Sequence record: OQ174503.1 | Strand: one strand, 5' to 3' | Length of the DNA stretch: 64,000 nt | Source: Escherichia phage REP4 | In this document: piece after piece, positions 1 through 64,000 of the stretch | Position numbering within the stretch: position 1 is the first letter of the stretch | How the letters are laid out: every line of letters begins with the position of its first letter | Program-made: the position numbers and the translations under genes | Notes under the pieces: model-generated | Seen by the model: only the letters and a program-made list of their open reading frames with translations | Database searches by the model: none | Told to the model about the DNA's origin: nothing

Positions 1-626
1 ATAATAGGAGTTGGCAATGAAATCTGTCGAGTAGATACTGCTTCATAAAAACGAATAACATGTTTTAATCTATCAACAGGTTCATCTTGATGCAATGCCA
101 TTCCAATAGTCATAAATGCAAACTGTGGAGTTTCATAAATTTGACCAGTGGTTTTATCTTTAACGAGATATTTTTCTTTTAATTGCATCGCCCCGGAATA
201 AGTAAATTCCATATCCCGCTCGTGCTTAATTTTTGATTCTAAAAATGTAATTTCTTCTGCAGAATATTTTGACAACAATTCAGGGTCATATTTACCTTCA
301 TTTACACAGTAAGAAATATGGTCAATAAATGAACGTGGTTCATATTGCCCGTAAACATGCTTACGAAGAGCGAACATTAAACAGCGTGCAGCTACATATT
401 GATAATCAGGCTCTTCAACTGAAATAGAATTCGCAGCAGCCTTAATGACAATGGTTTGAATGTCATCAGTTGTCATTCCATCACGGAGATATGATTTAAT
501 ATTTTCATATAATTCATAAGGATCTACAGATGTTCCTTCAGCTGCCCAAGATAAAACTTTAATAATTTTTTGCGGGTCAAAGCTCTGAGAAACACCACTA
601 CTTTTGATAACATTAATTAATTGCAT
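1..626 (-). CDS. nrdA: Ribonucleotide reductase large subunit NrdA, N-terminal part (ATP-cone); 3-prime end lies beyond window start
   Basis: Minus-strand frame open from ATG at 624-626 to position 1; translation [31 protein letters not shown] matches T4 NrdA N-terminus; RBS GAGGA upstream. Confidence 0.9.
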   Translation of the reverse strand, partial: MQLINVIKSSGVSQSFDPQKIIKVLSWAAEGTSVDPYELYENIKSYLRDGMTTDDIQTIVIKAAANSISVEEPDYQYVAARCLMFALRKHVYGQYEPRSFIDHISYCVNEGKYDPELLSKYSAEEITFLESKIKHERDMEFTYSGAMQLKEKYLVKDKTTGQIYETPQFAFMTIGMALHQDEPVDRLKHVIRFYEAVSTRQISLPTPI

Positions 627-943
627 AAGTCCTCAACTTGAAAATCGTCTTTAAACAATCGGTTAACTATATGGGCTATTATATCACCATGACACGGCTT
701 TGGTTTACATGTGCATCCTAGCCTCATTCCACGTAAAGGCTCTAAATGTGCTTTAGTTATTTCTCCGGATTTAATTCGACGTATAAAATCTTTTTTGAAT
801 AATTCAATGGCAGCCTCCCGGCTGCCAGCATCTTTACCGACGTAATTTCCCCAAAATGTACCACGGTGAATATTAACATCAAAGTCGGATTTATATTTAT
901 TCACTACCCGGCATAGACGGCCCGCGCGGTAATAGTTCGTCAT
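617..943 (-). CDS. Hypothetical 108-aa protein with C-x-C-x4-C-H-x-D motif (nrdA.1 position)
   Basis: ORF track; stop overlaps nrdA start; Cys/His cluster [11 protein letters not shown]. Confidence 0.6.
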
Positions 944-1160
944 ATTGTTTTTCCGTTAAAACAGTAATATCATAATAACAATCTGAAGAAGTTTTAACTG
1001 TAGAAATTTTATTATCAAAATACTCACGAGTCATTTTATGAGTATAATATTTTTTGCCATAAATGATAATAGGCTGTTCTGGCCCTGGAACTTCCAGTTC
1101 ACTTGGATTAGGAAGTGTAAAAAGAACAACACCAGAAGTATCCTTAAATCGTAAAATCAT
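897..1160 (-). CDS. Hypothetical 87-aa protein (nrdA.2 position)
   Basis: ORF track 897..1172 begins with TTG; first ATG (MILRFKD) at 1160 preceded by GAGAGGA RBS. Confidence 0.5.
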
Positions 1161-1183
1161 ATATCCTCTCAATTAAATTAAAA

Positions 1184-2043
1184 TTACACCGCCATCTTTC
1201 CTTTCAAGACACCATGGGACTGATAATCTTTGAGAACGAAATCTCGTGCTGTCATATATTCAGTTAACCAATACATTTGAGTTTCAGTATCGCATTGACT
1301 GAATCCATTAGGCCAATTAATACTAAGTTTGCATAGATCCATAGGAGTTCTATTTAATATCTCTTTGCATTGCTCAATATGGTTAGAATAAATGTGTGTA
1401 TTACCACCCGAGAATACCAAATCGCCCGGAACTAGTTCACACATGTCAGCAACAATATGTAAAAGAGCAGCATAACTCGCGATGTTAAATGGAAGACCGA
1501 GGAAAACATCTACCGAACGTTGATACCATTGTAGGTCAAGGTATCCGTTACGCACATTAAACTGATAGAACATATGACAAGGTGGTAATGCCATCTGCTT
1601 GAGTTCAGCTGGATTCCATGCCGACACAATTTGACGTCTATCATTGGGAAATGTTTTAATACGATTAACAACTTCTACAATTTGATCTACACCACCAAAA
1701 TCACGCCACTGTTTTCCGTAAATTGGACCAAGTTCACCGCTATGATAACCTAAGTCTTTGGCCTGGTTTTCGTAGTTTTCATCCCAAATTGTTTTTCCTG
1801 CAATTAAAGATCCATGAGTACGTTGACGTAAATCATTTACGTTAGTACTTCCTGATAAGAACCACAATAACTCAGAAATACATGCATTCCAGGCGAGCTT
1901 CTTAGTCGTTACTGCAGGAAAACCTTTAGTTAAATCCCAGCGTAATTTAGTACCGAACAAAGCAATTGTTCCTGTGCCTGTTCGGTCATCGGTTTCATAG
2001 CCATTTTCCAGAATATCTTTAATTAAAAATTGGTATTGTTTCA

Positions 2044-2044
<1 letters not shown>
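1184..2044 (-). CDS. td: Thymidylate synthase, intron-less, 286 aa
   Basis: ORF track; ATG at M5 (MKQYQF) gives T4 Td length; conserved TS core (PPCH, DLQWYQRSVD, LGLPFNIASYA); uninterrupted reading frame. Confidence 0.95.
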
Positions 2045-3073
<1,029 letters not shown>

Positions 3074-3081
3074 ATTATCTC

Positions 3082-3417
3082 CTAATATAAAGGATCGGGA
3101 ACATATCCACTGGCTTTAATCATTTTGATTAACGTTAGCAGTCCTTTATTAACTGCTTGTGAGATTTCATTAAAAACTTCATCACTAAAAAGTTCTAACA
3201 CTCCCTTCTGAACTTTTAATTTACAACCAACAATTTCGTCATCGCCTATAGTAAATTCGTTTCCGCCAATTCCACCGAAAAACTTAATTACACCAGTTAA
3301 CTGTGTTCCACGAGAATATGGGTCGTGTGATAAAGTAATATGAGTCACCCCAGGTACAGTTTTAAATTGGCAGCGAATGTTTACTTGGGAAATTCCAGTT
3401 ACATGAATGTCAGACAT
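3082..3417 (-). CDS. Hypothetical 111-aa protein
   Basis: ORF track; ATG start with RBS GAGGAAAAT. Confidence 0.6.
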   Translation of the reverse strand: MSDIHVTGISQVNIRCQFKTVPGVTHITLSHDPYSRGTQLTGVIKFFGGIGGNEFTIGDDEIVGCKLKVQKGVLELFSDEVFNEISQAVNKGLLTLIKMIKASGYVPDPLY

Positions 3418-3427
3418 AATATTTTCC

Positions 3428-3670
3428 TCAGACAGACTTTTTCACAATTTTCCAATCAGCTTTAAACTGTTCAACGTCAGAATGATAAATCCAAAATCCT
3501 GCGCTTTCTCCATCCTCATAAAGAGGGCATCCATCACATTCATCTTCCCATCCCATATCACGTAAAAGATGTTCAGCTTTTTCAACAAGTTCAGAATCTT
3601 TACCGATGATATTAAAATACCATTTACCTCTAACTTCTGAATCTTTGATGCTCTGGCGTTGTAATCTCAT
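3428..3670 (-). CDS. Hypothetical 80-aa protein
   Basis: ORF track; preceded by early promoter 3696-3725. Confidence 0.6.
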   Translation of the reverse strand: MRLQRQSIKDSEVRGKWYFNIIGKDSELVEKAEHLLRDMGWEDECDGCPLYEDGESAGFWIYHSDVEQFKADWKIVKKSV

Positions 3671-3695
3671 TTTATTCTCCTTAGTTGATAGGGTA

Positions 3696-3725
3696 ATAGT
3701 ATCACACTACTACCCTTCTGTAAAC
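3696..3725 (-). promoter_or_regulatory. Early promoter (GTTTAC, 18 nt, TACTAT)
   Basis: Minus-strand GTTTAC at 3720-3725, upstream of ORF 3428..3670. Confidence 0.6.
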
Positions 3726-4105
3726 TACTTTTTGAAAGTTTTTCGCAAAAGTTCAATGATTTCATCTACATTGTTTTCGTCTACAATGCAGTGAATTTTT
3801 GTTACGCCAGAAACCTTATCTTCGATTTCATCTTCTTCAGAAGTCGGTTCTTTATACTCACGAAAACAATGAAATTCGTCTTCGCAAATTTCTAAAAGTC
3901 TATCTTTGAGATAAAAATGCTTTCCATTTGCACATTCAATGTGTTTTACTGCTTTGTATCCATTGGCGACGGAAACTTCTTTAACTTCAAACCATCCGCC
4001 ATTATCTCGAATAGCTTTAACTATTGATGAATTAGAACGTGGACTATAATTAATAAATGTATCAATAAGTCTTGGAACAAGTTCATACTTTCTACCAGTA
4101 TACAT
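3725..4105 (-). CDS. Hypothetical 126-aa protein with C-x5-H and C-x5-H-C pairs
   Basis: ORF track; ATG with RBS GAGGAAAAC. Confidence 0.6.
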   Translation of the reverse strand: MYTGRKYELVPRLIDTFINYSPRSNSSIVKAIRDNGGWFEVKEVSVANGYKAVKHIECANGKHFYLKDRLLEICEDEFHCFREYKEPTSEEDEIEDKVSGVTKIHCIVDENNVDEIIELLRKTFKK

Positions 4106-4149
4106 TGCGTTTTCCTCATTTTAATAGGGGCTTGATAGCCCCTTGATAA

Positions 4150-4377
4150 TTACTGCTCAATAAATCCTGTGTAAAATTCTACATCTTCAGCATCCATACC
4201 GTCACAATATTCATTAACCATAAATTGTTTAAGACGATTTAAAGGACCTTCAATAACAACTGAAACATTGCAATTAGGATCATTTAGTGCGCTTATGATA
4301 CGGAGTTCAGGATAACGATTACGAATAATTTCTTCAATATATTCAAAATCAACAACATCAATATCAATTTTAGCCAT
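4150..4377 (-). CDS. Hypothetical 75-aa acidic protein (MAKIDIDVV...)
   Basis: ORF track 4150..4503 shortened to internal ATG with RBS; upstream part is read-through of promoter/terminator DNA. Confidence 0.6.
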
Positions 4378-4420
4378 GTTATTTTCCTCTTTAATCATCA
4401 GCAGTATTGCCGATAGTTGT

Positions 4421-4450
4421 ATAGTACCATAAAGCTTTATGCTTGTAAAC
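4421..4450 (-). promoter_or_regulatory. Early promoter (GTTTAC, 18 nt, TACTAT)
   Basis: Minus-strand GTTTAC at 4445-4450 with A-rich upstream block; directly after the gene 32 terminator. Confidence 0.7.
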
Positions 4451-4474
4451 CGTTTTGTGAAAAAAATTTTTGAA

Positions 4475-4501
4475 ATAAAAAAGGGGACCTCTAGGGTCCC
4501 C
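4475..4501 (-). terminator. Gene 32 terminator GGGGACC-CTAG-AGGTCCCC plus U-run
   Basis: 7-bp perfect stem followed by a T-run on the minus strand, 22 nt after gene 32 stop. Confidence 0.8.
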
Positions 4502-4523
4502 AATTAATTAATAATATAATCTA

Positions 4524-5432
4524 TTAAAGATCATTCAAAAGGTCATCCAGGTCCGTGTCATCAGCACTAGATGAACTGCCAGAGCTTGAGCTCATAAAAT
4601 CATCTTCAGTTTTTGTTTTGAAGTCATCAACATTGAATGCATCCAAATCATCAGCAACTTTATCAGCTTTCTTAGCGGCAGTTGCTGCGGCACCACCCAT
4701 AGCAGCAGTTCCCATAACTTGACTGAACTTAGTGCTCAGTTCTTCAAACGATTTGAATTTATCTTTAGAAGTCATTTCAGAAAGGTCAACCATTTGTTCG
4801 AACAGTTCTTTCTGGAAAGATTCATCATCAATGTTTGGAATCGCAGATTGATTCAGGAATTTAGATTCGTCGTAGTTACTAAAACCAGAAACTTGTTTAA
4901 CTTTCAGTACAAAGTTAGCACCTTCCCACGGACAAGTTACATCAACCGGAGTTTCACCCATTTCAACATCAACTGCAATCATTGCATTGATTTTATCCCA
5001 GATTTTCTTACCGAAACGGTATTTAAATACTTTACCTTCATTTTCTGGAGCAGCTGGGTCTTTTACTACAAGAATGTTAGCCCAGTAAGAAGTTTTACGT
5101 TTAACAAGACCGTACTCTTTATTGTCAGTGTTATACAAATCATTTTTACTGATGTACTGACATACTGGACAAGAATCGTAATCACCGTGGGTAGATGAAC
5201 AGTTTTCAATATACCATTTACCATTTTTCTTGAAACCGTGATTTACAAGAATTGCGAATGGTGCTTGTTCATCATTTTTAGACGGAAGAAAACGAATTAC
5301 TGCTTGACCGTTACCCGCATTGTCGAGTTTCAGTTTCCACTCGCCTTTATCTTCAGAAGAAAAACCACCTTTATTTCCAGCCAGTTTAGCCATTTGTGCA
5401 GCGAGTTCAGCAGTAGATTTACGTTTAAACAT
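4524..5432 (-). CDS. 32: Single-stranded DNA-binding protein gp32
   Basis: ORF track; near-identical to T4 gp32 ([17 protein letters not shown]..., zinc site, acidic C-terminus [12 protein letters not shown]). Confidence 0.97.
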
Positions 5433-5515
5433 TTTTATTTCCTTTTTAATTTAATTAACAGTTGGTGCTATGACGATGTATGACCTCATAGCTGGTCAGT
5501 GAGATAATTATAATC
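5433..5515 (-). promoter_or_regulatory. Gene 32 mRNA leader with autoregulatory translational operator (pseudoknot region)
   Basis: Minus-strand leader contains GUGAGAUAAUUAUCUCACUGACCAGCUAUGAGGUCAUACAUCGUCAUAGCACC, matching the known T4 gene 32 pseudoknot/operator. Confidence 0.7.
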
Positions 5516-5523
5516 TATTTATA
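5516..5523 (-). promoter_or_regulatory. Late promoter box TATAAATA upstream of gene 32
   Basis: Exact TATAAATA on minus strand, about 84 nt upstream of the gene 32 ATG. Confidence 0.6.
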
Positions 5524-5531
5524 ATAAGCAA

Positions 5532-6185
5532 TTAATACTTACAAGATTTCACAGTTTCAATGAAAACACTTTTGGCTTTCTGTGAATCAATATTTAAAAT
5601 TTTTCTATAAGCTTTTAACTTTATAGAATAATTATTCCAGACTAAATTATCAGTCTGTTCATCATGTTTATCAATTATATTTAAAAACGAATCAAGCAAG
5701 ATAAACGTCTCAAACGAAATTATATTCGATTGAAGTAGTTTAAAAATATAACTTGATTGAACTTTTGGATTATATTCAAAAATTTCTTTAAAAGCAGAAA
5801 CTTCAACTTTTTTACTAAAATAATAAATGTTGCGAATATCTTCTTCAAACTTAAATTTAATTTGCTTTAAGCGTCCGATATATTCACGATAAAACACAAG
5901 TGCATCAGCGTCAGAGATGTCACCAATCCAAGCATCTTGGTTAGCAACAAGATTGCTTATAAAGATTAAAGCAAGTTCCTTTAATTTATATTTTTCTGAT
6001 AACTTCTGGAAAAAATACTTATCCCTTCGCTTTTGATAAGCGGCATCAGACACCCGCATGCACCAATTATACTTAATTACATCATACTTTCCATTCATAT
6101 GTTGTTTTATCATTAAGTATAATTTATAAACTGATTTACCATCAATGTATCTTTCACCACCAGCAGGCATGCGGAGTTTAATCAT
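5532..6185 (-). CDS. 59: Helicase loading protein gp59
   Basis: ORF track; 217 aa, matches T4 gp59 (MIKLRMPAGGERYIDGKSVYKLYLMIKQHMNGKYDVIKYNW). Confidence 0.93.
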   Translation of the reverse strand: MIKLRMPAGGERYIDGKSVYKLYLMIKQHMNGKYDVIKYNWCMRVSDAAYQKRRDKYFFQKLSEKYKLKELALIFISNLVANQDAWIGDISDADALVFYREYIGRLKQIKFKFEEDIRNIYYFSKKVEVSAFKEIFEYNPKVQSSYIFKLLQSNIISFETFILLDSFLNIIDKHDEQTDNLVWNNYSIKLKAYRKILNIDSQKAKSVFIETVKSCKY

Positions 6186-6520
6186 AGTAGAAAATCTAAT
6201 GTATTAGTTTTTTCACAACGAACAACAGAAGGACGTAAAAGATTTTCGTCAATAGCTTCTGACTGAATTTTTTCAATTATACCTGAAGGAATAAATTTAG
6301 CAAATTGAGTTTCAGGAATAGAATTTTCTTCTAAGAATGCTGTTGTAGCTTCAAGATAACTCATTCCAAACTCTTCTACCATTTTTTCAATAATAAATCC
6401 ATTTTCTTGGCGGTCAAGAAGTTTTGCTATTTCATCCTTTTCTTTCTTAATTGAAAGTTCTTTTTCTGAAAGACCGGTCTCATCGACCGGACGAATATCA
6501 TTTAGAGAAAACTGTGTCAT
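6182..6520 (-). CDS. 33: Late transcription co-activator gp33, 112 aa
   Basis: ORF track start is TTG; ATG at MTQFSLNDIRPVDETG; overlaps 59 start. Confidence 0.9.
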   Translation of the reverse strand: MTQFSLNDIRPVDETGLSEKELSIKKEKDEIAKLLDRQENGFIIEKMVEEFGMSYLEATTAFLEENSIPETQFAKFIPSGIIEKIQSEAIDENLLRPSVVRCEKTNTLDFLL

Positions 6521-6767
6521 AAAGTTCAACTACCTCTTCAGTTTCAGCTTCAAACACATCACGGTTATCTTTATGATACAAAGCTAACAAACGATTAAAC
6601 ATCTTGCCATCAACACCAAGTTCATCTTTGGCACGAATTCGAATATCTTTAATCAATTCATTATAACCAGAAATTTTCAGTTTATGGTCAGATGCTTCTT
6701 TAATAAATTTAGCTAAATCTTCGCCGTGGATAGCTTCATCAAATTCAACCATTTCTTTTTTAGCCAT
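6498..6767 (-). CDS. dsbA: Double-stranded DNA-binding protein DsbA, 89 aa
   Basis: ORF track; position between 33 and rnh; sequence MAKKEMVEFDEAIHGEDLAKFIKEASDHKLKISGYNELIKDI. Confidence 0.88.
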   Translation of the reverse strand: MAKKEMVEFDEAIHGEDLAKFIKEASDHKLKISGYNELIKDIRIRAKDELGVDGKMFNRLLALYHKDNRDVFEAETEEVVELYDTVFSK

Positions 6768-6775
6768 TATTCACC

Positions 6776-7693
6776 TCAAAATTCGTTAATGCTATTAGTT
6801 AATTTAGAAAGACCCGCTTTTACAAAATATGAATAAATTTTGCCACGCGGTGGTAATTTATATGAATTATAGTAATTCACAATGTTTGAAGCAATATTAT
6901 CAGGAATATAATCAAAATCAATTAGAACTAAATTTTCTTTATATCGATTATATTCAGATTCAGTGAGAAGCACCTTAGCTTGCTCGCGGTCATTAGCAAT
7001 AGCTTCAACAATAGAGGTTTTCATTGAAGGAGTTCGTTCACCTTCAACTCTGGTAAACCAAAAGTCAGATCGTACTTTAACTGAAGCAACGTTATCCTTT
7101 TTGTCGCCTTTAAGGATTTTAGTCATACAGTCAATTTCAGCAGAACCGCTTTTAATTTTAACCCATTTCTTGTGCATCGGTGACCATTGCTTAACATTTG
7201 GATATTTGTGAAGTTGAGTAAAGTCACCATCCGATGAAATGATTAAAATTTTATGTCCTTCTAAGGAGAACTTTTTAACAAGCACGGCAATATGGTCATC
7301 TGCTTCATACTTATCAATATCCATAACAATGTATGGCATATAAGCTTTCAATTCATCTATAACTTTATGACTGGATTCAAAATAACCTTCCCAGTCCCAA
7401 GTAGATTCTTCTCGTGCTTTTCCACGGTTTTTCTTATAATAATAAGCGAAATCACGACGCCAGTATCCAGATTTCGCGTTATCAATACACAATACAATCT
7501 TAGTGTATCCAAGAGTTTTTGCTTTTTTGACATTAAACTTAATTGAGTTCAATATCAAATGACGAACCATTGATAAATTAATTTTTTCTTTATCTGGGAA
7601 GTTTACTAGAGCAGTTGAAAGCGCAATTTGACTAAAGTCAATTAAGCAGATTCCTTCTTTGTAATCTTCATCCAGCATCATTTCTAAATCCAT
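6776..7693 (-). CDS. rnh: RNase H (5-prime to 3-prime exonuclease/flap endonuclease), 305 aa
   Basis: ORF track start is TTG; ATG at MDLEMMLDEDYKEG; FEN-family acidic motifs. Confidence 0.93.
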   Translation of the reverse strand: MDLEMMLDEDYKEGICLIDFSQIALSTALVNFPDKEKINLSMVRHLILNSIKFNVKKAKTLGYTKIVLCIDNAKSGYWRRDFAYYYKKNRGKAREESTWDWEGYFESSHKVIDELKAYMPYIVMDIDKYEADDHIAVLVKKFSLEGHKILIISSDGDFTQLHKYPNVKQWSPMHKKWVKIKSGSAEIDCMTKILKGDKKDNVASVKVRSDFWFTRVEGERTPSMKTSIVEAIANDREQAKVLLTESEYNRYKENLVLIDFDYIPDNIASNIVNYYNSYKLPPRGKIYSYFVKAGLSKLTNSINEF

Positions 7694-7722
7694 ATGAACC
7701 TCGTTCAATTAGTGAGATTTCT

Positions 7723-7752
7723 ATTATATACTATCCAAATCTTAAAGTAAAC
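7723..7752 (-). promoter_or_regulatory. Early promoter for rnh (GTTTAC, 18 nt, TATAAT)
   Basis: Minus-strand GTTTAC at 7747-7752 and TATAAT at 7723-7728; abuts the plus-strand late promoter of gene 34. Confidence 0.6.
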
Positions 7753-7755
7753 AAG

Positions 7756-7763
7756 TATAAATA
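7756..7763 (+). promoter_or_regulatory. Late promoter box TATAAATA for gene 34
   Basis: Exact TATAAATA about 35 nt upstream of gene 34 ATG; RBS AGGAG. Confidence 0.8.
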
Positions 7764-7797
7764 CTTATTATTGAAAACACAATAGGAGCCCGGGAGA

Positions 7798-10700
7798 ATG
7801 GCCGAGATTAAAAGAAAGTTCAGAGCAGAAGACGGTCTGGACGCAGGTGGCGATAAAATAATCAACGTAGCTTTAGCTGATCGTACCGTAGGAACTGACG
7901 GTGTTAACGTTGATTACCTAATTCAAGAAAACACAGTTCAGCAATATGATCCAACTCGTGGATATTTAAAAGATTTTGTAATCATTTATGATAACCGCTT
8001 TTGGGCTGCTATAAATGATATTCCAAAACCGGCAGGAACTTTTAACAGTGGACGCTGGAGAGCATTGCGTACTGATGCTAACTGGATCACAGTCTCATCT
8101 GGTTCATATCAATTAAAATCCGGTGAAGCTATTTCGGTTAACACTGCAGCTGGTAATGATATTACGTTTACTTTACCATCTACTCCAATTGACGGTGATA
8201 CTATCGTTCTCCAAGACATTGGAGGAAAACCTGGGGTTAACCAAGTTTTAATTGTAGCTCCAGTGCAAAGTATTGTAAACTTCAGAGGTGAACAAGTACG
8301 TTCAGTACTAATGACTCATCCAAAGTCACAGTTAGTTTTAATTTTTAGTAATCGCCTGTGGCAAATGTATGTGGCTGATTATAGTAGAGAAGCTGTAGTT
8401 GTAACACCAGCGAATACTTATCAAGCGCAATCCAACGATTTTATCGTACGTAGATTTACTTCTGCTGCACCGATTAATATTAAACTTCCGAGATTTGCTA
8501 ATCACGGCGATATTATTAATTTCGTCGATTTGGATAAATTAAATCCACTTTATCATACAATTGTTACTACATACGATGAAACTACATCAGTACAAGAAGA
8601 TGGAACTCATTCTATTGAAGGCCGTACATCTATTGACGGTTTCTTGATGTATGATGATAATGAAAAATTGTGGAGATTGTTTGACGGAGACAACAAAGCA
8701 CGTTTACGTATCATAACGACTAATTCAAACATTCGTCCAAATGAAGAAGTTATGGTATTTGGTGCGAATAATGGAATAACTCAAACAATTGAACTCCAGC
8801 TTCCAACTAATATTTCTGTTGGTGATACTGTTAAAATTTCCATGAATTACATGAGAAAAGGACAAACAGTTAAAATCAAAGCTGCCGGTGAAGATAAAAT
8901 TGCTTCTTCAGTTCAATTGCTGCAGTTCCCAAAACGTTCAGAATATCCGCCTGAAGCTGAATGGGTAACTGTTCAAGAATTAGTTTTTAACGGTGAAACT
9001 AATTATGTTCCAGTTTTACAACTTGCTTATATAGAAGATTCTGACGGAAAATACTGGGTTGTACAGCAAAACGTTCCAACTGTAGAAAGAGTTGATTCTT
9101 TAAATGATTCTACTAGAGCAAGATTAGGCGTAATTGCTTTAGCTACACAAGCTCAAGCTAATGCTGATTTAGAAAATTCTCCACAAAAAGAATTAGCAAT
9201 TACTCCAGAAACATTAGCTAACCGTACTGCTACAGAAACTCGTAGAGGTATCGCAAGAATAGCAACTACTGCTCAAGTGAATCAGAACACTACATTCTCT
9301 TTTGCTGACGATATTATCATCACTCCTAAAAAGCTGAATGAAAGAACTGCTACAGAAACTCGTAGAGGTGTTGCTGAAATTGCTACGCAGCAGGAAACTA
9401 ATGCAGGTACTGATGATACTACAATCATCACTCCTAAAAAGCTTCAAGCTCGACAAGGTTCTGAGTCATTATCTGGTATTGTAACTTTTGTATCTACTAC
9501 AGGAGCTACTCCAGCTTCTAGTCGTGAATTAAATGGTACAAACGTTTATAATAAAAACACTAATAATTTAGTCGTTTCGCCTAAAGCTTTGGATCAGTAT
9601 AAAGCTACTCCAACGCAACAAGGTGCAGTAATTTTAGCAGTTGAAAGTGAAGTAATTGCTGGACAGAGTCAAGAAGGATGGGCAAATGCTGTTGTAACGC
9701 CAGAAACGTTACATAAAAAGACATCAACTGATGCAAGAATTGGTTTAATTGAAATTGCTACACAAAGTGAAGTTAATACAGGAACTGATTATACTCGTGC
9801 AGTCACTCCTAAAACTTTAAATGACCGTATAGCAACTGAAAGTTTAAGTGGTATAGCTGAAATTGCTACACAAGTTGAATTCGACGCAGGCGTCGACGAT
9901 ACTCGTATCTCTACACCATTAAAAATTAAAACCAGATTTAATAGTACTGATCGTACTTCTGTTGTTGCTCTATCTGGATTAGTTGAATCAGGAACTCTCT
10001 GGGACCATTATACCCTTAATATTCTTGAAGCAAATGAGACACAGCGTGGTACACTTCGTGTAGCTACACAAGTTGAAGCTGCTGCAGGAACATTGGATAA
10101 TGTTTTAATAACTCCTAAAAAGCTTTTAGGTACTAAATCTACTGAAGCACAGGAAGGTGTTATTAAAGTTGCGACTCAGTCTGAAACTGTGGCTGGAACG
10201 TCAGCAAATACTGCTGTATCTCCAAAAAATTTAAAATGGATTGTGCAGAGTGAACCTACTTGGGCAGCTACTACTGCAATAAGAGGCTTTGTTAAAACTT
10301 CATCTGGTTCAATTACATTCGTTGGTAATGATACAGTTGGTTCTACACAGAGCTTAGAGCTATACGAGAAAAATAGCTATGCAGTATCACCATATGAATT
10401 AAACCGTGTATTAGCAAATTATTTGCCGTTAAAAGCAAAAGCTGCTGACGCGAATTTATTAGATGGTCTAGATTCATCTCAGTTCATTCGTAGGGATATT
10501 GCACAGACGGTTAATGGTTCACTAACCTTAACCCAACAAACGAATCTGAATGCCCCTCTTGTATCATCTAGTACTGCTACGTTTGGTGGCTCGTTGGCTG
10601 CTAACTCCACATTTACTATACGTAACACAGGAACTCCGACCCGCATCGTTTTCGAAAAAGGTCCTGCATCCGGTGCAAACCCGGTTCAGTCAATGAGCAT

Positions 10701-11667
10701 CCGTGTATGGGGTAACCAGTATGGTGGCGGTTCAGATACAACACGTTCTACTGTATTTGAAGTTGGCGATGAAACATCTCATCACTTTTATTCTCAGCGT
10801 AATAAAAACGGTACTATAGCGTTTATCATTAATGGTACTGTAATGCCAATAAACATTAATGCTTCCGGTTTGATGAATGTGAATGGCACTGCAACATTTG
10901 GTAGTTCAGTTACAGCCAATGGTGAATTCATCAGCAAGTCTGCAAATGCTTTTAGAGCAATAAGTGGTAATTATGGATTCTTTATTCGCAATGATGCTAC
11001 TAACACCTATTTTATGCTTACTGCATCGGGTGATCAGACTGGCGGATTTAATGGATTACGTCCTTTAGCTATTAACAATGCATCTGGTCAAGTAACGATT
11101 GGTGAAAGCTTAATCATTGCCAAAGGTGCTACTATAAATTCAGGTGGTTTAACTGTTAACTCGAGAATTCGTTCTCAGGGCACTAAAACATCTGACTTAT
11201 ATACCCGTGCACCGACATCTGATACTGTAGGATTCTGGTCAATCGATATTAACGATTCAGCCACTTATAACCAGTTCCCAGGTTATTTTAAAATGGTTGA
11301 AAAAACTAATGAAGTGACTGGACTTCCATACTTAGAACGTGGTGAAGAAGTTAAATCTCCTGGTACATTGACTCAGTTTGGTAACACACTTGATTCACTT
11401 TACCAAGATTGGATTACTTATCCAACAACTCCAGAAGCACGTACAACCCGTTGGACACGTACATGGCAGAAAACTAAAAATTCTTGGTCGAGTTTTGTTC
11501 AGGTATTTGATGGTGGAAACCCTCCTCAACCGTCTGATATCGGTGCTTTACCATCTGATAATGCTACAATGGGGAATCTTACTATTCGTGATTTCTTACG
11601 AATTGGTAATGTTCGCATTATTCCTGACCCAGTGAATAAAACGGTTAAATTTGAATGGGTTGAATAA
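7798..11667 (+). CDS. 34: Long tail fibre proximal subunit gp34, 1289 aa
   Basis: ORF track; size identical to T4 gp34; N-terminus MAEIKRKFRAEDGLDAGGDKIINVALADRTVGTDGVNVDYL; late promoter upstream. Confidence 0.95.
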   Translation: MAEIKRKFRAEDGLDAGGDKIINVALADRTVGTDGVNVDYLIQENTVQQYDPTRGYLKDFVIIYDNRFWAAINDIPKPAGTFNSGRWRALRTDANWITVSSGSYQLKSGEAISVNTAAGNDITFTLPSTPIDGDTIVLQDIGGKPGVNQVLIVAPVQSIVNFRGEQVRSVLMTHPKSQLVLIFSNRLWQMYVADYSREAVVVTPANTYQAQSNDFIVRRFTSAAPINIKLPRFANHGDIINFVDLDKLNPLYHTIVTTYDETTSVQEDGTHSIEGRTSIDGFLMYDDNEKLWRLFDGDNKARLRIITTNSNIRPNEEVMVFGANNGITQTIELQLPTNISVGDTVKISMNYMRKGQTVKIKAAGEDKIASSVQLLQFPKRSEYPPEAEWVTVQELVFNGETNYVPVLQLAYIEDSDGKYWVVQQNVPTVERVDSLNDSTRARLGVIALATQAQANADLENSPQKELAITPETLANRTATETRRGIARIATTAQVNQNTTFSFADDIIITPKKLNERTATETRRGVAEIATQQETNAGTDDTTIITPKKLQARQGSESLSGIVTFVSTTGATPASSRELNGTNVYNKNTNNLVVSPKALDQYKATPTQQGAVILAVESEVIAGQSQEGWANAVVTPETLHKKTSTDARIGLIEIATQSEVNTGTDYTRAVTPKTLNDRIATESLSGIAEIATQVEFDAGVDDTRISTPLKIKTRFNSTDRTSVVALSGLVESGTLWDHYTLNILEANETQRGTLRVATQVEAAAGTLDNVLITPKKLLGTKSTEAQEGVIKVATQSETVAGTSANTAVSPKNLKWIVQSEPTWAATTAIRGFVKTSSGSITFVGNDTVGSTQSLELYEKNSYAVSPYELNRVLANYLPLKAKAADANLLDGLDSSQFIRRDIAQTVNGSLTLTQQTNLNAPLVSSSTATFGGSLAANSTFTIRNTGTPTRIVFEKGPASGANPVQSMSIRVWGNQYGGGSDTTRSTVFEVGDETSHHFYSQRNKNGTIAFIINGTVMPININASGLMNVNGTATFGSSVTANGEFISKSANAFRAISGNYGFFIRNDATNTYFMLTASGDQTGGFNGLRPLAINNASGQVTIGESLIIAKGATINSGGLTVNSRIRSQGTKTSDLYTRAPTSDTVGFWSIDINDSATYNQFPGYFKMVEKTNEVTGLPYLERGEEVKSPGTLTQFGNTLDSLYQDWITYPTTPEARTTRWTRTWQKTKNSWSSFVQVFDGGNPPQPSDIGALPSDNATMGNLTIRDFLRIGNVRIIPDPVNKTVKFEWVE
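9229..10230 (+). repeat. Internal tandem repeat units within gene 34
   Basis: Repeated peptide units (RTATETRRG..IATQ..N.GTDDT.ITPKKL) and exact DNA repeats, e.g. actgctacagaaactcgtagaggt at 9229 and 9349. Confidence 0.75.
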
Positions 11668-11675
11668 GAGGTATT

Positions 11676-12791
11676 ATGGAAAAATTTATGGCAGAGTTTG
11701 GACAAGGATATGTCCAAACGCCATTTTTATCGGAAAGTAATTCAGTAAGATATAAAATAAGCATAGCGGGTTCTTGCCCGCTTTCTACTGCAGGACCATA
11801 CGTTAAATTTCAGGATAATCCTGTTGGAAGTCAAACATTTAGCGCAGGACTTCATTTAAGAGTTTTTGACCCTTCTACAGGAGCATTAGTTGATAGTAAG
11901 TCATATGCTTTTTCTACTTCAAATGATACTACATCAGCGGCTTTTGTTAGTTTCATGAATTCTTTGACGAATAATAGACTTGTTGCTATATTAACTAGTG
12001 GAAAGGTTAATTTTCCTCCTGAAGTGGTGTCTTGGTTAAGAACCGCAGGAACGTCTGCTTTTCCATCTGATTCTATATTGTCAAGATTCGACGTATCATA
12101 TGCTGCTTTTTACACTTCTTCTAAAAGAGCTATTGCATTAGAGCATGTTAAACTAAGTAATAGAAAAAGCACAGATGATTATCAAACTATTTTAGATGTT
12201 GTATTTGACAGTTTAGAAGACGTTGGAGCTACCGGATTTCCAAGAAGAACGTATGAAAGCGTTGATCAATTTATGTCGGCAGTTGGCGGAACTAATAATG
12301 AAATTGCGCGATTGCCAACTTCAGCTGCCATAAGTAAATTATCTGACTATAATTTAATTCCTGGCGATGTTCTTTATCTTAAAGCTCAGTTATATGCTGA
12401 TGCCGATTTACTTGCGCTTGGAACTACAAATATATCTATCCGTTTTTATAATTCATCAAATGGATATATTTCTTCAACACAAGCTGAGTTCACCGGACAA
12501 GCTGGGTCTTGGGAATTAAAGGAAGATTATGTAGTTGTTCCAGAAAACGCTGTGGGATTTACGATATACGCGCAAAGAACTGCACAAGTCGGTCAAGGTG
12601 GCATGAGAAATTTAAGCTTTTCTGAAGTGTCAAGAAATGGAGGTATTTCGAAACCCACTGAATTTGGCGTCAATGGCATTCGTGTTAATTATATCTGTGA
12701 ATCTGCTTCACCTCCGGATATAATGGTACTTCCTACACAAGCATCGTCTAAAACTGGTAAAGTGTTTGGGCAAGAATTTAGAGAAGTATAA
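11676..12791 (+). CDS. 35: Long tail fibre hinge connector gp35, 371 aa
   Basis: ORF track; matches T4 gp35 N-terminus MEKFMAEFGQGYVQTPFLSESNSVRYKISIAGSCPLS. Confidence 0.93.
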   Translation: MEKFMAEFGQGYVQTPFLSESNSVRYKISIAGSCPLSTAGPYVKFQDNPVGSQTFSAGLHLRVFDPSTGALVDSKSYAFSTSNDTTSAAFVSFMNSLTNNRLVAILTSGKVNFPPEVVSWLRTAGTSAFPSDSILSRFDVSYAAFYTSSKRAIALEHVKLSNRKSTDDYQTILDVVFDSLEDVGATGFPRRTYESVDQFMSAVGGTNNEIARLPTSAAISKLSDYNLIPGDVLYLKAQLYADADLLALGTTNISIRFYNSSNGYISSTQAEFTGQAGSWELKEDYVVVPENAVGFTIYAQRTAQVGQGGMRNLSFSEVSRNGGISKPTEFGVNGIRVNYICESASPPDIMVLPTQASSKTGKVFGQEFREV

Positions 12792-12796
12792 ATTGA

Positions 12797-12822
12797 GGGA
12801 GCCTTCGGGTTCCCTTTTTCTT
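12797..12822 (+). terminator. Hairpin GGGAGCC-TTCG-GGTTCCC plus T-run after gene 35
   Basis: GC stem with UUCG tetraloop followed by TTTTTCTTT; immediately precedes the gene 36 late promoter. Confidence 0.7.
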
Positions 12823-12830
12823 TATAAATA
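12823..12830 (+). promoter_or_regulatory. Late promoter box TATAAATA for gene 36
   Basis: Exact TATAAATA 24 nt upstream of gene 36 ATG. Confidence 0.8.
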
Positions 12831-12853
12831 CTATTAAAATAAAGGGGCATACA

Positions 12854-13519
12854 ATGGCTGATTTAAAAGTAGGTTCAACAACTGGAGGCTCTGTCATTTG
12901 GCATCAAGGAAATTTTCCATTGAATCCAGCCGGTGACGATGTACTCTATAAATCATTTAAAATATATTCAGAATACAATAAACCACAAGCTGCTGATAAC
13001 GATTTCGTTTCTAAAGCTAATGGTGGTACTTATGCGTCAAAGGTAACATTTAACAGTGGCGTGCAAATACCATATGCTATAAACAATACAAACCAAAGCG
13101 GTATTTATCCTGGCAATGGTGATGCAGCTACTTTTGCTACAGCAAATATTGATATTGTTTCATGGTATGGTATTGGTTTTAAATCATCACAGGGTTCAGC
13201 AGCCAGAACTGTTGTAATTAATACGCGTAATGGTGATATTAGTACAAAAGGTGTCGTGTCGGCAACTGGTCAAGTAAGAAGTGATGCGACTGCTCCTATA
13301 GCAGCGAATGACCTTACTAGAAAAGACTATGTTGACGGAGCAATAAATACTGTTACGGCAAATGCAGATTCTAGAGTTTTCCGTAAAGGAGACACTATGA
13401 CTGGAAACTTAACCGCACCAAACTTTTTCTCGCAGAATCCTGCATCTCAACCTTCACATGTTCCACGATTTGACCAAATCGTAATTAAGGATTCTGTTCA
13501 AGATTTCGGCTATTATTAA
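12854..13519 (+). CDS. 36: Long tail fibre distal half, small proximal subunit gp36, 221 aa
   Basis: ORF track; size and position as T4 gp36. Confidence 0.92.
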   Translation: MADLKVGSTTGGSVIWHQGNFPLNPAGDDVLYKSFKIYSEYNKPQAADNDFVSKANGGTYASKVTFNSGVQIPYAINNTNQSGIYPGNGDAATFATANIDIVSWYGIGFKSSQGSAARTVVINTRNGDISTKGVVSATGQVRSDATAPIAANDLTRKDYVDGAINTVTANADSRVFRKGDTMTGNLTAPNFFSQNPASQPSHVPRFDQIVIKDSVQDFGYY

Positions 13520-13527
13520 GAGGACTT

Positions 13528-16500
13528 ATGGCTACTTTAAAACAAATACAATTTAAAAGAAGCAAAACCGCAGGTGCACGTCCTGCTGCTTCAGTATTAG
13601 CCGAAGGTGAATTGGCTATAAACTTAAAAGATAGAACAATTTTTACTAAAGACGATTCAGGAAATATCATTGACTTAAGCATTTCTGCTGGCGGTAGTAT
13701 CAGTGGAAATATCACTCAAACTGGCGATTATTTACAAAATGGAACATATAATCTTAATGGAAACCAGTTTGTTTATGCAGGAAAATATATTGAATTTTTA
13801 CCTAAAACTGCTGGTAATGGTGCTTGGGCAAATCAACATAAAAATAAAGCTCCTATCTTTACCGATTTGAGTTCAACGACTTCTACTTCAGAATACCATC
13901 CGCTAATTAAACAACGCTATAAAGATGGAACTTTTTCTGTTGGTACGTTAGTAAACGAAGGTAGTTTTAAAATTCAATATATCAATGAATCTGGTGATTC
14001 AAAATATTGGACTTTTAATCGTAACGGTAGTTTTATTGTAGATAATGGCAGTATTGAAGTCCGTGCAGGTAATATTTCTGCATCAGGCAATATTAACTCG
14101 GCAACTGGATTTGTTTCTGCACCGCGCGTCAATACAAAAAATATTAACCTGAGTTCTAAAACCTTTATACCGAATAATGACACGGGTTATGACATTGTTT
14201 CTTTACCTACTTGGATTTATAATCCACCAGCAGATGGTTCTGACCGTGATACAAACGGATTGAACTACATGCGTAAAATGCGGGCTTCAAATACTTCTAG
14301 CATTTTCCATGAAATAGTTGACTGTCGTTCAGGAAAGCCACAAGAAATTTCTTGGTGGACCGGCGTAGGACCTTCGTCTTTCCAGTGGGCATTTGATACC
14401 TCTGGACGTATTACCGCAGGTAAATCTATTTCAGTAGGTCTTCCTGATAGTGGTACAAATGGCCGTTATCCACTTGATTCTGCAATTTCTATTGGTATTG
14501 CGATTGGCGATAACGATACCGGTATTAAATGGGTCCGCGATGGCGTTTATGACCTGATGGCTAACGGTATTTCATCCGCTACCATTTTGAACAACGGTAT
14601 TAATAGTACTAAAAAATTGATGGTTGGTTATAGCCGTGATTCCGGCTCTACTTGGGATTTCCCAAATAACAACCAAGCAATGTTTACTGCGCGTACCGAT
14701 ATTGATGGTAATAATAACGGCGATGGTCAGACTCATATTGGTTATAGCAGCAATTCTAAAATGTATCACTATTTCCGTGGCACGGGTCGTATGGCTGTCG
14801 GAATGGCTGAAGGTTTAATTGTTGAGCCGGGTATTTTAGATATTAAAACTGGGTCCAATAGAGTTGCTATTAGAGCAGATGGTACATTTGACTCAACCCA
14901 ACGTATTTCAATGCGTACTGGATTATTTTTATCAGGTGATGATAATACCAATGCTTTGTCATTTAAAGCGCCTACAGGTGTTGACGGGACAAAAACCATT
15001 AACTGGGATGCAGGCACTCGTAATGGTCAGAATAAAAATACTGTAACCATTAAAGCGTGGGGTAACTCATTTAACTCAACTCCAGGTAATAGAGAAACTG
15101 TATTCGAAGTTTCAGATTCACAAGGTTATTATTTCTACGCTCAACGTACTAATCCTGCGTCAGGTCAAACAGTAGGTCCTATTAATTTTAAATTTAATGG
15201 TACTGTAGAAACTGGACATATTGTTGGGCTCGGAAATATAAGTGCCTCTGGTACAGGTTCTTTTGGTGGCAATGTTACCATGTCTAATGGTTTGTTTGTC
15301 CAAGGTGGTTCTTCTATTACTGGGCAAGTTAAAATCGGCGGAACATCAGATGCATTAAGAATTTGGAATGCTGAATATGGCGCAATTTTCCGTCGTTCTG
15401 AAGATAAGTTTTATATTATTCCAACTCCGCAGAATGCCGGTGAATCAGGTGGTATTTCTAATTTACGTCCGTTCTATATTACATTAAGTAATGGTAAAGT
15501 TTCCATGGATCATGATGTAGATATCGGCGGCGGTAGATTTAAAGTAGAAGTGGCTGGAACTACGGCTGGTCAACGTATTACAGTTAATGCAAGTAGCGAT
15601 GCTATTAGAATAAATGCTCCAACACAAGAGTCTTCTAACTTCATTCAAGGACGTAAGGCTGATGTGCCTAAATGGTATTTGGGTATTGGTGATGGCGGCA
15701 ATGTCGTTCGTATGCACAGCTACACACATTCACATGGTATTGCATTAAATTCTGATTCTGTCGATATTACTAAGCCTCTTAAAGTCGGCAATGCCCAACT
15801 AGGAACTGACGGTAATATTACCAATGGTTCAGGAAACTTTGCCAACTTAAATACCACGTTAAATCGTAAAGTTAATTCTGGATTTATTACTTATGGAGCA
15901 ACCTCTGGATGGTATAAGTTTGCAACTGTAACAATGCCACAATCCACTTCAACAGTCTTCTTTAAAATAGTTGGAGGTTCTGGATTTAATAGCGGATTAT
16001 TCACCCAATGTAATATTGCTGAAATTGTTTTACGTACTGGTAATGAAAGACCTTCTGACTTAAATGCTGTATTATACACAAGAACAACTGGAATGTATAG
16101 CGCAGCATTTAGAAATATTGCAGTTAACAATGTCTCTGGAAATACATATGACATTTATGTTTATGCTGGAACATATTGTAATCAACTAGTTTGTGAATGG
16201 TCATGTACCGAAAATGCTACTGTTAGCGTTATTGGTATTAACTCATCTACCCAATCACCTGTGGATGCTCTTCCAGATACAGCAGTTGATGGGCAAGTTG
16301 CTAATGTTCTTAATAACTTGGTTGATCGCGGTAAAGTTAAGCGTTATGAAGCCGATTCTGAAATAGCTATTAATAGCCCAACCGGTATTCGTATCAGAAG
16401 CAATGGCGATAAAACTGGTTCTGTTGCTACAATGCTACGAAATGATGGCGGCAGTTTTTATATTCTGTTTACAGATAAAAATGCCACCGATGGCGCAGCA

Positions 16501-17316
16501 ACTGTTAATGGTGATTGGAATAGTAAACGTCCTTTCGCAATTAACTTAACAACCGGCGAAGTGATGATGAATAATGGCATAGCTGTTCGCAGCGCTGCTT
16601 TATTCTATAATAGCATAAACGTCAAAGATAATGGTTCTATTAACTTTGATAAATCAGGTGCTAACCCGAGAAATATGAGAATATTTCATGCTGGCGATGC
16701 TTCTCGCGGTAACCGCATTGAAATTGCAGATGAAACTAACTATATTGCTTACTTTGAAAAGACTCCAGGTGGAGCTAACCGCTTTGTAGTAAATAATGCT
16801 ACTGTAGCTGGTGTTAACCAAATGAATTCATTTGGTATTAATATCAATAACGCACTTGGTGGAAATAGTATAGCATTTGGTGATAATGACACTGGAATTA
16901 AACAATCCGGTGACGGACTTCTTGATATTATTACTAACGCCGCACGCCGAATGAGATTCCAGACAGGTGACACCTATTCTGACATGAATATAAACGCTCC
17001 AAACGTTTATATTCGTTCTGATATTCGTTTGAAATCTAATTTCAGACCTATTGAAAATGCTCTTGAAAAGGTTGAACAGCTTGATGGTTTAATCTATGAT
17101 AAAGCTGACTATATAGGTGGTGAAATTGTTCAGACTGAAGCGGGTATTGTGGCTCAAACACTGCAAGATGTTTTACCAGAAGCAGTTCGTGAAGTTGAAG
17201 ATATTAAAGGTAATAAAATACTCACTGTTTCTTCTCAATCCCAGATTGCTCTTCTAGTTGAAGCTGTGAAAACACTTTCTGCTCGTGTAAAAGAACTTGA
17301 ATCTAAACTTATGTAA
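13528..17316 (+). CDS. 37: Long tail fibre distal subunit gp37 with C-terminal intramolecular chaperone domain, 1262 aa
   Basis: ORF track; N-terminus MATLKQIQFKRSKTAGARPAASVLAEGELAINLKDR typical of gp37; C-terminal SDIRLK...AQTLQDVLPEAV resembles S74-type autoproteolytic chaperone domains. Confidence 0.92.
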   Translation: MATLKQIQFKRSKTAGARPAASVLAEGELAINLKDRTIFTKDDSGNIIDLSISAGGSISGNITQTGDYLQNGTYNLNGNQFVYAGKYIEFLPKTAGNGAWANQHKNKAPIFTDLSSTTSTSEYHPLIKQRYKDGTFSVGTLVNEGSFKIQYINESGDSKYWTFNRNGSFIVDNGSIEVRAGNISASGNINSATGFVSAPRVNTKNINLSSKTFIPNNDTGYDIVSLPTWIYNPPADGSDRDTNGLNYMRKMRASNTSSIFHEIVDCRSGKPQEISWWTGVGPSSFQWAFDTSGRITAGKSISVGLPDSGTNGRYPLDSAISIGIAIGDNDTGIKWVRDGVYDLMANGISSATILNNGINSTKKLMVGYSRDSGSTWDFPNNNQAMFTARTDIDGNNNGDGQTHIGYSSNSKMYHYFRGTGRMAVGMAEGLIVEPGILDIKTGSNRVAIRADGTFDSTQRISMRTGLFLSGDDNTNALSFKAPTGVDGTKTINWDAGTRNGQNKNTVTIKAWGNSFNSTPGNRETVFEVSDSQGYYFYAQRTNPASGQTVGPINFKFNGTVETGHIVGLGNISASGTGSFGGNVTMSNGLFVQGGSSITGQVKIGGTSDALRIWNAEYGAIFRRSEDKFYIIPTPQNAGESGGISNLRPFYITLSNGKVSMDHDVDIGGGRFKVEVAGTTAGQRITVNASSDAIRINAPTQESSNFIQGRKADVPKWYLGIGDGGNVVRMHSYTHSHGIALNSDSVDITKPLKVGNAQLGTDGNITNGSGNFANLNTTLNRKVNSGFITYGATSGWYKFATVTMPQSTSTVFFKIVGGSGFNSGLFTQCNIAEIVLRTGNERPSDLNAVLYTRTTGMYSAAFRNIAVNNVSGNTYDIYVYAGTYCNQLVCEWSCTENATVSVIGINSSTQSPVDALPDTAVDGQVANVLNNLVDRGKVKRYEADSEIAINSPTGIRIRSNGDKTGSVATMLRNDGGSFYILFTDKNATDGAATVNGDWNSKRPFAINLTTGEVMMNNGIAVRSAALFYNSINVKDNGSINFDKSGANPRNMRIFHAGDASRGNRIEIADETNYIAYFEKTPGGANRFVVNNATVAGVNQMNSFGININNALGGNSIAFGDNDTGIKQSGDGLLDIITNAARRMRFQTGDTYSDMNINAPNVYIRSDIRLKSNFRPIENALEKVEQLDGLIYDKADYIGGEIVQTEAGIVAQTLQDVLPEAVREVEDIKGNKILTVSSQSQIALLVEAVKTLSARVKELESKLM
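17017..17313 (+). other. Putative intramolecular chaperone / autoproteolysis domain at gp37 C-terminus
   Basis: Motif S-D-I-R-L-K followed by about 95 helical residues, as in tail-fibre and endosialidase chaperone domains. Confidence 0.6.
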
Positions 17317-17317
17317 A

Positions 17318-17335
17318 AGAGGGCTTCGGCCCTCT
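17318..17335 (+). other. Intergenic RNA hairpin AGAGGGC-TTCG-GCCCTCT between 37 and 38
   Basis: Perfect 7-bp GC stem with UUCG loop directly upstream of the gene 38 SD (AAGGA); no clean U-run, so more likely an attenuator or stability element than a full terminator. Confidence 0.5.
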
Positions 17336-17346
17336 AAGGATTTTTA

Positions 17347-18138
17347 ATGGCAATTGTAGGTGTTCCTGGCTGGATTGGTGAATCTGCCGTGAATGAAACT
17401 GGACAACGTTGGATGGATGCTGCAATGAAAGCAGTTCGTGTTTCAGTTCCTGGTTGGATGAGCTCAATGGCTGGACAATCTAAAGAAGTATATTACAGCA
17501 TTGGTGCTAGCAATTCTTATAATAAAGATACGCTAATAAATTGGATAAAAGCCCAAGGAAGTACTCCTGTTGTTATTACTATTACAGGAAATATTGTTTC
17601 TCAATCTACTGGTGTTCCATGCTTAGATTTTCCTAGCTCATTAACTAATGCATATGTTACCTTAAATATTAATAGTGGGGTTCATGTATTAGGTCGGGGA
17701 GGAAATGGCGGAAGTAACTCTGCTGGTGGAGCAGGAGGAACTGCAATAAATAACGGAATTGGAACTCGTTTAAGAATAAACAATAATGGTATTATTGGTG
17801 GCGGCGGCGGTGGCGGCGCAGGTGCTAGATACAATCCTTTCCCTCAAATGGATATGAAATTTGGTGGCGGCGGAGGTCGTCCATTTGGCGCAGCTGGCGC
17901 AGCAGGAGGTGGCGCAGCTGCAGCATCTGCTGGTACAATTTCTGCTCCCGGTAAAGGCACTGTTTCTGGGGTTCACCATGGAGGAGATGGTGGAGATTTA
18001 GGAGCTGCTGGCAAATCTTCATATATTCAAGGTGGTACTGGAGGAACTATTCACTCGGGTGGCGCAGCAGGTAAAGCTGTTACTGGTAATGCTCCAACTT
18101 GGACTAAAGTTGGTACAATATATGGTGCAAGAGTATAA
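17347..18138 (+). CDS. 38: Tail-fibre adhesin gp38 (T2/T6 type) with glycine-rich motifs, 263 aa
   Basis: ORF track; conserved N-terminal gp37-binding region followed by poly-Gly islands (GGGGGGGAGA, GGGGGRPFGAAGAAGGGAAA, GGDGGDLGAAG, GGTGGTIHSGGAAG) separated by variable segments. Confidence 0.92.
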   Translation: MAIVGVPGWIGESAVNETGQRWMDAAMKAVRVSVPGWMSSMAGQSKEVYYSIGASNSYNKDTLINWIKAQGSTPVVITITGNIVSQSTGVPCLDFPSSLTNAYVTLNINSGVHVLGRGGNGGSNSAGGAGGTAINNGIGTRLRINNNGIIGGGGGGGAGARYNPFPQMDMKFGGGGGRPFGAAGAAGGGAAAASAGTISAPGKGTVSGVHHGGDGGDLGAAGKSSYIQGGTGGTIHSGGAAGKAVTGNAPTWTKVGTIYGARV

Positions 18139-18169
18139 TTTTGAATAAATATCCTTAAAAGGAGGGTCT

Positions 18170-18826
18170 ATGGCAGCACCTAGAATATCATTTTCGCCCT
18201 CTGATATTCTGTTGGGTGTTCTAGATCGCTTGTTCAAAGATAACGCTACCGGGAAGGTTCTTGCTTCCCGGGTAGCTGTCGTAATTCTTTTGTTTATAAT
18301 GGCGATTGTTTGGTATAGGGGAGATAGTTTCTTTGAGTACTATAAGCAATCAAAGTATGAAACATACAGTGAAATTATTGAAAAGGAAAGAAATGCACGC
18401 TTTGAATCTGTCGCCCTGGAACAACTCCAGATAGTTCATATATCATCTGAGGCAGACTTTAGTGCGGTGTATTCTTTCCGCCCTAAAAACTTAAACTATT
18501 TTGTTGATATTATAGCATATGAAGGAAGATTACCTTCAACAATAACCGAAAAATCACTTGGAGGATATCCTGTTGATAAAACTATGGATGAATATACAGT
18601 TCATTTAAATGGACGTCATTATTATTCCAACTCAAAATTTGCTTTTTTACCGACTAAAAAGCCTACTCCCGAAATAAATTACATGTACAGTTGTCCATAT
18701 TTTAATTTGGATAATATCTATGCTGGAACAATAACCATGTACTGGTATAGAAATGATCATATAAGTAATGACCGCCTTGAATCAATATGTTCTCAGGCGG
18801 CCAGAATATTAGGAAGGGCTAAATAA
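18170..18826 (+). CDS. t: Holin, 218 aa
   Basis: ORF track; near-identical to T4 holin T (MAAPRISFSPSDIL...VAVVILLFIMAIVWYRGDSFFEYYKQ). Confidence 0.96.
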   Translation: MAAPRISFSPSDILLGVLDRLFKDNATGKVLASRVAVVILLFIMAIVWYRGDSFFEYYKQSKYETYSEIIEKERNARFESVALEQLQIVHISSEADFSAVYSFRPKNLNYFVDIIAYEGRLPSTITEKSLGGYPVDKTMDEYTVHLNGRHYYSNSKFAFLPTKKPTPEINYMYSCPYFNLDNIYAGTITMYWYRNDHISNDRLESICSQAARILGRAK

Positions 18827-19099
18827 TTATTTGTTTGTATACATCTCTAGATATCGATATACACCCTCAAAACCCTCGTTGAATTCGTCGATGAGGGTTT
18901 TCTTATCTTCTTGGGTTAATTCAGAAACAATTTTACGGAATGAATTCTGATTCAACTTTCTACCTTCATGCGTTACTCCAATCTCATTCAGAAATGCAAT
19001 AAAATTAGCACGATTCTCAACAATATCTTCTCTGGAAAATTTAATCAAAATAGACGCAACAGTAATAATTTCACGAACTGTATCAATGTTTTTATTCAT
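18827..19099 (-). CDS. asiA: Anti-sigma70 factor AsiA, 90 aa
   Basis: ORF track; matches T4 AsiA (MNKNIDTVREIITVASILIKFSREDIVENRANFIAFLNEIGV); convergent with t, stop codons adjacent. Confidence 0.96.
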   Translation of the reverse strand: MNKNIDTVREIITVASILIKFSREDIVENRANFIAFLNEIGVTHEGRKLNQNSFRKIVSELTQEDKKTLIDEFNEGFEGVYRYLEMYTNK

Positions 19100-19111
19100 T
19101 AACTATACCAC

Positions 19112-19264
19112 TCAATTAGTTGACTTTATTATAATATCATCAGACGTTTGATTTGTAAACTGGTCTGTGTTATTTTCTTCAAAAATTTTTTCTACGAATT
19201 CCTTGAACGACTCACGTTCCTGAGCTACATTATGCTCGATTACCTTTTCAAGATTATGACTCAT
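19112..19264 (-). CDS. Hypothetical 50-aa acidic protein between arn and asiA (not in ORF track)
   Basis: Manual translation MSHNLEKVIEHNVAQERESFKEFVEKIFEENNTDQFTNQTSDDIIIKSTN; ATG overlaps arn stop (ATGA). Confidence 0.45.
   Translation of the reverse strand: MSHNLEKVIEHNVAQERESFKEFVEKIFEENNTDQFTNQTSDDIIIKSTN
19128..19160 (-). promoter_or_regulatory. Early promoter for asiA
   Basis: Minus-strand GTTTAC at 19155-19160 with TATTAT/TATAAT about 18-21 nt downstream; lies inside the 50-aa ORF. Confidence 0.5.
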
Positions 19265-19539
19265 TCGAAATAATCTTCAATTTCATAATCATGGACATAA
19301 ATCATTATAGTTTTTAATACATCATCAATATTTTTTCCTGGAGCTGGAATTACGTAAAAATATCCCGCCTTTGAGTTATCTTTATAAGTTCCAACCAAGA
19401 AATCATTATTCTCGAGATGCAGTTCTTCAACTAATTCATTGACAATTGAGTTGTATAAATTTGGTAGAAACTTATATAGCTTTTCTAAAATATCAATTTT
19501 GATTGTATATTGAACCACAGACTGAGAATCAATAATCAT
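19261..19539 (-). CDS. arn: Anti-restriction nuclease (McrBC inhibitor) Arn, 92 aa
   Basis: ORF track; size and position as T4 Arn; acidic protein. Confidence 0.75.
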   Translation of the reverse strand: MIIDSQSVVQYTIKIDILEKLYKFLPNLYNSIVNELVEELHLENNDFLVGTYKDNSKAGYFYVIPAPGKNIDDVLKTIMIYVHDYEIEDYFE

Positions 19540-19622
19540 AGACCTTCCCCTTATGTTTCTGTTTGCGATTAGATTCTTTAAACGCTTTCTTCTTATCTTT
19601 ATGAACAGAAGCTTTATTAAAA

Positions 19623-19841
19623 TTATGTTTTGCGACTAAATTGTTCATAGTGCTGAATTACCTCTCTTAAACATTTGCATGTGAATGAAAACTTTTTAGC
19701 TACACCACATTCAAATATATGTTCTCTTAAATCACGTGTGTCAGTATATCCCATCTCAACGATAAAATGCCGTATTAGATTTTTATCTTTATCATTGAGA
19801 GAATTAAAATAATCAGATTTTGAATTAATTTCCCTGGCCAA
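19623..19841 (-). CDS. Hypothetical 72-aa protein with C-x13-C-x-C (arn.x region); apparent TTG start
   Basis: ORF track; first codon TTG with AAGGTG RBS; no in-frame ATG near. Confidence 0.5.
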   Translation of the reverse strand: MAREINSKSDYFNSLNDKDKNLIRHFIVEMGYTDTRDLREHIFECGVAKKFSFTCKCLREVIQHYEQFSRKT

Positions 19842-20121
19842 ATTGAATCACCTTCAGTTGACGTTTTAGCTCTTTTATCATCTCTTCGTTCATCGCAATA
19901 TAAAGATCGCGTAAAGCAGGCTTTAGCATTCCATTTATTGGGGAACTAAATGGACATACATAATCTTTTCCTACGAGCTTTTTAGTGAATTCCATATTAC
20001 AGAACTGAAATGCCGGTTCATTGGCATAAATTCCCCATTTGGTTGACATCATTTTATTGGCATATTCTAATGCCTGGATTTGATTCATAATTCCATCAAT
20101 TTGAAACTTTTTAATATTCAT
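19825..20121 (-). CDS. Hypothetical 98-aa protein (arn.x region)
   Basis: ORF track; ATG start; stop/start overlaps with neighbours. Confidence 0.6.
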   Translation of the reverse strand: MNIKKFQIDGIMNQIQALEYANKMMSTKWGIYANEPAFQFCNMEFTKKLVGKDYVCPFSSPINGMLKPALRDLYIAMNEEMIKELKRQLKVIQFGQGN

Positions 20122-20582
20122 TAGTAAAGGTCCTCAGAGTAAAGTTCTTTTTCACTACCACCACGTTCAATACGCACTTGTCCAGCATAAGTTGCAATAA
20201 TCATTGCTTCTTCACGTGTCCAATAATTACTATATTGGTCAATAAACCCTTGGTCATCATCACAAACTTGCTGAGTAACTAATTGGGGTTTAACTACATC
20301 TAAAACTGCTGCCATATCTTTAGAATAATGACGAGCACCCGGAATAATAAGAGTTCGTCCATCTTTTAATCTAAAACGGTTGGCTGCGCAAACAATCCGT
20401 CGTTGGTATTTTTGGTTTTCATCCCAGTATGCAGACTGCCAACAGATTTCCGGAACTTCTTTCAGAATATCTTCTTCTGTACATTTATAACCATGTGCTT
20501 TAAATTTTTGAACAAGACTTTCTGGAGTTTCACGAGATAAAGGAACATTCAGCATTTTTAAACGATTAATAAATGGATTCAT
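20121..20582 (-). CDS. Hypothetical 153-aa protein (arn.x region)
   Basis: ORF track; ATG start; ATGA overlap with upstream ORF. Confidence 0.6.
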
Positions 20583-20908
20583 TTAAACCATCCTTTAATA
20601 CGTTGCCACAAAGTTTTCTGTTGAGCTTTGTTAACACCAATTGAGCGAATAACTGGTTGAGATTCCTGGAATTCTTTATAATCAGCAAGGTAAATTTCGT
20701 AAGCTGAATCTGTAAAGGAACTTATCGCTGCCATGAAATTATTGCGAATACCTACTGGAGCATCTTTACTTTCACGAATAATCATGTATTTGCCAGTCTT
20801 AATCTTTACAATAGTTCCAAGATAAGCCCCATGGTACCAGATGTCCCATCCCTCTTGAGTAGGTTCTGCGCAACGACGAAGTTCATTGATAATTTCTAAC
20901 TTGTTCAT
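20579..20908 (-). CDS. Hypothetical 109-aa protein
   Basis: ORF track; ATG start. Confidence 0.6.
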
Positions 20909-20918
20909 TATTTATTCC

Positions 20919-21554
20919 TCACAGTTCAGATGCTACGGTGATTACTGCTTCAATGTTTTCTGCCGAGCGTTTAATGTCAAGATACACATTACCATTTTTA
21001 GCGATTTTACATGACATTCCGATATCAGTAAATTTCTGAATATGATGTTCCATCATTTTGTATCCAAAAATTCGCATATTTCCATTGTTGTTAATTTCAA
21101 AATTACGAATTCCGTGAGTGCGTTTTTCTAAAATAGCGAGATAGTTACTACGATAAGTTTCAACTTTTTTAAGAACAAATCCATTTTCATCTAAAAGTTT
21201 TAGCATGAGGTCTTTATCTTCTTCCATATCGGAAGTAATCTCACGAGCTTTACGAGTTGCTCGTTTTTTCAGTAGTTCAGGAGCATTTTCCTGCGCATAT
21301 AAAGTTGCTGCATTTGAAATAATATCCTGAGCTTCACCAGTAATGATTAATCCATCGCCAGATTTCTCCACCAGGCCTTTTTTAATCAATACACCAATAT
21401 TACTATTAACTACTGCATTACCTAAATCTGGATGCACCTCACGAACTTCTGCAGCTGTAATGAAATCTTTCTTAGCAATGGTAATTAAAATCGCAGCAGT
21501 TTTTTCATTCAGAACATCGTTAGAAGCTTTGATGATGTAAGTTACTTTAGACAT
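20919..21554 (-). CDS. motA: Middle-promoter transcription activator MotA, 211 aa
   Basis: ORF track; near-identical to T4 MotA (MSKVTYIIKASNDVLNEKTAAILITIAKKDFITAAEVREVHPDLGNAVVNSNIGVLIKKGL). Confidence 0.96.
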   Translation of the reverse strand: MSKVTYIIKASNDVLNEKTAAILITIAKKDFITAAEVREVHPDLGNAVVNSNIGVLIKKGLVEKSGDGLIITGEAQDIISNAATLYAQENAPELLKKRATRKAREITSDMEEDKDLMLKLLDENGFVLKKVETYRSNYLAILEKRTHGIRNFEINNNGNMRIFGYKMMEHHIQKFTDIGMSCKIAKNGNVYLDIKRSAENIEAVITVASEL

Positions 21555-21595
21555 TTTCTAATCTCCGTAATTCTGTATCAGTAGTTGATAGTTGT

Positions 21596-21625
21596 ATAGT
21601 ACCACAGTATGCTTTGGTTGTAAAC
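21596..21625 (-). promoter_or_regulatory. Early promoter for motA
   Basis: Minus-strand GTTTAC at 21620-21625, 18-nt spacer, TACTAT; A-rich upstream block TTTTTCACAAAACG. Confidence 0.7.
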
Positions 21626-21647
21626 CGTTTTGTGAAAAAATTTTGAA

Positions 21648-21675
21648 ATAAAAAAGGGAGAGCCTCGGCTCTCCC
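21648..21675 (-). terminator. Rho-independent terminator GGGAGAGCC-GAGG-CTCTCCC plus U-run
   Basis: Perfect GC hairpin followed by a T-run on the minus strand, just downstream of the 49-aa ORF. Confidence 0.75.
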
Positions 21676-21680
21676 TAAAA

Positions 21681-21830
21681 TTACTGCATGACTGTGATAA
21701 CTGTCATGATAACACGTTGAATGCCGAACGCAAGAAGACCTCCTGCTACGGCTGGAACAACACCTAAACCCGCCAGTAAAATGCTACCAGATACTAATGC
21801 TGCGCTTGTAATACCAATGAATGGACTCAT
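21681..21830 (-). CDS. Hypothetical 49-aa hydrophobic peptide translationally coupled to gene 52 (not in ORF track)
   Basis: Manual translation MSPFIGITSAALVSGSILLAGLGVVPAVAGGLLAFGIQRVIMTVITVMQ; ATG overlaps gene 52 stop (ATGA). Confidence 0.5.
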   Translation of the reverse strand: MSPFIGITSAALVSGSILLAGLGVVPAVAGGLLAFGIQRVIMTVITVMQ

Positions 21831-23155
21831 TTGATTTCCTCTAAATCTTTAGTGTATTCTGTAACTACATCAGTAGTTTTCCAATATTCGTTTTCTTCTT
21901 TCTTAGCTTTAGCTTCTTCAGCAAGTTTCTTTGCTTCGTCGGAAGTCATATGAAAAATATTCATTCCGACTAGTTTATCAACATAAGAAGAATACATCTC
22001 AATTTTAGAAAGTTCTTCGGTCAGTTCTTTGCGAGTTTTACCCTGTACAACGATTTCACCTGAAATTACTTTCTTAATGAAATGTGCCTTGGCAAAGGCT
22101 AAACGAAATGCTGATTCAGTTTCTTTGATTTTGTTATCAATTCGTTTTTGGACATAAGTTTTACGAACTTCAACGAAGTCTTTAATTAAATCAACTACGT
22201 TATCGTAAACTTGTAACTTTCCTTTCTCGTTGATGACTGTAATATTTTGGGAACGACGCTCAATCAACCCGAAGTCTTTCATGATTTTTGCATGGCGTTC
22301 TTCTTCGTTATCGCTCAAAGAATATTCTTTGCGAAATTTAACTTTAAAGCCAAAACCATGCTCACCACAAGCATCATCCCATGTAATGAAGCCCTTATCT
22401 TCAAGCGGGTCTAAGATTTTACTCACATAAGTTTCACGATCATACTTATACGGAATCTCAGTGATATTCATTTGAGTTCGTGAAGTAAACTTGTACGTTC
22501 CACGAATTTCATATTGACCGTCAATTTCAACGACTTCACCACGAAATTCTGGGAATTCTACCTTCGGTTTAGTTACTTTCTTTCCTTGAAGAACTTGTAA
22601 TACAGCTTTCTTAACAGAAGAAACGCTATGAGGAAGAATGTAAGTTGCATAACCAGTTGCAATACCGGAAACACCATTAAGAAGAACAGTAGGAATAATA
22701 GGCAAATAGAAAGCAGGAGGAATGTGTTCTTTATCTTGATGTACCGGAGCATATTCAGTATCTTTATACACGCTATAGAAATTTTTACTTACACGAGCAA
22801 AAATATAACGACTTGCCGCTGCTTTTTGAACAGTACGAGAACCAAAGTTTCCTTGACCATCTAACAAAGGAAAGTTATTATTCCATGTGTTAGCCATCAA
22901 AGCCCCCGCATCTTGTGCAGAGTTTTCGCCATGATGATACCCAAGGTCAGCTACACCACCTGCAATAGAAGCAAGTTTGTGAAACTTATCTTTATTTCCC
23001 CGTGCCAAATCAAGAGCTCGAGCGATAACAAATCGTTGAACTGGCTTAAATCCATCAATCATATTTGGAATAGCACGATTTTCAACCGTGTACATAGCAT
23101 AAGCCAATGCTTCATTATCAATGATACTTTTTAAATCGCGATTATTCAGTTGCAT
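21827..23155 (-). CDS. 52: DNA topoisomerase II medium subunit gp52 (GyrA-like cleavage core), 442 aa
   Basis: ORF track; size identical to T4 gp52; N-terminus MQLNNRDLKSIIDNEALAYAMYTVENRAIPNMIDGFKPVQR. Confidence 0.95.
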   Translation of the reverse strand: MQLNNRDLKSIIDNEALAYAMYTVENRAIPNMIDGFKPVQRFVIARALDLARGNKDKFHKLASIAGGVADLGYHHGENSAQDAGALMANTWNNNFPLLDGQGNFGSRTVQKAAASRYIFARVSKNFYSVYKDTEYAPVHQDKEHIPPAFYLPIIPTVLLNGVSGIATGYATYILPHSVSSVKKAVLQVLQGKKVTKPKVEFPEFRGEVVEIDGQYEIRGTYKFTSRTQMNITEIPYKYDRETYVSKILDPLEDKGFITWDDACGEHGFGFKVKFRKEYSLSDNEEERHAKIMKDFGLIERRSQNITVINEKGKLQVYDNVVDLIKDFVEVRKTYVQKRIDNKIKETESAFRLAFAKAHFIKKVISGEIVVQGKTRKELTEELSKIEMYSSYVDKLVGMNIFHMTSDEAKKLAEEAKAKKEENEYWKTTDVVTEYTKDLEEIK

Positions 23156-23158
23156 AAA

Positions 23159-23299
23159 TTTACCATACTAGTGAATGTAGTGCCATAATAACATCAGAAA
23201 TGAAAAGCACGACTTGAATTAATCCGAACATTACTCCATAATATAGTGCTACCAATAAAGCAGCAAGGGCTAACGAGTAGCCCAAGATTTTCTTAATCA
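23159..23299 (-). CDS. Hypothetical 46-aa membrane peptide (MIKKILGYSLALAALLVALYYGVMFG...)
   Basis: Manual translation; one predicted TM helix; ATG embedded in stop region of the next small ORF. Confidence 0.45.
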
Positions 23300-23444
23300 T
23301 TTTTATCCAATAATTTAAATAGTGATAAAACTGCTACCATGCCTTGGGCTAAAGATTGTGAAAACACCGAAGTTTCTCCGGTTACTAATGTTCCGACAAA
23401 TACAAATGACCAGCAGAAAAAAGCTATACTATAAACAAATTTCA
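23292..23444 (-). CDS. Hypothetical 50-aa membrane peptide (MKFVYSIAFFCWSFVFVGTLVTG...LLDKND)
   Basis: Manual translation; RBS GAGGAAATT; TM helix. Confidence 0.45.
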
Positions 23445-23473
23445 TAATTTCCTCATTATTAAATATAGGATTT

Positions 23474-23635
23474 CTTAATCATTTTTAATCATCTTAAGTA
23501 AACCGACAAAAGTAGAAAGAACCCAGCCAATAAACAGAAAACTTAAGAATATCGGACCAGGGGTCCATACGCCTAAAAAGAAGCAAACCGAACAGACTAT
23601 AGCCATAATAAGTTCAATAAAAATTAGGATAATCA
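23474..23635 (-). CDS. Hypothetical 53-aa membrane peptide (MIILIFIELIMAIVCSVCFFLGVWTPG...MIKND)
   Basis: Manual translation; RBS GAGGAAAAT; two hydrophobic segments. Confidence 0.45.
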
Positions 23636-23646
23636 TATTTTCCTCA

Positions 23647-23724
23647 TTAGCGTCCGAAGACGCCTTTAGTTTTAAGATTGTTACGATAGAACTGCATTAC
23701 ATGTTCGTTATGGAAATTACTCAT
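23647..23724 (-). CDS. stp: Stp peptide (suppressor of three-prime phosphatase; restriction alleviation and PrrC activator), 25 aa
   Basis: Manual translation [25 protein letters not shown] matches T4 Stp; ATG overlaps ndd stop (TAATG). Confidence 0.75.
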
Positions 23725-24179
23725 TAGTATGCCTGCAAAACAAATTTAAAGTTATCAGCCAACATACGGTTCATTTCTTCAAGTGTTTGATACTCAGAAT
23801 GATGATTACGAGTAAACGCTAAAGCTAACTGACCTTTTCCAAATCCCGTCGTCAGAGGTTTCATCTTAGAAGCAGGTAGATAAAATACTGTGTATGGAAC
23901 ATTGTTATTTGCAATAGTACGCGCAAGCTGAGACCGACGCTGACGAATATGACTTAGAACTGCACTGAACCCTTGCTTAGAACGCTGATTACCTACATAA
24001 AATCGTGCAGATACACACGGACTATCAAATGGACCACCAAATTTGCTCACTAAAAAGTAAAATCCAGGGTTAGACAAAATGTCTTTATGCGGAGTTCCAA
24101 AAACCCATTCACCGCCCTTGATTGTACCAATAACAGTTGCGCCTGCATTATTCAGATCAGTAACAGTCATATATTTCAT
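23724..24179 (-). CDS. ndd: Nucleoid disruption protein Ndd, 151 aa
   Basis: ORF track 23724..24227 shortened to ATG at [25 protein letters not shown], matching T4 Ndd. Confidence 0.92.
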
Positions 24180-24239
24180 TTTAATTTCCTCTAAATTATT
24201 TTCTACTCCAAGGCCGCATGAATACATACGGCCGATAAA

Positions 24240-24455
24240 TTAATCGTCGCAATCGACGCTTAATTCCCAGAACTCTTCTACGGTATAAGTTTCAGTATCA
24301 TTTTCAATACAGAAACGTTCATTACTGTTATTTGCTAAAGTAGCGTTAACTGTCATTTTCTCGCTAGTGCTCTTAAGAGGTGAAATACGAATTAACTGAT
24401 CACCATTATCTAAACAGAAAATTTCACCAACTTTTACATCTTTAAAAATTTTCAT
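24240..24455 (-). CDS. Hypothetical 71-aa protein (ndd.x region)
   Basis: ORF track; ATG with RBS GAGGTGA. Confidence 0.6.
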   Translation of the reverse strand: MKIFKDVKVGEIFCLDNGDQLIRISPLKSTSEKMTVNATLANNSNERFCIENDTETYTVEEFWELSVDCDD

Positions 24456-24463
24456 AATTCACC

Positions 24464-24571
24464 TCAGGGAGTATAAAATCCAAATGCAGTTGTTGACCAT
24501 CCCATCCAATATGGGATATTTGCGCCAATGTAAAATACAAGAATATAAAACCAAATGCTTAGTAAATTCAT
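24464..24571 (-). CDS. Hypothetical 35-aa hydrophobic peptide (not in ORF track)
   Basis: Manual translation MNLLSIWFYILVFYIGANIPYWMGWSTTAFGFYTP; start overlaps upstream stop. Confidence 0.35.
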   Translation of the reverse strand: MNLLSIWFYILVFYIGANIPYWMGWSTTAFGFYTP

Positions 24572-24768
24572 TATTTTACACCATTCCAAATTGTTTCAAC
24601 CACAGATTTCAAACCATTTTGGTGAATATCCATTCCGACAACTGCCATCAAATAAATTCCAACTACAACTGAACCCAAGGCGAAAATCAGCATGAAAATG
24701 AATAAAGCTGGAAAAATATTATCGAAAAACCATTCCATAAATGTAAAAGCACTGCGTTTACGCTTCAT
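24571..24768 (-). CDS. Hypothetical 65-aa membrane protein
   Basis: ORF track 24571..24789 shortened to first ATG (MKRKRSAFTFMEW) with RBS GAGGAAAAT; one TM helix. Confidence 0.55.
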   Translation of the reverse strand: MKRKRSAFTFMEWFFDNIFPALFIFMLIFALGSVVVGIYLMAVVGMDIHQNGLKSVVETIWNGVK

Positions 24769-24775
24769 ATTTTCC

Positions 24776-24889
24776 TCACATAAATCCAAAGTAAGCGTTT
24801 AATACATCAATCATTAAAACGATTGGGAATATACTCAAAACTACTAGTATTATAACTACATTCCATATAGCTTTAACAATCTTTTTCAT
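24776..24889 (-). CDS. Hypothetical 37-aa membrane peptide (MKKIVKAIWNVVIILVVLSIFPIV...)
   Basis: ORF track 24776..25024 shortened; upstream part is translation of the early promoter repeat. Confidence 0.45.
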   Translation of the reverse strand: MKKIVKAIWNVVIILVVLSIFPIVLMIDVLNAYFGFM

Positions 24890-24917
24890 TTTCTGTTCCT
24901 CCGTAGTTGATAGAGTA

Positions 24918-24947
24918 ATAATACCACAGAGGAACAGTCTTGTAAAC
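24918..24947 (-). promoter_or_regulatory. Early promoter (GTTTAC, 18 nt, TATTAT)
   Basis: Minus-strand GTTTAC at 24942-24947. Confidence 0.6.
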
Positions 24948-25132
24948 AACTTTTTTAAAAATATTCGTAATAAATGTGAATACCAACTACTACTGCTGAA
25001 ACTTGCGCAACCCACCATGCACAAGCAATAAGTACAGAATTCAAAATTTTCATAATAACCTCATCACAAAAGTAAATGTTAAACAAATTAATGGAATACT
25101 AATTAACCAAACAAAACACCACCATAATGAAC

Positions 25133-25396
25133 TCATAGTTCAATCTCAGCGATTTTCATTTCATTACTATTAATAGCCGCTTTAAGACTATCTGAAAGAA
25201 TTACATTCCAGTGGTCATTCATATGACCATTAACTAAGCGTGTAATTTCTTCGGGAGTTGAAAAATAAGGCGTATCAGACTCCCAATGCGATAGTCCCAA
25301 GCGAGTATAAATCATACCTTCATCATCGCTAGAATATTCAACTGACACAAACTCATCAGTTATTTTATGTTTAGCGTAATAAAATTTAAATTTCAT
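25133..25396 (-). CDS. Hypothetical 87-aa protein
   Basis: ORF track start is TTG; ATG three codons downstream (MKFKFYYAKHK). Confidence 0.55.
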   Translation of the reverse strand: MKFKFYYAKHKITDEFVSVEYSSDDEGMIYTRLGLSHWESDTPYFSTPEEITRLVNGHMNDHWNVILSDSLKAAINSNEMKIAEIEL

Positions 25397-25401
25397 TTTA
25401 C

Positions 25402-25608
25402 TCAATAATCCGCTAAAAGATCGACGATTGCATCACGAAGACACTTATTCGCAATACGTTTAAGAGCAATTTCAGTTTCTGGAGCATTTTGAATAATCAT
25501 CGAATTCAATTCAACCTCAGCAAACTGAAGTTCTTTAACTAATTCAGCTTTATATTTTCCTTGCCCTTTCTTAGCTTTTGCTCGTTTTAATTCAGCCGTA
25601 GTAAACAT
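25402..25608 (-). CDS. Hypothetical 68-aa protein (MFTTAELKRAKAKKGQGKYKAEL...)
   Basis: ORF track 25402..25707 shortened to ATG with RBS; N-terminal extension is promoter read-through. Confidence 0.55.
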   Translation of the reverse strand: MFTTAELKRAKAKKGQGKYKAELVKELQFAEVELNSMIIQNAPETEIALKRIANKCLRDAIVDLLADY

Positions 25609-25642
25609 TTTATTCTCCAAATCCGTATCAGTTGATAGTTGT

Positions 25643-25672
25643 ATAGTACCACAGTCCTTGTGGTATGTAAAC
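25643..25672 (-). promoter_or_regulatory. Early promoter (GTTTAC, 18 nt, TACTAT)
   Basis: Minus-strand GTTTAC at 25667-25672; conserved flank CCGTATCAGTTGATAGTTGTATAGTACC. Confidence 0.7.
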
Positions 25673-25688
25673 CGTTTTGTGAAAATTT

Positions 25689-26246
25689 TTAAATGGAAAG
25701 ATACCATCCGCTGTAGTTGCTTTTTCTTACAACCTTACGAAGGTCTTCTCTATCACCGATGAACTTCGGAGTGTACTGGATGACACCTGGGTGAATTTCT
25801 TTAGTGTTGAATATAATTATACAGTCAGCGACCTGATGATTCAGAATGGGCCCTAGATTTATTCCAGAACCGTATGGATACTCTCCGCTGCATCCTGTTG
25901 TTACAGAAATCCAACGTGAGTCAGTTTGATGTGTCTTAACTTCTACACGAAGCCCGCAGTATCTTGGATGCGCCAATACATCCCATGCGTATGTATACGG
26001 GTCATTAACATCCTCTTGGCCTTTGTTAACATACCCGCTTAACCAATCTGCTACAAAAAACTCTGCATACACAGCGATACGGCATCTTTCGATGACTTCT
26101 GCTTTATCCTGATTAGGATTTTGCTTTAAAGAGTATCTTGCTGTATCAGCAATTTTGACCTTCATTTCACTAGTCAAGTCATTGTTCGACATGGTAAATG
26201 CCGGAATCTGAAATAGTCTCTGTAAACCCGGATTCGTTTTCTGCAT
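25689..26246 (-). CDS. denB: Endonuclease IV DenB, 185 aa
   Basis: ORF track; size and position as T4 DenB, between ndd cluster and rIIB. Confidence 0.85.
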   Translation of the reverse strand: MQKTNPGLQRLFQIPAFTMSNNDLTSEMKVKIADTARYSLKQNPNQDKAEVIERCRIAVYAEFFVADWLSGYVNKGQEDVNDPYTYAWDVLAHPRYCGLRVEVKTHQTDSRWISVTTGCSGEYPYGSGINLGPILNHQVADCIIIFNTKEIHPGVIQYTPKFIGDREDLRKVVRKSNYSGWYLSI

Positions 26247-26306
26247 TAAACTTTCCTTTTACGTCGGAATCACTGATATTCATACAATAAATCATAACTT
26301 CCCTTA

Positions 26307-26329
26307 AAACAAAAGGGCCGAAGCCCCTT
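26307..26329 (-). terminator. Hairpin AAGGGGC-TTCG-GCCCTT plus U-run
   Basis: GC stem with tetraloop then TTTTGTTTT on the minus strand, immediately after the 64-aa ORF. Confidence 0.7.
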
Positions 26330-26332
26330 ATT

Positions 26333-26527
26333 TTATTTGAATTGTGCAATTCTTTTTTCTAAACAATCTGCGTAAGATTTCATTGAGATGAACTGTGAAA
26401 GCAGTAATTCTTGCTCAACTGCATTAACCGTTGAAAACTTTTCACTTTCTAAAAATTTGCTCAGCGCATTAATTTTGAGCATTAATTGATCGTATTCTTC
26501 TTTTACTCGTGCTTGATAACCTAACAT
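26333..26527 (-). CDS. Hypothetical 64-aa helical protein (denB.1 position)
   Basis: ORF track; ATG with RBS AAGGA; flanked by two GC hairpins. Confidence 0.6.
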   Translation of the reverse strand: MLGYQARVKEEYDQLMLKINALSKFLESEKFSTVNAVEQELLLSQFISMKSYADCLEKRIAQFK

Positions 26528-26540
26528 AATTTTCCTTAGT

Positions 26541-26558
26541 TAAGGGCCGAAGCCCTTA
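26541..26558 (-). other. RNA hairpin AAGGGC-TTCG-GCCCTT overlapping rIIB stop
   Basis: Perfect stem directly upstream of the SD of the next gene; no U-run, so likely a processing or stability element rather than a terminator. Confidence 0.45.
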
Positions 26559-27494
26559 TTTGAATTGTTCAGTAACGTCTTCAACTACTTCGTATTGGCA
26601 AGTACGCATTTTAGCATCGTTGTAATCAATCGGAATTGATACTACATCGCGAGGATGCACTTTAACTTTTACAACTCGACTGGTTGAACTACCAAAGTGA
26701 CGAATATAAGATTTAGAACACACATGCAGACCACGAGAACAAGTTTGTGTATCATCGTCATTCACACGAGTACGTGGCATTTTAACTACTTTACCAGGAC
26801 TGTTATCAAAAGTATTTGAATGGCAGTCAAAGTAATTACTGCGAACTACTTTCCAAGCATAGAAGTAACCGTCTTCTGTAATTTCAATATCGTTTGCTAC
26901 CAAGAAATCAAAGAGTCGAGATACCGCTTTTTGGCTTGGGTTTTCCAGCAGATTTTCCAAGAACGGAAAATAAAATTCAAAGTTTTCGCCTTTTTCCATC
27001 GAATCGAGAATACGATCAACTAAACCAGACCGCAATTCAATGTTTTGATAGAACAAGCTTCCACCTTCAATTCGAACATCACCGGAAATATATTTTTCAA
27101 CAGCGCGACGAACGTTAATTTTTTGTGCTGCTTCTTCCAATTTATCTGCAACAAGCAGGTTAAGAATTTCCTGGAAGTTTGAATGAGTATTAGGAGTTGC
27201 GTTATAAGTTACGCCGTCAACAGTAATTGAAATGAATTTTTTAGATGCATTCCAAATAATGTCAGATTTAGCAACTGGAGCAATAGCTACATCACTCTTA
27301 ACTTCAACTGTAATGTCACCGCTAATAGTAACTTTGGAGCGTTCAGCTTCTTCAGCATTTTTCAAAACACGACGGATGGTGTCAACCGATACATCTTTCC
27401 AATAAGCCAATTCCTGTTGGGTATAATTACCGCTTGAATACAGTTTAACAATTTCAGCTTGTTCGTTTTTGGTCAGGCATTTAATATTGTACAT
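26556..27494 (-). CDS. rIIB: rIIB protein (lysis inhibition / Rex exclusion), 312 aa
   Basis: ORF track; size identical to T4 rIIB; immediately downstream of rIIA. Confidence 0.93.
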   Translation of the reverse strand: MYNIKCLTKNEQAEIVKLYSSGNYTQQELAYWKDVSVDTIRRVLKNAEEAERSKVTISGDITVEVKSDVAIAPVAKSDIIWNASKKFISITVDGVTYNATPNTHSNFQEILNLLVADKLEEAAQKINVRRAVEKYISGDVRIEGGSLFYQNIELRSGLVDRILDSMEKGENFEFYFPFLENLLENPSQKAVSRLFDFLVANDIEITEDGYFYAWKVVRSNYFDCHSNTFDNSPGKVVKMPRTRVNDDDTQTCSRGLHVCSKSYIRHFGSSTSRVVKVKVHPRDVVSIPIDYNDAKMRTCQYEVVEDVTEQFK

Positions 27495-27505
27495 AATTTT
27501 CCTTA

Positions 27506-29683
27506 TTAGGCCGCAAGGGCCTTCATAGTTTTAGCGATTTGGGAAACTTCATCATCACTTAAAGAGTTGCGATAACCGATGAAGTCGGAAACAATACGGA
27601 ATTTCTTGGTAAACTCAGCAACCATTTTATCACTGTTTTTTGAAGCATTATTTGATAATACATCAAAAAGATTAGTTACTGTCCAGATGTCATGACCAAT
27701 GGTATCTTTTCCACCATTAAAATATACACCCTGTAATGAACTAACCATATTAGCGAGTCGTGTATATTCTTCAGAAACTTCATCTACACTGAAGTACTTC
27801 ATCATAAAATCTAACTCAGGATACTTGATAATTTTATCAATATATCGTTTAGCTGAACTTGAATAACCTACATACTTATCATAATCTACATCATCAAAAG
27901 CATCTACATATAAATCACGCAGAGTTTCAAAAATACATTGGCACTGACCAAGTTCTTTTACCTTTTTCTGCAAAAGCGGACGAATAACATAAAATTCATT
28001 AATGCCAATAAGATTAGCCATACGAGTCAAAATACTCGTAGATGGATGACAAAGCGATGTAGTACCATCCATAGAGAAAATATCAGAACGATGCATGTAT
28101 GCTACATAACCAGTAATTTCATCTGCTTCTGACGTAAGTGTAAATAGTTCCTCTTTTTCCCAGCGTCCGTCTTTAATTTCAAACTTAAATGCAGTAGCAG
28201 CTTTAGGACGAGGAGCTTTACTTTTAACTGCCTTCGGAATATAACTTTTAACTAAAGCTTCAATTTCTGACAAATAATGAATGTTAACTTCATCACTTTC
28301 AAACATTGCCATAATATCAGGAAGCAAATCAATCTGCGATTCTACTTCCGGATTAATAAACAAAAGGCGTTCATTGTGATGAATATTCAAAGTGTTATTA
28401 AATTCGCTATCATCTAATGCACGTGCTAATCCACGGACAATATTAACACGATTTTTAATATTATCAATAATGATATTAATTTTTGTTGTGTTAATACCAA
28501 ACAGACGATAACTTGATGCAACGGCTGAAGTTTCATGGCTTTGCTTAATGCGTTTCAGTCGAGGGTCAAGATTTACTTCATACACAACTCCTGCATTGCA
28601 TAACTTACTGTCAGGTTCAAACATGCTTTGCATCTTCTTATATGACAGATTTTTAGTCGTGAATTTGACCGAATTACTAATCATATAATCTCGAGCAGAA
28701 TATCCCATCTTCATTAATTCACGGTATGTATGACGAGGAGATGTAGATTCTTTAAATCGTTTTACATCTTCATTGAATGCCTTTTCACTAAGCTCTTTAA
28801 CACGCTCAATAATATTTTTACGAGTACGATCATCTAATGAAAGAGCTTCGCGTGATGGAGCAATATCAAGTGAACCCATTGGAAACTTAATGTAATTCAC
28901 TTCATTGCGGATGCTTAACCAGTTACGATCTCTAATAACACCTTCGATAGGATAAACAATGCCGCCATAGATAGCATACAATCCACCGCGATCTGGCCAG
29001 TATCTTTCTGGATTTACGCCGTAATAATCATCAAAATCCGGAAAATAATCAATTTCGCGGTCAAGACCGTTAATGATAGCTAAATCTTTGAATGGTCGCA
29101 TGATATAAGAAACTTCATAAGCAAAGTTTCTAAAATCTTTTTCTTCAACTGGAACTACGATTTCAATACCAGTTTTATCATTTGGACCCATTTCTTTTAC
29201 GAATGTAGGTTTAATTTGCGGACCGTCACCATCCATGTAAGCTACATAACCGCGAATTTCGCCTTTATGATATGAAGTAATACTGAATGTATCAGTATAA
29301 CTAAACGGGGATTTAGAACCTAAACCAAATCCGCCAATGAAATCGTTAGATTCAGCCTTAGATGAACTAAAGTATGAATTATACAACCCAGGAGAATTAT
29401 CATCACCCTGAATATCAAAATCGCTCATACCCGGACCAAAATCTCGACAAACAAATCGCGGATCTAATCGTCCTGGAACTTGAATGATAAATTTTTCAGG
29501 ATTTCCATTGAGAGCATGGGCATCAATCATGTTGGTAATCAATTCACGGACTACTGCACGAATCTTGTTTGTATACAAATCAGATGATAGAATTTTAAAT
29601 ACTTTAGGATTTGCTGCGATGCTAAATGCTTTTGATTTAGAACCATTACCAAGAATTGTTTCTTTTTCAGTGGTGATAATCAT
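27506..29683 (-). CDS. rIIA: rIIA protein, 725 aa
   Basis: ORF track; size identical to T4 rIIA; N-terminus [60 protein letters not shown]. Confidence 0.95.
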
Positions 29684-29693
29684 AATTTCCTCA

Positions 29694-29897
29694 TTAATTC
29701 ATATTGCGTTTAATAACTTCAGCAACTTCTAGTAGTTCATCTTTAGTTGCAGTGTCGGATTGAATTTTATCTCTAATGTCCTTAAAGCGGTTTTTAAACT
29801 CTTCGGCTTCTCCCATATCGAAAAAGCGTTGAATGATTCTATATTCTCGATGAACTGCTTTATCAAAAAGTTCTAAATTTACTCTATATGATTTCAT
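29694..29897 (-). CDS. rIIA.1: Hypothetical 67-aa protein upstream of rIIA
   Basis: ORF track; position and size as T4 rIIA.1. Confidence 0.6.
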
Positions 29898-29922
29898 TTC
29901 AATATCCTCATTTACCCAATTA

Positions 29923-29952
29923 ATTATACCACATCCTTGTGGTAAAGTAAAC
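29923..29952 (-). promoter_or_regulatory. Early promoter (GTTTAC, 18 nt, TATAAT)
   Basis: Minus-strand GTTTAC at 29947-29952 and TATAAT at 29923-29928. Confidence 0.65.
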
Positions 29953-31769
29953 TACTGGCTCATCCATTCTTTACGAAGGTCAGCATTATCTCCCATGAGC
30001 ATTTCAAAAAGCTCTTTCCAATTCTCAGGAAGTTTAACAACATCATATACTGGATTTTGAATCATCTCACGATATTCAGATTTTTCCAAAGAGCCAAGTC
30101 CTTTAATATAACGGATGCTATGTTTAGGTAGAGCATCTTTGGCACTCTCATATTCAGCGACTGTATAAAACCATTCTTGTTTTTTACCGACCTGAGCGAT
30201 GATTACAGGAGTTTTGACAAAGCGAATTCTTCCTTGTTCAAACAATTCTGGCCAATTACTAAAAAATCCGAGCAGAGAAGGATAAATGCTTCCTAGACCA
30301 TCATGGTCAGCATCAGTCATAATAGCAATATTATGATAATTCAAGTTTTCGGCTTTTTCACCAAGAACTAATCCAGTGATTGCGCAAATATCAAACAGTT
30401 CTTTGTTTTTAAGCATATCAGCATATGACATACCCCAACTGTTGAGAACTTTACCACGCAATGGATAACCGCCATGAAGTTCTTTATCACGAACATCAAT
30501 AAGATATCCGATAGCAGAATCACCCTCAGTCAAGAAAAGAGTAGTGTCAGCATCTTTACCACAAAGATTCGCTTTAATATGTTTATGAACCTTAGCTTTA
30601 GAGGCCTTTTTAGCTGCTTTAGTTTCAGCTGCTTTTTCTGCCGCCAATTTACGAGCCAAGGCAGCTTCAATAATTGGCATTAAAATTGCTTCATTATTCA
30701 AAATAGCACGTGAAATCTTTTTAGCATCAAGCTGAATATGACTACGGATTTCACCAAATGGAGAAGTCAAACGCTCTTTAGTTTGAGAATCAAATCGCAT
30801 GTTTTTCATATCACGAACAAACATAACGATAGTCAAGCATTCTTTAACACGTGCTTTAGTTACATCAATTTTGAATTTACGTTTGATTTGTGGAATAAGG
30901 TCTTCACAAATATCATCCATAACACAGTCAATATGATGGCCACCATTCTTAGTATGAATGTTATTGACGTATGTTAATTGACGAAAACCATCAGGTGAAC
31001 GACCGACCGCAATAGAACAATTTTCTTGTTCTTGAACAATAGCATGTTCATCATATTGGCGTGCATATTTCTTAAAATTACCCTGAACCTTTTTACCATT
31101 AAATGTAAATTGAATATCAGGATAAACTACTGCAAGTGTCTGGAGACGATCCAGTGTAATGTCAAGATAAACTTGAGATAGCTCATTAGTTTCAAATGAC
31201 ATAAAATCAGGAATGAAAGTAACGCGAGTTCCTTTCCATTTTCCAGGAATATCTTCCCACGATTTATTTTCCATGCCGTTTGAACAACGAACTACAATAT
31301 TATTTTGACCATCACCAGTTTCACCGACAAACATCACAGAAAAAATGTTAGTTAAACTAGAACCAACACCGTTCATACCACCAGTGACGCGTTCTTTATC
31401 ATCACCGAAGTTACCACCTGCTTTTGGAATAGTCCATGCAGCAACTGGACCAGGAATTTCTTCACCAGTAGGTGTTTTAACCATCGCCTGCGGAATACCA
31501 CGACCGTTATCTTCAACTGTTACTTGATTGTTTTTAATAGTAACATTAATTTTATTTGCGAATTTAAACTTAGTACGAATACCTTCATCTACTGAGTTAT
31601 CGATAATTTCATCAATAAGCTTAACAAGACCAGGTACATACTGAACACTTTCCCATTTACCAAACAGAAAGCGCTCATGCATTTCATTAGCAGAAGAACC
31701 AATGTACATGCCGCTACGCTTTTTGATATGTTCAATATCGCTCAGAATTTTAATTTCATTCTTAATCAT
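29952..31769 (-). CDS. 39: DNA topoisomerase II large subunit gp39 (GyrB-like ATPase plus TOPRIM), unsplit, 605 aa
   Basis: ORF track start is GTG; ATG one codon downstream (MIKNEIKILSDIEHIKKRSGMYIGSS); single reading frame covers both T4 gp39 and gp60 equivalents. Confidence 0.95.
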   Translation of the reverse strand: MIKNEIKILSDIEHIKKRSGMYIGSSANEMHERFLFGKWESVQYVPGLVKLIDEIIDNSVDEGIRTKFKFANKINVTIKNNQVTVEDNGRGIPQAMVKTPTGEEIPGPVAAWTIPKAGGNFGDDKERVTGGMNGVGSSLTNIFSVMFVGETGDGQNNIVVRCSNGMENKSWEDIPGKWKGTRVTFIPDFMSFETNELSQVYLDITLDRLQTLAVVYPDIQFTFNGKKVQGNFKKYARQYDEHAIVQEQENCSIAVGRSPDGFRQLTYVNNIHTKNGGHHIDCVMDDICEDLIPQIKRKFKIDVTKARVKECLTIVMFVRDMKNMRFDSQTKERLTSPFGEIRSHIQLDAKKISRAILNNEAILMPIIEAALARKLAAEKAAETKAAKKASKAKVHKHIKANLCGKDADTTLFLTEGDSAIGYLIDVRDKELHGGYPLRGKVLNSWGMSYADMLKNKELFDICAITGLVLGEKAENLNYHNIAIMTDADHDGLGSIYPSLLGFFSNWPELFEQGRIRFVKTPVIIAQVGKKQEWFYTVAEYESAKDALPKHSIRYIKGLGSLEKSEYREMIQNPVYDVVKLPENWKELFEMLMGDNADLRKEWMSQ

Positions 31770-31810
31770 CACTTATCCTCGTTTGGTTTCGGGAATATTA
31801 TACTCCGGTA

Positions 31811-31838
31811 ATCATAAAGCTAAAGGCCCGAAGGCCTT
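31811..31838 (-). terminator. Hairpin AAGGCC-TTCG-GGCCTT plus U-rich tail
   Basis: GC stem immediately after the lipoprotein stop codon. Confidence 0.65.
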
Positions 31839-32099
31839 TTATTTAAAACGGATAGTCGAATCCTTGAAGAAAAGACCAGAACATACTGTTCCTTCTACTT
31901 TCTGCCCGGTAGGTCCAATAGCACGAAATCCAGTATGTTGGAAATCATTTTCAGAGCAACCGAACCAATTATATCCAGTGATTTCAATATTAGTAAAACC
32001 ACTTGAAGACAGAACTTTGGTTGCATTATCAGCATCAGTACATCCTACTAAAGATACTGCTAATACTATTGCCGCGATAGAACGATTAACATATTTCAT
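31839..32099 (-). CDS. Putative lipoprotein, 86 aa (39.1 position)
   Basis: ORF track start is TTG; ATG at MKYVNRSIAAIVLAVSLVGC with lipobox L-V-G-C; mature part has two further Cys. Confidence 0.65.
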   Translation of the reverse strand: MKYVNRSIAAIVLAVSLVGCTDADNATKVLSSSGFTNIEITGYNWFGCSENDFQHTGFRAIGPTGQKVEGTVCSGLFFKDSTIRFK

Positions 32100-32103
32100 A
32101 ATT

Positions 32104-32475
32104 TCACTCAAATTTAATGGCTTGAAGAAGACTAATAATTCTCAAGCGACTTCTTTCATCTTTAACTGTAAAAGAAAGAGGGTCGCCAGATTTCATAGTG
32201 ATAGTGCATTCAAAATCAAAATCTTCGGAAACTTCTTTGAAGAAGTCAAATTCTTCATCATAAATTAGAACACTACTCCGCAGACTATGAAGAACTTTTC
32301 CATCATTTCCAGATGCTGTACTAATCATTGTAACATTATGACCTTTCATATCTTCAACGATAAATTCACTAGTCAATATTACAGCATTAATAGAACTATT
32401 CCTATTACTAGCAGAAAGTAGATATTTCTGTTCTTCACCTTCACGAATGCGATATTTCTTACCAATTTTAAACAT
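32104..32475 (-). CDS. Hypothetical 123-aa protein
   Basis: ORF track; ATG start. Confidence 0.6.
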   Translation of the reverse strand: MFKIGKKYRIREGEEQKYLLSASNRNSSINAVILTSEFIVEDMKGHNVTMISTASGNDGKVLHSLRSSVLIYDEEFDFFKEVSEDFDFECTITMKSGDPLSFTVKDERSRLRIISLLQAIKFE

Positions 32476-32477
32476 AA

Positions 32478-32654
32478 TTACCCTTTAAGTAAGTCGTAAA
32501 AACCACCATTCACATGCTTAGGAGCAGAAGGCCGACGAGTAGACAAACGATGACATTTAGGGCAAACATCATTTTCTCGTTCAGAAATTTTTTTAATTTT
32601 TTCATATTCATGCCCGCAATCTTCAGATTGGCATTTATAATCATACATTGGCAT
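32478..32654 (-). CDS. Putative zinc-ribbon mini-protein, 58 aa (not in ORF track)
   Basis: Manual translation MPMYDYKCQSEDCGHEYEKIKKISERENDVCPKCHRLSTRRPSAPKHVNGGFYDLLKG; C-x4-C ... C-x2-C; fits exactly between flanking ORFs. Confidence 0.55.
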   Translation of the reverse strand: MPMYDYKCQSEDCGHEYEKIKKISERENDVCPKCHRLSTRRPSAPKHVNGGFYDLLKG

Positions 32655-32656
32655 AA

Positions 32657-33076
32657 TTATTCCTTAAAGTGTGCTTTCAACATCTGATACAAGGACCATG
32701 CCTGCTCATTATTTTCAATAATAACTTTCATGACAGGAAATTCGGTGAAATCTTCTATTTGTTCTTGCTCTTCCTGCTCTTGCTCTTCAGCTGCCTGATA
32801 TGGATTTTCCACTTCATCAAAGAACCCAGCTTCACTTTTTGAAAGCCAAATAAAGTCTTCATCCAAAACATCTTTGCCAGAAGATAGTACTAAATTTCCA
32901 GTAGATGACAAAATTTTAATAGGACGCCCAAGAGCGTCCACATCTAAAATTTTAAAAGGATACATACCTAAACGTCGCGCATAAATTCCGTTATCAGTAT
33001 GGTCTTTAATAAAATTTTCTTGAGCTTGTTTATTTTTAAATTGATACCATTTATTAACTTCAAATTTAATAGCCAT
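32657..33076 (-). CDS. Hypothetical 139-aa protein with acidic [10 protein letters not shown] tract (goF position by size)
   Basis: ORF track; ATG start. Confidence 0.6.
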
Positions 33077-33291
33077 TAATAAATTTCCTTCCAGTAAGTT
33101 GTGCCATCCTCAGTAATTTCACGAAATACACCGTAAATTGGTTGTTTATCACCAACCTTTTCATACACATAAACCGAAGTCAAGTGAGTAAACTTAACGG
33201 TATGTTCCTTTTGAACCACTACCAAATCTGGATCGAATAATACATCTTCAAATTCGTCATTAGTGCAGTTCTGAACAATTTTACGTTTCAT
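33076..33291 (-). CDS. Hypothetical 71-aa protein (cef position by size)
   Basis: ORF track; ATG overlaps downstream gene. Confidence 0.55.
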
Positions 33292-33304
33292 TACAATTTC
33301 CTCA

Positions 33305-33574
33305 TTAATTGAACAGTGGAGCGATGCGTTTCAGAAGAGTAGCAGCACCTTTGGCAAATTTTACATCATGAAAAACAGTTTCTTCTTCCGTTACAACACG
33401 AACTTTAATATTTTCACAATCCCAATTTTTACGAACAATCTTCAAAAGCTGCAGTAAATCTTTACATTCAGCAATATCGATAACACATCCACGAGAATCT
33501 TCCATTATCGCACGATAACCGTAAGCCAGACCATAATCGTTGAAAGATTGCTCGATGATAATTAAGTTTTCCAT
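33305..33574 (-). CDS. Hypothetical 89-aa protein
   Basis: ORF track start is TTG; ATG at MENLIIIEQSF. Confidence 0.55.
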   Translation of the reverse strand: MENLIIIEQSFNDYGLAYGYRAIMEDSRGCVIDIAECKDLLQLLKIVRKNWDCENIKVRVVTEEETVFHDVKFAKGAATLLKRIAPLFN

Positions 33575-33671
33575 TTTATTCTCCAAGTTGTTTTCTGTAT
33601 CAGTAGTTGATATTGATATAGTACCATAATCAACTACTGATGTATATAGTTTTATGAAAAAATTTTAAACT

Positions 33672-34169
33672 TTATGCACAGCGAGCTTTGCTATAGTGTT
33701 TAATCCAACTTTCAGGAATGACTTTGTATGTTCCTAAAAATACCGCGTTGTACAACTTAACGCCATCTTCTACCCATTGATCGGTAATGTATGCACACAT
33801 AGCACGAGTACGATGTTTTTGAACAATCCCTTCCTCATCTTCGGTAAATTCGAATTCATAAGGAGCAACGAACTTAATAGCCTGACCGAGTTTCCACTTA
33901 AAGTCTACACCTACATGCGAAGTATCAATCGTTTCAATTCCTTTAGCAGGAACAGCTTTCAAAAACGCAGACTCAAGAAATTTCGCACGAACATAGCCAA
34001 ACTGAGGTTTAGACTTTCCATCTTTAGGAATGATACGCACTTTTACTTCAGAATCTTCATCTTTAACGCCATGTTTAAGCTGAATGCTTACAATTTCGAC
34101 CAATTTTCCTGCTGCTTTAGAACGGGATTTATCAGATACACGAGCTAATTCACCAATATTAATAATCAT
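33672..34169 (-). CDS. Hypothetical 165-aa protein (motB position); paralog of 34246..34788
   Basis: ORF track; own early promoter; C-terminal motif AYITDQWVEDGVKLYNAVFLGTYKVIPES shared with neighbour. Confidence 0.65.
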   Translation of the reverse strand: MIINIGELARVSDKSRSKAAGKLVEIVSIQLKHGVKDEDSEVKVRIIPKDGKSKPQFGYVRAKFLESAFLKAVPAKGIETIDTSHVGVDFKWKLGQAIKFVAPYEFEFTEDEEGIVQKHRTRAMCAYITDQWVEDGVKLYNAVFLGTYKVIPESWIKHYSKARCA

Positions 34170-34213
34170 AGTTATCTCTCACTTGTTAAAAAGATTTTAT
34201 ACTCCACAGGACC

Positions 34214-34243
34214 ATTATACTCTGGTCCCAAGAGTTTGTAAAC
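34214..34243 (-). promoter_or_regulatory. Early promoter (GTTTAC, 18 nt, TATAAT)
   Basis: Minus-strand GTTTAC at 34238-34243 and TATAAT at 34214-34219. Confidence 0.65.
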
Positions 34244-34245
34244 TA

Positions 34246-34788
34246 TTAATTTAAAATAGCTACCACCGCACTACGAGGTACTACACTAAAATCACCTGCA
34301 TGAACAACGTTCAGAAGTTCAACACCATCTTCAATCCACTGGTCTGTTACCCAACCACAGACCGAAATAAATGGAGTCTTGATAGCTACAGCACGAGTTA
34401 GAAGGTCTGTAGGGTCTTGTTCTTCAACTTCTTGGAACAGGATGAACTCTGCCTCATAAACCAGGATTTTCTCTATTTTGTTATTGTCTAAACGACGACC
34501 GTGGACAATATAAGATTTAGTAAACCATTTACTTTTTTCAAAGTCTTCAACAGTAAATTCGCCTTCACCAAAAACATCAGTCAGAGTTTTATGGCCGGAA
34601 ATCAAGGCATTAGTTTTAATTTCAGGTTCAACCAGTTTGTAGGTTTTGCCGATTTCAATAGCGGTAGTCATAGTAGGTTCCTTAATTTCCAATGGTTTAA
34701 CAGGGCATACATAAGTGCTTACAACATCAAAATCAATCAGTTTAGCTACTGGATTTGGTGTGTATTCAGGATTATAATTAAATTTCAT
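34246..34788 (-). CDS. Hypothetical 180-aa protein; paralog of 33672..34169
   Basis: ORF track; C-terminal motif CGWVTDQWIEDGVELLNVVHAGDFSVVPRS. Confidence 0.65.
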   Translation of the reverse strand: MKFNYNPEYTPNPVAKLIDFDVVSTYVCPVKPLEIKEPTMTTAIEIGKTYKLVEPEIKTNALISGHKTLTDVFGEGEFTVEDFEKSKWFTKSYIVHGRRLDNNKIEKILVYEAEFILFQEVEEQDPTDLLTRAVAIKTPFISVCGWVTDQWIEDGVELLNVVHAGDFSVVPRSAVVAILN

Positions 34789-34790
34789 AA

Positions 34791-35291
34791 TTATCTCATT
34801 TCAATAAAATCTATGAGTTCAGCATGTGATTTGCGGAACATTACTTGGTGCACGCCAATGATAACTTCATCTTCAGGAACTTCGTATACAGCGAGATAAA
34901 ATCCTTTAGAAGATAATTCTTCCCGCTCTTCTCGTGTGAACCATCTCATCATATCATATTCACTAGCGAAAGCAAAATGATAAAGAGCTATAAACCATCC
35001 GGGAATATGATATTCTACTCCAACATAATCTTTCTTGAACTTAGTATTAATTACTATATTAGCGTTTTTAACTAATAGTTTATCTTCATGTGGTAAAGGA
35101 ATTCTTTTATTATTATCGCTATGATGCATAAAATTAGGTCTGTCATAACCTACGTGTAATAGCCACTCTTCGCTCCATGAATCGATTATACTCCTGTACG
35201 GCGTTATTTGAACACAAAGATTTCGACGTATTGTTATAGCATCTTCACAATCAAGAATACTAAACGATGATTCAACACGATAAATTTTCAT
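34791..35291 (-). CDS. Hypothetical 166-aa protein
   Basis: ORF track start is TTG inside promoter; ATG at MKIYRVESSF with RBS GAGGATAAT. Confidence 0.6.
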   Translation of the reverse strand: MKIYRVESSFSILDCEDAITIRRNLCVQITPYRSIIDSWSEEWLLHVGYDRPNFMHHSDNNKRIPLPHEDKLLVKNANIVINTKFKKDYVGVEYHIPGWFIALYHFAFASEYDMMRWFTREEREELSSKGFYLAVYEVPEDEVIIGVHQVMFRKSHAELIDFIEMR

Positions 35292-35318
35292 TTTATTATC
35301 CTCAGTAGCTATAGTGTT

Positions 35319-35348
35319 ATAATACCACAACTAACCGAGGAAGTAAAC
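35319..35348 (-). promoter_or_regulatory. Early promoter (GTTTAC, 18 nt, TATTAT)
   Basis: Minus-strand GTTTAC at 35343-35348. Confidence 0.6.
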
Positions 35349-35354
35349 AACTTT

Positions 35355-36038
35355 TTATCGTTTTGTTGGAAGAGACAGAGGATCGCACTCTTCCTCTGAC
35401 GGAGCATCTTCAAGACCCATAGCATATCGCAAAGCATACTTCATCATCAGGATGTCTTTCGCACAGTCATGAATAGAATCATGTGCAACGAATCCATCTA
35501 AAGTTCCCTTTGGAAGAGGACACGTGGTCATATCACGAACAAGAAGAAGTGCTTCAATTCTGGTACGAATATCACGCTGATTCCAGAATTTACATGGTTC
35601 TAACTTAAATGTGTCAAGTTCATTCTCAGAAACGCCATTAAGACGTTGAATATCGCGAATGAGATCGACTAAAATTGGAAAATCAAACGACATTCCACGG
35701 CACCAGCCTTGAGATTTCCAAGGATCGATGTTATGTGCATTGATGTAATCATTAAATTTTGCAATACCATCGATAGTGCTCACATCTTCATCTGATGGTG
35801 CAATATTTTTTCGAGCTTCGGGAGACTGATTTTTCCACCATTCGATAGTGCTTTTAGTAAAAAGACGATGTCCTTTTTGGCTTTTTAAATCAAACTTGAT
35901 TTTAATGCCGCGTGAAACTAATTCATCAAATGTTTCAACTACTTCTGGATTAGGGTCAAAGGCAATAACAGCCAAATCAATAACAGCTGCCTTTTCACCG
36001 CTTCCCATTGTTTCAAAATCTATAATAAAATCAAACAT
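35355..36038 (-). CDS. dexA: Exonuclease A (DnaQ-like 3-prime to 5-prime exonuclease) DexA, 227 aa
   Basis: ORF track; size as T4 DexA; DEDDh-type motifs (FDFETMG, DGFVAHDSIHDC). Confidence 0.88.
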   Translation of the reverse strand: MFDFIIDFETMGSGEKAAVIDLAVIAFDPNPEVVETFDELVSRGIKIKFDLKSQKGHRLFTKSTIEWWKNQSPEARKNIAPSDEDVSTIDGIAKFNDYINAHNIDPWKSQGWCRGMSFDFPILVDLIRDIQRLNGVSENELDTFKLEPCKFWNQRDIRTRIEALLLVRDMTTCPLPKGTLDGFVAHDSIHDCAKDILMMKYALRYAMGLEDAPSEEECDPLSLPTKR

Positions 36039-36280
36039 TAAATTTTCCTCGCTAAATCGCGAATTTGACCTACAGTATAATCTTGGATATAAACTTTATT
36101 AATGGGCTCATCAATAAATTTTGCCATAGATTCAATATCTTTTTGTATCTCTTCAAGACTGTATACTATCTTTAAAGCTTTTTCGCGAATAGTAACATTA
36201 TCAGGTCCTGGATTTTCTTGAATGACAGCTTTAACATTTGCCATAAGAGATTTAAACTGATGCAAACTTAATTCAATCAT
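36038..36280 (-). CDS. Hypothetical 80-aa protein; tandem paralog of 36273..36518
   Basis: ORF track start is GTG; ATG at MIELSLHQFKSLM; shared motif LEEI..D......V.I.DY..G.I..L. Confidence 0.5.
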   Translation of the reverse strand: MIELSLHQFKSLMANVKAVIQENPGPDNVTIREKALKIVYSLEEIQKDIESMAKFIDEPINKVYIQDYTVGQIRDLARKI

Positions 36281-36518
36281 TAATAACCGCCTTATAAAGA
36301 TGGCTAATTTCACCTAAAACATAATCACTGATTATAACAGTTTTCACTTCACCGCAAAAGAATTCTAATGCAATCAAATCTCGTTCAATTTCTTCCAATT
36401 GAAGCATTAACTTTCCCGATTCAATTTTCACGTTTTTGCGATTTTTACTATAAGCTATTTCATAAATTTCACTCACTTTATCTTGAAGCAGATAAAACTG
36501 GTCTTTAGTTATTTCCAC
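36273..36518 (-). CDS. Hypothetical 81-aa protein; tandem paralog; apparent GTG start
   Basis: ORF track; no ATG near 5-prime end; GTG preceded by GAGGAAG RBS. Confidence 0.45.
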   Translation of the reverse strand: MEITKDQFYLLQDKVSEIYEIAYSKNRKNVKIESGKLMLQLEEIERDLIALEFFCGEVKTVIISDYVLGEISHLYKAVIND

Positions 36519-36765
36519 AAATAGCTTCCTCAAATTTAATCAGCAGCTTACAGACACTTTCATCTAGCGTAATTACCGTATCTGTATTACTGTGATATGA
36601 TTGTTTTTCAATTCGTTTAATTGCTAGTATAGTATCACTTATAAGATTAAGCTTATAAAGGAGCTCAGCTCCTGTTACCATAACACTGAGATTATCTTGC
36701 TTATCAGTATGCTTCTTTATACCATCTATTAGACGATTTAAATATTTTGAATTGATGTTAATCAT
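36505..36765 (-). CDS. Hypothetical 86-aa protein
   Basis: ORF track; ATG with RBS GAGGATATAT. Confidence 0.6.
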   Translation of the reverse strand: MININSKYLNRLIDGIKKHTDKQDNLSVMVTGAELLYKLNLISDTILAIKRIEKQSYHSNTDTVITLDESVCKLLIKFEEAICGNN

Positions 36766-36771
36766 ATATCC

Positions 36772-38091
36772 TCACACATAAAACACATCATAACGACCAC
36801 GAGTGACACCAACATAAAGAAGCTGCTGAGCTAGTTCAGCATCTGCATAATGAATGCAAGGTGTATAGATAAAAGCACGGTCTACAGACATACCCTGAGC
36901 TTTATGGAATGTTGATGCGGGAAGTGCTTTCACTTTACTAAACTGTGATTTAGCATCCCAAAAATCGCTCCACGGAGCTTTTCCACCTTTATTCCAATTT
37001 TTATAAGTTTCTGCCGTTTTACCTAAAAATAAGTTAAACTTATACAGCTCTTCATCAGATGAAATTATTTTAATCTTTTCACGATAATATTCATCATCGC
37101 CGTAAGTTTCTACTGTTAAATCCCAATGACGAATTAGATATTCCCCAGAAACACCACGAGCTTTAACAAACGTCGATGTATATTCTGCTTCTATAATACG
37201 AACTAATTGTCCGTTATTAAAAATAATTTCTGACACAGGCTTTCCATCAATTTTATATGTTTTAATTAATGGTTCCTGCATTACAATAATTTCACCGACA
37301 ATAAAATCTTTATCAGTTTCAAAAATCTTTTTACGAATAATGCTATTTAACTTGTCAACAGATTTATTCGTAAATGCCATTACACGATTTTCAAACAAAT
37401 CATCTAGTGATTTGACGATTGAAAAATAATTTACCATAAAATCGCGTAAAGCGGTATCACCAGTAAATCCACGTACTCCATGTCCGTCAACAATTTTATC
37501 ATAAATCCACTTACCGTTACGAACATCAGTAGCTACATCAATAATAGGAGCATTACTGCGTTTAACTTCAGTGAGTTCACACTGATAAAAATCTTTATGT
37601 GTAAAGAATGGACTGATATAAGCAGTGTTTTCTCCTGGGTCAACGGGTCTAATTTGCTTATTATCGCCTATTCCAATTATAGTACACCACGGCGGGATAG
37701 TTGAAAGCAAAATTTTAAATAGCTTTCTATCATACATTGACACTTCGTCGCAGATTAATACCCTGCATTTAGCCAAATCTGGTACTTCTTTTTGTTCAAA
37801 AAGAACGTTTTCTTCGTATGTTACTGGGTTAATTTTAAGAATACTGTGAATAGTACTCGCTTCTTTCCCTGACAGTTTTGAAAGAATCTTTTTAGCTGCA
37901 TGAGTAGGAGCTGCTAAAATAATGCCAGTTTCGCCCGTAGATATTAAGGCTTCAATGATGAACTTAGTAAGAGTAGTCTTACCAGTACCAGCAGGTCCAT
38001 TAATAGTTACATGATGTTTCTTTTCTTTAATAGCCCTCATAACGATGTTAAAGGCATTTTTCTGGCCTTCGGTCAAATCATCAAATGTCAT
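36772..38091 (-). CDS. dda: Dda DNA helicase (SF1B), 439 aa
   Basis: ORF track; size identical to T4 Dda; Walker A GPAGTGKTT; N-terminus MTFDDLTEGQKNAFNIVMRAIKEKKHHVTINGPAGTGKTT. Confidence 0.95.
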   Translation of the reverse strand: MTFDDLTEGQKNAFNIVMRAIKEKKHHVTINGPAGTGKTTLTKFIIEALISTGETGIILAAPTHAAKKILSKLSGKEASTIHSILKINPVTYEENVLFEQKEVPDLAKCRVLICDEVSMYDRKLFKILLSTIPPWCTIIGIGDNKQIRPVDPGENTAYISPFFTHKDFYQCELTEVKRSNAPIIDVATDVRNGKWIYDKIVDGHGVRGFTGDTALRDFMVNYFSIVKSLDDLFENRVMAFTNKSVDKLNSIIRKKIFETDKDFIVGEIIVMQEPLIKTYKIDGKPVSEIIFNNGQLVRIIEAEYTSTFVKARGVSGEYLIRHWDLTVETYGDDEYYREKIKIISSDEELYKFNLFLGKTAETYKNWNKGGKAPWSDFWDAKSQFSKVKALPASTFHKAQGMSVDRAFIYTPCIHYADAELAQQLLYVGVTRGRYDVFYV

Positions 38092-38399
38092 CGTAAATTC
38101 CCTGCAATTGGTATACTAACAATACGCCCAGTATCTAAAATTCGCCGATATAATCTTTGTGTGTCTACATCAGGCTTAACATGTTTAACTTCTATTTTAT
38201 TAAACCAAAACTTGCGTGGAGTCTCAACTAATCTCGGAATTCCCATACCTAAAGCTAGTCGATACTGCTCTTTAAGAGTTGTAAAAACTTTATCGGCAAT
38301 CTCCCTTTCAAAAAATACAGCAGGACGATGTTCATCAAGAGGAACAGGCACCGCAAATCCATCTTTATCTCTATACACTATCGCATATACATAAAACAT
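38088..38399 (-). CDS. Hypothetical 103-aa protein (dda.1 position)
   Basis: ORF track; ATGA overlap with dda. Confidence 0.6.
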   Translation of the reverse strand: MFYVYAIVYRDKDGFAVPVPLDEHRPAVFFEREIADKVFTTLKEQYRLALGMGIPRLVETPRKFWFNKIEVKHVKPDVDTQRLYRRILDTGRIVSIPIAGNLR

Positions 38400-38400
38400 A

Positions 38401-39147
38401 TTATCCTCGGATAAGTTTAAAAATTGAACAATTTAGCGGGTATCCTCTTTTCAGTTTAAGTTTATCAATAAAAGACAAGTTTTGATACCGCTCTACACCT
38501 TGAATAATTTTATCACACATATCATATTGCATTTCTGCTTCTGACAACTTTTTCACAGTTTTCCAATCCGAGCCTTTAAGAAGAACGTTCAATTTAACAA
38601 CTTCAGCGCCTTCTGCTATACGAGAACCATCAATACGAGCTTTGAGTGCTACAATCGTTAGCTTAATGTCAGAGGTTTGTTTTGATTTAGAAAGCTGAGA
38701 AATGTGTTCAATTCGGTTTTCACGTTTTTTCTGTATAGCTTTAATTTGATTATAAGTCTTTTTGATTTTAGCCCATTTCTTTTCATCTAAATTTAGTTTA
38801 TGAACTTTTTTCGCAGATGAACGACCAATTCGTAAAGCAAATAAATCACGCTTTTCAATCAACTCTTCTAAAGTATAATCAGAACGAAATGTATTATACT
38901 TTTTCTTTACTGCAATAACATTCCCTTTAATGTATCCAACGTTATTATCAAAACGTTCTAATGATAATTTCTCTCCTTCAATACGATTATCAAAAGGTTC
39001 TCCCGAGTAAGCGCAAACTTTCTGATCTAAAATGTTCTTAATGTAATTGAAGTCTAAGTTAAAATCTTTAGAACGTCTTTTAGCAGATGCCTGAGTATGC
39101 TCTAAACGACGTGTAATTTTACGAATTTGATTTTTAGACAGTTTCAT
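38401..39147 (-). CDS. srd: Srd-like protein (sigma decoy region), 248 aa
   Basis: ORF track; size and position (between dda.1 and modA) as T4 Srd; very basic; own early promoter. Confidence 0.7.
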   Translation of the reverse strand: MKLSKNQIRKITRRLEHTQASAKRRSKDFNLDFNYIKNILDQKVCAYSGEPFDNRIEGEKLSLERFDNNVGYIKGNVIAVKKKYNTFRSDYTLEELIEKRDLFALRIGRSSAKKVHKLNLDEKKWAKIKKTYNQIKAIQKKRENRIEHISQLSKSKQTSDIKLTIVALKARIDGSRIAEGAEVVKLNVLLKGSDWKTVKKLSEAEMQYDMCDKIIQGVERYQNLSFIDKLKLKRGYPLNCSIFKLIRG

Positions 39148-39177
39148 ATTTTTCTCACGGACGGGTTAACTACTTAT

Positions 39178-39207
39178 ACTATAACATTTTTACTTCAGCT
39201 TGTAAAC
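39178..39207 (-). promoter_or_regulatory. Early promoter for srd (GTTTAC, 18 nt, TATAGT)
   Basis: Minus-strand GTTTAC at 39202-39207. Confidence 0.65.
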
Positions 39208-39263
39208 AACTTTATGAAAAATGCTTTAAAACTTTCATGGTATAATGAATCTAAGTCCTTCCA

Positions 39264-39866
39264 TTATAGATTAAATCCTTCAAAATCAAGAGTATAGATA
39301 GTGTATGTTGAATGCTTTTTATACTCATATCTATCTGCAATTCTAAATACACTTCCAGCTGGTATCATTACTTCCTGTTCATCTGAAACTAATTCCATAT
39401 TACGATAACGATGGCTATCCGGAAACTTAAAACTCGGACTATATTCTTTACAACGTAGAGCTTTTATAGCATACTCCTGAAAATTAAATACCATAGGAGC
39501 TTTGAATTCAAAAATAACTTGCGTGTTGTATTCTAATCCAGAAGCAAAATGCAGAGCTATATTTTTATCATATGAAGCTGATACTACTTTATCAAATGTA
39601 ATAATATCAATTCCTTGATTTAACACCTGCTTAGTTTCAACTGGAACACCTCTCCAAAGAGGTTTATCGTTTGGAACCAAACGAGATTTGATTATTTCAT
39701 TTAACCAAGAATGATCGTCTGGCTTATTAGTAATACAATGAATTAAAAGTTCAATTTCAGATAAATTAAATCCTTCGGAAAGTAATTCTTCACGAATAGA
39801 AGCACGCACCGATGCATCCATTGATTTGATTTTAAAATCTTTTAATTGCATTGCTGAATATTTCAT
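39264..39866 (-). CDS. modA: ADP-ribosyltransferase ModA, 200 aa
   Basis: ORF track; size as T4 ModA; R-S-E triad context (PLWRG, VSASYD, EQEVMIP). Confidence 0.88.
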   Translation of the reverse strand: MKYSAMQLKDFKIKSMDASVRASIREELLSEGFNLSEIELLIHCITNKPDDHSWLNEIIKSRLVPNDKPLWRGVPVETKQVLNQGIDIITFDKVVSASYDKNIALHFASGLEYNTQVIFEFKAPMVFNFQEYAIKALRCKEYSPSFKFPDSHRYRNMELVSDEQEVMIPAGSVFRIADRYEYKKHSTYTIYTLDFEGFNL

Positions 39867-40486
39867 TCAACTACCTCAATATCATACACTTTAAATGTTC
39901 CAAACGAATCGTGTAATTTTTCTTTTGAAATAGAAGTTATTTTATACTTTCCAATTGGAATCATCCATTCTTGTTCATGTACAATCATCATTAAGTTATC
40001 AGTACGTTCTGAATCTAATCCATCAGTATCTTCATATGTATACTTAAACTCAGTATTAGGAGAAGAAAGTATAATATCGCTGATATGGTCAGAGTAATTA
40101 AAAGCTTTATCAGTTTTTAAGCGAAGTACTATTTCAGTGAAATATTCAGCATAAGAAAAAGAACACGCTGTATGCAAACTAGTAGTAAATGAATCTACTC
40201 TGTTCGTTGAAAACACTTCTCCAACTTGTAAATCTTTAATGAGTTCTTTTGTCGATTTTGATATACCACGATATAACTGATAAGGTGATTCAGTTAAATG
40301 CTTTTTAACGATTTTATTCAACTGCCGATGAAGAGCTTCATTCTTTTTGGCTTCCATACATTGCCAAAGAACTGACTGTTCAAAGTCAGTAAATTTTTCA
40401 CAGACCTTTTTATACATATCATATTGAAAATCAACGCTTTCAGCTTTTATAGATAACTGTTCAACATCTGCGGGATTAATAATCAT
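39863..40486 (-). CDS. modB: ADP-ribosyltransferase ModB, 207 aa
   Basis: ORF track 39863..40498 shortened to ATG with GGAGG RBS (MIINPADVEQ); R-S-E context (YQLYRG, STNRVDSF, EQEWMIP). Confidence 0.88.
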   Translation of the reverse strand: MIINPADVEQLSIKAESVDFQYDMYKKVCEKFTDFEQSVLWQCMEAKKNEALHRQLNKIVKKHLTESPYQLYRGISKSTKELIKDLQVGEVFSTNRVDSFTTSLHTACSFSYAEYFTEIVLRLKTDKAFNYSDHISDIILSSPNTEFKYTYEDTDGLDSERTDNLMMIVHEQEWMIPIGKYKITSISKEKLHDSFGTFKVYDIEVVE

Positions 40487-40512
40487 GATAGCCTCCATAT
40501 ACTTCAGAAGCT

Positions 40513-40542
40513 ATCATATCATTGTTAGGAAGGAAAGTAAAC
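40513..40542 (-). promoter_or_regulatory. Early promoter for modB/modA (GTTTAC, 18 nt, TATGAT)
   Basis: Minus-strand GTTTAC at 40537-40542. Confidence 0.6.
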
Positions 40543-40553
40543 AACTTTTTGAA

Positions 40554-40736
40554 TTATTTTGCCCAGGGAGCCCAGGGCGGAGGGTCAAGATGGTATGAAG
40601 CTAGTTCTTCTAGAAGAGCATCTGGGGCTTCAATTCCATAATTCTGTAATACTATACGGTACTCTTTCTTATAATCATTAGAATCATTCTGGATATTCGT
40701 AGAATGATTATCTTCTAACATCTCAAATAAATCCAT
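40554..40736 (-). CDS. Hypothetical 60-aa acidic protein
   Basis: ORF track; ATG start. Confidence 0.5.
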   Translation of the reverse strand: MDLFEMLEDNHSTNIQNDSNDYKKEYRIVLQNYGIEAPDALLEELASYHLDPPPWAPWAK

Positions 40737-40744
40737 ATTAATTC

Positions 40745-41215
40745 CTAGCGATAAAAACCAAAATAACGATTAGTTTCAATAATCTTTCTTTCTTCTTCGG
40801 ACATTCTCCAGCGTAGTCCAACATCAAAATGAGCCCAGACCATCTTAACGAATGCATTTATATCTTTAATATCTTCAATAATGAATGTTTTACTTTTAGA
40901 AGGTTGACTCGCTAATTTAACTTTATCGTCTTCAAACAGGTCAAAAAGACCATATTCATGAGCTCTTTTATAGCCTTTAATAGTTAAAGCTTCAGAAGAA
41001 GAAAATGGTGAATCAGTATTCTGCAAAATATCTTCAGTATGCTTTATAATTAGAATAACATTTTCTGGATATTTTCTTTCTTTTATATCTTTAATTAAAA
41101 TATCCGGATTTTCTGCTAAAGGAATAATTAATGAGCACTTTTTATCAAGTGTATTTACCGATTTACCTTCTTTAGACATAAATTCTATTGAATAATGTTT
41201 TGCTACTTCAATCAT
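40745..41215 (-). CDS. Hypothetical 156-aa protein
   Basis: ORF track; ATG start. Confidence 0.6.
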
Positions 41216-41368
41216 GTGATTTCCTCTTGCCTACTAATGGGCCATCAGGAATTTTGTTTTCCTGAATGTATTTCTCATTTTCTTCCATCATTTTACTGCC
41301 AATTTTAAGAAGCAAATCCATTGCTTCATTTGCTTTAGCTTTAGCCTCTTCTAGCGTCATATCTCTGT

Positions 41369-41572
41369 TCACGATTTATCCCCATAGATGTCTCTCATCA
41401 ATTTAAGCGCTGAGCGTTCTAATTTCTTTTCTTTCTCAACGCTAATCATTGATTTCATCCATTCTTCTGATTCGTTCTGCATTTCTTTATTTGCTTGTTC
41501 AACCCAACCATCATCAATGTACATTGAGTTTGGTCTATTGAACCATTCAAACATTTTCTTCAGAACTTTCAT
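41369..41572 (-). CDS. Hypothetical 67-aa protein
   Basis: ORF track; ATG start. Confidence 0.55.
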
Positions 41573-42032
41573 TTATTTTACCTAAAACAACAGTAGGAGC
41601 ATCATCAAATTTATGAATTTTGAGTAAATTTGGATTTAAATTATTCCATAAAGAGGTAATAAAATATGATAGCGCATTTTCTTCTGTAATTATAAATTTA
41701 TTTCCCTTATCTATTTTCCAGTCATATATTGAATCATATGAATATAATGGCAGCGGTTTATTGTTATAATATGCTTCAGAAACATCAATATAGTTAGATT
41801 TAGTAAATGCTTGAATTGACATAAATGGAGAATTTCGTACAGTTTCAATAATTCCGATCTTTTTAAGTTTTATTTCAACATCTTCTGGAACTGGCATTGA
41901 AATAAAATCTTCTACTAGATACATGTTATTATCATATCTTTTATCAATCATTACTGCTACTGTAATTGGAACATCTTTAGCAAACGACATACTATTACTA
42001 CTAATATACATTTCAAACAAAATCGCTTCCAT
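41547..42032 (-). CDS. Hypothetical 161-aa protein (mrh position by size)
   Basis: ORF track start is TTG; ATG at [12 protein letters not shown] with RBS GAGGAAAATT. Confidence 0.55.
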
Positions 42033-42040
42033 AATTTTCC

Positions 42041-42382
42041 TCAATCACAAGATGTAGATGAACAACTAGAATCACAAGAACTTCCACACGAATCGCCCGT
42101 CCATACATGAACAGGAACATTAGTGTCATATGAATTAGAACTAGACTGTGTATTCTGTGTATTAGATGATGTAGTAGGTGTTGACCAACGCCAAGGATTT
42201 TTATAATATTCTTGGGCTTCTTCATAAGTCATAGTAACTGCTTCTACTGTTCCATCTCCCATATAAACATATTCAACTACAGTTAAAGGAAGGTAGTCAT
42301 TTGAAATAGGAACTACGCCTTCTCCGGGAGTCGTAGAGAAAAAATCCGTAAAGAAGCTTTTAAACCAATTAAAGATAAACAT
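42041..42382 (-). CDS. Hypothetical 113-aa protein with Ser/Thr-rich linker and Cys/Ser-rich C-terminal tail
   Basis: ORF track; hydrophobic N-terminus, [22 protein letters not shown] low-complexity region, C-terminus [18 protein letters not shown]. Confidence 0.55.
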
Positions 42383-42588
42383 TACAAAAAGCCTCTCTTG
42401 AATTCAACTTGCTTCTCGCCATAATCATATCGAATCTCTGCATTAAATTCGACAGAACCATCTGCATACATCATAAATGAATGCACAACAACTTCTGCAG
42501 ACCATGGCTGCAGTTCATATTTCTTCATTACATGCCGTGAAATGATAATATCTAAATCTTCATTTGGTTTAATCCAACGATTTAACAT
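42382..42588 (-). CDS. Hypothetical 68-aa protein
   Basis: ORF track; ATG; early promoter upstream. Confidence 0.55.
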   Translation of the reverse strand: MLNRWIKPNEDLDIIISRHVMKKYELQPWSAEVVVHSFMMYADGSVEFNAEIRYDYGEKQVEFKRGFL

Positions 42589-42614
42589 AGTGCTCTCCTC
42601 TATAAGATAATTCT

Positions 42615-42645
42615 ATTATACCATTCTCATTTTGGAAAGTAAACC
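42615..42645 (-). promoter_or_regulatory. Early promoter (GTTTAC, 19 nt, TATAAT)
   Basis: Minus-strand GTTTAC at 42640-42645 and TATAAT at 42615-42620. Confidence 0.55.
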
Positions 42646-42654
42646 AGTAAAATG

Positions 42655-42679
42655 AAAAAGGACTCCCGGAGGAGTCCTT
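42655..42679 (-). terminator. Terminator AAGGACTCC-TCCG-GGAGTCCTT plus U-run after soc
   Basis: 9-bp perfect stem followed by a T-run on the minus strand, 5 nt after soc stop. Confidence 0.8.
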
Positions 42680-42683
42680 GAAA

Positions 42684-42929
42684 TTATTCACCAGTTACTT
42701 TCCACAAATCTTCGTTTGCAGTAATCCATTTAGTACGTTGATTTTCTTCATATACTGTAGAATATGCTGCTTTTTCTGAAGGGAATGTCTGGTAATGAGC
42801 GCCAGAAATTTTGTGAACGTCAGAATAAAGAGGGAAAGCTACAGAAATTTCCTTTCCTTCAATTTTCTTATTTCCATCTAATTTCTGCTCAAACGTTTTG
42901 ATATTAACATAACCGCGAGTACTAGCCAT
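42684..42929 (-). CDS. soc: Small outer capsid protein Soc, 81 aa
   Basis: ORF track; near-identical to T4 Soc (MASTRGYVNIKTFEQKLDGNKKIEGKEISVAFPLYSDVHKISGAHYQTFPSEKAAYSTVYEENQRTK). Confidence 0.96.
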   Translation of the reverse strand: MASTRGYVNIKTFEQKLDGNKKIEGKEISVAFPLYSDVHKISGAHYQTFPSEKAAYSTVYEENQRTKWITANEDLWKVTGE

Positions 42930-42959
42930 GTAATTCTCCTTTTATTTAAATTACATGAT

Positions 42960-42967
42960 TATTTATA
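42960..42967 (-). promoter_or_regulatory. Late promoter box TATAAATA for soc
   Basis: Exact TATAAATA on minus strand about 30 nt upstream of soc ATG. Confidence 0.8.
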
Positions 42968-43141
42968 TCAGTCTTCAACGAAAACTTGCGCCAGGAATTC
43001 ATGTTCATCTTGAATTTGTTTATATAAAGCCATTACAGCATTTATATTAGAGCTATCTACTTTAAGCTGATAAGCATACAACTCGTATAAATTAATTAAA
43101 GCTTTTTGACGTCTAATAAATTCTTCTTTGGATATTTTCAT
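42968..43141 (-). CDS. Hypothetical 57-aa protein (soc.1 position; not in ORF track)
   Basis: Manual translation MKISKEEFIRRQKALINLYELYAYQLKVDSSNINAVMALYKQIQDEHEFLAQVFVED; ATGA overlap with upstream ORF. Confidence 0.45.
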   Translation of the reverse strand: MKISKEEFIRRQKALINLYELYAYQLKVDSSNINAVMALYKQIQDEHEFLAQVFVED

Positions 43142-43341
43142 TTTGAATGTTCTATAATTAATTTTAAGGCTTCTTCGCTGACAAAAATTTCATCAGGACC
43201 TTCTTCTACAACCCAATCAACCACACGAAGCTGATTAGATAAGAGCTCACATACGAGCTCCTTGTCATAATTTTTAAATAGCTGGTCAATACGTTTCTTG
43301 CGGGCTTTCTTAAGCTGGCGTTTATTTAAACGAGCCATCAA
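43138..43341 (-). CDS. Hypothetical 67-aa basic protein (soc.2 position)
   Basis: ORF track; ATG overlaps gene 56 stop. Confidence 0.55.
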   Translation of the reverse strand: MMARLNKRQLKKARKKRIDQLFKNYDKELVCELLSNQLRVVDWVVEEGPDEIFVSEEALKLIIEHSK

Positions 43342-43856
43342 TAACCTCGGTCTTGACGAGCGAAGTTTTCAGCATTTTTCAGATAATAAAGTTTAAAGAT
43401 TTCTTCAGCCGTAAGACCGAGACCTTGGAACATGTTCAGAACGAAATGAAGAATATCAATCATTTCAAATTTAATTTCCAACTGGTCTTGCGGAGACAAA
43501 TCAGTAATTAGAGTTTCACGACGTTCACCATGCTGTGACTTCCAAGGTTTCCATACAGCAGATGCATCTTTTTCGCCATTGCTCATACCGCCAAGAGATG
43601 TCAGAAGTTCACGGAATTCATCGTCAATATAATCTTTCTGATTACGCAGCCAATCAACAACTTCACCAGCAGTAGCCAAATCATCAGGATGACGGTTATA
43701 TTCAGGTTTATCTTTAGCTAAACGAACCTGCAAAGATTTCTGCATATCAAGCATAACCTGCAGCGGGTCTTTTTCATCACCGAGAATATCCCAGTATTCG
43801 TTTTGAGCTTTATCAGCGCCTTCGATCAGTTGTGAACATTCATTAAAGTATGCCAT
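43338..43856 (-). CDS. 56: dCTP/dUTP pyrophosphatase gp56 (MazG-like), 172 aa
   Basis: ORF track 43338..43949 shortened to ATG at MAYFNECSQLIEG; size and position as T4 gp56; N-terminal extension in track runs through intergenic DNA. Confidence 0.85.
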   Translation of the reverse strand: MAYFNECSQLIEGADKAQNEYWDILGDEKDPLQVMLDMQKSLQVRLAKDKPEYNRHPDDLATAGEVVDWLRNQKDYIDDEFRELLTSLGGMSNGEKDASAVWKPWKSQHGERRETLITDLSPQDQLEIKFEMIDILHFVLNMFQGLGLTAEEIFKLYYLKNAENFARQDRGY

Positions 43857-43927
43857 TATTTTTCCTTTCAATTCATGGATTAGTAGATTAATTATACAAT
43901 AAATATATAAAGCAATAAGGAGGACAT

Positions 43928-44128
43928 ATGGTACAAAAATTAATGGCACTTGTTAATGCCATAAAAGGTAATAAAAAACGTATAGCTTTTACTATTTCTG
44001 CTATGATAGGAATTTTACTTTGGAATTTTGTTTTATCGCCAGTAGCTATTGCTCATGGCGTTAGTATTCCAGTAATTACTCTTGATACATTCGTAGATTT
44101 AGCATTTGCTTTAGTTGGGTTAATTTAA
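43928..44128 (+). CDS. Hypothetical 66-aa two-helix membrane protein on the opposite strand
   Basis: ORF track; strong SD AAGGAGG 4 nt before ATG; hydrophobic segments; only plus-strand ORF with a good RBS inside the minus-strand early region. Confidence 0.5.
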   Translation: MVQKLMALVNAIKGNKKRIAFTISAMIGILLWNFVLSPVAIAHGVSIPVITLDTFVDLAFALVGLI

Positions 44129-45153
44129 ATCTTAGCATATTTAGATAGCCGCATTTTAGCCATCAGCCCTTGAGCAATATTATTTTTCATATATTCCATA
44201 ATTTGTTCAGGGGTTGCACCTTCCTTTCTAATCATATCATTAACATCTTTTGATTTCCAGGGAGATTTATCCCAAAACATAACCCTTTCTCCTGCATCAA
44301 CCAATTTAGTCATTCGTTTAATAGTGTCAGGATGACGAGGTTCATTATCTAAAACCCATACACGTCTATCTTTAAATGGAACAATTTCTAGGTCTAATTG
44401 ACCACCTGTAATAGCTATACCATTTTCAATAAAAAGTGAATCTATAGGTCCTTCTAGAACATATACATCACCATCTTTAACCCGTTCAACACCATAGATT
44501 TTTGTTGCCTCAGGATAAGCTTTGATGGTGATATATTTTTGAGGAGCATCTTTCTTTAATGCGCGTCCTTGAAAAGACTCAGCTTTTCCATTAGCATTAT
44601 AAATTGGAATAACAAGACGAGGCTCAGATATTTCCTTTTTATATGTTCCTGGTGCTATACTATTAACTAATTTAGGCCATTCAGTTGTAAACCAAAGATA
44701 TTTCCATTTATCCTTTGGAATACAGCGAGCTTTTACGTATTTTATAATTGGATGGTCTTCCGCCAGTTTATCTAATCTAATGCATGACGGAAGAGATTTA
44801 ATTATTTTCTTCTCAGGTTGTTTAGGAAGTTCTTTAGGTTTTTCTACTGGACGACTTTTACCTTTTTCTTTTCTTATTTCAAAGATATACTCACGATATA
44901 AATCAGGTTCAAACTCCTTTAAATATATTCCGATTGGTGCATGATAGTTACAGTTATAGCAATGAATATTTCCTTCATTATTATCACCATAATACCATCC
45001 ACGGGCTTTATTTTGGTCGGTTTTTGAATCTCCACAAACAGGGCATCTAAACCGTAATTTAAAAGTTGAACTATTATTTACTTGTGTGAATTTAGGTAAA
45101 TGAGCTAATGCACGGTATGCAAACTCATTATCAATCCAAGGTATTGATGGCAT
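44125..45153 (-). CDS. 61: DNA primase gp61, 342 aa
   Basis: ORF track; near-identical to T4 gp61 (zinc ribbon CPVCGDSKTDQNKARGWYYGDNNEGNIHCYNCNYH, TOPRIM core). Confidence 0.96.
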   Translation of the reverse strand: MPSIPWIDNEFAYRALAHLPKFTQVNNSSTFKLRFRCPVCGDSKTDQNKARGWYYGDNNEGNIHCYNCNYHAPIGIYLKEFEPDLYREYIFEIRKEKGKSRPVEKPKELPKQPEKKIIKSLPSCIRLDKLAEDHPIIKYVKARCIPKDKWKYLWFTTEWPKLVNSIAPGTYKKEISEPRLVIPIYNANGKAESFQGRALKKDAPQKYITIKAYPEATKIYGVERVKDGDVYVLEGPIDSLFIENGIAITGGQLDLEIVPFKDRRVWVLDNEPRHPDTIKRMTKLVDAGERVMFWDKSPWKSKDVNDMIRKEGATPEQIMEYMKNNIAQGLMAKMRLSKYAKI

Positions 45154-45155
45154 TT

Positions 45156-45320
45156 TTACTCTTCTTTTTCTTTAGATTCCTCTTTTTTCTTTTTAGGAAT
45201 CTGTTCAGGACCTTTATTTACTACAGCGCCTGACGTTGTTCCAGTAGAGATATTTTCAGGATTACCACCTGAATCGCCAGCTACCATATCTTCTTTAATA
45301 AATTCTTTATATGTTTTCAT
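45156..45320 (-). CDS. 61.1: Hypothetical 54-aa Gly/Lys/Glu-rich protein (not in ORF track)
   Basis: Manual translation MKTYKEFIKEDMVAGDSGGNPENISTGTTSGAVVNKGPEQIPKKKKEESKEKEE; position and size of T4 61.1. Confidence 0.5.
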   Translation of the reverse strand: MKTYKEFIKEDMVAGDSGGNPENISTGTTSGAVVNKGPEQIPKKKKEESKEKEE

Positions 45321-45321
45321 A

Positions 45322-45948
45322 TTAACCTCTATTCATAAAAGCATTAAAAATTTGGTCATCAATAGAAACATTCACTTTAGACTGTTTTTCTGATGGTAAT
45401 TCATATCCACATATTACAATTTTATGATCAATATCAAAATACACAGAAGCAATATGATTAATGATGTTTTCAGTAAAGTCTAAATCAACATCAATATCTT
45501 TTTGACCACAGCCCAAAGGATAAATAATGCGAGTAATTCGATTATCTTTAACAAAGATTCCACCGATATACTCTGTGCTGCGTTCAAAGTCTACACGCCG
45601 ACGAAATGAAAAATATTCAGGCTCTTTATGAGCTCGGCTCATAGGACACAACGAGTAACTAGAATAAGAGATGTCAAATCCTACGCCTTCAATATGAGCC
45701 AAATTATCATGATTAAACCAATTATAATCGTACGCCAAGTCCATTAGATTATAATATGTGAAAGGCACCGGATTAACATCATTAGTCACAAGCATGTAAT
45801 TAGCAACTGCTATAATTTCATTATTTTTAACGAATACAAACCGTGATTGATGTGAATGACCTGGACCTGCGTTTTCACGATTAATGATATAACACTGGGC
45901 ACCTTTATATTTGTACGTGTCTTTGCACTTGTGCATTTGATAAAGCAT
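45322..45948 (-). CDS. Hypothetical 208-aa protein at the T4 61.2 position (the gene reported as anti-DarT factor AdfA in T4)
   Basis: ORF track; position between 61.1 and sp and length match T4 61.2; assignment is by synteny and size only. Confidence 0.6.
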   Translation of the reverse strand: MLYQMHKCKDTYKYKGAQCYIINRENAGPGHSHQSRFVFVKNNEIIAVANYMLVTNDVNPVPFTYYNLMDLAYDYNWFNHDNLAHIEGVGFDISYSSYSLCPMSRAHKEPEYFSFRRRVDFERSTEYIGGIFVKDNRITRIIYPLGCGQKDIDVDLDFTENIINHIASVYFDIDHKIVICGYELPSEKQSKVNVSIDDQIFNAFMNRG

Positions 45949-46241
45949 TATTCACCTACCACTTCAGCGATGATATTTTTATTATTGAAGTTTTTATCAC
46001 AATACAGAACGTAATTATACTGCATTACACCACCAGACTTAAGCTGTTTTTGTACTTCAGCTTTCATTTCAGGGCGATCACGCTCAACGATATTCATAAT
46101 ATCCGCTTCAATTTGAGTTTCAACTTCAGTCTGATCTGCAGTCATAGACCATTCACACAAATCTTTGTCATAACCCGCCATAGCAGGCTGAGCAGCGCAA
46201 GAAGATAAAGCAAAAATTGCAGCAAAGATAAATTTTTTCAT
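45948..46241 (-). CDS. sp: Spackle periplasmic protein (superinfection exclusion; inhibitor of gp5 lysozyme), 97 aa
   Basis: ORF track; 22-aa signal peptide MKKFIFAAIFALSSCAAQPAMA then 75-aa mature part with two Cys; size and position of T4 sp (61.3). Confidence 0.85.
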   Translation of the reverse strand: MKKFIFAAIFALSSCAAQPAMAGYDKDLCEWSMTADQTEVETQIEADIMNIVERDRPEMKAEVQKQLKSGGVMQYNYVLYCDKNFNNKNIIAEVVGE

Positions 46242-46269
46242 GATAATCTCCTCAGTAGTTTATGTTTAT

Positions 46270-46299
46270 ATAGTATCTCAATTTTCAACAAAAGTAAAC
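46270..46299 (-). promoter_or_regulatory. Early promoter for sp (GTTTAC, 18 nt, TACTAT)
   Basis: Minus-strand GTTTAC at 46294-46299. Confidence 0.6.
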
Positions 46300-46346
46300 A
46301 CTAGTAGAAGCAAACAGACAAATTGCAATAATTGGTGATTTCAGTT

Positions 46347-46541
46347 TCATTCTTCTCCTCCTTCATGTTGATGAACATATTCTTTTTCAAGTCTAGAGCA
46401 CAAGTTTTCATATTCAACTAATAAAAGTGAATCAAGTGCGTTATTTCTATGCTGACACCGTTCTTGTAAAGAATCCATCTCTGAACGTTGTTCTTGTGTT
46501 AATAATTGATAACCTGATACTTTAGACATTTTGTTCTCCAT
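46347..46541 (-). CDS. Hypothetical 64-aa acidic helical protein
   Basis: ORF track; ATG; no counterpart I can place in the T4 61-41 interval. Confidence 0.55.
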   Translation of the reverse strand: MENKMSKVSGYQLLTQEQRSEMDSLQERCQHRNNALDSLLLVEYENLCSRLEKEYVHQHEGGEE

Positions 46542-46593
46542 TTACTCGTTTGTTTTGATAGGTCTATAATAACATGTTTAAAACAAAAGTAAA

Positions 46594-46848
46594 CTATTTT
46601 ATTTCCTCAAGTTCGTTAATCAATAAAAGTTCTCTGACGCTAAAAACAAAGAAAAATGTGTTCCCATCAACCAGAGCATGACCGCTAATAGAACACCCTC
46701 TGCGGAATTTAGAAACTTCACAATCTAGAACTGTAAAAGGTTTTAATCCTATGACTTTAGCTGTGCGTCTATTCAGTTCACAACCACTCGCGAATTTTTC
46801 CAAATCTTCTTCTGATTTAAACTGATATTCTCTATTAACTAGCATCAT
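46594..46848 (-). CDS. Hypothetical 84-aa protein with three Cys
   Basis: ORF track; preceded by its own early promoter. Confidence 0.55.
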   Translation of the reverse strand: MMLVNREYQFKSEEDLEKFASGCELNRRTAKVIGLKPFTVLDCEVSKFRRGCSISGHALVDGNTFFFVFSVRELLLINELEEIK

Positions 46849-46879
46849 TTTCTTTTCTCCGCGATTAGCTGATAGAATT

Positions 46880-46909
46880 ACTATAACACAACTCTATCAG
46901 CTTGTAAAC
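46880..46909 (-). promoter_or_regulatory. Early promoter (GTTTAC, 18 nt, TATAGT)
   Basis: Minus-strand GTTTAC at 46904-46909. Confidence 0.65.
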
Positions 46910-46911
46910 TA

Positions 46912-47154
46912 CTATTTTACTAGCATCAATAGCTGTTTCTCTAACTTGACGATTTTACGAAAGTATCTTTTGCATTGGCGAATCTGTCGCTTCGTAGGGC
47001 GCACAGCAAACTTAATAAATTCCACTCGACCAAATGGAGGGCTTTCTTCTGCTGGAATATCTAACACCAATTCCCACGTATCTGCAACAAGTGCTTTGAA
47101 TTGAGTATTTTTCCTGACATTATATGGAGTAGGTTTAAATAAAACAATATGCAT
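46912..47154 (-). CDS. Hypothetical 80-aa basic protein at the T4 61.4 position (the gene reported as toxIN inhibitor TifA in T4)
   Basis: ORF track 46912..47196 shortened to ATG at MHIVLFKPTPY with RBS GAGGATAAT; Lys/Arg-rich C-terminus; assignment by position only. Confidence 0.5.
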   Translation of the reverse strand: MHIVLFKPTPYNVRKNTQFKALVADTWELVLDIPAEESPPFGRVEFIKFAVRPTKRQIRQCKRYFRKIVKLEKQLLMLVK

Positions 47155-47155
47155 A

Positions 47156-47338
47156 TTATCCTCGGCAATCCACTTCACATACTTTCTTGTCATCAATGAA
47201 AGCTTTAACTAATGCTTTATTAACTTCAGCATATTGAGTAGTAGCCCATTGAACGTCATCTTTCATCATTGTGATTTCTTTAGTAAACATGCTTTCATTC
47301 TTAAACCACCCCATAAAAACTACCTTTACCAATTCCAT
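47156..47338 (-). CDS. dmd: Dmd-like antitoxin (inhibitor of RnlA/LsoA toxins), 60 aa
   Basis: ORF track; 60 aa, directly downstream of helicase 41 with its own early promoter, as T4 dmd (61.5). Confidence 0.6.
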   Translation of the reverse strand: MELVKVVFMGWFKNESMFTKEITMMKDDVQWATTQYAEVNKALVKAFIDDKKVCEVDCRG

Positions 47339-47367
47339 AACAATCTCCTCATTTAACCAACAAGACT

Positions 47368-47397
47368 ACTATACCATAGTCTTGTCGGCTTGTAAAC
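47368..47397 (-). promoter_or_regulatory. Early promoter for dmd (GTTTAC, 18 nt, TATAGT)
   Basis: Minus-strand GTTTAC at 47392-47397. Confidence 0.65.
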
Positions 47398-48824
47398 TAA
47401 AATTTTAATTCATTTGCCAAAGCATCTAACTGAGCTCGAGCGGATTCGTTTCTTTGATAGCGGTTCTGTTCAGCTTGTATCTGTTGTGAACCTGCTACTT
47501 CGTTCACTTCAGTTGGAGTAGAATCTTGTTCAATTTCTACCCATTTCTGATTTCCTTTTTGAACACCCATCAAAAACTTATTCCATTTATTCTTATCACC
47601 ATATCGTGATTTGATTTGCTTAATGAGTTGCTGTTCAGCCGCTGCTAACTCCTCGGTTTCAATGACCGCAAGCATAAAATCGGCTGTTGCTGGAAGACCG
47701 GCAGATTCTGCAATATCGCTCATGTTAACATCAGAAGAATCCCAAGCTTGCTTACCAACCTGTGCTGCAGTCCAAAGAACAGTTTCGGTTTCAACAGCCA
47801 GAGCACGCAATTCCTCTGCAATAGCTTTAACAGTTGTATAACTATTTTCTGAATAAACTCTGATGCGGCAAGATTTACAAATACCTAGATAGTCAACAAT
47901 AATGATTGTTGGAACAAAATTCTTCTTGAGCTTTAATTCGTTTAAAAGAGAACGAAATGTATTAGCGTCTGCTCCACCAGTAGGATACTGTTTAACGATT
48001 AAACGACCGAGAGTAGATTTCTCACGCCATTTTTCCATTTTTCCTTTATACTCAGCATAAGAAATATGCCCATCATCAATGTCATCAAGAGAAACATCGA
48101 GCATATTAGCGTCAATACGTTTAGCACAGACTTCTTCTGCCATTTCCATGGAAATGTAAAGAACATTATGACCGAGCTGTAAATAATCTGCTGCCAATGA
48201 ACATAGACCTAATGACTTACCAACGTTAACACCAGCCATTAAAACGTTCAGTGTTCCAGTCTCAGCTCCGCCTTTAGTAATTTTATTTAGAATTTTGAGT
48301 TTAAATGGAACCTTACGAGCTTTATTCATATAAGATAGCCAACGTGCTTCGTAGTCATCCATCCAATCATGGCCAACATAGCTATCAAATGAAATTGATA
48401 ATGCTTGACGCATGATGTCAGGAATAGCACCAACATCCGGCATTTTCTTATTTCGTTTTTCCGGAGGAAGTTCAGCATTAGTTTGAATTTCAATTATTTT
48501 AGACGTAGCATTAAACATCGCCCTTTGCTGAACATATTTTTCCGTTTCTTTTACTAACCAGCTGTGGTCTTCCGGAGAATCGGTTAGTTTTGAAATAAGT
48601 GTTTTTACACCAGAATATTCTGTTTCAGTAAATGAACTATTTTCTAATGCAACATTTAACGCATTAATAGATGGAACGCTATGGTACTCATTAACATGAG
48701 ATTTAATTAATTTGAATGTATTTTTAGCTGGACCACTTTCAAAATATTCTGAATCCATATATGGCCAAACTTTTGAAAAATAAGCTTGATCAAATATGAG
48801 ATGAGAAAGAATAATTTCTACCAC
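47397..48824 (-). CDS. 41: Replicative DNA helicase gp41 (DnaB family), 475 aa; apparent GTG start
   Basis: ORF track; near-identical to T4 gp41; first codon GTG with AAGGAG RBS 5 nt upstream. Confidence 0.95.
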   Translation of the reverse strand: MVEIILSHLIFDQAYFSKVWPYMDSEYFESGPAKNTFKLIKSHVNEYHSVPSINALNVALENSSFTETEYSGVKTLISKLTDSPEDHSWLVKETEKYVQQRAMFNATSKIIEIQTNAELPPEKRNKKMPDVGAIPDIMRQALSISFDSYVGHDWMDDYEARWLSYMNKARKVPFKLKILNKITKGGAETGTLNVLMAGVNVGKSLGLCSLAADYLQLGHNVLYISMEMAEEVCAKRIDANMLDVSLDDIDDGHISYAEYKGKMEKWREKSTLGRLIVKQYPTGGADANTFRSLLNELKLKKNFVPTIIIVDYLGICKSCRIRVYSENSYTTVKAIAEELRALAVETETVLWTAAQVGKQAWDSSDVNMSDIAESAGLPATADFMLAVIETEELAAAEQQLIKQIKSRYGDKNKWNKFLMGVQKGNQKWVEIEQDSTPTEVNEVAGSQQIQAEQNRYQRNESARAQLDALANELKF

Positions 48825-48833
48825 ACTTACTCC

Positions 48834-49178
48834 TTAAAAGAATTTAAATTTTTTCTTTGACCTTTTATTAAATGCATCTTGCAGTTGCATTGTAATACAT
48901 TTTTCTACATGAGGAGCTAACTCAGCTTTTCTTTCTTGGTCAAGAACAGCAAAGTCCATTACGACTTTTCCATCAACCCAATCTAATTTTGTCACATACA
49001 CAATGTGTGTAGAACCATCTTCTAGTTTAATGACAATCTCCTGGATAACATTTTCCATGGCAGATTTAATTATCTTAAGAGATTCATTAAAAAGACGTTC
49101 TTTTCTTTCTTCTTCCCCCTCCGAAGAGGGGGATTCGTCGATAATTTCTAGATCTAAATCTAAATCATCTTTATTCAT
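48834..49178 (-). CDS. 40: Head vertex assembly chaperone gp40, 114 aa
   Basis: ORF track 48834..49196 shortened to ATG at MNKDDLDLDLEIIDESPSSEGEE, overlapping the uvsX stop. Confidence 0.8.
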   Translation of the reverse strand: MNKDDLDLDLEIIDESPSSEGEEERKERLFNESLKIIKSAMENVIQEIVIKLEDGSTHIVYVTKLDWVDGKVVMDFAVLDQERKAELAPHVEKCITMQLQDAFNKRSKKKFKFF

Positions 49179-50352
49179 TAAATTCTTCCATATCACTTAA
49201 CTGATCTAGGTCAGTTTCTAAATCAGCTGCTGATTTGTTTTTACTTTCTGGAGATTTAAATTTTTCAACCTTTGAGTTAATCAATTCATCAACTTCAGCT
49301 TCAACAATTTCATTACTATCAATAGCACCTAACTGATAAGCACGTTTAATAGCATCTCGGAATGGCTGATGCTTAAATAAAGGACCCCAGAATGTAGTGC
49401 AATTGGTATCTTTTGCACGCCAAGATTTTTCTTCGCGAATCATCTCGCCGGTTTCTTCATCAAGAAATTCACGAGCATACCAACCATTTTTAGGTTTTAC
49501 CACAAATCCTAATTCAAGAGCCATATCTAACAATCCAGAATAAGGATCGATACCACCGTCAAATTTAACATCAATAAAAAATTTACTTTTTTCTTTAACG
49601 GTACGAGATTTTTCTACATTTAGAACAAATTGATACCCCTGAAGATCAGAACCATCTTTAATCTGGCGCTTACCGATAATGAATACAGTATCAGCCGAAT
49701 ACATTACGCCTGTACCACCTGTCATCACGGTTTTACTAAACATTTCAATTGTTTCAATTGTATGGTTAACCGCAACACATGGAATGTTTTTAATACTAAA
49801 ATAAGGAGTAACAATACGGAATAATGACTTCAGCGATTTAGCACGAGTCATATCTGCCACAGATTTTTCATTCAAGGCATCTTCCGTTTCTTTCTTAGAA
49901 GCCATATTACCGATTGAGTCGATAAATACAATAACTTTTTCACCGCGCTCAATAGCTTCAAGCTGATTCACCATATCAATTTTCAGCTGTTCAACTGACT
50001 GAATTGGCGTATGAATTACTCGTTCCGGGTCAACTCCCATGGATCGCAAATAAGCTGGAGTAATACCAAATTCGCTATCATAAAATAGACAAACCGCATC
50101 AGGATATTTGTTCAAATACGCCGCAACCATAGTCAAAGACATATTTGATTTAAAGTGTTTAGAAGGACCTGCAAAAATAGTTAAACCAGACTGCATACCA
50201 CCATCAATCGCGCCAGAAATAGCGATATTGAGCATTGGAATTTTTGTACGGATTACATCCTTTTCATTAAAGAATTTAGATGTAGTCAGTTCAGCAGTCA
50301 TTTTAGAAGTGGAAGCTTTAATCAAACGGGATTTTAAATCTGCAATAGACAT
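49171..50352 (-). CDS. uvsX: UvsX recombinase (RecA family), 393 aa
   Basis: ORF track; near-identical to T4 UvsX (Walker A GPSKHFKS; C-terminal acidic tail). Confidence 0.96.
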   Translation of the reverse strand: MSIADLKSRLIKASTSKMTAELTTSKFFNEKDVIRTKIPMLNIAISGAIDGGMQSGLTIFAGPSKHFKSNMSLTMVAAYLNKYPDAVCLFYDSEFGITPAYLRSMGVDPERVIHTPIQSVEQLKIDMVNQLEAIERGEKVIVFIDSIGNMASKKETEDALNEKSVADMTRAKSLKSLFRIVTPYFSIKNIPCVAVNHTIETIEMFSKTVMTGGTGVMYSADTVFIIGKRQIKDGSDLQGYQFVLNVEKSRTVKEKSKFFIDVKFDGGIDPYSGLLDMALELGFVVKPKNGWYAREFLDEETGEMIREEKSWRAKDTNCTTFWGPLFKHQPFRDAIKRAYQLGAIDSNEIVEAEVDELINSKVEKFKSPESKNKSAADLETDLDQLSDMEEFNE

Positions 50353-50429
50353 TCATTTTTTCCATAGGCATCATTATATTTTCCTCACTGGTTAAAGATA
50401 GAATAATTATAACACAATAAATTTAGGCA

Positions 50430-51272
50430 TTAATCGACTGCTATTGGATGAATAGCATTAAACTTATGAAACGCTTCTGATTTTTCTTTGCGCGAAACAC
50501 ACATGCGAAGAACCTTTAATGGCTCGTCTTCTTCACCTAATGATTTTCGTTTTTCAATATTAGAAGTTTTCCAACGAGCTTGCTCTGGAAACTCTTTATT
50601 GATTTGCTCAAGAGCTCTATTATGTTTTGAATTACTACGAATTGAACTACATCCGCCTGGAGCTTGTGCTTTTCCAGACACAACCAGATATTTGAACAAA
50701 GCCAAATGCGGATAACCCTGATTAATTAAATTGAGAAATGCATACATATCTTCGCATAAATCAATTTTTCCATACCCAATTTGTTCTGTAGTAAGTTTTC
50801 CGAGGTCATACCATGTATTCGTGAATCCATATGAATTTTCACGATAATTACCCCAAGATGAAGTAATTTTAAAAATAGGTAGACGAGCATGACCGTGATA
50901 ATACCCGCAATCCATGGCATCTTCAACGTATTGAATCAATTCATAGAACTGTTCACGAGTTAATTGATTAATTTTATCTACGCAGCGACGATCATCTTTC
51001 TTTCGCATTGAACTCATACGAATAGTAGTATCATCATCAATCATCCAAATTCGTTGACCTGCATACATATCAGTAATTGCTTTACGAGTTCCAGCAATTC
51101 CATTAACATCATCAGGAATAGTTATAATTTTAGCCCTAGACCCGTAAGCGTCATAATAAGCTTTTTCTTCATGTTCACGTACTACAATATGAGGTTCATA
51201 ATCAGTCGGAAACATATCAAGGGCAGAAACTGCCCCTACGCGTTGATAGCTTGGAATTACGAATTGAATCAT
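50430..51272 (-). CDS. ba-gt: GT-A fold glucosyltransferase, 280 aa, at the position where T4 encodes b-gt; probable beta-alpha-glucosyltransferase of T2/T6 type
   Basis: ORF track start is GTG; ATG at MIQFVIPSYQR overlapping gene 42 stop (ATGA); DxD-type motif WMIDDDTT; 280 aa versus 351 aa for T4 b-gt. Confidence 0.65.
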   Translation of the reverse strand: MIQFVIPSYQRVGAVSALDMFPTDYEPHIVVREHEEKAYYDAYGSRAKIITIPDDVNGIAGTRKAITDMYAGQRIWMIDDDTTIRMSSMRKKDDRRCVDKINQLTREQFYELIQYVEDAMDCGYYHGHARLPIFKITSSWGNYRENSYGFTNTWYDLGKLTTEQIGYGKIDLCEDMYAFLNLINQGYPHLALFKYLVVSGKAQAPGGCSSIRSNSKHNRALEQINKEFPEQARWKTSNIEKRKSLGEEDEPLKVLRMCVSRKEKSEAFHKFNAIHPIAVD

Positions 51273-52009
51273 TTCCACTCACCGTTATAATCTTTTTTCG
51301 CAATATGAGTTTCGCCAGTTTTCCACCAATGGTCAACCAAATAAAAATGACGGGAATACACATGAAGGCTACCGACATTCCATATAATGGAACCTGCTTT
51401 ATACTGACGAGTTGAATCACCTGCATTCAAATCAGATACTAATTTATCTAGTACATATTTTTGCCATGCATAATCATTACGGAATCCGAAGACCACGTCA
51501 TTTGAACGCATGTTAACCACTGCATTAATTTTCTTATCACGAATCAGGTACTGTACTGTATTAGTACACATGAAATCCGACATGCCATCTTTATTGTAGT
51601 CAAACTGCATGGATGGACGAGTATAAATCATGATACCGCGTCGAGAATCAGGATTTTGACCAAGTTCAGCTAAACACATATCATACTGGGCATAGTTATC
51701 TTCTGACCAGATGGCCCAACCATAATTCGAGTTAATTTCGCCTTTAGAAGATGCTACCTGCTGCCAAATCTTCGGCGTTTCACCTGGAATATCTTTAACA
51801 AACAAACTTTGAGACTTATACCATTCAAGTTCACGCTGAATGTATTCATCATTAAGAGCGCCAAAAATAAAAGGTTCATCTGCTACAAATGATGCACCAA
51901 TAATTTCAATAGTTTTAACACCGGTTTTATCAATTACGAAATCTTTTTCCTTTAATGCAAGACCCAAATCAAGACGGATTTCTTCAACTGTCATATAATC
52001 GTTAATCAT
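51269..52009 (-). CDS. 42: dCMP hydroxymethylase gp42, 246 aa
   Basis: ORF track; size identical to T4 gp42; thymidylate-synthase-like fold motifs. Confidence 0.93.
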   Translation of the reverse strand: MINDYMTVEEIRLDLGLALKEKDFVIDKTGVKTIEIIGASFVADEPFIFGALNDEYIQRELEWYKSQSLFVKDIPGETPKIWQQVASSKGEINSNYGWAIWSEDNYAQYDMCLAELGQNPDSRRGIMIYTRPSMQFDYNKDGMSDFMCTNTVQYLIRDKKINAVVNMRSNDVVFGFRNDYAWQKYVLDKLVSDLNAGDSTRQYKAGSIIWNVGSLHVYSRHFYLVDHWWKTGETHIAKKDYNGEWK

Positions 52010-52016
52010 TTAAACC

Positions 52017-52166
52017 TCAATTGATGCATTCATATTTAATTTGTAACAGTAATAAACTCCAACCTATAATAAGTGGCGGAATCATAAGAGGAACTGTTAC
52101 GCTATAGTATATACTTATTATAATCATCAAGATTAAAAGCAATACTGCTAAAATTTTGCTTTTCAT
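52017..52166 (-). CDS. Hypothetical 49-aa membrane peptide translationally coupled to imm (not in ORF track)
   Basis: Manual translation MKSKILAVLLLILMIIISIYYSVTVPLMIPPLIIGWSLLLLQIKYECIN; ATG overlaps imm stop (ATGA). Confidence 0.45.
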   Translation of the reverse strand: MKSKILAVLLLILMIIISIYYSVTVPLMIPPLIIGWSLLLLQIKYECIN

Positions 52167-52414
52167 TCCTTCTCTCTGATGATAATTACTTGATTTTGCT
52201 GTACAGATTTTTTAGTTTCACCCGCAATTGACCAAATAAATGTAATAAACCAACCAATGATTGACCAGTTAAACAGTAAAGATGTGAAAAAGATTCCTAC
52301 TGTCGATTTTGACCCACGCATCAAGGCGATGAACCATGGAAGCATGTATATAATAATAGCCAACACGCCTGAAACTAAAACCATAAAAATTGAACCTGCT
52401 ACTAAAGTTTCCAT
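52163..52414 (-). CDS. imm: Superinfection immunity membrane protein Imm, 83 aa
   Basis: ORF track; 83 aa with two TM helices, located between 42 and 43 as in T4. Confidence 0.8.
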   Translation of the reverse strand: METLVAGSIFMVLVSGVLAIIIYMLPWFIALMRGSKSTVGIFFTSLLFNWSIIGWFITFIWSIAGETKKSVQQNQVIIIREKE

Positions 52415-52421
52415 ATTTTCC

Positions 52422-52802
52422 TCACTTAGTCAAATTTTTTACGCATGAATTATAAGAATTCACTACATACTCCATCGGAGCATTTTTACCTGTACGCCAT
52501 TGGTAATTATTAGCCCAATTAGCCCAAAGCTCAGCGCAGTAGTTTTCAATTTTTTCTTCGCGTGTAATTACATCTGAATTACGATATGCTTGAGCAGATT
52601 CATCTGGGCGAATAGCTTCGTCAAAATTCGCCTGCATCTGTTCTACTGTCTGTTTTGGAGCTTCTTTATAACACTTGACGTTAGGATTATAAAATTTGCT
52701 TGAACAGTTTACAATTTTTCCTACATCAGACTGATTTACTACCGGTCCTTGAGCTACACATCCAGTAAGACCCAATACAATAACCAAAATAGCGATTTTC
52801 AT
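52422..52802 (-). CDS. Putative lipoprotein, 126 aa
   Basis: ORF track; signal peptide MKIAILVIVLGLTGC with lipobox L-T-G-C; four further Cys in mature part. Confidence 0.65.
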   Translation of the reverse strand: MKIAILVIVLGLTGCVAQGPVVNQSDVGKIVNCSSKFYNPNVKCYKEAPKQTVEQMQANFDEAIRPDESAQAYRNSDVITREEKIENYCAELWANWANNYQWRTGKNAPMEYVVNSYNSCVKNLTK

Positions 52803-52812
52803 AATAATTTCC

Positions 52813-53049
52813 TCAAATACAAGTAGTAATTACTCCAGTAGTGCTTACACAGGTATTACCTAATTGAACACCCAACGTTCCATTAGTATTCATATGAAGA
52901 TTATCATCAATTTTTGTTGATACTTTACCATTCATGTGAATAATAGTATTAGATTCAATCACATTCTGAGTGTCATTTTCAATATCAATAAATGGAACAG
53001 TTGCTAATGCAACTAAACACGCTGCTAAACAACCATAAACAATTTTCAT
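52813..53049 (-). CDS. Putative secreted 78-aa protein
   Basis: ORF track 52813..53160 shortened to ATG at MKIVYGCLAACLVALATVPF (signal peptide, A-L-A cleavage motif); upstream part is promoter read-through. Confidence 0.55.
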   Translation of the reverse strand: MKIVYGCLAACLVALATVPFIDIENDTQNVIESNTIIHMNGKVSTKIDDNLHMNTNGTLGVQLGNTCVSTTGVITTCI

Positions 53050-53083
53050 TTTATTCTCCAAATCCGTATCAGTTGATAGTTGT

Positions 53084-53113
53084 ATAGTACCATGGAAGAA
53101 CGGGAATGTAAAC
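53084..53113 (-). promoter_or_regulatory. Early promoter (GTTTAC, 18 nt, TACTAT)
   Basis: Minus-strand GTTTAC at 53108-53113; conserved flank as in other copies. Confidence 0.7.
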
Positions 53114-53196
53114 AGTTTTGTGAAAAAAATTTTTAATGAATTTACAGGACCTAGAATCATCTATTTTTCCTAAGTATAGATTTATATTACTTGTAT

Positions 53197-53219
53197 GAAA
53201 AAGGGACCCGGAGGTCCCT
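53197..53219 (-). terminator. Terminator AGGGACC-TCCG-GGTCCCT plus U-run after gene 43
   Basis: 7-bp perfect stem and T-run on the minus strand, 12 nt after gene 43 stop. Confidence 0.8.
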
Positions 53220-53231
53220 AGATTTATTCTA

Positions 53232-55928
53232 TCAGCCAAACAGGAAGTCTAACGAAGCTTTTTCTTCATAGTCCATACCCGCCGATTCACACATACCCGC
53301 AAGCGGTTTAACAAACGATTTTTGGAACAAAGTTGAGTAGTCAATCCAAGATAGTACGTCAGAACGAATTTCTTTTGGAAGTTCCGTACCCGATGGCCAA
53401 GCAATGCACTTGTCACCAAATGGATTTCCTTCACGTAATGGAAGAACCATTACCTTATTTCCATCCAAAATTGGAGCTACACCTAAACCACTAACAGCTC
53501 GACGATAAGTTAACACACCACGAATATGGAACGGGCATTTAAATCCTGGCCAACCTTTATCGTCATATTTCGCTATATCGTTCGCGGTTTTTACTTCAGC
53601 AATAACTTTATAGTCAAGTTGACGATATTCTTTCTCAAAGTTCTTGTAGTATTCTTGGACAGACTCTTCGCCTTCCTGAAGAATACGACGAATACTTTCT
53701 TCGAGAGCTTCTTGTACTGCTTTTGGTGTTGAACTCTGCTGAGTTTCCATACCCATGATTTTTAGATGTGGTTCAGCAAATCGCTTATCTTCCATATCAT
53801 AAACGTTCAGAGCATAACGTTTTTTCGCTTTCCAAAATCCACCAACACCCTTTGAACCAAGTGGAGGGCAAGAAATAGCTTCACGGTCCATATGCATCAG
53901 ATGCTCGCGATTATTCATATAATCACATAACTCACGATATGCAACATCAATCATAGGTTCCATCTTTTTCTTACCAAACTGATTCATGAATTCAACTAAA
54001 TCATTTTGTTCTTTAAAGCGGTCAAGACCTACTTTTTCAATTACTTTATCTACACAAACATATACCGAATCAGTATCACCTGCTGCGATGAAATCTTCAC
54101 CATTAGTTCCACACACTTTATTTAGATACTCATTAATTTTACGAGCAATCCACTGAATACCAACTTGACCGAAAATTGTGATAGCAGTAGCATTTCGCAA
54201 ATCATAGTAACGGAAATGAATATTACCAAGAGCACCATAAAGACTGTTAATAAGAATTTTACGGTTCAGCTGATTTGTGTTAGCAAGTGTAGCTGCTTTT
54301 TCACATTCTTCGATCAGACTATTGAGAACAGATTCGGTGTAATTTGATAGTTCATTTAAGAAATCATCACTGAACTTAACATATCGTTCAACTTCTGGTT
54401 TAGTTGAGCAAGACCCTGCACCTTTCATAATAATCTTTTTAATAGCTTCGGCATTCATTTCTTCAGCGAACATTTTCTTTTTCCAATCTTTACGCTGGAA
54501 AAATACTTTAGCGATTTCCTTTGGAATGATACCTTCTTGGTGCTTATCATACATCCATCCATTCGGAGAGCAAGAATATTCATCACTTGGCTTAGGAGCT
54601 GTTCCTGCGATATATTCATGAATTGGATGAACTTTAAACTGCCCACGAATAGTCTCAGGACTAATGTTAACCTGACGAATAATGCTAGGATACAGAGACG
54701 TCAAGTCAAAACTCATAATGTATCGACGAGCAATCGGTTTAGGTTCAAACACAAATGCACCTGGAAAACTCTGTTTAACGTGCGAACCTTGTTGAGGAAT
54801 AACCTTATGTTCACCTTTCAGTGAGTTAAAAATAATAGCATCCCAAGTTTTAATAGGACTCATTACACCAGAAAAAGGCATTTTAGCATAATAAGACATA
54901 CTTAAAACTAGATCGATAAACCCACGAATTTTATCAATTGCTTGAACTGATTCTACGTCAATGATGTTATAACTAATGTATCGTTGATGATTAGTCTCAC
55001 GAAGTTTATTAATAGGACCATCGTACGGCAATTTACCTTTTTTGGTTTCGTGCTGAGCAACTGATTCCAAAGAGAATGATGGCAAATTAGTAAATGCGAA
55101 TTTTTTGTACAAATCTAAATAATCAAGAATAGATACGCCATCAATCGAATAAATTTCTTTGCTACCGTACATATTTTGAATTAGTTTAGATTTTACTCGA
55201 CCGATTGGAGAGAAGCGTTTCATACTACGTTCACCGAGAACCATTTTAACACGGTTCATGATATACGGAACGTCAAATCCCTCAATATTCCAACCGGTAA
55301 AAATAGCAGGTCGTTTCTGTTCCCAGAGATTAATATATTCCATGAGCATATCACGCTCATTATCAAATGGCATATAAATTACTCGGTCAAGAATTTCTTG
55401 AGGAACTTCATCACCACCTTCACAGTCAAGTTTAGCAGCTAACTTTGCATCCCATTTTGATACTGAACCGTACATTGAATTCAACAAATCAAAGACGTAA
55501 AAACGGTCGTCAATTGAATCATAATGAGTGATAGCATCAATTTCATATTCTGCTTTCATTGGGTCAGGAAATTTATCACCAGTAACCTCAATGTCACAGT
55601 TAGCTACACGAACAAATTTTCGGTCATAAACAATTTCTGAACCATATGTATCACTGATATAAGCGAGTTTAAAATCGTTCATACCGAGAGCTTCGAGACC
55701 GATGTCTTCCATTCGTTTCATCCAATCTCGTGCATCTTTCATTGATGGAAATTTTTGAGGAGCACAGTTTTTACCATAAATGTCTTTGTATTTTGACTCT
55801 TCCTTACAGTGCCTAAACATAGTCGGAAGATATTCTACTTCACGGGTACGTTCCTTTCCGTTTTCATCAATGTAACGCTCAACAATGTTATTTCCGACTG
55901 TTTCGATAGAGATATAAAATTCTTTCAT
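53232..55928 (-). CDS. 43: DNA polymerase gp43 (family B), 898 aa
   Basis: ORF track; size identical to T4 gp43; exonuclease and polymerase motifs (DIEVTG, YGDTDS, KILINSLYG). Confidence 0.97.
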   Translation of the reverse strand: MKEFYISIETVGNNIVERYIDENGKERTREVEYLPTMFRHCKEESKYKDIYGKNCAPQKFPSMKDARDWMKRMEDIGLEALGMNDFKLAYISDTYGSEIVYDRKFVRVANCDIEVTGDKFPDPMKAEYEIDAITHYDSIDDRFYVFDLLNSMYGSVSKWDAKLAAKLDCEGGDEVPQEILDRVIYMPFDNERDMLMEYINLWEQKRPAIFTGWNIEGFDVPYIMNRVKMVLGERSMKRFSPIGRVKSKLIQNMYGSKEIYSIDGVSILDYLDLYKKFAFTNLPSFSLESVAQHETKKGKLPYDGPINKLRETNHQRYISYNIIDVESVQAIDKIRGFIDLVLSMSYYAKMPFSGVMSPIKTWDAIIFNSLKGEHKVIPQQGSHVKQSFPGAFVFEPKPIARRYIMSFDLTSLYPSIIRQVNISPETIRGQFKVHPIHEYIAGTAPKPSDEYSCSPNGWMYDKHQEGIIPKEIAKVFFQRKDWKKKMFAEEMNAEAIKKIIMKGAGSCSTKPEVERYVKFSDDFLNELSNYTESVLNSLIEECEKAATLANTNQLNRKILINSLYGALGNIHFRYYDLRNATAITIFGQVGIQWIARKINEYLNKVCGTNGEDFIAAGDTDSVYVCVDKVIEKVGLDRFKEQNDLVEFMNQFGKKKMEPMIDVAYRELCDYMNNREHLMHMDREAISCPPLGSKGVGGFWKAKKRYALNVYDMEDKRFAEPHLKIMGMETQQSSTPKAVQEALEESIRRILQEGEESVQEYYKNFEKEYRQLDYKVIAEVKTANDIAKYDDKGWPGFKCPFHIRGVLTYRRAVSGLGVAPILDGNKVMVLPLREGNPFGDKCIAWPSGTELPKEIRSDVLSWIDYSTLFQKSFVKPLAGMCESAGMDYEEKASLDFLFG

Positions 55929-55967
55929 AGATATTCCTTAGTTTATAGCCCGAGTTATTAGGCTCTT
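55929..55967 (-). promoter_or_regulatory. Gene 43 translational operator hairpin (autoregulation site)
   Basis: mRNA leader GAGCCUAAUAACUCGGGCUAUAAACUAAGGAAUAUCUAUG contains the hairpin just upstream of the SD, as described for T4 gp43 autoregulation. Confidence 0.6.
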
Positions 55968-55986
55968 GATATATTATACTCCAAAT

Positions 55987-56004
55987 AAGGGGCCGAAGCC
56001 CCTT
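55987..56004 (-). terminator. Hairpin AAGGGGC-TTCG-GCCCCTT between the 78-aa ORF and the gene 43 promoter
   Basis: Perfect 7-bp stem; a -10 TATAAT for gene 43 follows 9 nt downstream. Confidence 0.6.
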
Positions 56005-56008
56005 TGCT

Positions 56009-56245
56009 TTAAATTTCTATTGTACGACGCGATATAACGGACTTGCCATCTTTATTTGTGGTTTTGATAATCGCATGAAATGCGAGCTGGTGCGGGTAAA
56101 CTAATCGTTGGAATTCTTTTTGGAATTCTATTTGTTTATCTTCCGGGAGGTCAAAAACCAGTTGGGTAGAAGACAGACCATATGTATGTTTTAGATTTTC
56201 GAATATTAGAAAAGCTTCGGTAAACTGAATCTCTGATTGCGTCAT
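56009..56245 (-). CDS. Hypothetical 78-aa protein between regA and 43
   Basis: ORF track 56009..56266 shortened to ATG at MTQSEIQFTEAF with RBS AAGG just after regA stop. Confidence 0.55.
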   Translation of the reverse strand: MTQSEIQFTEAFLIFENLKHTYGLSSTQLVFDLPEDKQIEFQKEFQRLVYPHQLAFHAIIKTTNKDGKSVISRRTIEI

Positions 56246-56255
56246 ATAATTTGCC

Positions 56256-56624
56256 TTAATTACCAATCGTATATTTAGGAACGAGTTTCCATTCGTGTTT
56301 TTGTTTAAAAGAAATAACTCGGAAGTTATTGGTTAAATCTTTCATAAAAGTTCTTTGACCAGGAACGATTTCAATCAGCCCCCAATCTTCTAACAGCCAC
56401 GCAATCGAATCACGACGAACTTCATCTTCTTCTGTCATTTCAACCTGACGGCCATCCATACGAAGCATTTCTTTAAAATGAACGATATAGTATAGTCCTT
56501 TTTTCTGGAGAATGTGGCAGGACTGATACAGAACTTTATCTTTATTATTAGCAATTCCCATACGAGTCAAAGTTTCTTTTACTTTCAGAAAATCTTCAGG
56601 TTTTTTAAGAGTAATTTCAATCAT
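56256..56624 (-). CDS. regA: Translational repressor RegA, 122 aa
   Basis: ORF track; size and position (downstream of 62) as T4 RegA. Confidence 0.88.
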   Translation of the reverse strand: MIEITLKKPEDFLKVKETLTRMGIANNKDKVLYQSCHILQKKGLYYIVHFKEMLRMDGRQVEMTEEDEVRRDSIAWLLEDWGLIEIVPGQRTFMKDLTNNFRVISFKQKHEWKLVPKYTIGN

Positions 56625-56625
56625 T

Positions 56626-57189
56626 TTACCATTCCAATGCTAGTTTTTTGAGTTGTTTCTGTTCTTTTACATTCTTAGTCACTTCTTTTAAAAAATCATC
56701 CGTGACTAAACCTTTTAGTTCTTTTAATACTAAAGGAAGTTTTCCATTTTTAGTAAGAATTGATTTATAGTTAATTGCATCATTTGTATTAACTTGATAC
56801 CGCTTAGCAAGTAACTTAATAATCAATACTTCAGTAGAATCTTCGACCAGTTTTGCCCATTTACCATATCTTTTACCCCGAGGAACAGCAGCCATCAGGT
56901 AATTAAAATGGGCTTCATCGCTTAAACCTGATCCAATTAAATTCATAGCATATACAGCTGGCATGCATTCAGGAAATTGTGATAATGCATTCTCAACCAT
57001 GTATTTTGAATAATCTTTTTGAGCAATAGAACATTTAGTTTTATTATTAATAGCTCCAATTATTTCAAAAAACTCATTTTCAGCTTTTTCTTTAAAAGAA
57101 TCAGCAGCAGATTGGACAGCTGTCCAATCTTTTGAATACCAAGCAACTTGATGCTCGTTTAATTGAATATCATCTTCAAATAAGCTCAT
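56626..57189 (-). CDS. 62: Clamp loader small subunit gp62, 187 aa
   Basis: ORF track 56626..57210 shortened to ATG at [22 protein letters not shown]; overlaps gene 44 stop. Confidence 0.92.
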
Positions 57190-57190
57190 A

Positions 57191-58150
57191 TCACTTCCAC
57201 TGCATTTCACATGCCAATTGAATGAAAAGATATGCTAAATGTAATTCAGTATTAGCCGCAATTCCATGATACTGGTTATTTTCACCAACAATTTCATACA
57301 TACGAATAATACTTTGCGGAGTTACGCGTGTATAGATTTCTTCAGCAAGTTTACCAACGAACCACGAATAATCAGCCGCATATTTTGGTGCTAAAGCTCT
57401 GAGTTGTTTAACATCTTTATTTTTGAGAGACTCAAGAACATCATCAATAGCACCACGATCGTTAGTAACCAGTGATAAAATACCAGCATCCAAAACACCT
57501 TTAGATGAATAACTATCGAGCTCACCAATAGTTTTACGAAAATCAGGAAAATTCTTTTTAACCAAAGCTGCTACAACTTTCATATCAGCTATAGCAATTC
57601 CTTCATGCTTACAGATTTCAGTCAATCGACGAATCATCTGCTTCATCATTTCAATTTTATCTTCATCGGTCGGTTGACCGAACGTAATAACTCGACAGCG
57701 TGACTGAAGTGGTTTAATAATACCATCAATATTGTTAGCAGTAATAATAATACTACAGTTTGAACTATAAGCTTCCATAAAGGAACGAAGATGTCGCTGA
57801 GACTCTGCTAATCCTGAACGGTCAAATTCATCAATAACGATTACTTTTTGACGACCATCAAATGAAGCTGCACTGGCAAAATTAGTCAAAGGACCACGAA
57901 CGAAATCAATTTTACAATCTGATCCATTCACAAACATCATATCAGCATTTACATCATGACACAATGCTTTTGCTACAGTTGTTTTACCTGTTCCTGGAGA
58001 AGGAGAATGAAGAATAATATGTGGAATCTTACCTTTACTTGTAATAGATTTAAAGGTTTCTTTATCAAAGGCGGGAAGAATACATTCATCGATAGTAGAT
58101 GGACGATATTTCTGTTCAAGAATGTGTTCTTTTTCATTTACAGTAATCAT
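57191..58150 (-). CDS. 44: Clamp loader large subunit gp44 (AAA+ ATPase), 319 aa
   Basis: ORF track 57191..58165 shortened to ATG at [17 protein letters not shown]; Walker [11 protein letters not shown]. Confidence 0.94.
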
Positions 58151-58184
58151 AATTTCCTCATTCAAGTTTTAGTGTAAATTATAA

Positions 58185-58198
58185 AGGGCCGAAGCCCT
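58185..58198 (-). terminator. Hairpin AGGGC-TTCG-GCCCT between 45 and 44
   Basis: GC stem with tetraloop and U-rich tail on the minus strand, 4 nt after gene 45 stop; probably partial, since 44 follows. Confidence 0.55.
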
Positions 58199-58201
58199 CT
58201 A

Positions 58202-58888
58202 TTAAAAGTCGTGGGTAGAATCAGCTTCAAGAGCTACTACATAATTCGCGTGTTCACCTTCAAATTTAGCAGCGCCTTGTTTACCTTTTGCCCAGAGCAG
58301 AAGTTTATAATTTCCTGGTTGCATTTTCATATTTGCCATATTGATAATGAAATTAAATGTATTTTCACCATCATAATCACCAAGAGTCAAAGAATATTTA
58401 ACACGAGTCAAAGCAGAATCTTCTACTTTATTAAAACCGTTAATTACGATTTTACCTTCTTTTACTGTGATAGCAATTGTATCAATCTGCAGACCGCGAG
58501 ATACACGCAACAGCTGTTGAAGGTCTTCAGCTTTAATTTCGGTAACAACAGATGCTACCGGGAATGGAATTGGTTTATTAGGAGCAACTACTGTACTCGG
58601 ATCGGCTGCTGGCCAAAAAATTGTTGAACGAGCATCAGCAATTTTAATATTTCCATCTTCTGACTGGGAAATTTCTGCATCGTCATTAACTAGGGACAGA
58701 ATACCGAGAAAACCGTTCAAATCGTAAATTGCTACATCAAAATCAATAGTGTCAGAAATATTTGCTTCCGCATAAGTTGTACCATTAACTGCGCGAGTCA
58801 TAATAAATTGACCGGATTTAAGCATAATACCAGAGTTAATAGTAGCGAAATTTTTAAGCAGAGCAGTAGTATCTTTAGACAGTTTCAT
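58202..58888 (-). CDS. 45: Sliding clamp gp45, 228 aa
   Basis: ORF track; size identical to T4 gp45; N-terminus MKLSKDTTALLKNFATINSGIMLKSGQFIMTRAVNGTTYAEANISD. Confidence 0.96.
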   Translation of the reverse strand: MKLSKDTTALLKNFATINSGIMLKSGQFIMTRAVNGTTYAEANISDTIDFDVAIYDLNGFLGILSLVNDDAEISQSEDGNIKIADARSTIFWPAADPSTVVAPNKPIPFPVASVVTEIKAEDLQQLLRVSRGLQIDTIAITVKEGKIVINGFNKVEDSALTRVKYSLTLGDYDGENTFNFIINMANMKMQPGNYKLLLWAKGKQGAAKFEGEHANYVVALEADSTHDF

Positions 58889-58943
58889 GTAATTTCCTTC
58901 AATTCAAATGAGATTTAATTTTATAACTAATTTAATAAAGCAA

Positions 58944-59333
58944 TTAACGATTAAAATCAGCAGCAATTGTTTCCGCAACAATTTGAGCAGCAACAATTAG
59001 ACGTTCATCTGCATTACCGCAATAACCATCTTCAAGGCGTTCACCACATGAAGTCATAATAAATTTAGCGCCAGCATTTAGAGATTCTGCCGTATGTTTG
59101 CGCATCAGTTCAATCCATTTATCACTCACTTCACGATCGATAGCTTCATAATACGCATGACGAGCAGGTGCAGATTTAATTTTGTTCTGAATAACTTCCA
59201 TTGCGTTATCAGAAAGAGACAAAACCCATGCTCGACGAATTTTATTTTGGTTTTGCGGATTTGATTCAGAACGCACGTGTTTTGGCTGAATATCTTTTAC
59301 ATCAACAGTATAATTCACAGTAATTTTAGTCAT
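58944..59333 (-). CDS. rpbA: RNA polymerase binding protein RpbA, 129 aa
   Basis: ORF track; size and position (between 45 and 46) as T4 RpbA. Confidence 0.8.
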
Positions 59334-59342
59334 AATACACCT

Positions 59343-59531
59343 TTAGTCATAATAATCAGTAACAGTCCAAGCTTCATTTCTGTTGGACATTATTTTCGTA
59401 TATTCTGATTTAAATGCATTCTTAAGCATAGATTCAGTAACTATATGCTCTTCATTAGAAAAATTATTTCTCAGAATATATCGTTTTATTTCAGGAATAG
59501 TTAATAGATGCTGTCCAGTTGAATATTCCAT
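59343..59531 (-). CDS. 45.2: Hypothetical 62-aa protein
   Basis: ORF track; position and size of T4 45.2. Confidence 0.55.
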   Translation of the reverse strand: MEYSTGQHLLTIPEIKRYILRNNFSNEEHIVTESMLKNAFKSEYTKIMSNRNEAWTVTDYYD

Positions 59532-59586
59532 GTTTTTCCTCCATAGAGATTATACTCTAATAAATTAAAGCATAATCTCTTATAAA

Positions 59587-61269
59587 TTAAACCATTACAG
59601 TAAATCGACCAACTTTCTTCATTTGAAGATGCTGACCATATGCTTGTGGGTCATGGTCTCTATGTGAAATAACAAAAACATTAGTATTTTTTAAACTATC
59701 TAAAATAGTTGAAATAGCTTTTACACCTTCAACATCGGTTGCTGAATCAAAAACTTCATCAAGAATTAGTGTGTTTATTTTAACACCTGAAACTTTTTCA
59801 GCAATATCACGCCAAGTAAATAAAAGAGCAATATCAATTCGTGCTTTTTCACCTTGACTAAATGAAGCATAACTAAAATCTTCACGACCACGGGATTTAA
59901 TTGTCTCATTAAATTCTTCATCTAATGTAAACACATAATCCGCTTCCATTATTTTAAGATAATGGTTAATCTGCTTATTAAATAATGGAATGTACTTTTT
60001 AATAATAGCACCTTTAATACCAGAATCTTTGAGCATATCAGTCAAAATTCCTCTATGGTATTTTTCCATTACTAAATTAGTTTTTGTCTTAACAATTTTA
60101 TCAAGTTCTTCTTGAAGCAGTGCTATTTCATCAGCATGGTCAATAAACTCGGATGATGCTTTTTCTATAGCTGCTTTAACTTTTTTAGCTTTATCTACCG
60201 TCGTGATTAGAGATTGCTTTTTATTGCGAATATCATTTGCCAACGTCTGCTGGGTTTTAATATTATCTCGGTATTCATCAACAAGAACTTTTAAATTATC
60301 ACGATGTGTTGAAAGCTGTTCAAATGAATGCGTGCATTCAGAAACTTTATCTTTAATTTTAGAAACAACTTTATCACCGGAACTTAATTGTGACAAACAG
60401 GTTGGACATAATCCACCTTCGTGATACATATTAATAACTTTATTATACGAGTCAATTTTTGATTTAATTAAAAATGCTTCTTGACCGATTTTATTAAATG
60501 CATCAGTCGGGTCTTCATCCAAAACAATATTAACTAATCTTTCATTAGCTTCTTCTATTTCCGATTTTAGCGTTCTAGCTTCTTTTGCTAAATCATCATA
60601 CATATTCTGTAGACGAGTAAGGTTATCACCAGTTAATTTTTTCTGGCGTTCAACGTTATCATTATATATTTTAATTTGCTGGATAATACTATCTTTTTTA
60701 ACATCAAGCACTTGGTTTTGTGAATTTAATTCACGTATTAGTGCTTTATTAAGCTTATCCATTTCAGCTAATGTTCCTACCTCAAGCAGGTCTTCCACAA
60801 GCTTTCTTCGCGCAGGGGTCGACAAACCCATGAAAGGGGTATACCCTGCTGTACCAAGGACAACAATCTGCTTGAAACTGGCATATGACATTCCGATAAG
60901 CTGTTCAAATTCTGCTTGGAAATCTTTACTGCTGGCAGATTCATTAAGACGTGTACCGTTAACGGTGATTTCAAAAACATTCGGTTTTTGTCCTCTTTTG
61001 ATATAGTACTTTTTCTCGTCATATTCCATCCACAGTTCAACTAAAAGTTCTTTCTTATTTGTACTGTTTATTAATTGGCCTTTCTTTACATCACGGAATG
61101 GCTTGCCAAAAAGCCCAAATGTGATGGCTTCTAACATAGTAGACTTACCACCACCATTTCGTCCAGTAATAAGAGTTTTTTGAACCTTATCTAATTGAAT
61201 GTCAATAGGATTTCCACCTACTGACATTATATTTTGATACCTAACTCGGTTTAGTTTAAAATTCTTCAC
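59587..61269 (-). CDS. 46: Recombination endonuclease subunit gp46 (Rad50/SbcC-like ATPase), 560 aa
   Basis: ORF track; size identical to T4 gp46; Walker A GRNGGGKST, CPTC zinc hook, signature SQGE, Walker B LILDE. Confidence 0.96.
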   Translation of the reverse strand: MKNFKLNRVRYQNIMSVGGNPIDIQLDKVQKTLITGRNGGGKSTMLEAITFGLFGKPFRDVKKGQLINSTNKKELLVELWMEYDEKKYYIKRGQKPNVFEITVNGTRLNESASSKDFQAEFEQLIGMSYASFKQIVVLGTAGYTPFMGLSTPARRKLVEDLLEVGTLAEMDKLNKALIRELNSQNQVLDVKKDSIIQQIKIYNDNVERQKKLTGDNLTRLQNMYDDLAKEARTLKSEIEEANERLVNIVLDEDPTDAFNKIGQEAFLIKSKIDSYNKVINMYHEGGLCPTCLSQLSSGDKVVSKIKDKVSECTHSFEQLSTHRDNLKVLVDEYRDNIKTQQTLANDIRNKKQSLITTVDKAKKVKAAIEKASSEFIDHADEIALLQEELDKIVKTKTNLVMEKYHRGILTDMLKDSGIKGAIIKKYIPLFNKQINHYLKIMEADYVFTLDEEFNETIKSRGREDFSYASFSQGEKARIDIALLFTWRDIAEKVSGVKINTLILDEVFDSATDVEGVKAISTILDSLKNTNVFVISHRDHDPQAYGQHLQMKKVGRFTVMV

Positions 61270-61529
61270 AAAAGATTCCTTTTAATGTATCTTTTAGACC
61301 ATTCTATCATATCATCATAATCTAAAAAGTATTCATCAAATTCAGCCATGCAAACAACACCTTGTGCTGCTTTTGATGTGATATAAATTATTCCAACATA
61401 TCTAGAATCTTCTTCGGTGTAATCAATATTTGCTATGAATTCATCGTTAATGTCAAATGTCGAAAACTTCACAGTATGCATCCTTAATACAAGATACAGC
61501 CATATCTTGTAATGATTTAGGTGTGTCAT
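61266..61529 (-). CDS. Hypothetical 87-aa protein (46.1 position); start uncertain
   Basis: ORF track; overlaps the next ORF by up to 77 nt, an internal ATG (MHTVKF) would shorten it. Confidence 0.45.
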   Translation of the reverse strand: MTHLNHYKIWLYLVLRMHTVKFSTFDINDEFIANIDYTEEDSRYVGIIYITSKAAQGVVCMAEFDEYFLDYDDMIEWSKRYIKRNLL

Positions 61530-61716
61530 TATCTAAAATGTTGAAGTTAAAAGATACAGCCCAGTCAGTGCAGACCGTAACCTTTTTAATACAATTATCT
61601 TCAACCTCTAGCGGTTCAAACCAATATTCAATAATTTCTTTATGCCCAATATCATCTTTTACTTCGCATTCAAAATGCTGACTCATCATAACATTTTTAA
61701 ATTCATCAAAAGTCAT
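61453..61716 (-). CDS. Hypothetical 87-aa protein (46.2 position)
   Basis: ORF track; ATGA overlap with gene 47 stop. Confidence 0.55.
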   Translation of the reverse strand: MTFDEFKNVMMSQHFECEVKDDIGHKEIIEYWFEPLEVEDNCIKKVTVCTDWAVSFNFNILDNDTPKSLQDMAVSCIKDAYCEVFDI

Positions 61717-62732
61717 TGTGTTGCCTCTACATATAACTGATTTGCATATTGAATAAGTGCTTCGCGGTCAGAATCAGTGATGTCTGGAATTGCATTAATA
61801 TATTCTTCCATCAACGTTTGAAGAGATTGAACTTCAACTTCTTCACTATCATCTGACTCGACAGAGTTATCAATCTTTGACACAACTCGTAATGAATGCA
61901 CAACTTTTTCTAGTTCAGATTCGAACTTCGTTAGATTTTTGTCTACTTCAGTTACTATAACACGCACTGATAGATTTGTAAAATCTTTATAGTCAATTTT
62001 TCCCTTAAATGGATATTGAATTCGACGATGCCAGGTGGTGTTGTTTGGAATAAATTCCATTCGTTCTGTTTCTGTATCAAACATCCAGAACCCGCGAGGG
62101 TCATTCTCGTCACCTGCAGTTAGTGTCCATGGTGTCCCAATATATCTGACGTTAGCAGCCTCAGAGATAGTATGGAAGTGACCAGACCACACCTCTTTAT
62201 AAGTCTTAAGGAAATCAGGTTCAAGACCGTGAGATTTCATTCCTTTATAAAAATAAAATCCATTCAGTTCCCAGTGACCAACACAAAAAGAAGCAGATGA
62301 AGTTTTGATGTGTTCAAGAATTTCACCAGTATTTTCTTCGCACATCCAAGGAATTAAATCAATCAAACATCCGTCAAAATCTACTGTAGTAGGCTTATCA
62401 TATACTTTAACATTAGGATATTTAGCCAAAAGCTCAGTAGAAGCATTTGGAGTTAAAGTATTTTTAAAGTGCATATCATGGTTTCCTACAACAGTATGTA
62501 GGGTAATACCAGCATCATCAAGCATTTGAACTATTTCACGTGCGAACTCCATAGTTTTATGCGTGATTGCTTTTCGCACATCAAAAATATCACCGTATTG
62601 AATCCATGTAGTAATTCCATTTTTCTTAGAATATTCTATCGCCTGCTTAATTCCATCCAACTGGATTGATTGAACCCACTCATCATCGGCTTTAACACCT
62701 AAATGCCAATCACCTAAATTTAAAATTTTCAT
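61713..62732 (-). CDS. 47: Recombination endonuclease subunit gp47 (Mre11/SbcD-like nuclease), 339 aa
   Basis: ORF track; size identical to T4 gp47; phosphoesterase motifs (GDWHLG, GDIFD, GNHD). Confidence 0.96.
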   Translation of the reverse strand: MKILNLGDWHLGVKADDEWVQSIQLDGIKQAIEYSKKNGITTWIQYGDIFDVRKAITHKTMEFAREIVQMLDDAGITLHTVVGNHDMHFKNTLTPNASTELLAKYPNVKVYDKPTTVDFDGCLIDLIPWMCEENTGEILEHIKTSSASFCVGHWELNGFYFYKGMKSHGLEPDFLKTYKEVWSGHFHTISEAANVRYIGTPWTLTAGDENDPRGFWMFDTETERMEFIPNNTTWHRRIQYPFKGKIDYKDFTNLSVRVIVTEVDKNLTKFESELEKVVHSLRVVSKIDNSVESDDSEEVEVQSLQTLMEEYINAIPDITDSDREALIQYANQLYVEATQ

Positions 62733-62869
62733 ATATCAAGAACCGTCATTGAAATGCAAAATAAAATTATTGAAATAAATCCATCTGGAGTGCTAAAGAA
62801 CCCAATCCAACATGCTCTAGTGAATAGATAAAACGCCAGAAAAAGTATCACATATCCAAGAAATATCAT
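62729..62869 (-). CDS. Hypothetical 46-aa membrane peptide translationally coupled to gene 47 (not in ORF track)
   Basis: Manual translation MIFLGYVILFLAFYLFTRACWIGFFSTPDGFISIILFCISMTVLDI; its stop overlaps gene 47 ATG (ATGA). Confidence 0.4.
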   Translation of the reverse strand: MIFLGYVILFLAFYLFTRACWIGFFSTPDGFISIILFCISMTVLDI

Positions 62870-62892
62870 TATATCAAACTCCGTATAAAGCT

Positions 62893-62910
62893 AAAGGGCC
62901 GAAGCCCTTT
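62893..62910 (-). terminator. Hairpin AAAGGGC-TTCG-GCCCTTT overlapping a-gt stop
   Basis: Perfect 7-bp stem with tetraloop and U-rich tail on the minus strand. Confidence 0.6.
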
Positions 62911-64000
62911 ATTTTGTAATAATGTCAAACTGTTCTTTAAAGCAGAAGCTTGAATCTTGATGCTGATACAAAAATTCATAAGCTTTTTCGCGTTCACGGT
63001 CATAAAGAGCTCGGTCAGATGACAGTTCTTTAATACGCTCAAATGTTGATTCCATGTCATTTTCATCAAACCAAACGATACCGCTATCATGAGAAATTAA
63101 CGGAGTATTATCAACACGGAATTTTAAATTTTCGCCAGTAGATTTCCAAAATACTGGAATTGTTCCACATGCACCAAGCTCGAGATGAGTATATTCTAAA
63201 GAACGTTGTAGATATTTTTTATCCAACTTACTCAACTGATAACCAAATCCGGATTTACTCATGCGTTCAAGCATTTCGCTATTTACATAACGGTCAAGAA
63301 TTTGCGTTGGCAAATTAGGAGCAATTTTAATTTGGTCTACTTGATGAAGACGATAATACTCGTATGGAATTCCTTTTTCTTTAATAGGAATGAACGCTGG
63401 AGAACGTTCCAGACCTTCCATAATAGTGCTTAGTCCTGCAGGTTTAAGATGTTTTTCATGAAAATCAAACATCTGATAAAAGCCTTTCCATGTAGTAGTA
63501 CGACCAATCCAACGGTTGATATTCATGTTAATTTCAGAAACATCTTTCCAGTAGGTTGATCGAACTTTCGCAATATCCATAGGAGGCTGAAAGTTATATA
63601 CGGTCGGTGCTTCTTCAATATCATCAAACAGAGAAACAGTTTCCGGATACCATTCTTTCATCAAAACTTTATTAAAATCACCATTATCAGAATGGCTAAA
63701 AATAACATCAGCTCGACGAACAGTTTCTTCTAATCCCAAATTTCGGCGCAAAGAAAGAGAAGAATGGTCATGTTGATAAACTACAACACGAACCGAAGGT
63801 TTAATGTTATCAATAATTTTTTTATAGTTATTAATCGTGTCTTCTTCAACTGAAGTAGCAGGAACTGAATTGATAATTAGAATATCACAATCATTTACCA
63901 ACTTAAGTGTTTTATCGTATTCTTTTGCCAATAAAACCGGAATTGAAAATGACTTATAATCATGTGCGCAATTACGAGTAAATGATTTATCTTTAGCATA
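62909..64000 (-). CDS. a-gt: DNA alpha-glucosyltransferase, C-terminal about 363 codons; 5-prime end lies beyond window end
   Basis: ORF track entry begins at a TTG, but the frame stays open to position 64000; translation ...YAKDKSFTRNCAHDYKSFSIPVLLAKEYDKTLKLVNDCDILIINSVPATSV matches T4 a-gt. Confidence 0.9.
   Translation of the reverse strand, partial: YAKDKSFTRNCAHDYKSFSIPVLLAKEYDKTLKLVNDCDILIINSVPATSVEEDTINNYKKIIDNIKPSVRVVVYQHDHSSLSLRRNLGLEETVRRADVIFSHSDNGDFNKVLMKEWYPETVSLFDDIEEAPTVYNFQPPMDIAKVRSTYWKDVSEINMNINRWIGRTTTWKGFYQMFDFHEKHLKPAGLSTIMEGLERSPAFIPIKEKGIPYEYYRLHQVDQIKIAPNLPTQILDRYVNSEMLERMSKSGFGYQLSKLDKKYLQRSLEYTHLELGACGTIPVFWKSTGENLKFRVDNTPLISHDSGIVWFDENDMESTFERIKELSSDRALYDREREKAYEFLYQHQDSSFCFKEQFDIITK

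Follow-up and report, generated by a model that had tools for sequence, protein, structure and literature searches.

What does a small lipoprotein encoded beside a topoisomerase gene do for a T-even phage? T4 is the best-studied lytic phage, yet the product of its gene 39.1, although expressed, is without a Pfam or NCBIfam model and appears in the reference sequence, wrongly, as a truncated product of 7.2 kDa. The relatives of this protein fall into more than 2,000 sequence clusters and occur in over 1,000 phages of known sequence. We analysed gene 39.1 and its neighbours in a stretch of 64,000 nucleotides of Escherichia phage REP4 (OQ174503.1), in the following called the window, for which an earlier note had suggested blocking of an outer-membrane receptor by the lipoprotein. 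Both 39.1 and the nearby gene 39.2 had been annotated before, as 'lipoprotein' in UniRef and some GenBank records and as 'FmdB-like' in RefSeq, respectively. New are the size of the 39.1 family and its restriction to phages, its structural class, the case against blocking of the phage's own receptor, and a probable error of the T4 reference at both genes.

Organization of the 39.1/39.2 locus

The window is a segment of a Tequatrovirus genome. A 1.6-kb query around 39.1 and 39.2 matches 559 phage records, the best of them at 96–97% identity, and the order of genes equals that of RB18, T2 and T6. The genes of the 39.1/39.2 stretch are all located on the (-) strand and are transcribed from high to low coordinates. 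The following features were mapped:

33291..33076, (-) strand: cef
33076..32657, (-) strand: goF (comC-alpha), 139 aa; phrog_622 at 5.7e-38; annotated goF in RB18, T2 and T6
32654..32478, (-) strand: gene 39.2, 58-aa FmdB-family zinc ribbon; PF09723 and TIGR02605 above cut-off
32475..32104, (-) strand: 123-aa ORF, related to goF/Frd.2 at the profile level; phrog_622 at 2.6e-29
32099..31839, (-) strand: gene 39.1, 86-aa prolipoprotein; ORF, translation, phrog_902, orthologues annotated gp39.1
31839..31822, (-) strand: UUCG hairpin; sequence and minimum-free-energy fold
31820..31797, (-) strand: T4 middle-promoter-like site for gene 39; sequence
31769/31772..29952, (-) strand: topoisomerase gene 39, 605–606 aa, then rIIA.1 and rIIA

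The genes goF, 39.2, the 123-aa ORF and 39.1 form a tightly packed string with spacers of 2–4 nt (TAATTATG twice, TGAAATTATG once). goF is the upstream gene of this string, and the ATG of 39.2 lies 2 nt past its stop codon. The placement in the 39-dexA accessory stretch given in the earlier note holds. That note had listed two ORFs downstream of gene 39; both are real, but in the direction of transcription they lie upstream of it, and the 123-aa ORF between them had been omitted. No Rfam family was found in 31500–33400, and PADLOC gave no hit. Gene 39 itself is unsplit, lacking both the gene 60/mobA insertion and the T4 translational-bypass element, which makes the phage T2/T6/RB18-type in the gene 39 region. 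The same window also contains the tail-fibre module gp34–38 (7798–18138) and holin gene t (18170–18826).

Directly 3' of the 39.1 stop codon we found the 18-nt hairpin AAAGGCC-UUCG-GGCCUUU, which begins on the final base of that codon and is followed by AGCUUUAU. It is included in the minimum-free-energy fold, with a modest z-score of -1.64 for the 61-nt stretch, and was not called in a simple consensus terminator scan. The earlier note had spoken of the lipoprotein's own terminator. This is a reasonable wording for a hairpin that is predicted to be terminator-like or mRNA-stabilising and that is annotated as a rho-independent terminator in record MZ726795. Past the hairpin lies a promoter-like site, read from the sequence as GCTT (31820..31817), a 14-nt spacer and TATAAT (31802..31797); MZ726795 annotates this site as 'T4 middle promoter GCTT(N13-15)TATAAT'. 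Both the hairpin and the promoter-like site are identical in T4. We propose that goF, 39.2, the 123-aa ORF and 39.1 would form an early T-even string closed by the UUCG hairpin, and that gene 39 would restart past it from its own middle-type promoter.

39.1 encodes a predicted outer-membrane lipoprotein

The description of 39.1 as an 86-aa lipoprotein with the lipobox LVGC and two more cysteines was confirmed. The ORF runs from an ATG at 32099 to a stop at 31839; a longer mechanical ORF starting at a TTG at 32111 would comprise 90 aa, and it is the 86-aa form that is annotated in RB18, T2 and T6. The N-terminus MKYVNR / SIAAIVLAVS / LVGC20 has a basic n-region (K2, R6) and a hydrophobic core of 12 residues. 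Signal peptide and lipobox occupy 32099..32043, and the mature protein of 67 aa (32042..31842) begins with C-T-D and contains the further cysteines C48 and C73. With its charged n-region, h-region and lipobox the precursor shows the substrate pattern of signal peptidase II, the lipobox being of the form [LVI][ASTVI][GAS]C. We have high confidence in the reality of the gene and in the anatomy of the precursor. The protein matches phrog_902 at 3e-37, which is the only PHROG matched and has no assigned function; Pfam, NCBIfam and PADLOC contained no matching model. A literature search on gp39.1, 39.1/39.2 and T-even phage lipoproteins returned no functional study.

Features of the family were counted in a sample of 263 members. 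A strict lipobox is present in 223, and most of the others have a relaxed one. In 200 of the 223 strict-lipobox members the lipid-Cys is located exactly 36 residues ahead of a TGF motif. In enterobacteria Asp at position +2 leads to Lol avoidance, and lipoproteins with other residues are exported to the outer membrane. Position +2 is Thr in 39.1 of the window; in these 223 proteins it is Thr in 186 and Ser in 22, and it is never Asp, so that export to the outer membrane is predicted. Lipidation and an outer-membrane location of 39.1 are predicted from its sequence features. Both further cysteines are present in 248 of the 263 members and both are absent from 7; in no member is the second lost while the first is kept (Fisher p = 4e-10). 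Such co-variation is a disulfide signature and suggests a periplasmic protein, with a putative C48–C73 disulfide in 39.1. The near-invariant residues of the family comprise a core set (L11, G15, G23, F39, A41, G51, V53) and a polar set (D33, T37, K60, T63, R65).

About ten members have a transmembrane or prepilin-like anchor in place of the lipobox. Of the unusual proteins P0155, P0102 and P0094, one begins with a prepilin-like N-terminus (…GFTLVEMLIV…), another carries the domain twice in tandem, and in another a linker of about 20 residues separates the lipid-Cys from the domain. We also considered the C-terminal ...TIRF as an outer-membrane beta-signal or a DegS-activating tail and rejected both, most members having at least one residue past the aromatic one.

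39.1 and 39.2 are intact in resequenced T4 genomes

In the T4 reference (NC_000866/AF158101) 39.1 appears as an ORF of 65 aa with the lipobox altered to LINS and a one-base insertion, and 39.2 as one of 45 aa. We compared NC_000866 (L003, 5380–5860) with KJ477686 (L017, 700–1180). Over these 481 bp identity to the reference is only 97.1% for T4T, T4 wild, 147, GT7 and several later T4 genomes, and at least 10 resequenced T4 genomes carry an intact 86-aa 39.1 (lipobox LIGC) together with an intact 58-aa 39.2. They depart from the reference at 14 clustered positions, by G/A swaps and single-base indels as are typical of old gel reads. The reference goes back at this place to the older records M89919 and X06220, so that the truncations are likely to stem from sequencing error. 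Judged by these sequence comparisons, the shortened genes are probably an old error that was carried into UniProt as '7.2 kDa' and '5.1 kDa' proteins, and an assignment of the T4 genes as pseudogenes was rejected in view of the intact resequenced copies.

The same data bear on the idea that 39.1 and 39.2 are decaying remnants without function, as the broken lipobox and the frameshifts in both genes of NC_000866, and the lack of 39.1 in RB69, might suggest. Against it stand the resequenced T4 genomes, intact in both genes, the very large 39.1 family with its conserved residues, and the detection of the 39.1 protein in T4 infection; we regard this idea as having next to no chance of being correct. 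Time-resolved omics of T4 infection place 39.1 in an early-RNA/late-protein class, i.e. the protein is detected, and for 39.2 report early RNA with the protein not detected (PMC9697503, supplementary files 4 and 6).

Distribution of the 39.1 family

A first homology search with 39.1 yielded 49 clusters, all from T4-like phages. In a profile search against 1.84 billion representatives the family grew to 2,224 clusters at E ≤ 1e-3 and 1,120 at E ≤ 1e-10; look-ups of these clusters returned no names. By tblastn 39.1 was found in 1,068 phage records. The carriers belong to many genera of Straboviridae on Escherichia, Klebsiella, Enterobacter, Serratia, Citrobacter, Cronobacter, Yersinia, Aeromonas and others, with weaker matches in Stenotrophomonas phage Marzo, Sinorhizobium phiM12, Serratia phiMAM1 and Rhizobium RHph_X66, and a structure search of BFVD added Agrobacterium Atu_ph07. 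Overall the family reaches phages of Enterobacterales, Aeromonas, Stenotrophomonas, Rhizobia and Burkholderiales.

Outside phages 39.1 is essentially absent. No DNA match was found in 5,426 complete E. coli genomes, and plasmids gave three hits. Among one genome each of 185,579 species 14 loci of the family were detected, one in an isolate and the others on MAG contigs. The isolate copy belongs to a prophage of Pandoraea morbifera (L004, 4859–9686) with a lambdoid-type early region, where it is located downstream of a cI-like repressor (HTH_3 + Peptidase_S24) on the same strand and before rdgC. Such a position is often occupied by exclusion or moron genes in temperate phages. On metagenomic phage contigs 39.1 is found amid small early or recombination genes (ERF, Sipho_Gp157, DpdA) or in a T4-like replication region.

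Each genome carries one copy: no paralogue was found in the window or beside the distant homologues, and no conserved partner gene was found across the loci. In RB69 (NC_004928, 2048–2652) the goF-like ORF005c and 39.2 are present and 39.1 is missing between ORF005c and gene 39, which shows the lipoprotein to be a variable accessory gene even within Tevenvirinae.

Predicted structure of the mature 39.1 domain

An AF2 model of the mature domain, based on an alignment of 104 sequences, reached a pLDDT of 86.8 and a pTM of 0.72. The modelled fold consists of a helix (4–13) followed by strands at 17–24, 35–42, 48–55 and 62–66. Since the helix begins three residues past the lipid-Cys, the domain should sit against the membrane. 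Judged by the alternation along the strand, T63 and R65 are predicted to face away from the helix, which would fit a conserved binding surface.

No sequence relative of 39.1 was found in the PDB. A Foldseek search of the PDB with the full-length model gave nothing (best E 2.4), the signal helix probably disturbing the model, and the BFVD search returned only uncharacterised members of the 39.1 family itself. At the level of fold class the domain resembles cystatins, PepSY domains (YpmB, YpeB), VirB8 (NTF2-like) and the colicin M immunity protein Cmi (2XGL). Identity to these proteins is however only 5–16%, and the motifs that define their families are absent or not conserved. Cystatins contact the protease through a hairpin loop with a conserved QxVxG. 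Membership in the cystatins was rejected: the T-even copies contain QKVEG, but position 47 is variable in the family, its commonest residue being K at 25%.

39.1 is probably not an own-receptor blocker

Known precedents for a small phage lipoprotein at the periplasmic side of the outer membrane prevent adsorption to the receptor of their own phage. In such phages the gene for the exclusion lipoprotein adjoins that of the receptor-binding protein. In the window 39.1 lies 14 kb away from gp37/gp38 (13528–18138). T2 uses FadL/OmpF and T4 uses OmpC/LPS as receptors. For T6 the receptor is Tsx, and phages with a T2/T6-like gp38 use OmpA, OmpF or Tsx (PMC12032242). REP4, T2 and T4 share the same mature 39.1 protein, from which that of T6 deviates at a single residue. 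Identity of the gp38 adhesin, on the other hand, is 62% between the window and T2, 54% between the window and T6 and 49% between T2 and T6; gp38 of the window (17347–18138, + strand) shares 99.2% identity with its counterparts in RB18 and vB_EcoM-UFV13.

We also compared 39.1 with known exclusion proteins. Llp and Rtp45 bind the periplasmic side of their phage's own receptor, FhuA and LptDE, respectively (PMC12685063). In a profile comparison by hhalign, for which the Llp sequence was confirmed against PDB 8A60 and 7QJF, only the signal peptide of 39.1 aligned with Llp. The annotated exclusion families in PHROGs and Pfam gave no match to 39.1, and no Llp hit appeared in the structure searches.

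T5 Llp (7QJF, 8A60) is, as predicted for 39.1, a small early phage lipoprotein in the inner leaflet of the outer membrane, with a mature, disulfide-stabilised domain of about 60 residues on a short tether. The Rtp45/Oekolampad lipoproteins are likewise phage lipoproteins of about 6 kDa at the periplasmic interface of the outer membrane, and they illustrate that an essential and conserved outer-membrane machine, LptDE, can be the target (PMC12685063). They differ from 39.1 in acting on their own receptor and in belonging to small siphophages, and homology was not detected, phrog_902 being the only match of 39.1. A lipoprotein of the Llp/Cor/Rtp45 type would bind the phage's own receptor from the periplasmic side, thereby preventing adsorption to infected cells and debris. 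Such a role would agree with 39.1 being small, early, disulfide-containing and held on a short tether, as are Llp on FhuA and Rtp45 on LptDE (PMC12685063; PMC9586334), and the late accumulation of the 39.1 protein in T4 infection would suit a masking of debris. It is difficult to reconcile with a mature protein that differs by at most one residue across T2, T4, T6 and REP4 while gp38 identity is 49–62%, with the 14 kb to gp37/38, with an hhalign alignment to Llp that covers the signal peptide only, and with a family that spans phages of very diverse hosts and has strongly conserved exposed residues. The constancy of 39.1 against a varying gp38, its distance from gp37/38 and the missing similarity to Llp lead us to conclude that it is not an own-receptor blocker of the Llp type. 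The receptor-blocking role proposed in the earlier note is accordingly disfavoured, and we consider it quite improbable. It is possible that 39.1 blocks some other outer-membrane component, one that is conserved among hosts.

A candidate role of 39.1 at the cell envelope

In the reading that we favour, with a probability of roughly 0.4, 39.1 binds a host-conserved periplasmic or outer-membrane component and protects the infected cell at the level of the envelope. The lipoprotein would reside in the inner leaflet of the outer membrane, facing the periplasm, and would display a disulfide-locked domain of 64 residues (a helix and a four-stranded sheet) about three residues away from the lipid anchor. 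This domain would act as a binding or inhibitor module on a host-conserved component at the periplasmic face of the outer membrane rather than on the phage's own receptor. Its effect may be receptor-independent exclusion of incoming phages or the neutralisation of a periplasmic or outer-membrane enzyme. Both the target and the phenotype are inferred. The more far-reaching proposal, that the whole family is a widespread receptor-independent envelope weapon docking on a conserved machine or enzyme such as LptDE, BamA or a peptidoglycan hydrolase, appears unlikely to us as it stands. If true, later invaders would be shut out or the envelope of the infected cell stabilised, and T4 would possess in 39.1, next to Imm and Spackle, a third and hitherto unrecognised factor for exclusion or protection. 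A periplasmic target conserved from Enterobacteria to Rhizobia would be of interest for phage–phage competition, for the design of therapy cocktails and as a probe of the outer membrane. If no phenotype is found, 39.1 stays an ordinary accessory gene.

Spackle (gp61.3) is an early periplasmic protein of T-even phages that inhibits the gp5 tail lysozyme. As proposed here for 39.1, it is an early, periplasmic T-even protein whose protection of the infected cell does not depend on the receptor. Unlike 39.1 it is soluble and helical and not a lipoprotein; no sequence relation between the two was found, and the function of Spackle is demonstrated while that of 39.1 is only proposed. By analogy with Spackle and the gp5 lysozyme, and with Cmi and colicin M, 39.1 might be an immunity protein or inhibitor of an enzyme acting in the periplasm, such as a bacteriocin or a protease or peptidoglycan hydrolase that belongs to the host or to an incoming phage. 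The predicted periplasmic location of the disulfide-stabilised domain, its conserved exposed D/K/T/R residues and the helix-on-sheet resemblance to cystatins, PepSY (YpmB, YpeB) and Cmi would agree with this version, which derives from fold class only and which we rate as rather unlikely.

A part in lysis control or in disruption of the outer membrane, as a spanin or holin accessory or in lysis inhibition, was considered as well, since o-spanins are the best-known class of phage outer-membrane lipoproteins and the 39.1 protein falls into a 'late' class in T4 proteomics. The transcript, however, is early, and 39.1 lies far from the lysis genes (t at 18170–18826, placed as annotated in T2/T6). 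No i-spanin adjoins it, and it is flanked by the goF-like ORF and topoisomerase gene 39; the model shows, with confidence, a globular domain and not a proline-rich linker, and in other phages 39.1 is located amid early or recombination genes. A lysis role is thus very improbable. Membership in the o-spanins of the Rz1/PseT.2 type was rejected on account of the missing i-spanin or lysis cassette, the globular domain and the early transcript.

The 39.2 zinc ribbon and the 123-aa ORF

Gene 39.2 had been described as a 58-aa zinc ribbon of the form C-x4-C...C-x2-C. We found the ORF at 32654..32478 on the (-) strand, and it scores above both curated cut-offs: 45.7 bits against 34.4 for Pfam PF09723 (Zn_ribbon_8, 6.7e-12) and 44.9 bits against 31.3 for TIGR02605 (8.7e-12). 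The matches of 39.1 and 39.2 are far beyond chance. The protein begins with MPMYDYKC, and the predicted zinc ligands are C8-x4-C13 and C31-x2-C34. It is 100% identical to 39.2 of T2 and 79% identical to that of T6, and in RB69, too, 39.2 adjoins goF. With the FmdB family (PF09723; TIGR02605 CxxC_CxxC_SSSS) it shares the N-terminal MPxYxYxC and two Cys pairs, but it deviates in the first pair, C-x4-C in place of C-x2-C, and in a C-terminal tail, PKHVNGGFYDLLKG, that only T-even phages have. RefSeq labels 39.2 of T4 and RB69 'FmdB-like transcriptional regulator', where 'regulator' is a putative label for the FmdB family and 39.2 alike. No sequence relative was found in the PDB and no functional study of 39.2 in the literature.

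The 123-aa ORF shows a weak match to Pfam FRD2 (E 0.078). It is annotated in RB18, T2, T6 and RB69 (RB69ORF005c / RB32ORF005c type) and is exactly absent from T4. BLASTP gave no pairwise similarity between goF and this ORF, the shared phrog_622 profile being the sole link. GoF, MotB.1 and Frd.2 have been proposed as LSm-like RNA-associated proteins (PMC12152347), and by its profile match the 123-aa ORF is probably another member of this family. The position of 39.2 between two LSm-like genes of the GoF family suggests an accessory role in binding of nucleic acid or protein. We read 39.2 as a cytoplasmic zinc ribbon of the FmdB type; that it is accessory in early mRNA metabolism is a plausible guess on weak grounds.

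In the motB region of the window an ORF of 180 aa lies upstream of motB; the coordinates are 34246–34788 (-) and 33672–34169 (-). In phage W143 its equivalent is named 'adenylribosylating enzyme', a label that looks unsupported. The C-terminal segment of the 180-aa ORF resembles the C-terminus of MotB (…TDQWIEDGVELLNVV… vs …TDQWVEDGVKLYNAV…), and the T6 annotation for its counterpart reads 'C-terminus similar to motB'.

Follow-up and report, generated by a model that had tools for sequence, protein, structure and literature searches.

The stretch of 64,000 nucleotides from Escherichia phage REP4 that was analysed here (sequence record OQ174503.1; referred to as the window) carries, directly upstream of dexA, two small genes which, on the strength of their sequence matches, correspond to dexA.2 and dexA.1 of phage T4, both annotated long ago. 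The analysis supports that these two genes arose by tandem duplication and that the first of them initiates at a GTG codon. Taken jointly, the identity, the paralogy and the GTG start appear to us very nearly certain; our best explanation as a whole, in which a mechanism of action is blended with these three elements, we consider rather probable. As the two genes, their family relation and the GTG start had already been annotated, little changes in these respects. What is added here is the recognition of a very probable third paralogue that has so far gone unlabelled, the description of the junction between dda and dexA as a slot that holds zero to three copies across T4-like genera, and the exposure of the product names 'dextranase' and 'exonuclease' as what look like annotation errors.

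Identity, paralogy and start of dexA.2 and dexA.1

Over bases 35300-38100, the window shares ~97-98% (97.9%) identity with many Tequatrovirus (T4-like) genomes. The genes of this region are arranged on the minus strand in the order dda - ORF3 - dexA.2 - dexA.1 - dexA, forming a five-gene array in which neighbours overlap, except for a 6-nt gap between dda and ORF3. The upstream neighbour dda (36772..38091, minus strand) encodes a DNA helicase of 439 aa and is followed by ORF3 (36505..36765, minus strand), the putative third, divergent paralogue, which encodes 86 aa (pI 6.7) and features an ATG start with a GAGGA Shine-Dalgarno sequence. The TAA stop codon of ORF3 lies 11 nt beyond the GTG of dexA.2, so that the two genes overlap. 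dexA.2 (Y00H in T4; 36273..36518, minus strand, with the GTG at 36518-36516 and the TGA at 36275-36273) encodes a protein of 81 aa (9.5 kDa, pI 4.8), and its Shine-Dalgarno sequence GAGGAAG (36525..36531, minus strand), located 6 nt 5' of the GTG, falls within the 3' end of ORF3. The dexA.2 gene shares an 8-nt overlap, ATGATTGA, with dexA.1 (Y00G in T4; 36038..36280, minus strand), which encodes 80 aa (9.2 kDa, pI 5.8) and runs from an ATG at 36280, overlapping the dexA.2 stop codon, to a TAA that has one base (36038) in common with the ATG of the downstream neighbour dexA (exonuclease A, 227 aa; 35355..36038, minus strand). The tandem ORFs of about 80 aa upstream of dexA to which a sequence-only reading of this DNA had drawn attention are therefore present as described, on the minus strand, and their assignment to dexA.2 and dexA.1 follows from the match of the region to Tequatrovirus together with the agreement of the gene boundaries with the T4 annotation.

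Across 8-9 Tequatrovirus loci (8 in the case of dexA.2), pN/pS amounts to 0.15 for dexA.2, 0.18 for dexA.1 and 0.01 for dexA, and the low values of the two small genes indicate genuine coding sequences subject to moderate constraint. A scan of the region for promoters and terminators returned signal at background level. A hairpin resembling a terminator (TGCTGAACTAGCTCAGCA followed by GCTTCTTTAT) is found at 36824-36841 on the minus strand, inside the 3' end of dda and ~60 nt before its stop codon; it is probably a chance occurrence.

The same reading had recognized a common pattern (LEEI..D / V.I.DY..G.I..L) towards the C-termini of the two ORFs and had taken it as the sign of a duplication, for which it proposed a pairwise alignment as a check. 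The pattern is indeed found in both ORFs, and the alignment bears the duplication out, with homology that spans the full length of the proteins beyond the C-terminal pattern. BLASTP aligns DexA.2 and DexA.1 over 79 residues with 25% identity, 53% positives and one 1-residue gap (E=7e-8), and their Smith-Waterman score of 82 was reached by 0/5000 composition-preserving shuffles, which have a mean of 27.8 +/- 5.2 and a maximum of 57. Both proteins furthermore match phrog_1700 (E=6.6e-49 for DexA.2 and E=4.7e-42 for DexA.1). Near-identical homologues of both bear the precomputed label PF26837 (Phage_T4_Y00H_G), meaning that the paralogy had already been curated; in a Pfam-A release older than PF26837, neither DexA.1 nor DexA.2 finds a match. 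With an identity of just 25% between two helical proteins, both with a high content of E, K, I and L, one might suspect a chance or compositional likeness of helical, Leu/Glu/Ile-rich peptides without common descent. The probability of this appears negligible, considering that the observed score lies above all shuffles with a z-score of ~10, that the alignment is colinear and runs from end to end with its single gap, that single-copy orthologues are intermediate between DexA.1 and DexA.2, and that the predicted fold is common to both (Foldseek rank 4). Sequence comparison thus supports an origin of dexA.2 and dexA.1 by tandem duplication.

Regarding the start of the upstream ORF, the earlier proposal of a GTG codon with a GAGGAAG ribosome binding site holds up: this is the start annotated in T4, it is kept in 19/19 loci and it fits the N-termini of the orthologues. 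The frame of dexA.2 contains an in-frame TGA eight codons 5' of the GTG, and its first ATG is codon 38, leaving TTG 36533 and GTG 36518 as the only earlier candidates. Base-level inspection of the dexA.2 start and of the presence of ORF3 covered 19 natural Tequatrovirus loci, and GTG and GAGGAAG are identical in all of them, with or without the upstream ORF. The N-terminal sequence (M)EITKDQFY of DexA.2 aligns with MIKVTKDQFY of ATG-initiated single-copy orthologues, placing the GTG within one codon of their start, and residues 2-5 are predicted to form a beta strand in the AlphaFold2 model of the family. In a published IP-MS table, Y00H is listed with 70% coverage and with K5 as a modified residue (PMC10097602 supplementary table 2); as the K5 tryptic peptide was matched to the 81-aa entry, it would represent the N-terminal peptide, whereas initiation at the TTG would give LFVEITK.

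Protein databases also contain an 86-aa and a 44-aa version of DexA.2, corresponding to a start at the upstream TTG 36533, which is in frame, or at the internal ATG of codon 38. We judge either start to be very improbable. The TTG overlaps the GAGGAAG purine run and lacks a Shine-Dalgarno sequence of its own, and a different tryptic peptide would be expected from it, K5 in the mass spectrometry data being numbered from the GTG. The position at which the orthologues begin and the strand that residues 2-5 contribute to the predicted fold likewise speak for the GTG, and a 44-aa product would, according to the model, lack two of the three helices. We therefore consider the 86-aa (TTG) and 44-aa (Met38) annotations to be mis-calls, and the sum of these observations supports that dexA.2 initiates at the GTG behind a strong Shine-Dalgarno sequence.

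In phage ime09 (JN202312.1; locus L019, 939-1418), the gene annotated as 'dexA.1' encodes a 159-aa fusion of DexA.2 and DexA.1. This annotation, together with the phrog_1700 profile, which has 160 positions with DexA.2 on 1-80 and DexA.1 on 80-159, could be taken to mean that dexA.2 and dexA.1 are one gene of ~160 aa, expressed through programmed frameshifting at the ATGATTGA overlap. However, the ime09 fusion is accounted for by a single-base deletion just 5' of the gene overlap, which turns GGTTATTAATG into GGTT-TTAATG and which occurs in 0/19 other loci examined. The junction contains neither a slippery heptamer nor an RF2-like shift site, and each half is predicted to be a complete, independently folding domain. 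A single frameshifted gene is consequently hardly credible, and we continue to treat dexA.2 and dexA.1 as two genes. The deletion in ime09 may be genuine or may stem from an error in sequencing; the resulting fusion explains both the 160-position phrog_1700 profile and a 159-aa model in BFVD.

ORF3 and the dda-dexA slot

ORF3 carries no precomputed PF26837 or other Pfam label, and neither direct BLASTP against DexA.1 and DexA.2 nor hhalign against the narrow family profile (E=0.43) gives a significant result. ORF3, DexA.1 and DexA.2 do all match phrog_5263 (E values of 3.4e-7, 6.2e-8 and 3.9e-4 among the three). The family profile was broadened with VR7-, X20- and TG1-type members, all of which bear PF26837. 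Against this broadened profile, ORF3 scores 24.5 bits, with 0/1000 shuffles above 8.0, and hhalign yields E=2e-4 over 77 colinear columns at a probability of just 47%. An AlphaFold2 model of ORF3, for which the input consisted only of its own close orthologues (pLDDT 85), displays the elements E2-5, H6-22, H26-52, E64-67 and H69-84, whose order and boundaries correspond to those of DexA.1. When predicted structures were compared using Foldseek against BFVD, the DexA.1 model found the Sf25 orthologue of ORF3 with a TM of 0.81, and reciprocally the ORF3 model found DexA.2- and DexA.1-type models with TM values of 0.74-0.82. What ties ORF3 to the family is thus its match to the broadened profile and the similarity of the predicted folds, direct BLASTP and the narrow profile being null, and on this basis ORF3 very probably represents a third paralogue, one that is older, more divergent and without a Pfam label.

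ORF3 occurs in 308 phage records, compared to ~496 Tequatrovirus records with dexA.2. T4, which is without ORF3, differs by a single 232-nt indel bounded by short TGA microhomology (T4 locus L002, 2866-2940); the indel recreates a TGA stop codon for dda, and the Shine-Dalgarno sequence and the GTG of dexA.2 are retained. The idea that the intergenic sequence of T4 is a scar retaining the first two codons of ORF3 in frame was dropped, because the alignment made a single 232-nt indel the simpler account.

When 1.84 billion representative proteins were searched exhaustively with the family profile using HMMER (E<=0.001), 11 matches were returned, 9 of which are T4-like family members or fragments; the remaining 2 are long repetitive proteins and were treated as spurious. 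Family relatives are therefore not detectable outside T4-like phages. Within these phages, the number of copies between dda and dexA varies. RB69 (Mosigvirus) has 0 copies, its dda directly adjoining dexA, and one copy each is present in VR5 (Dhakavirus), VR7 (Gaprivervirus), X20 (Winklervirus) and CC31 (Karamvirus). TG1 (Tegunavirus) has two ORFs at this position, the upstream one of which alone matches the profile, and Cronus (Roskildevirus) has two copies, both weak by profile and clear by fold. T4 carries two copies and the window phage REP4 three. Family members are located between dda and dexA on the same strand of a T4-like genome and have a size of ~76-86 aa, and, judging from their distribution, the junction of dda and dexA is a conserved slot in which T4-like genera carry 0-3 copies of a single small fold. 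The downstream gene of TG1 and the ORFs in the slot of Acinetobacter phages reach 1.5-2.5 bits against the profile and are not claimed as members. Between genera, family members are 24-45% identical, compared to 60-69% for the adjacent DexA.

The single copy of Dhakavirus has a DexA.2-like N-terminus and is DexA.1-like elsewhere. The sequences suggest that the two T4 copies may each have retained different portions of their ancestor, and an ancestral single gene, followed by duplication with asymmetric divergence, would fit. As a separate observation, the single copies of Dhakavirus and of some metagenomic contigs (VR5 locus L003, 2498-2737; proteins P0066 and P0095-P0105) look mosaic when compared to the T4 pair, with a DexA.2-like N-terminus (MIKVTKDQFYKL) and a DexA.1-like C-terminus (VYIQDYTVGQIRDL); in the metagenomic P0095-P0105 forms, the segment NPG..N..IREKA is DexA.1-like.

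Predicted fold, expression and possible roles

The AlphaFold2 model of DexA.1 (pLDDT 95, pTM 0.83) consists of beta1 (residues 2-5), alpha1 (6-22), alpha2 (26-53), beta2 (62-65) and alpha3 (67-79). Each of the small proteins is accordingly predicted to adopt a beta-alpha-alpha-beta-alpha fold, in which a bridge of two strands clamps a bundle of three helices. In a Foldseek search of BFVD with the DexA.1 model, the DexA.2 model was found with a TM of 0.85 and members from other genera with TM values of 0.8-0.9, all of them predictions. The predicted fold gave no functional match, and the family profile found nothing meaningful among PDB chain sequences, that is, no solved relative by sequence; the closest structures named are generic three-helix bundles of the PDB, such as the myosin VI lever-arm extension (2ld3), the CheA P1 domain (1tqg) and de novo designs. 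In the broad family alignment, the hydrophobic core positions alone stay conserved. With pI values of 4.8 (DexA.2), 5.8 (DexA.1) and 6.7 (ORF3), the proteins range from mildly acidic to neutral, which makes DNA binding unlikely. Neither conservation nor pI nor the structure searches based on the models would point to an enzyme or a DNA-binding protein.

During T4 infection, DexA.1 and DexA.2 both increase over the time course, and dexA.1 and dexA.2 are classed as early with respect to RNA and as middle with respect to protein (PMC9697503 supplement). The T4 genes from dda.1 to dexA.1 are reported to form one transcript with a single start site (bioRxiv 2024.04.04.588121). CRISPRi-ART knock-down of dexA.1 or dexA.2 was scored 'Not Fit', with values of -0.52 and -0.26 (PMC11879866 supplement), which we read as the absence of a fitness effect, and phage RB69 does without any copy of the family. 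Both proteins have thus been shown to be made in T4 infection and to be dispensable in laboratory hosts.

We tentatively propose that the members of the family are non-enzymatic small binding proteins, fast-evolving and dispensable, that are most likely directed against a host or defence factor. Each small protein would act by stoichiometric binding rather than by catalysis, its binding partner would most probably be a factor of the host or of its defence, and target specificity would diversify as copies are gained by duplication or lost in the dda-dexA slot. This proposal is based on the combination of rapid divergence, a copy number that varies, dispensability and expression in the early-to-middle phase. 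Its non-enzymatic aspect derives from the conservation of the hydrophobic core alone and the mildly acidic nature of the proteins, and fast evolution is concluded from the inter-genus identity of 24-45%, compared to 60-69% for DexA, and from the range of 0-3 copies. We found no homologue with a characterised function and, in the literature on dexA.1, dexA.2 and PF26837, no functional study. Two findings count against the proposal: selection within Tequatrovirus is purifying and not diversifying (pN/pS 0.15-0.24), and the strict synteny with dda and dexA, along with the dexA overlap, would equally fit a role in phage DNA metabolism.

The latter point leads to the main rival explanation, according to which the small proteins would be accessory subunits or regulators of Dda or DexA, namely adaptors or inhibitors by which DNA replication, recombination or the degradation of host DNA would be tuned. 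Such a role would be in line with the slot being kept in Tequatrovirus, Dhakavirus, Gaprivervirus, Winklervirus, Tegunavirus, Karamvirus and Roskildevirus, with the overlaps of the genes with each other and with dexA, and with their co-transcription with dda in T4 (bioRxiv 2024.04.04.588121). On the other hand, RB69 has adjoining dda and dexA genes without any such gene in between, the small proteins diverge far faster than Dda or DexA, their copy number ranges from 0 to 3, and their knock-down has no fitness effect (PMC11879866 supplement). We consider an accessory role to be rather unlikely and retain small binding proteins as our tentative proposal.

A connection to immunity has surfaced for one member of the family. 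DexA.2 is one of only two T4 proteins conjugated to cGAS by type II CBASS (PMC10097602), and in T4-infected type II CBASS cells it is the most enriched cGAS-conjugated protein, modified on K5 (PMC10097602 supplementary table 2); the authors drew no functional conclusion on the cGAS-conjugated DexA.2 (PMC10097602). It is conceivable that DexA.2 is a specific interactor of the Cap2-cGAS conjugation machinery of CBASS, be it as trigger, substrate or decoy, and not a bystander with an exposed lysine, and that the array as a whole represents diversifying anti-immunity inhibitors or decoys. This interpretation, which draws on one IP-MS experiment, strikes us as improbable. PADLOC and NCBIfam scans of the small proteins gave sub-threshold noise only. 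The conservation of the slot makes these genes candidates in T4 accessory-gene screens for host-interaction or anti-defence roles.

Database records and relation to other T4-like phages

The RefSeq product name of dexA.2 is 'dextranase', which appears to derive from the gene symbol 'dex'. The protein is not recognizable as a glycoside hydrolase, being an 81-aa helical bundle by prediction, and DexA.2 finds no match above threshold in Pfam and NCBIfam. Many UniRef and GenBank entries for DexA.1 and DexA.2 carry the name 'exonuclease', and no DEDD/DnaQ-like or other nuclease was recognized in these proteins. One UniRef cluster of these proteins is named 'Tail sheath stabilizer'. All three names are devoid of domain or fold support and look like they were propagated from the gene symbol or from a neighbour.

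Some further records stand out. In a Logan contig (SRR27475560; L034, P0120), a DexA.2 'variant' with 56% identity and an ATG start is encoded on a contig with only 2.9% G. The contig was apparently assembled from T4 reads that had undergone bisulfite or enzymatic conversion, in which case the divergence and the ATG start would be artefacts. Two proteins from short contigs, P0111 (141 aa) and P0117 (112 aa), join the C-terminal 40 residues of DexA.1 to unrelated N-termini, which in one case include a PF02384 methylase fragment, and are probably chimeric assemblies. An 88-aa copy of DexA.2 labelled Enterococcus faecalis (P0019) probably stems from T4-like phage contamination of an Enterococcus faecalis assembly.

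Compared to the T4 reference genome (NC_000866), the window carries the same two genes with equal boundaries: dexA.1 corresponds to NP_049630 (UniProt P32285, Y00G_BPT4) and dexA.2 to NP_049631 (P39418, Y00H_BPT4), the latter with its GTG start. The T4-type proteins are ~91% (DexA.1) and 85-89% (DexA.2) identical to those of the window, and lengths, overlaps and neighbours are alike. Unlike T4, the window phage has the extra 86-aa paralogue between dda and dexA.2, a difference of one 232-nt indel. The single genes of Dhakavirus (VR5, QL01, Bp7), VR7, X20 and CC31 resemble those of the window in slot, size (76-86 aa), profile and predicted fold, and tandem pairs occupy the slot in Tegunavirus TG1 and Roskildevirus Cronus, where the window has three genes. 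The orthologues of these other genera are 24-45% identical to the window proteins and are present in one or two copies, not three.

Follow-up and report, generated by a model that had tools for sequence, protein, structure and literature searches.

The closest described relatives of the locus considered here belong to bacteriophage T4, where the early modulators Mrh and Srh, both associated with sigma-32-related phenotypes, share an early transcription unit and conserved synteny with the small gene mrh.1. In the T4 reference record the latter is flanked by mrh.2 and mrh downstream of soc, and its product is listed as "Mrh.1 hypothetical protein". The gene is already known, being annotated since the 1990 record M30001 (mrh.1 feature) and catalogued as DUF7206; both DUF7206 and PHROG 2031 are entered as families of unknown function. 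Mrh.1 is one of many uncharacterised early proteins of T4, and the literature searched for mrh.1, mrh.2, DUF7206 and P20706 contained no relevant main-text mention. At the level of RNA, RNA-seq of T4 at 5 min yields reads of mrh.1 in the thousands, and loss of DksA raises its transcript 2.5-fold, in agreement with the statement of the same work on genes located downstream of the early promoter named Pe15.0 (PMC6024815 and its supplement). Time-resolved omics classed the transcript as early; among the proteins, Mrh, Mrh.2 and Srh were detected, and Mrh.1 was assigned no class (PMC9697503, supplement). T4 is described as able to dispense with the region from gene 56 to dda (PMC6070864). Here, we compare with these systems a reading frame of Escherichia phage REP4 (OQ174503.1), found in the window, i.e., the whole stretch of 64,000 nucleotides that was analysed.

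The frame at 42041..42382 (-) starts with ATG and encodes 113 aa followed by a TGA stop. It is practically certain that this is mrh.1 of a T4-type phage (Tequatrovirus), orthologous to the T4 gene, and that its product belongs to DUF7206. The surrounding segment (41500-42977) has 95-97% nucleotide identity with several hundred T4-type phages, and REP4 Mrh.1 coincides with T4 Mrh.1 (AAD42613.1 / UniProt P20706) in 111 of 113 residues, N83 versus D and T95 versus A being the sole differences between the REP4 and T4 proteins. The position between mrh.2 and mrh, the gene overlaps and the tail of the protein are all the same in T4, and the two loci differ upstream of soc, where T4 has segF and REP4 two small ORFs instead. 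The Pfam profile DUF7206 (PF23836) matches REP4 Mrh.1 above its gathering score (E 1.2e-29, 103.4 bits versus a cut-off of 25.6), residues 3-113 covering profile positions 1-107 of 107, and PHROG 2031 is matched at 2.6e-33. PADLOC and NCBIfam gave no meaningful match for Mrh.1, and PDB sequence and profile searches, carried out for the whole family and for the tail alone, returned nothing.

By means of tblastn mrh.1 was detected in 501 phage records, every one with at least 80% identity; it is a standard resident of these genomes, and in this sense the original prediction errs in regarding such a product as unusual among T-even early proteins. When 1.8 billion representatives were searched exhaustively by phmmer and the search was continued with a profile, the family grew to about 141 clusters, of which every full-length one carries PF23836; its named members include JS98 Mrh.1 and proteins of IME08, vB_EcoM_RZ and Enterobacter phages. 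With two distant members as tblastn queries, the family was revealed in T4-like phages of Klebsiella, Enterobacter, Cronobacter, Citrobacter, Serratia, Edwardsiella, Erwinia and Kosakonia, the matches always lying about 14 kb into T4-ordered genomes. A set of 85 diverse members was aligned, the same alignment serving as input for AlphaFold2 (AF2), and in a profile scan DUF7206 was the only consistent match for all 85. The motifs of DUF7206, namely the N-terminal W-x-K-x-x-F, the YMGDG..E.V hairpin and the C-terminal SCD...SCD, are all present in REP4 Mrh.1, and the conserved residues comprise W6, K8, F11, E37, Y38, Y40, M41, G42, D43, G44, E47, V49, C103, C112 and D113. Disrupted copies of mrh.1 occur in a few phages; taken together with the dispensability of the region in T4, this implies that any function of Mrh.1 would be conditional. 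A toxicity screen of 45 early proteins of phage AV110 does not name the homolog, which by CDS order would be number 124, a number absent from the six proteins found to be inhibitory.

The genomic context of mrh.1 is maintained over large evolutionary distances. Three distant contigs (L007-L009) and Mosigvirus AV110 keep the order soc, mrh.2-like gene, DUF7206, T4_MRH, Phage_T4_Y01E and Mod ADP-ribosyltransferase, that is, the block soc, mrh.2, mrh.1, mrh, srh and mod. The upstream partner mrh.2 (68 aa, 42382..42588 (-)) belongs to PHROG 1873 of unknown function, and L008, L009 and AV110 have homologs of it in the corresponding place. Its stop codon overlaps the start of mrh.1 as TAATG, the same overlap being present in L007-L009, and the GAGAGG Shine-Dalgarno element of mrh.1 (42392..42397 (-)) lies inside the end of mrh.2, 9 nt upstream of mrh.1; this arrangement indicates that mrh.1 is translationally coupled to mrh.2. 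On the other side, mrh (161 aa from the ATG at 42032; 41547..42032 (-)) matches Pfam T4_MRH at 5.5e-42, and its Shine-Dalgarno sequence GAGGA overlaps the stop codon of mrh.1. A sigma-70-type early promoter-like site, TTTACT-17-TATAAT with extended TG, is situated upstream of mrh.2 at 42615..42643 (-) and, judging from position only, probably corresponds to Pe15.0 of T4, while a strong terminator-like hairpin of the intrinsic type with a 9-bp stem and a subsequent T run follows soc at 42658..42679 (-).

Assignment of the frame as the translated one was verified by a codon alignment of seven Tequatrovirus mrh.1 genes. Variable sites are distributed over the three codon positions as 17/10/27, and variation in 19 codon columns is exclusively synonymous. 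Within codons 1-67 all changes are synonymous except S9N and the replacement of the ATG start codon by GTG, and outside the spacer, a variable segment of the C-terminal half described below, almost all changes are of the same type, including TGC/TGT and TCA/TCG exchanges in the codons of the tail. The indels found in this set (-9, -12 and +153 nt) are all in-frame, and frame 0 is free of stops in every relative, while between 3 and 17 of them interrupt the remaining sense frames. Such a pattern is that of a frame under purifying selection. Thus both ways in which the original prediction could have been refuted, lack of conservation of the frame in relatives and translation of the overlapping frame 42013..42225 instead, are contradicted by the data, since the latter, in the +1 register, is open over about 60 codons in close relatives only and is broken by stops in the long form of Sf24 and in all distant relatives. 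One database protein (P0006) represents a frameshift read-through into this +1 frame.

The same observations bear on the assumption that the tail of the protein is low-complexity sequence devoid of function, or that translation uses a frame other than that of the ORF or of its 3′ half. Apart from the openness of the +1 frame in close relatives, it might be favoured by the evolution of the spacer through slippage, manifested in a 9-bp duplication, and by the fact that Mrh.1 was unseen by LC-MS. However, the tryptic peptides predicted for Mrh.1 consist of 8, 53, 4 and 48 residues, sizes so unsuitable that its absence from LC-MS data is expected and constitutes weak evidence against translation. 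Furthermore, the tail motif is kept across genera whose spacers cannot be aligned, Cys and Ser codons undergo synonymous changes, and the frame has a Shine-Dalgarno element and a coupled start in addition to the stops that disrupt its competitor. As far as comparative data allow judging, this assumption is largely refuted and we regard it as scarcely tenable.

With the frame established, the features ascribed to the protein can be considered one after another from the N-terminus. Residues 1-18 (42329..42382 (-)) are predicted to form an amphipathic aromatic helix on the grounds of hydrophobic moment, the AF2 helix and conservation. The core of this element in the family is M-I-x-W-L-K-x-L-F(-K), with W6, K8 and F11 conserved and an extension by TDFF in the T4 type, and in the 85-member alignment it is followed by the segment P-G-E-G-x-V-P. 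The hydrophobic moment amounts to 0.56 for residues 3-15 and to 0.4-0.8 across the family. The N-terminus had originally been described as hydrophobic, which holds insofar as Phe, Trp and Ile abound in it; the hydrophobicity is not continuous, K8 and D13 being located inside, so that the segment is aromatic and amphipathic in character. The further suggestion that the protein is a membrane-anchored or exported disulfide-rich peptide, its N-terminus acting as signal or anchor, could draw on this richness in Phe, Trp and Ile and strong amphipathicity, and is nevertheless contradicted by hydropathy. At a transmembrane threshold set as a mean Kyte-Doolittle value of at least 1.6 over 19 residues (KD19), the maximum reaches 0.84 in REP4 Mrh.1 and 1.34 in the highest of 113 relatives, so that no 19-residue window approaches the level of a membrane span and 1.6 is attained by 0 of the 113. 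The conserved element is only about 10 residues long, contains Lys and passes into PGEG, and reading of the sequence disclosed no signal-peptide h-region, for which 7-15 uninterrupted hydrophobic residues behind a basic n-region would be expected, and no AxA cleavage motif or lipobox. A second candidate stretch is situated before the tail of the relatives, IVVTAAAVSSW, only about 12 residues long, of which the T4 type retains no more than VPVHVW and after which a Ser/Tyr/Asp/Gly-rich tail follows in the 85-member alignment; a tail-anchored topology using this stretch was considered and rejected in view of the KD19 of at most 1.34 and the loss of the stretch in the T4 type. Thus export or anchoring appears very improbable, and it is highly likely that Mrh.1 neither leaves the cell nor spans the membrane, in which case it would be a cytoplasmic protein. 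The amphipathic helix may possibly mediate peripheral binding to the inner face of the membrane or to a partner.

The second conserved element, a predicted beta-hairpin followed by a helix, occupies residues 34-67 (42182..42283 (-)) and, on the basis of AF2 modelling and conservation, seems to be the only ordered part of the protein. Its family motif [RK]E[YW]xY[MV]GDGMMEEV is nearly invariant, residues E37, Y40, G42, D43, G44, E47 and V49 being invariant or nearly so. The AF2 model of REP4 Mrh.1 contains a helix at 4-15, strands at 34-40 and 46-52 (pLDDT 73-85) and helices at 53-61 and 63-67, while residues 68-113 are disordered (mean pLDDT of the model 58, pTM 0.26). The same N-terminal helix, hairpin, helix and disordered tail were predicted for a distant member, both models being of low confidence (pLDDT 58-60, pTM 0.23-0.26). 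Foldseek comparison with BFVD retrieved the same family only (fPS-90, EcS1 and RB69 ORF025c).

Downstream of the hairpin there is a spacer rich in Ser, Thr and Asn (residues 68-93, 42104..42181 (-)), which is hypervariable and predicted to be disordered (pLDDT <50). It accumulates the in-frame indels and most of the amino-acid changes, and between genera its length and sequence are unrelated and unalignable. In REP4 the spacer includes a 9-bp tandem duplication at 42146..42163 (-) (AATACACAG x2 in the coding strand) encoding NTQNTQ; a single NTQ unit is present in T2, Sf24 and SHFML-11, and none in Sf23. The long form found in Sf24 and fPS-90 (164 aa) carries an insertion of 51 aa matching the middle region of proteins from other genera, which makes the T4-type spacer look like a deletion derivative.

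The Ser/Thr-rich linker and the Cys/Ser-rich C-terminal tail quoted in the original prediction are given by the ORF list exactly at 42041..42382 (-), which confirms the observation. REP4 Mrh.1 contains 18 Ser and 15 Thr (33 of 113 residues), 4 Cys, 13 acidic and 3 basic residues and has a pI of 4.05. All four Cys fall within the last 15 residues with the spacing C-x3-C-x3-C-x4-C. With Cys accounting locally for 1.08% of residues, the binomial probability for a 15-aa window is 1.7e-5, and a six-frame scan of the window found at least 4 Cys in 15 residues in only 3 of 134 ATG-initiated ORFs of at least 60 aa, the other two being antisense artefacts within the gp38-like adhesin gene and gene 44. 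That the tail is more than a product of chance follows from its conservation in 113 family proteins.

Comparison of these 113 proteins allowed delimiting an acidic Cys tail at residues 94-113 (42044..42103 (-)) with the family-wide signature ...YDSG..SCDS-(G/S)n-SCD-COOH and two conserved Cys. The penultimate Cys is embedded into SCD[ST] in 102 of 113 proteins, the chain ends with CD in 111 and with CN in 2, and the last two Cys are separated by 4-10 Gly/Ser residues, mostly 6-8; the short form of AV110/RB69 ends in SCE. This SCD...SCD-COOH end is kept in phages of Escherichia, Klebsiella, Enterobacter, Cronobacter, Serratia, Edwardsiella, Erwinia and Citrobacter, and since the terminal Cys-Asp is retained irrespective of the sequence that comes after the stop codon, its selection appears to operate at the protein level. 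Only C103 (C103-D104) and C112 (C112-D113) are common to the family, and the T4 lineage has acquired C99 and C107 in addition, which raises the number of tail Cys to 4 in 19 residues in the T4 type from 2 in most relatives. The alternating four-Cys pattern is therefore, judging from the alignment, specific to the T4 lineage, and the idea of metal binding or disulfide formation put forward for it should rather be centred on the family-wide SCD...SCD-COOH. A third Cys was gained independently in at least two other lineages (ESCO47 and P0122, with 3 Cys each), and repeated acquisition of this kind fits a role for the number of thiols better than a single fixed disulfide.

Neither a zinc-binding fold nor a metallothionein-like cluster can be recognised in this tail. 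Zinc ribbons, zinc knuckles and treble clefs rest on a structured beta-hairpin bearing a pair of CxxC or CxxH knuckles; CxxC knuckles are absent, the spacing being C-x3-C-x3-C-x4-C in T4-type proteins and C-x4-10-C, present once, in the others, the tail is predicted to be disordered, and Pfam and PDB revealed no matches of the family to zinc- or metal-binding domains. Metallothionein-like clusters of the C-x-C or C-C type are likewise lacking, as there is no CxC or CC. Repeated independent gain of extra Cys is nonetheless compatible with a tail serving as a thiol-based ligand or metal-binding element, and we advance this reading tentatively. Two Cys and two Asp in a floppy Gly/Ser loop, it should be noted against metal binding, do not make up a recognised metal-binding motif.

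The main alternative to a metal ligand is a redox-active dithiol/disulfide loop, which would exchange with thioredoxin or glutaredoxin, or act as their decoy, by analogy with the shuttle cysteines of ribonucleotide reductase (RNR). The C-terminal Cys tail of E. coli NrdA has a redox-shuttle role, and T4 NrdA ends with ...ETPKADDCAACKL, likewise acidic and flexible with two Cys near the C-terminus. The predicted disorder of the Mrh.1 tail would suit such a function, and disulfide closure would tolerate a Gly/Ser loop varying from 4 to 10 residues. The likeness to NrdA is, however, compositional only, homology having no alignment support; a redox loop accounts neither for the invariant Asp that follows each Cys nor for the terminal carboxylate, gains of a third and fourth Cys are needless for one disulfide, and the cytoplasm of E. 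coli is reducing. We thus consider a redox function unlikely.

Another reading of the same composition is a precursor of the RiPP kind, in which a long leader precedes a Ser/Thr/Cys-rich core converted by lanthionine, azole or thioether modification into a bioactive peptide. The tail does resemble in composition the cores of lanthipeptides or linear azole peptides, the T4-type tail weakly matches the TIGR04363 FxLD core (E 0.034, 14.1 bits), two relatives weakly match the YxzE-like putative bacteriocin family, and a modified peptide would escape standard proteomics. The 14.1 bits are nevertheless to be set against the curated cut-off of 30, and P0018, a two-Cys member, has no match; among the neighbours at four distant loci there is no dehydratase, cyclase, YcaO, radical-SAM maturase or lanthipeptide synthetase, and the proteomic absence is already accounted for by the sizes of the tryptic peptides. 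It would be surprising in the extreme if Mrh.1 were a precursor of this type.

The explanation that in our opinion best embraces the whole set of observations, with a probability of about 0.45, is that Mrh.1 acts in the cytoplasm as an acidic disordered effector of host takeover equipped with a thiolate/carboxylate tail. According to it, mrh.1 is an early gene, as its transcripts in T4 show, and is read from the promoter upstream of mrh.2; it encodes a protein of small size, very acidic and for the most part disordered, which would reside in the cytoplasm and in which three conserved elements are separated by variable spacers, following one another as the N-terminal amphipathic helix, the EYxYMGDGxxEEV hairpin/helix mini-domain and the flexible tail ...SCDS-(G/S)n-SCD-COOH. 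The helix and the hairpin may dock on a host or phage partner, and the tail may operate as a thiolate/carboxylate “claw”, either holding a soft metal ion by chelation or capping a site of the target that carries a metal or a thiol; the T4 lineage has doubled the tail thiols to four. It is quite improbable, and is mentioned here as a speculation, that SCD-(G/S)n-SCD-COOH functions as a “warhead” capturing a metal centre or reactive cysteine of a host protein conserved in Enterobacterales. The target of such a warhead would plausibly lie within the heat-shock, or sigma-32, control circuit addressed by Mrh and Srh.

The contribution of the present analysis thus consists in a sharper description of an orphan family that T4-like phages from 10 or more enterobacterial host genera keep at one locus. 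The pair of C-terminal Cys-Asp, as the only strictly conserved C-terminal feature, offers a concrete handle for assignment of function, and mrh.1 is transcribed together with, and coupled in translation to, genes for which there is a link to sigma-32 phenotypes. If it is true that the tail targets a host metal or thiol site, Mrh.1 would represent a new kind of small phage effector; to our knowledge, host takeover of the warhead type, by capture of metals or thiols, is undescribed for phages.

Comparison with known systems can start from the immediate neighbours. Mrh.1 has no significant similarity to Mrh.2, and their paralogy, thought of on account of a shared ...DG..VE.. stretch and an N-terminal W-[IL]-K, was rejected, as BLASTP found nothing and hhalign returned a probability of 0.6%. 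Srh, with which Mrh.1 shares the transcription unit, aligns to residues 243-279 of sigma-32 (shuffle p ~0.0025, used as positive control), and similarity of this kind is absent from Mrh.1: Smith-Waterman alignment with RpoH of E. coli MG1655 over 2000 shuffles gave p 0.31-0.34, and p 0.45 for the N-terminus of P0018. Mimicry of the RpoH box was also considered, FIFNWFKS and WLKNLFKTK being reminiscent of the sigma-32 segment LFFNLRKTK, and was abandoned on account of these p values and of the different registers of the two apparent matches. The large subunit of class Ia RNR (T4 NrdA, ...DDCAACKL) likewise has a Cys pair in a flexible acidic tail, within its last dozen or so residues, an analogy that implies no homology, as the spacing is C-x2-C versus C-x4-10-C and Mrh.1 has no enzyme domain. 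Precursors of lanthipeptides and linear azole peptides (TIGR04363 FxLD) also combine a Ser/Thr/Cys-rich C-terminus with a longer N-terminal region, and differ in that Mrh.1 scores below the cut-off, has no maturases nearby and belongs to a family whose tail carries two Cys, each before Asp. The nearest of all are the two-Cys members of DUF7206 from JS98, IME08, vB_EcoM_RZ, CC31/PG7-type Enterobacter phages and Klebsiella phages, together with the short form represented by RB69 ORF025c and AV110 WPK33969.1, which has 82 aa and the SCE end. They share with REP4 Mrh.1 the W-L-K-x-L-F helix, PGEG-VVP, the EYxYMGDGMMEEV hairpin, the SCD...SCD end and synteny, whereas they have two Cys in place of the four of the T4 type and possess the YDSG/SSY-rich segment and IVVTAAAVSSW, both lost in the T4 type.

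Within the spacer of mrh.1, a 9-bp unit is tandemly duplicated (two copies of AATACACAG at 42146-42163, minus strand, encoding NTQNTQ), while relatives carry one copy of this unit or none at all, indicating that the spacer evolves by slippage. The length of the product varies on a larger scale as well, Tequatrovirus also possessing a 164-aa long form of Mrh.1 found in Shigella phage Sf24 (L006 547-1041), in database protein P0003 and in Yersinia phage fPS-90. The long form differs by an in-frame insertion of 51 aa, …AGNVGAGALPLNSKKLKEHLD…IDTAPIITxTAVSSW, whose counterpart lies in the central part of the homologs in other genera; this segment may be either ancestral and deleted in T4 or a product of intergeneric recombination. 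Frameshifted or truncated mrh.1 copies occur in a few sequenced phages (P0006; P0009, bas43_0141 of phage TadeuszReichstein; and P0004, vB_EcoM-Sa45lw_27). They may represent either natural loss or sequencing errors, and are consistent with mrh.1 being a conditionally dispensable gene.

A post hoc N-terminal pattern, M-x(1-10)-W-[FILV]-[KNR], is found in only 4 of the 167 window ORFs of at least 50 aa, and all 4 lie on the minus strand. They comprise srh (41369-41572), mrh.1 (42041-42382) and mrh.2 (42382-42588), which are co-transcribed, and a fourth ORF (47156-47338) that looks like dmd, judging by where the annotated dmd-type gene sits in the Mosigvirus phage AV110. Local alignment of Srh with residues 243-279 of sigma-32, belonging to region 4 (E. 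coli MG1655 rpoH, L013 2930-3784), gave a shuffle p of ~0.0025, which agrees with the T4 record, where Srh is annotated as a postulated decoy of sigma-32. In AV110, the Mrh.2 homolog (L011 2217-2444, minus strand) terminates with ...EEVVCC and its gene overlaps mrh.1 by 35 nt; an additional 59-aa ORF with N-terminus MNKIVKWFKSW is located between mrh.1 and mrh.

Two Cys-dense ORFs elsewhere in the window, 17770-17979 (minus strand) and 57956-58177 (plus strand), were rejected as genes, being composition artefacts antisense to real ones: one is gene 44 and the other encodes a gp38-like adhesin rich in Gly. Thymidylate synthase (td, 1184-2056, minus strand) is encoded by a single unbroken reading frame of 290 aa, and since the T4 reference td carries a group I intron, its REP4 counterpart would be intron-less.

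The mechanically called ORF of gene 56 (dCTPase; 43338-43949, minus strand) begins with GTG and thereby acquires a hydrophobic extension of 31 aa, the true start probably being the internal ATG (MAYFNEC...). Nucleotide homology to T4 at the soc/gene 56 junction ends at ~42977, and this junction looks like a variable, mobile-element-prone locus: two small ORFs of 57 and 67 aa (42968-43341, minus strand) lie here between soc and gene 56, whereas T4 has the homing endonuclease segF and phage teqdroes a soc.1-like gene at the same place.

Follow-up and report, generated by a model that had tools for sequence, protein, structure and literature searches.

The DNA analyzed here is a stretch of 64,000 nucleotides from Escherichia phage REP4, referred to below as the window. 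It derives from a T4-like phage of the genus Tequatrovirus and is a mosaic, ~96-97% identical to many deposited genomes. The locus of interest is the interval between two minus-strand genes, gene 56, which encodes the dCTPase/dUTPase (43338..43856), and gene 61, which encodes the DNA primase (44125..45153, 342 aa). Gene 56 appears in the ORF list as a reading frame of 172 aa that starts MAYFNEC; it is a homologue of T4 gene 56, and its relatives at ~97% identity are annotated as dCTP pyrophosphatase. By the window sequence and the ORF list, the interval occupies 43857..44124, or 268 bp. The first-pass annotation had described a gap of about 270 bp with a single plus-strand ORF of 66 aa behind a Shine-Dalgarno sequence, and this description was accurate: the ORF extends from an ATG at 43928 to 44128, and the AAGGAGG motif (43917..43923, plus strand) lies 4 nt 5' of the ATG, the same spacing as that of the holin gene t in the window (GGAGGgtctATG). 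The stop codons of the ORF and of gene 61 overlap in the tetranucleotide TTAA (44125..44128), and a 4-nt stop-stop overlap with gene 61 is also present in T4, RB69, R3_1, VR25 and NM4.3. At its other end the ORF is divergent from gene 56; the two stand back-to-back, with interleaved promoters in a 71-bp spacer. On the evidence of the ORF list, the family profile and the dN/dS, the ORF is a small membrane protein gene of the phrog_2024 family, which includes RB69ORF029w and RB32ORF030w.

The minus strand of the spacer carries a predicted MotA-type middle promoter of gene 56 (43891..43915), recognized by alignment with the T4 element. It consists of a MotA-box-like TTGCTTTA (43915->43908), a spacer of ~11 nt and a -10 sequence TATAAT (43896->43891), followed after ~34 nt by the gene 56 ATG. 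The T4 counterpart, TTGCTTA-13 nt-TATAAT, aligns with it and is annotated in X01416 as P(M)16.53 (mot box and -10 region); judged by this alignment, the window element is a homologue of T4 P(M)16.53. The NC_000866.4 record notes that the gene 56 transcript is the oriA primer. A further minus-strand element lies within codons 6-12 of the 66-aa ORF, ~165 nt downstream of the gene 61 stop. This is a terminator-like hairpin (43943..43962) with an 8-bp stem followed by TAATTTTTGT and a folding energy of -8.9 kcal/mol; it is identical in T4, was not seen in other genera, and may act as the terminator of the 41-61 early transcripts. On the plus strand no intrinsic terminator was found for 4.8 kb downstream of the ORF, and only a weak A+T-rich hairpin lies over its stop codon, so that a late transcript would run antisense into gene 61. 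It had been proposed in the first pass that plus-strand transcription here would be antisense both to the 3' end of gene 61 and to the 5' end of gene 56. The overlap with the 3' end of gene 61 must indeed occur, whereas the second half of the proposal fails because gene 56 and the ORF are divergent.

A candidate late promoter for the ORF is found in the same spacer. The box AATAAATA (43898..43905, plus strand) lies 22 nt before the ATG and is the TATAAATA consensus with an A at position -13; the predicted transcription start is near 43911. T4 late promoters are defined by an 8-bp TATAAATA box that is perfect at 32 of 50 promoters, and the A(-13) form, present at 9 of 50, is the commonest variant (PMC2988020). 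In T4 late genes, which depend on gp55, gp33 and gp45, a TATAAATA-type box stands roughly one turn of the helix before the transcription start and close to a Shine-Dalgarno sequence and ATG, and at the level of sequence the 66-aa ORF has the same arrangement in its A(-13) form. Within the window the closest likeness is to gene t, which has the same order of elements (AATAAATA, about 20 nt, GGAGG, 4 nt, ATG); its box is also AATAAATA, 18 nt upstream of its ATG. Matches to WATAAATA are depleted in the window: 10 were observed on the two strands, compared with 23.8 +/- 4.9 expected from shuffled sequences, which is consistent with selection against stray late promoters. Five of the 10 sites lie 18-34 nt upstream of a Shine-Dalgarno sequence and ATG, and these belong to the late genes 34, 36, t and soc and to the 66-aa ORF. 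The ORF moreover shares its strand with late genes 34-38 and t of the window, while early and middle T4 transcripts all run counterclockwise (PMC2988020).

The box recurs among the homologues of the ORF. In 8 of 10 homologues from seven genera, NATAAATA is located 14-22 nt upstream of the ATG, although the surrounding upstream sequences are otherwise unrelated. ZX14 and R3_1 have a perfect TATAAATA, RB69 has AATAAATA, T4 and the IMG/VR genome IMGVR_UViG_2974787500_000001 (L010) have GATAAATA, and VR25 and Merci have CATAAATA. Two of these loci count against a late promoter: the T4 box GATAAATA is a rarer deviation from the consensus, and NM4.3 has only a poor match. In the work of Nolan et al., late promoters were predicted in front of orthologues of T4 late genes and nowhere else (PMC1524935), and none of the entries in their supplementary tables falls at the RB69 box (PMC1524935). 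A literature search by ORF names, T4 start maps, ribosome profiling, mass spectrometry and antisense transcription near gene 61 found no relevant report of a transcript or peptide. A sigma-70-type promoter for the ORF was rejected: the best the upstream plus strand offers is a weak match (9/12) that lies within gene 56 at a distance of 225 nt, and T4 early and middle transcripts run the opposite way (PMC2988020). From the AATAAATA box, its placement and its recurrence in other genera we infer that the 66-aa ORF is a late gene with its own gp55-type promoter. To call it antisense undersells its probable status: with its late-gene strand and late-promoter box it looks like an ordinary late gene inside the early region.

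The protein predicted from the ORF has the two hydrophobic stretches noticed in the first pass, at residues 23-41 (Kyte-Doolittle mean 2.01) and 48-66 (mean 1.87, with two Asp inside). The N-terminal flank contains 5 K/R and no acidic residue, and by the positive-inside rule we infer an N-in orientation with the Lys/Arg-rich N-terminal helix in the cytoplasm. AlphaFold2 places helices at residues 2-14, 16-42 and 52-63 with moderate confidence (pLDDT 74.5, from 7 sequences). For RB69ORF029w a transmembrane helix at 21-41 was predicted by Nolan et al. (PMC1524935 supplement). In three genera the second hydrophobic segment scores low (Kyte-Doolittle 1.1-1.3), and only in the Tequatrovirus and Mosigvirus types is it transmembrane-like, so that a two-pass topology is uncertain. 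The REP4 protein has the features of the phrog_2024 family, namely the basic N-terminal flank, the transmembrane helix and a W-N...P...G...P motif, and it matches the family profile with E=1.9e-30 by hmmscan (residues 2-66 against positions 1-65 of 65). Beyond this family no distant homology was detected: Pfam and NCBIfam each returned 0 families, a profile search of 1.84 billion representatives gave 7 hits, six of which are family members or fragments and one marginal, and Foldseek against viral structures retrieved only the phrog_2024 family.

Homologues of the ORF are widespread. The first-pass annotation had regarded it as an orphan; that view is contradicted by the profile match and by tblastn, which found homologues in 695 phage records with the 66-aa protein as query and in 919 with the ZX14 homologue as query. 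The identical protein is deposited as AWD91638.1 and under other accessions and was seen on 170 contigs. It is 95% identical to the RB32ORF030w-type copy and 52% identical to RB69ORF029w. RB69ORF029w, RB32ORF030w and VR5_029 are members of the same family at the same locus, on the clockwise strand and convergent with gene 61; we find no difference of substance between them and the REP4 ORF, which is another copy of the family. Scans of IMG/VR added few loci (5 and 7). Synteny was inspected at the loci of the window, T4, an RB32-type phage, RB69, ZX14, R3_1, VR25, Merci and NM4.3, which cover the genera Tequatrovirus, Mosigvirus, Kanagawavirus, Marfavirus, Gaprivervirus, Jiaodavirus and Moonvirus. 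At every locus inspected, in at least seven named genera, the ORF and gene 61 converge with their 3' ends. An intact ORF of 63-69 codons is retained at this place in seven genera at 22-54% protein identity, and both the upstream GGAGG and the start codon are conserved. In the cross-genus alignment, where overall identity is as low as 22%, three residues do not vary (W32, N33 and G44), and P38 and P48 are present in at least 90% of sequences. Among tequatroviruses the copies of the ORF give a dN/dS of 0.12-0.16 at a dS of 0.22-0.29, and their variable sites fall 7/2/12 by codon position, an excess at the third. These substitution patterns indicate that the ORF is a genuine coding gene under purifying selection, and by its distribution the gene belongs to the backbone of the enterobacterial T4-like phages.

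T4 itself has an intact copy of the ORF. It encodes 66 aa, is 92% identical to the REP4 protein and is located on the plus strand at 17738..17938 of NC_000866.4 (L001 4739..4939), where it lies unannotated in the 309 bp that separate dam from gene 61. The exact T4 protein variant lacks a protein accession at NCBI and was seen in Logan assemblies alone. Two other loci show variations on the common arrangement. The Gaprivervirus VR25 has two tandem paralogues 8 nt apart on the plus strand (L016 1295..1492 and 1501..1701), each subfamily, T4/RB69 and ZX14/R3_1, being represented once, with a single CATAAATA box before the first. In the Jiaodavirus Merci the small ORF stops short of the primase gene, and the 18 nt between them hold a G+C-rich hairpin, AGGGGCtttgGCCCCT (L017 1692..1711), which is likely to be a bidirectional terminator.

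The first pass placed dam between genes 56 and 61 on the T4 map, and the NC_000866.4 record confirms this, with dam at 16846..17625. The first pass had also noted no methyltransferase in the window, and we find none either. T4 Dam used as a tblastn query against all 64 kb gave nothing better than E=6, and no long ORF of the window contains a DPPY or FxGxG motif. Motifs of the D/N/S-PP-Y/F/W type occur only in short, spurious antisense frames; the DPPF at 18168, for example, falls within a frame of 72 aa that runs antisense to genes 38 and t. The possibility that dam is hidden elsewhere was also pursued in IME339, a close dam-less relative with a complete genome that is 95.7% identical to the window over 58.7 kb. 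No methyltransferase is annotated in the complete IME339 genome, and tblastn with T4 Dam found none better than E~1, so that a displaced dam is rejected both for the window and for this relative. Because a complete dam-less relative has no dam anywhere, the gene is most probably wholly absent from the REP4 phage.

It had further been noted that the ORF lies at the site where dam is expected. It neither occupies that site nor replaces dam, as in T4 this 66-aa ORF and dam stand side by side. The T4 Dam locus is the same 56-61 interval; Dam is absent from the window, and the 66-aa ORF occurs whether dam is there or not. In the phage collection, Dam at 90% identity or more to T4 occurs in 182 records, a dam-less junction like that of the window in 334, and the 66-aa ORF at 80% identity or more in about 500 tequatrovirus copies; by these counts the two types of junction roughly partition the genus. 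Dam is at the 56-61 locus in T4, T2 and about 180 other records; by the records surveyed about a third of tequatroviruses carry it there and the dam-less state is the commoner. Its presence or absence reflects an insertion or deletion at the point where the gene 56 promoter adjoins the 66-aa ORF, and the junction of these two elements is a hot spot for such events. The junction is empty in the REP4 window. It is occupied by dam in T4, by dam together with a 186-aa gene in L010, and by a homing endonuclease gene in phage vB_EcoM_WL-3 (L019 819..1469, minus strand). In ZX14 and NM4.3 it holds a 94-aa gene (L012 2137..2421 and L018 1145..1429, both minus strand) with a marginal match to MazG, whose E value of 0.091 is below the Pfam cut-off; R3_1 has the same kind of 94-aa gene, judged by size and position.

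Several of these junctions have features of their own. LH2, JE01 and GRNsp7 probably also carry a homing endonuclease gene, as their matches share the extra segment of ~650 bp, and an endonuclease is annotated there. The 186-aa gene of L010 (1841..2401, minus strand) lies between dam and the 66-aa ORF, and its end overlaps the dam start codon by one base. Its product has a weak, sub-threshold similarity to the DpnII restriction endonuclease family PF04556 (E=0.0045, 16.8 bits against a cut-off of 23). GATC, the Dam site, is cut by DpnII when it is unmethylated; since the target of the one is the site of the other, dam and the 186-aa gene may form a phage-borne methylase/nuclease pair. In OL964745.1, a T4 mutant clone (T4_7t1), dam and the small ORF both appear to be split by frameshifts (L005 599..1313 and 1501..1699), which could be a real mutation or an assembly error.

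The reading we favour is that the locus contains a conserved gene for a 66-residue inner-membrane protein, most probably transcribed late from its own gp55-type promoter, and we put the probability of this at about 0.75. The opposite extreme is a chance ORF in non-coding DNA, kept in place because the region is needed for the 3' UTR and terminator of gene 61 and for the promoters of downstream genes. There are signals on the other strand that could act in this way, namely the terminator-like hairpin inside the ORF and the gene 56 promoter in the upstream 71 bp, and the ORF was never called in the T4 reference annotation. However, the minus-strand hairpin is limited to Tequatrovirus while the ORF is conserved beyond that genus, and a chance ORF is further contradicted by the low dN/dS, the third-position excess, the invariant residues of an ORF kept intact in seven genera, and the conservation of the Shine-Dalgarno sequence and start codon. 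Taken together, these comparisons bring the chance ORF, or conservation owed to other-strand signals alone, close to refutation, and for practical purposes it is excluded. A more serious competitor makes the RNA the main product and the peptide secondary: the late transcript from AATAAATA, antisense to gene 61, would either pair with the early 61 mRNA, at its 3' end and 3' UTR, or collide with early transcription, and primase expression would be shut down or destabilised late. The overlap of the two stop codons in five genera leaves no room for a terminator, a plus-strand intrinsic terminator is missing over the 4.8 kb downstream, and most of the ORF mRNA has its complement in the part of the gene 61 3' UTR that precedes the hairpin at 43943..43962. 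Both strands of T4 are, moreover, transcribed at some sites at different times (PMC2988020). Against this, it is the amino-acid and not the nucleotide sequence that is conserved: dN/dS is 0.12-0.16, and W-N, P, G and P are kept at 22-50% identity. The strong Shine-Dalgarno sequence is conserved as well, the tandem paralogues of VR25 make sense for a protein and not for an antisense RNA, and the 18-nt gap with its G+C-rich hairpin in Merci shows that the overlap is not universal. We consider a predominant RNA function improbable.

If the product is a protein, a holin, antiholin or other dedicated lysis protein comes to mind. Like the product of T4 gene t, the 66-aa protein is a small or bitopic inner-membrane protein that is probably made late; it has two hydrophobic segments, it shares its promoter and Shine-Dalgarno layout with gene t of the window, and its homologue in vB_EcoM_OE5505 bears the name 'Holin' in UniProt and BFVD. 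That name, however, is an unreviewed automatic label on a single entry, and the other names listed are 'hypothetical protein', '(putative) membrane protein' and, once, a stray 'putative head morphogenesis protein'. The protein differs from the T4 holin and from small phage holins in having neither sequence or profile similarity to them, nor a hydrophilic, charged C-terminal tail, nor a position in a lysis cassette. Its last 22 residues average 1.98 on the Kyte-Doolittle scale and are without K or R, Pfam and PHROG holin families are unmatched, and its neighbours are the dCTPase and primase genes and not endolysin or spanin genes; T4-like phages have a complete lysis set of their own (t, e, rI, rIII and the spanins), all of it annotated in IME339, elsewhere in the genome. 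A dedicated lysis protein therefore seems unlikely to us. Imm and Sp, which provide superinfection immunity and exclusion in T4, are also small, phage-encoded envelope proteins of T4-like phages, and sp, in the early region that also contains the ORF, lies at a distance of only about 2 kb. Their genes are on the counterclockwise strand and so have the polarity shared by early and middle transcripts, whereas the 66-aa ORF has the opposite polarity and a late-type promoter, and it has no sequence similarity to either.

The following scheme is offered for the late inner-membrane protein that we favour. Late transcription would start from the gp55-type promoter AATAAATA at 43898..43905. The product would cross the inner membrane with a helix at approximately residues 19-42 and keep its N-terminal basic helix in the cytoplasm, and the conserved turn W32-N33...P38...G44...P48 would come to lie at the periplasmic end of the transmembrane helix. 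The second, short hydrophobic helix with its conserved acidic residue would either re-enter the membrane or lie on the periplasmic face. Through the invariant motif at the periplasmic interface the protein might act on another envelope protein during late envelope events. Searches of Pfam, NCBIfam, the representatives by profile, and Foldseek revealed neither homology to a characterised family nor a specific activity. As a tentative best guess we propose that the protein takes part in what happens at the envelope late in infection, for example in the timing or inhibition of lysis or in protection against attack from outside; we prefer this to the main alternative, an antisense effect on primase, which we regard as distinctly less probable. 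It would be something of a long shot if this late membrane protein, missed in the annotation of T4 and kept by essentially every enterobacterial T4-like phage, proved to have a specific role, for example as a new late control of the envelope acting on lysis timing, lysis inhibition or exclusion, or, together with its run-on antisense transcript, as a late off-switch for primase.

For the REP4 window itself these results are of little consequence. The gene is already deposited, being catalogued as a hypothetical protein in hundreds of T4-like records, and the absence of dam is a routine presence/absence polymorphism among related phages. What the present analysis adds is that the T4 copy is unannotated, that the family spans at least seven genera and that a late-promoter box is present. 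The locus is an example of a late-type gene within an early replication-gene block, back-to-back with the oriA-priming MotA promoter and tail-to-tail with the primase gene, and by its layout early and late transcription would meet there. The NC_000866.4 record is without a gene at 17738..17938 on the plus strand, where comparative evidence indicates a real one, and annotation-based proteomics and knock-down screens of T4 will miss it. As a conserved small membrane protein with an invariant motif in at least seven genera, its product is a reasonable knockout target for studies of late envelope events in T4.
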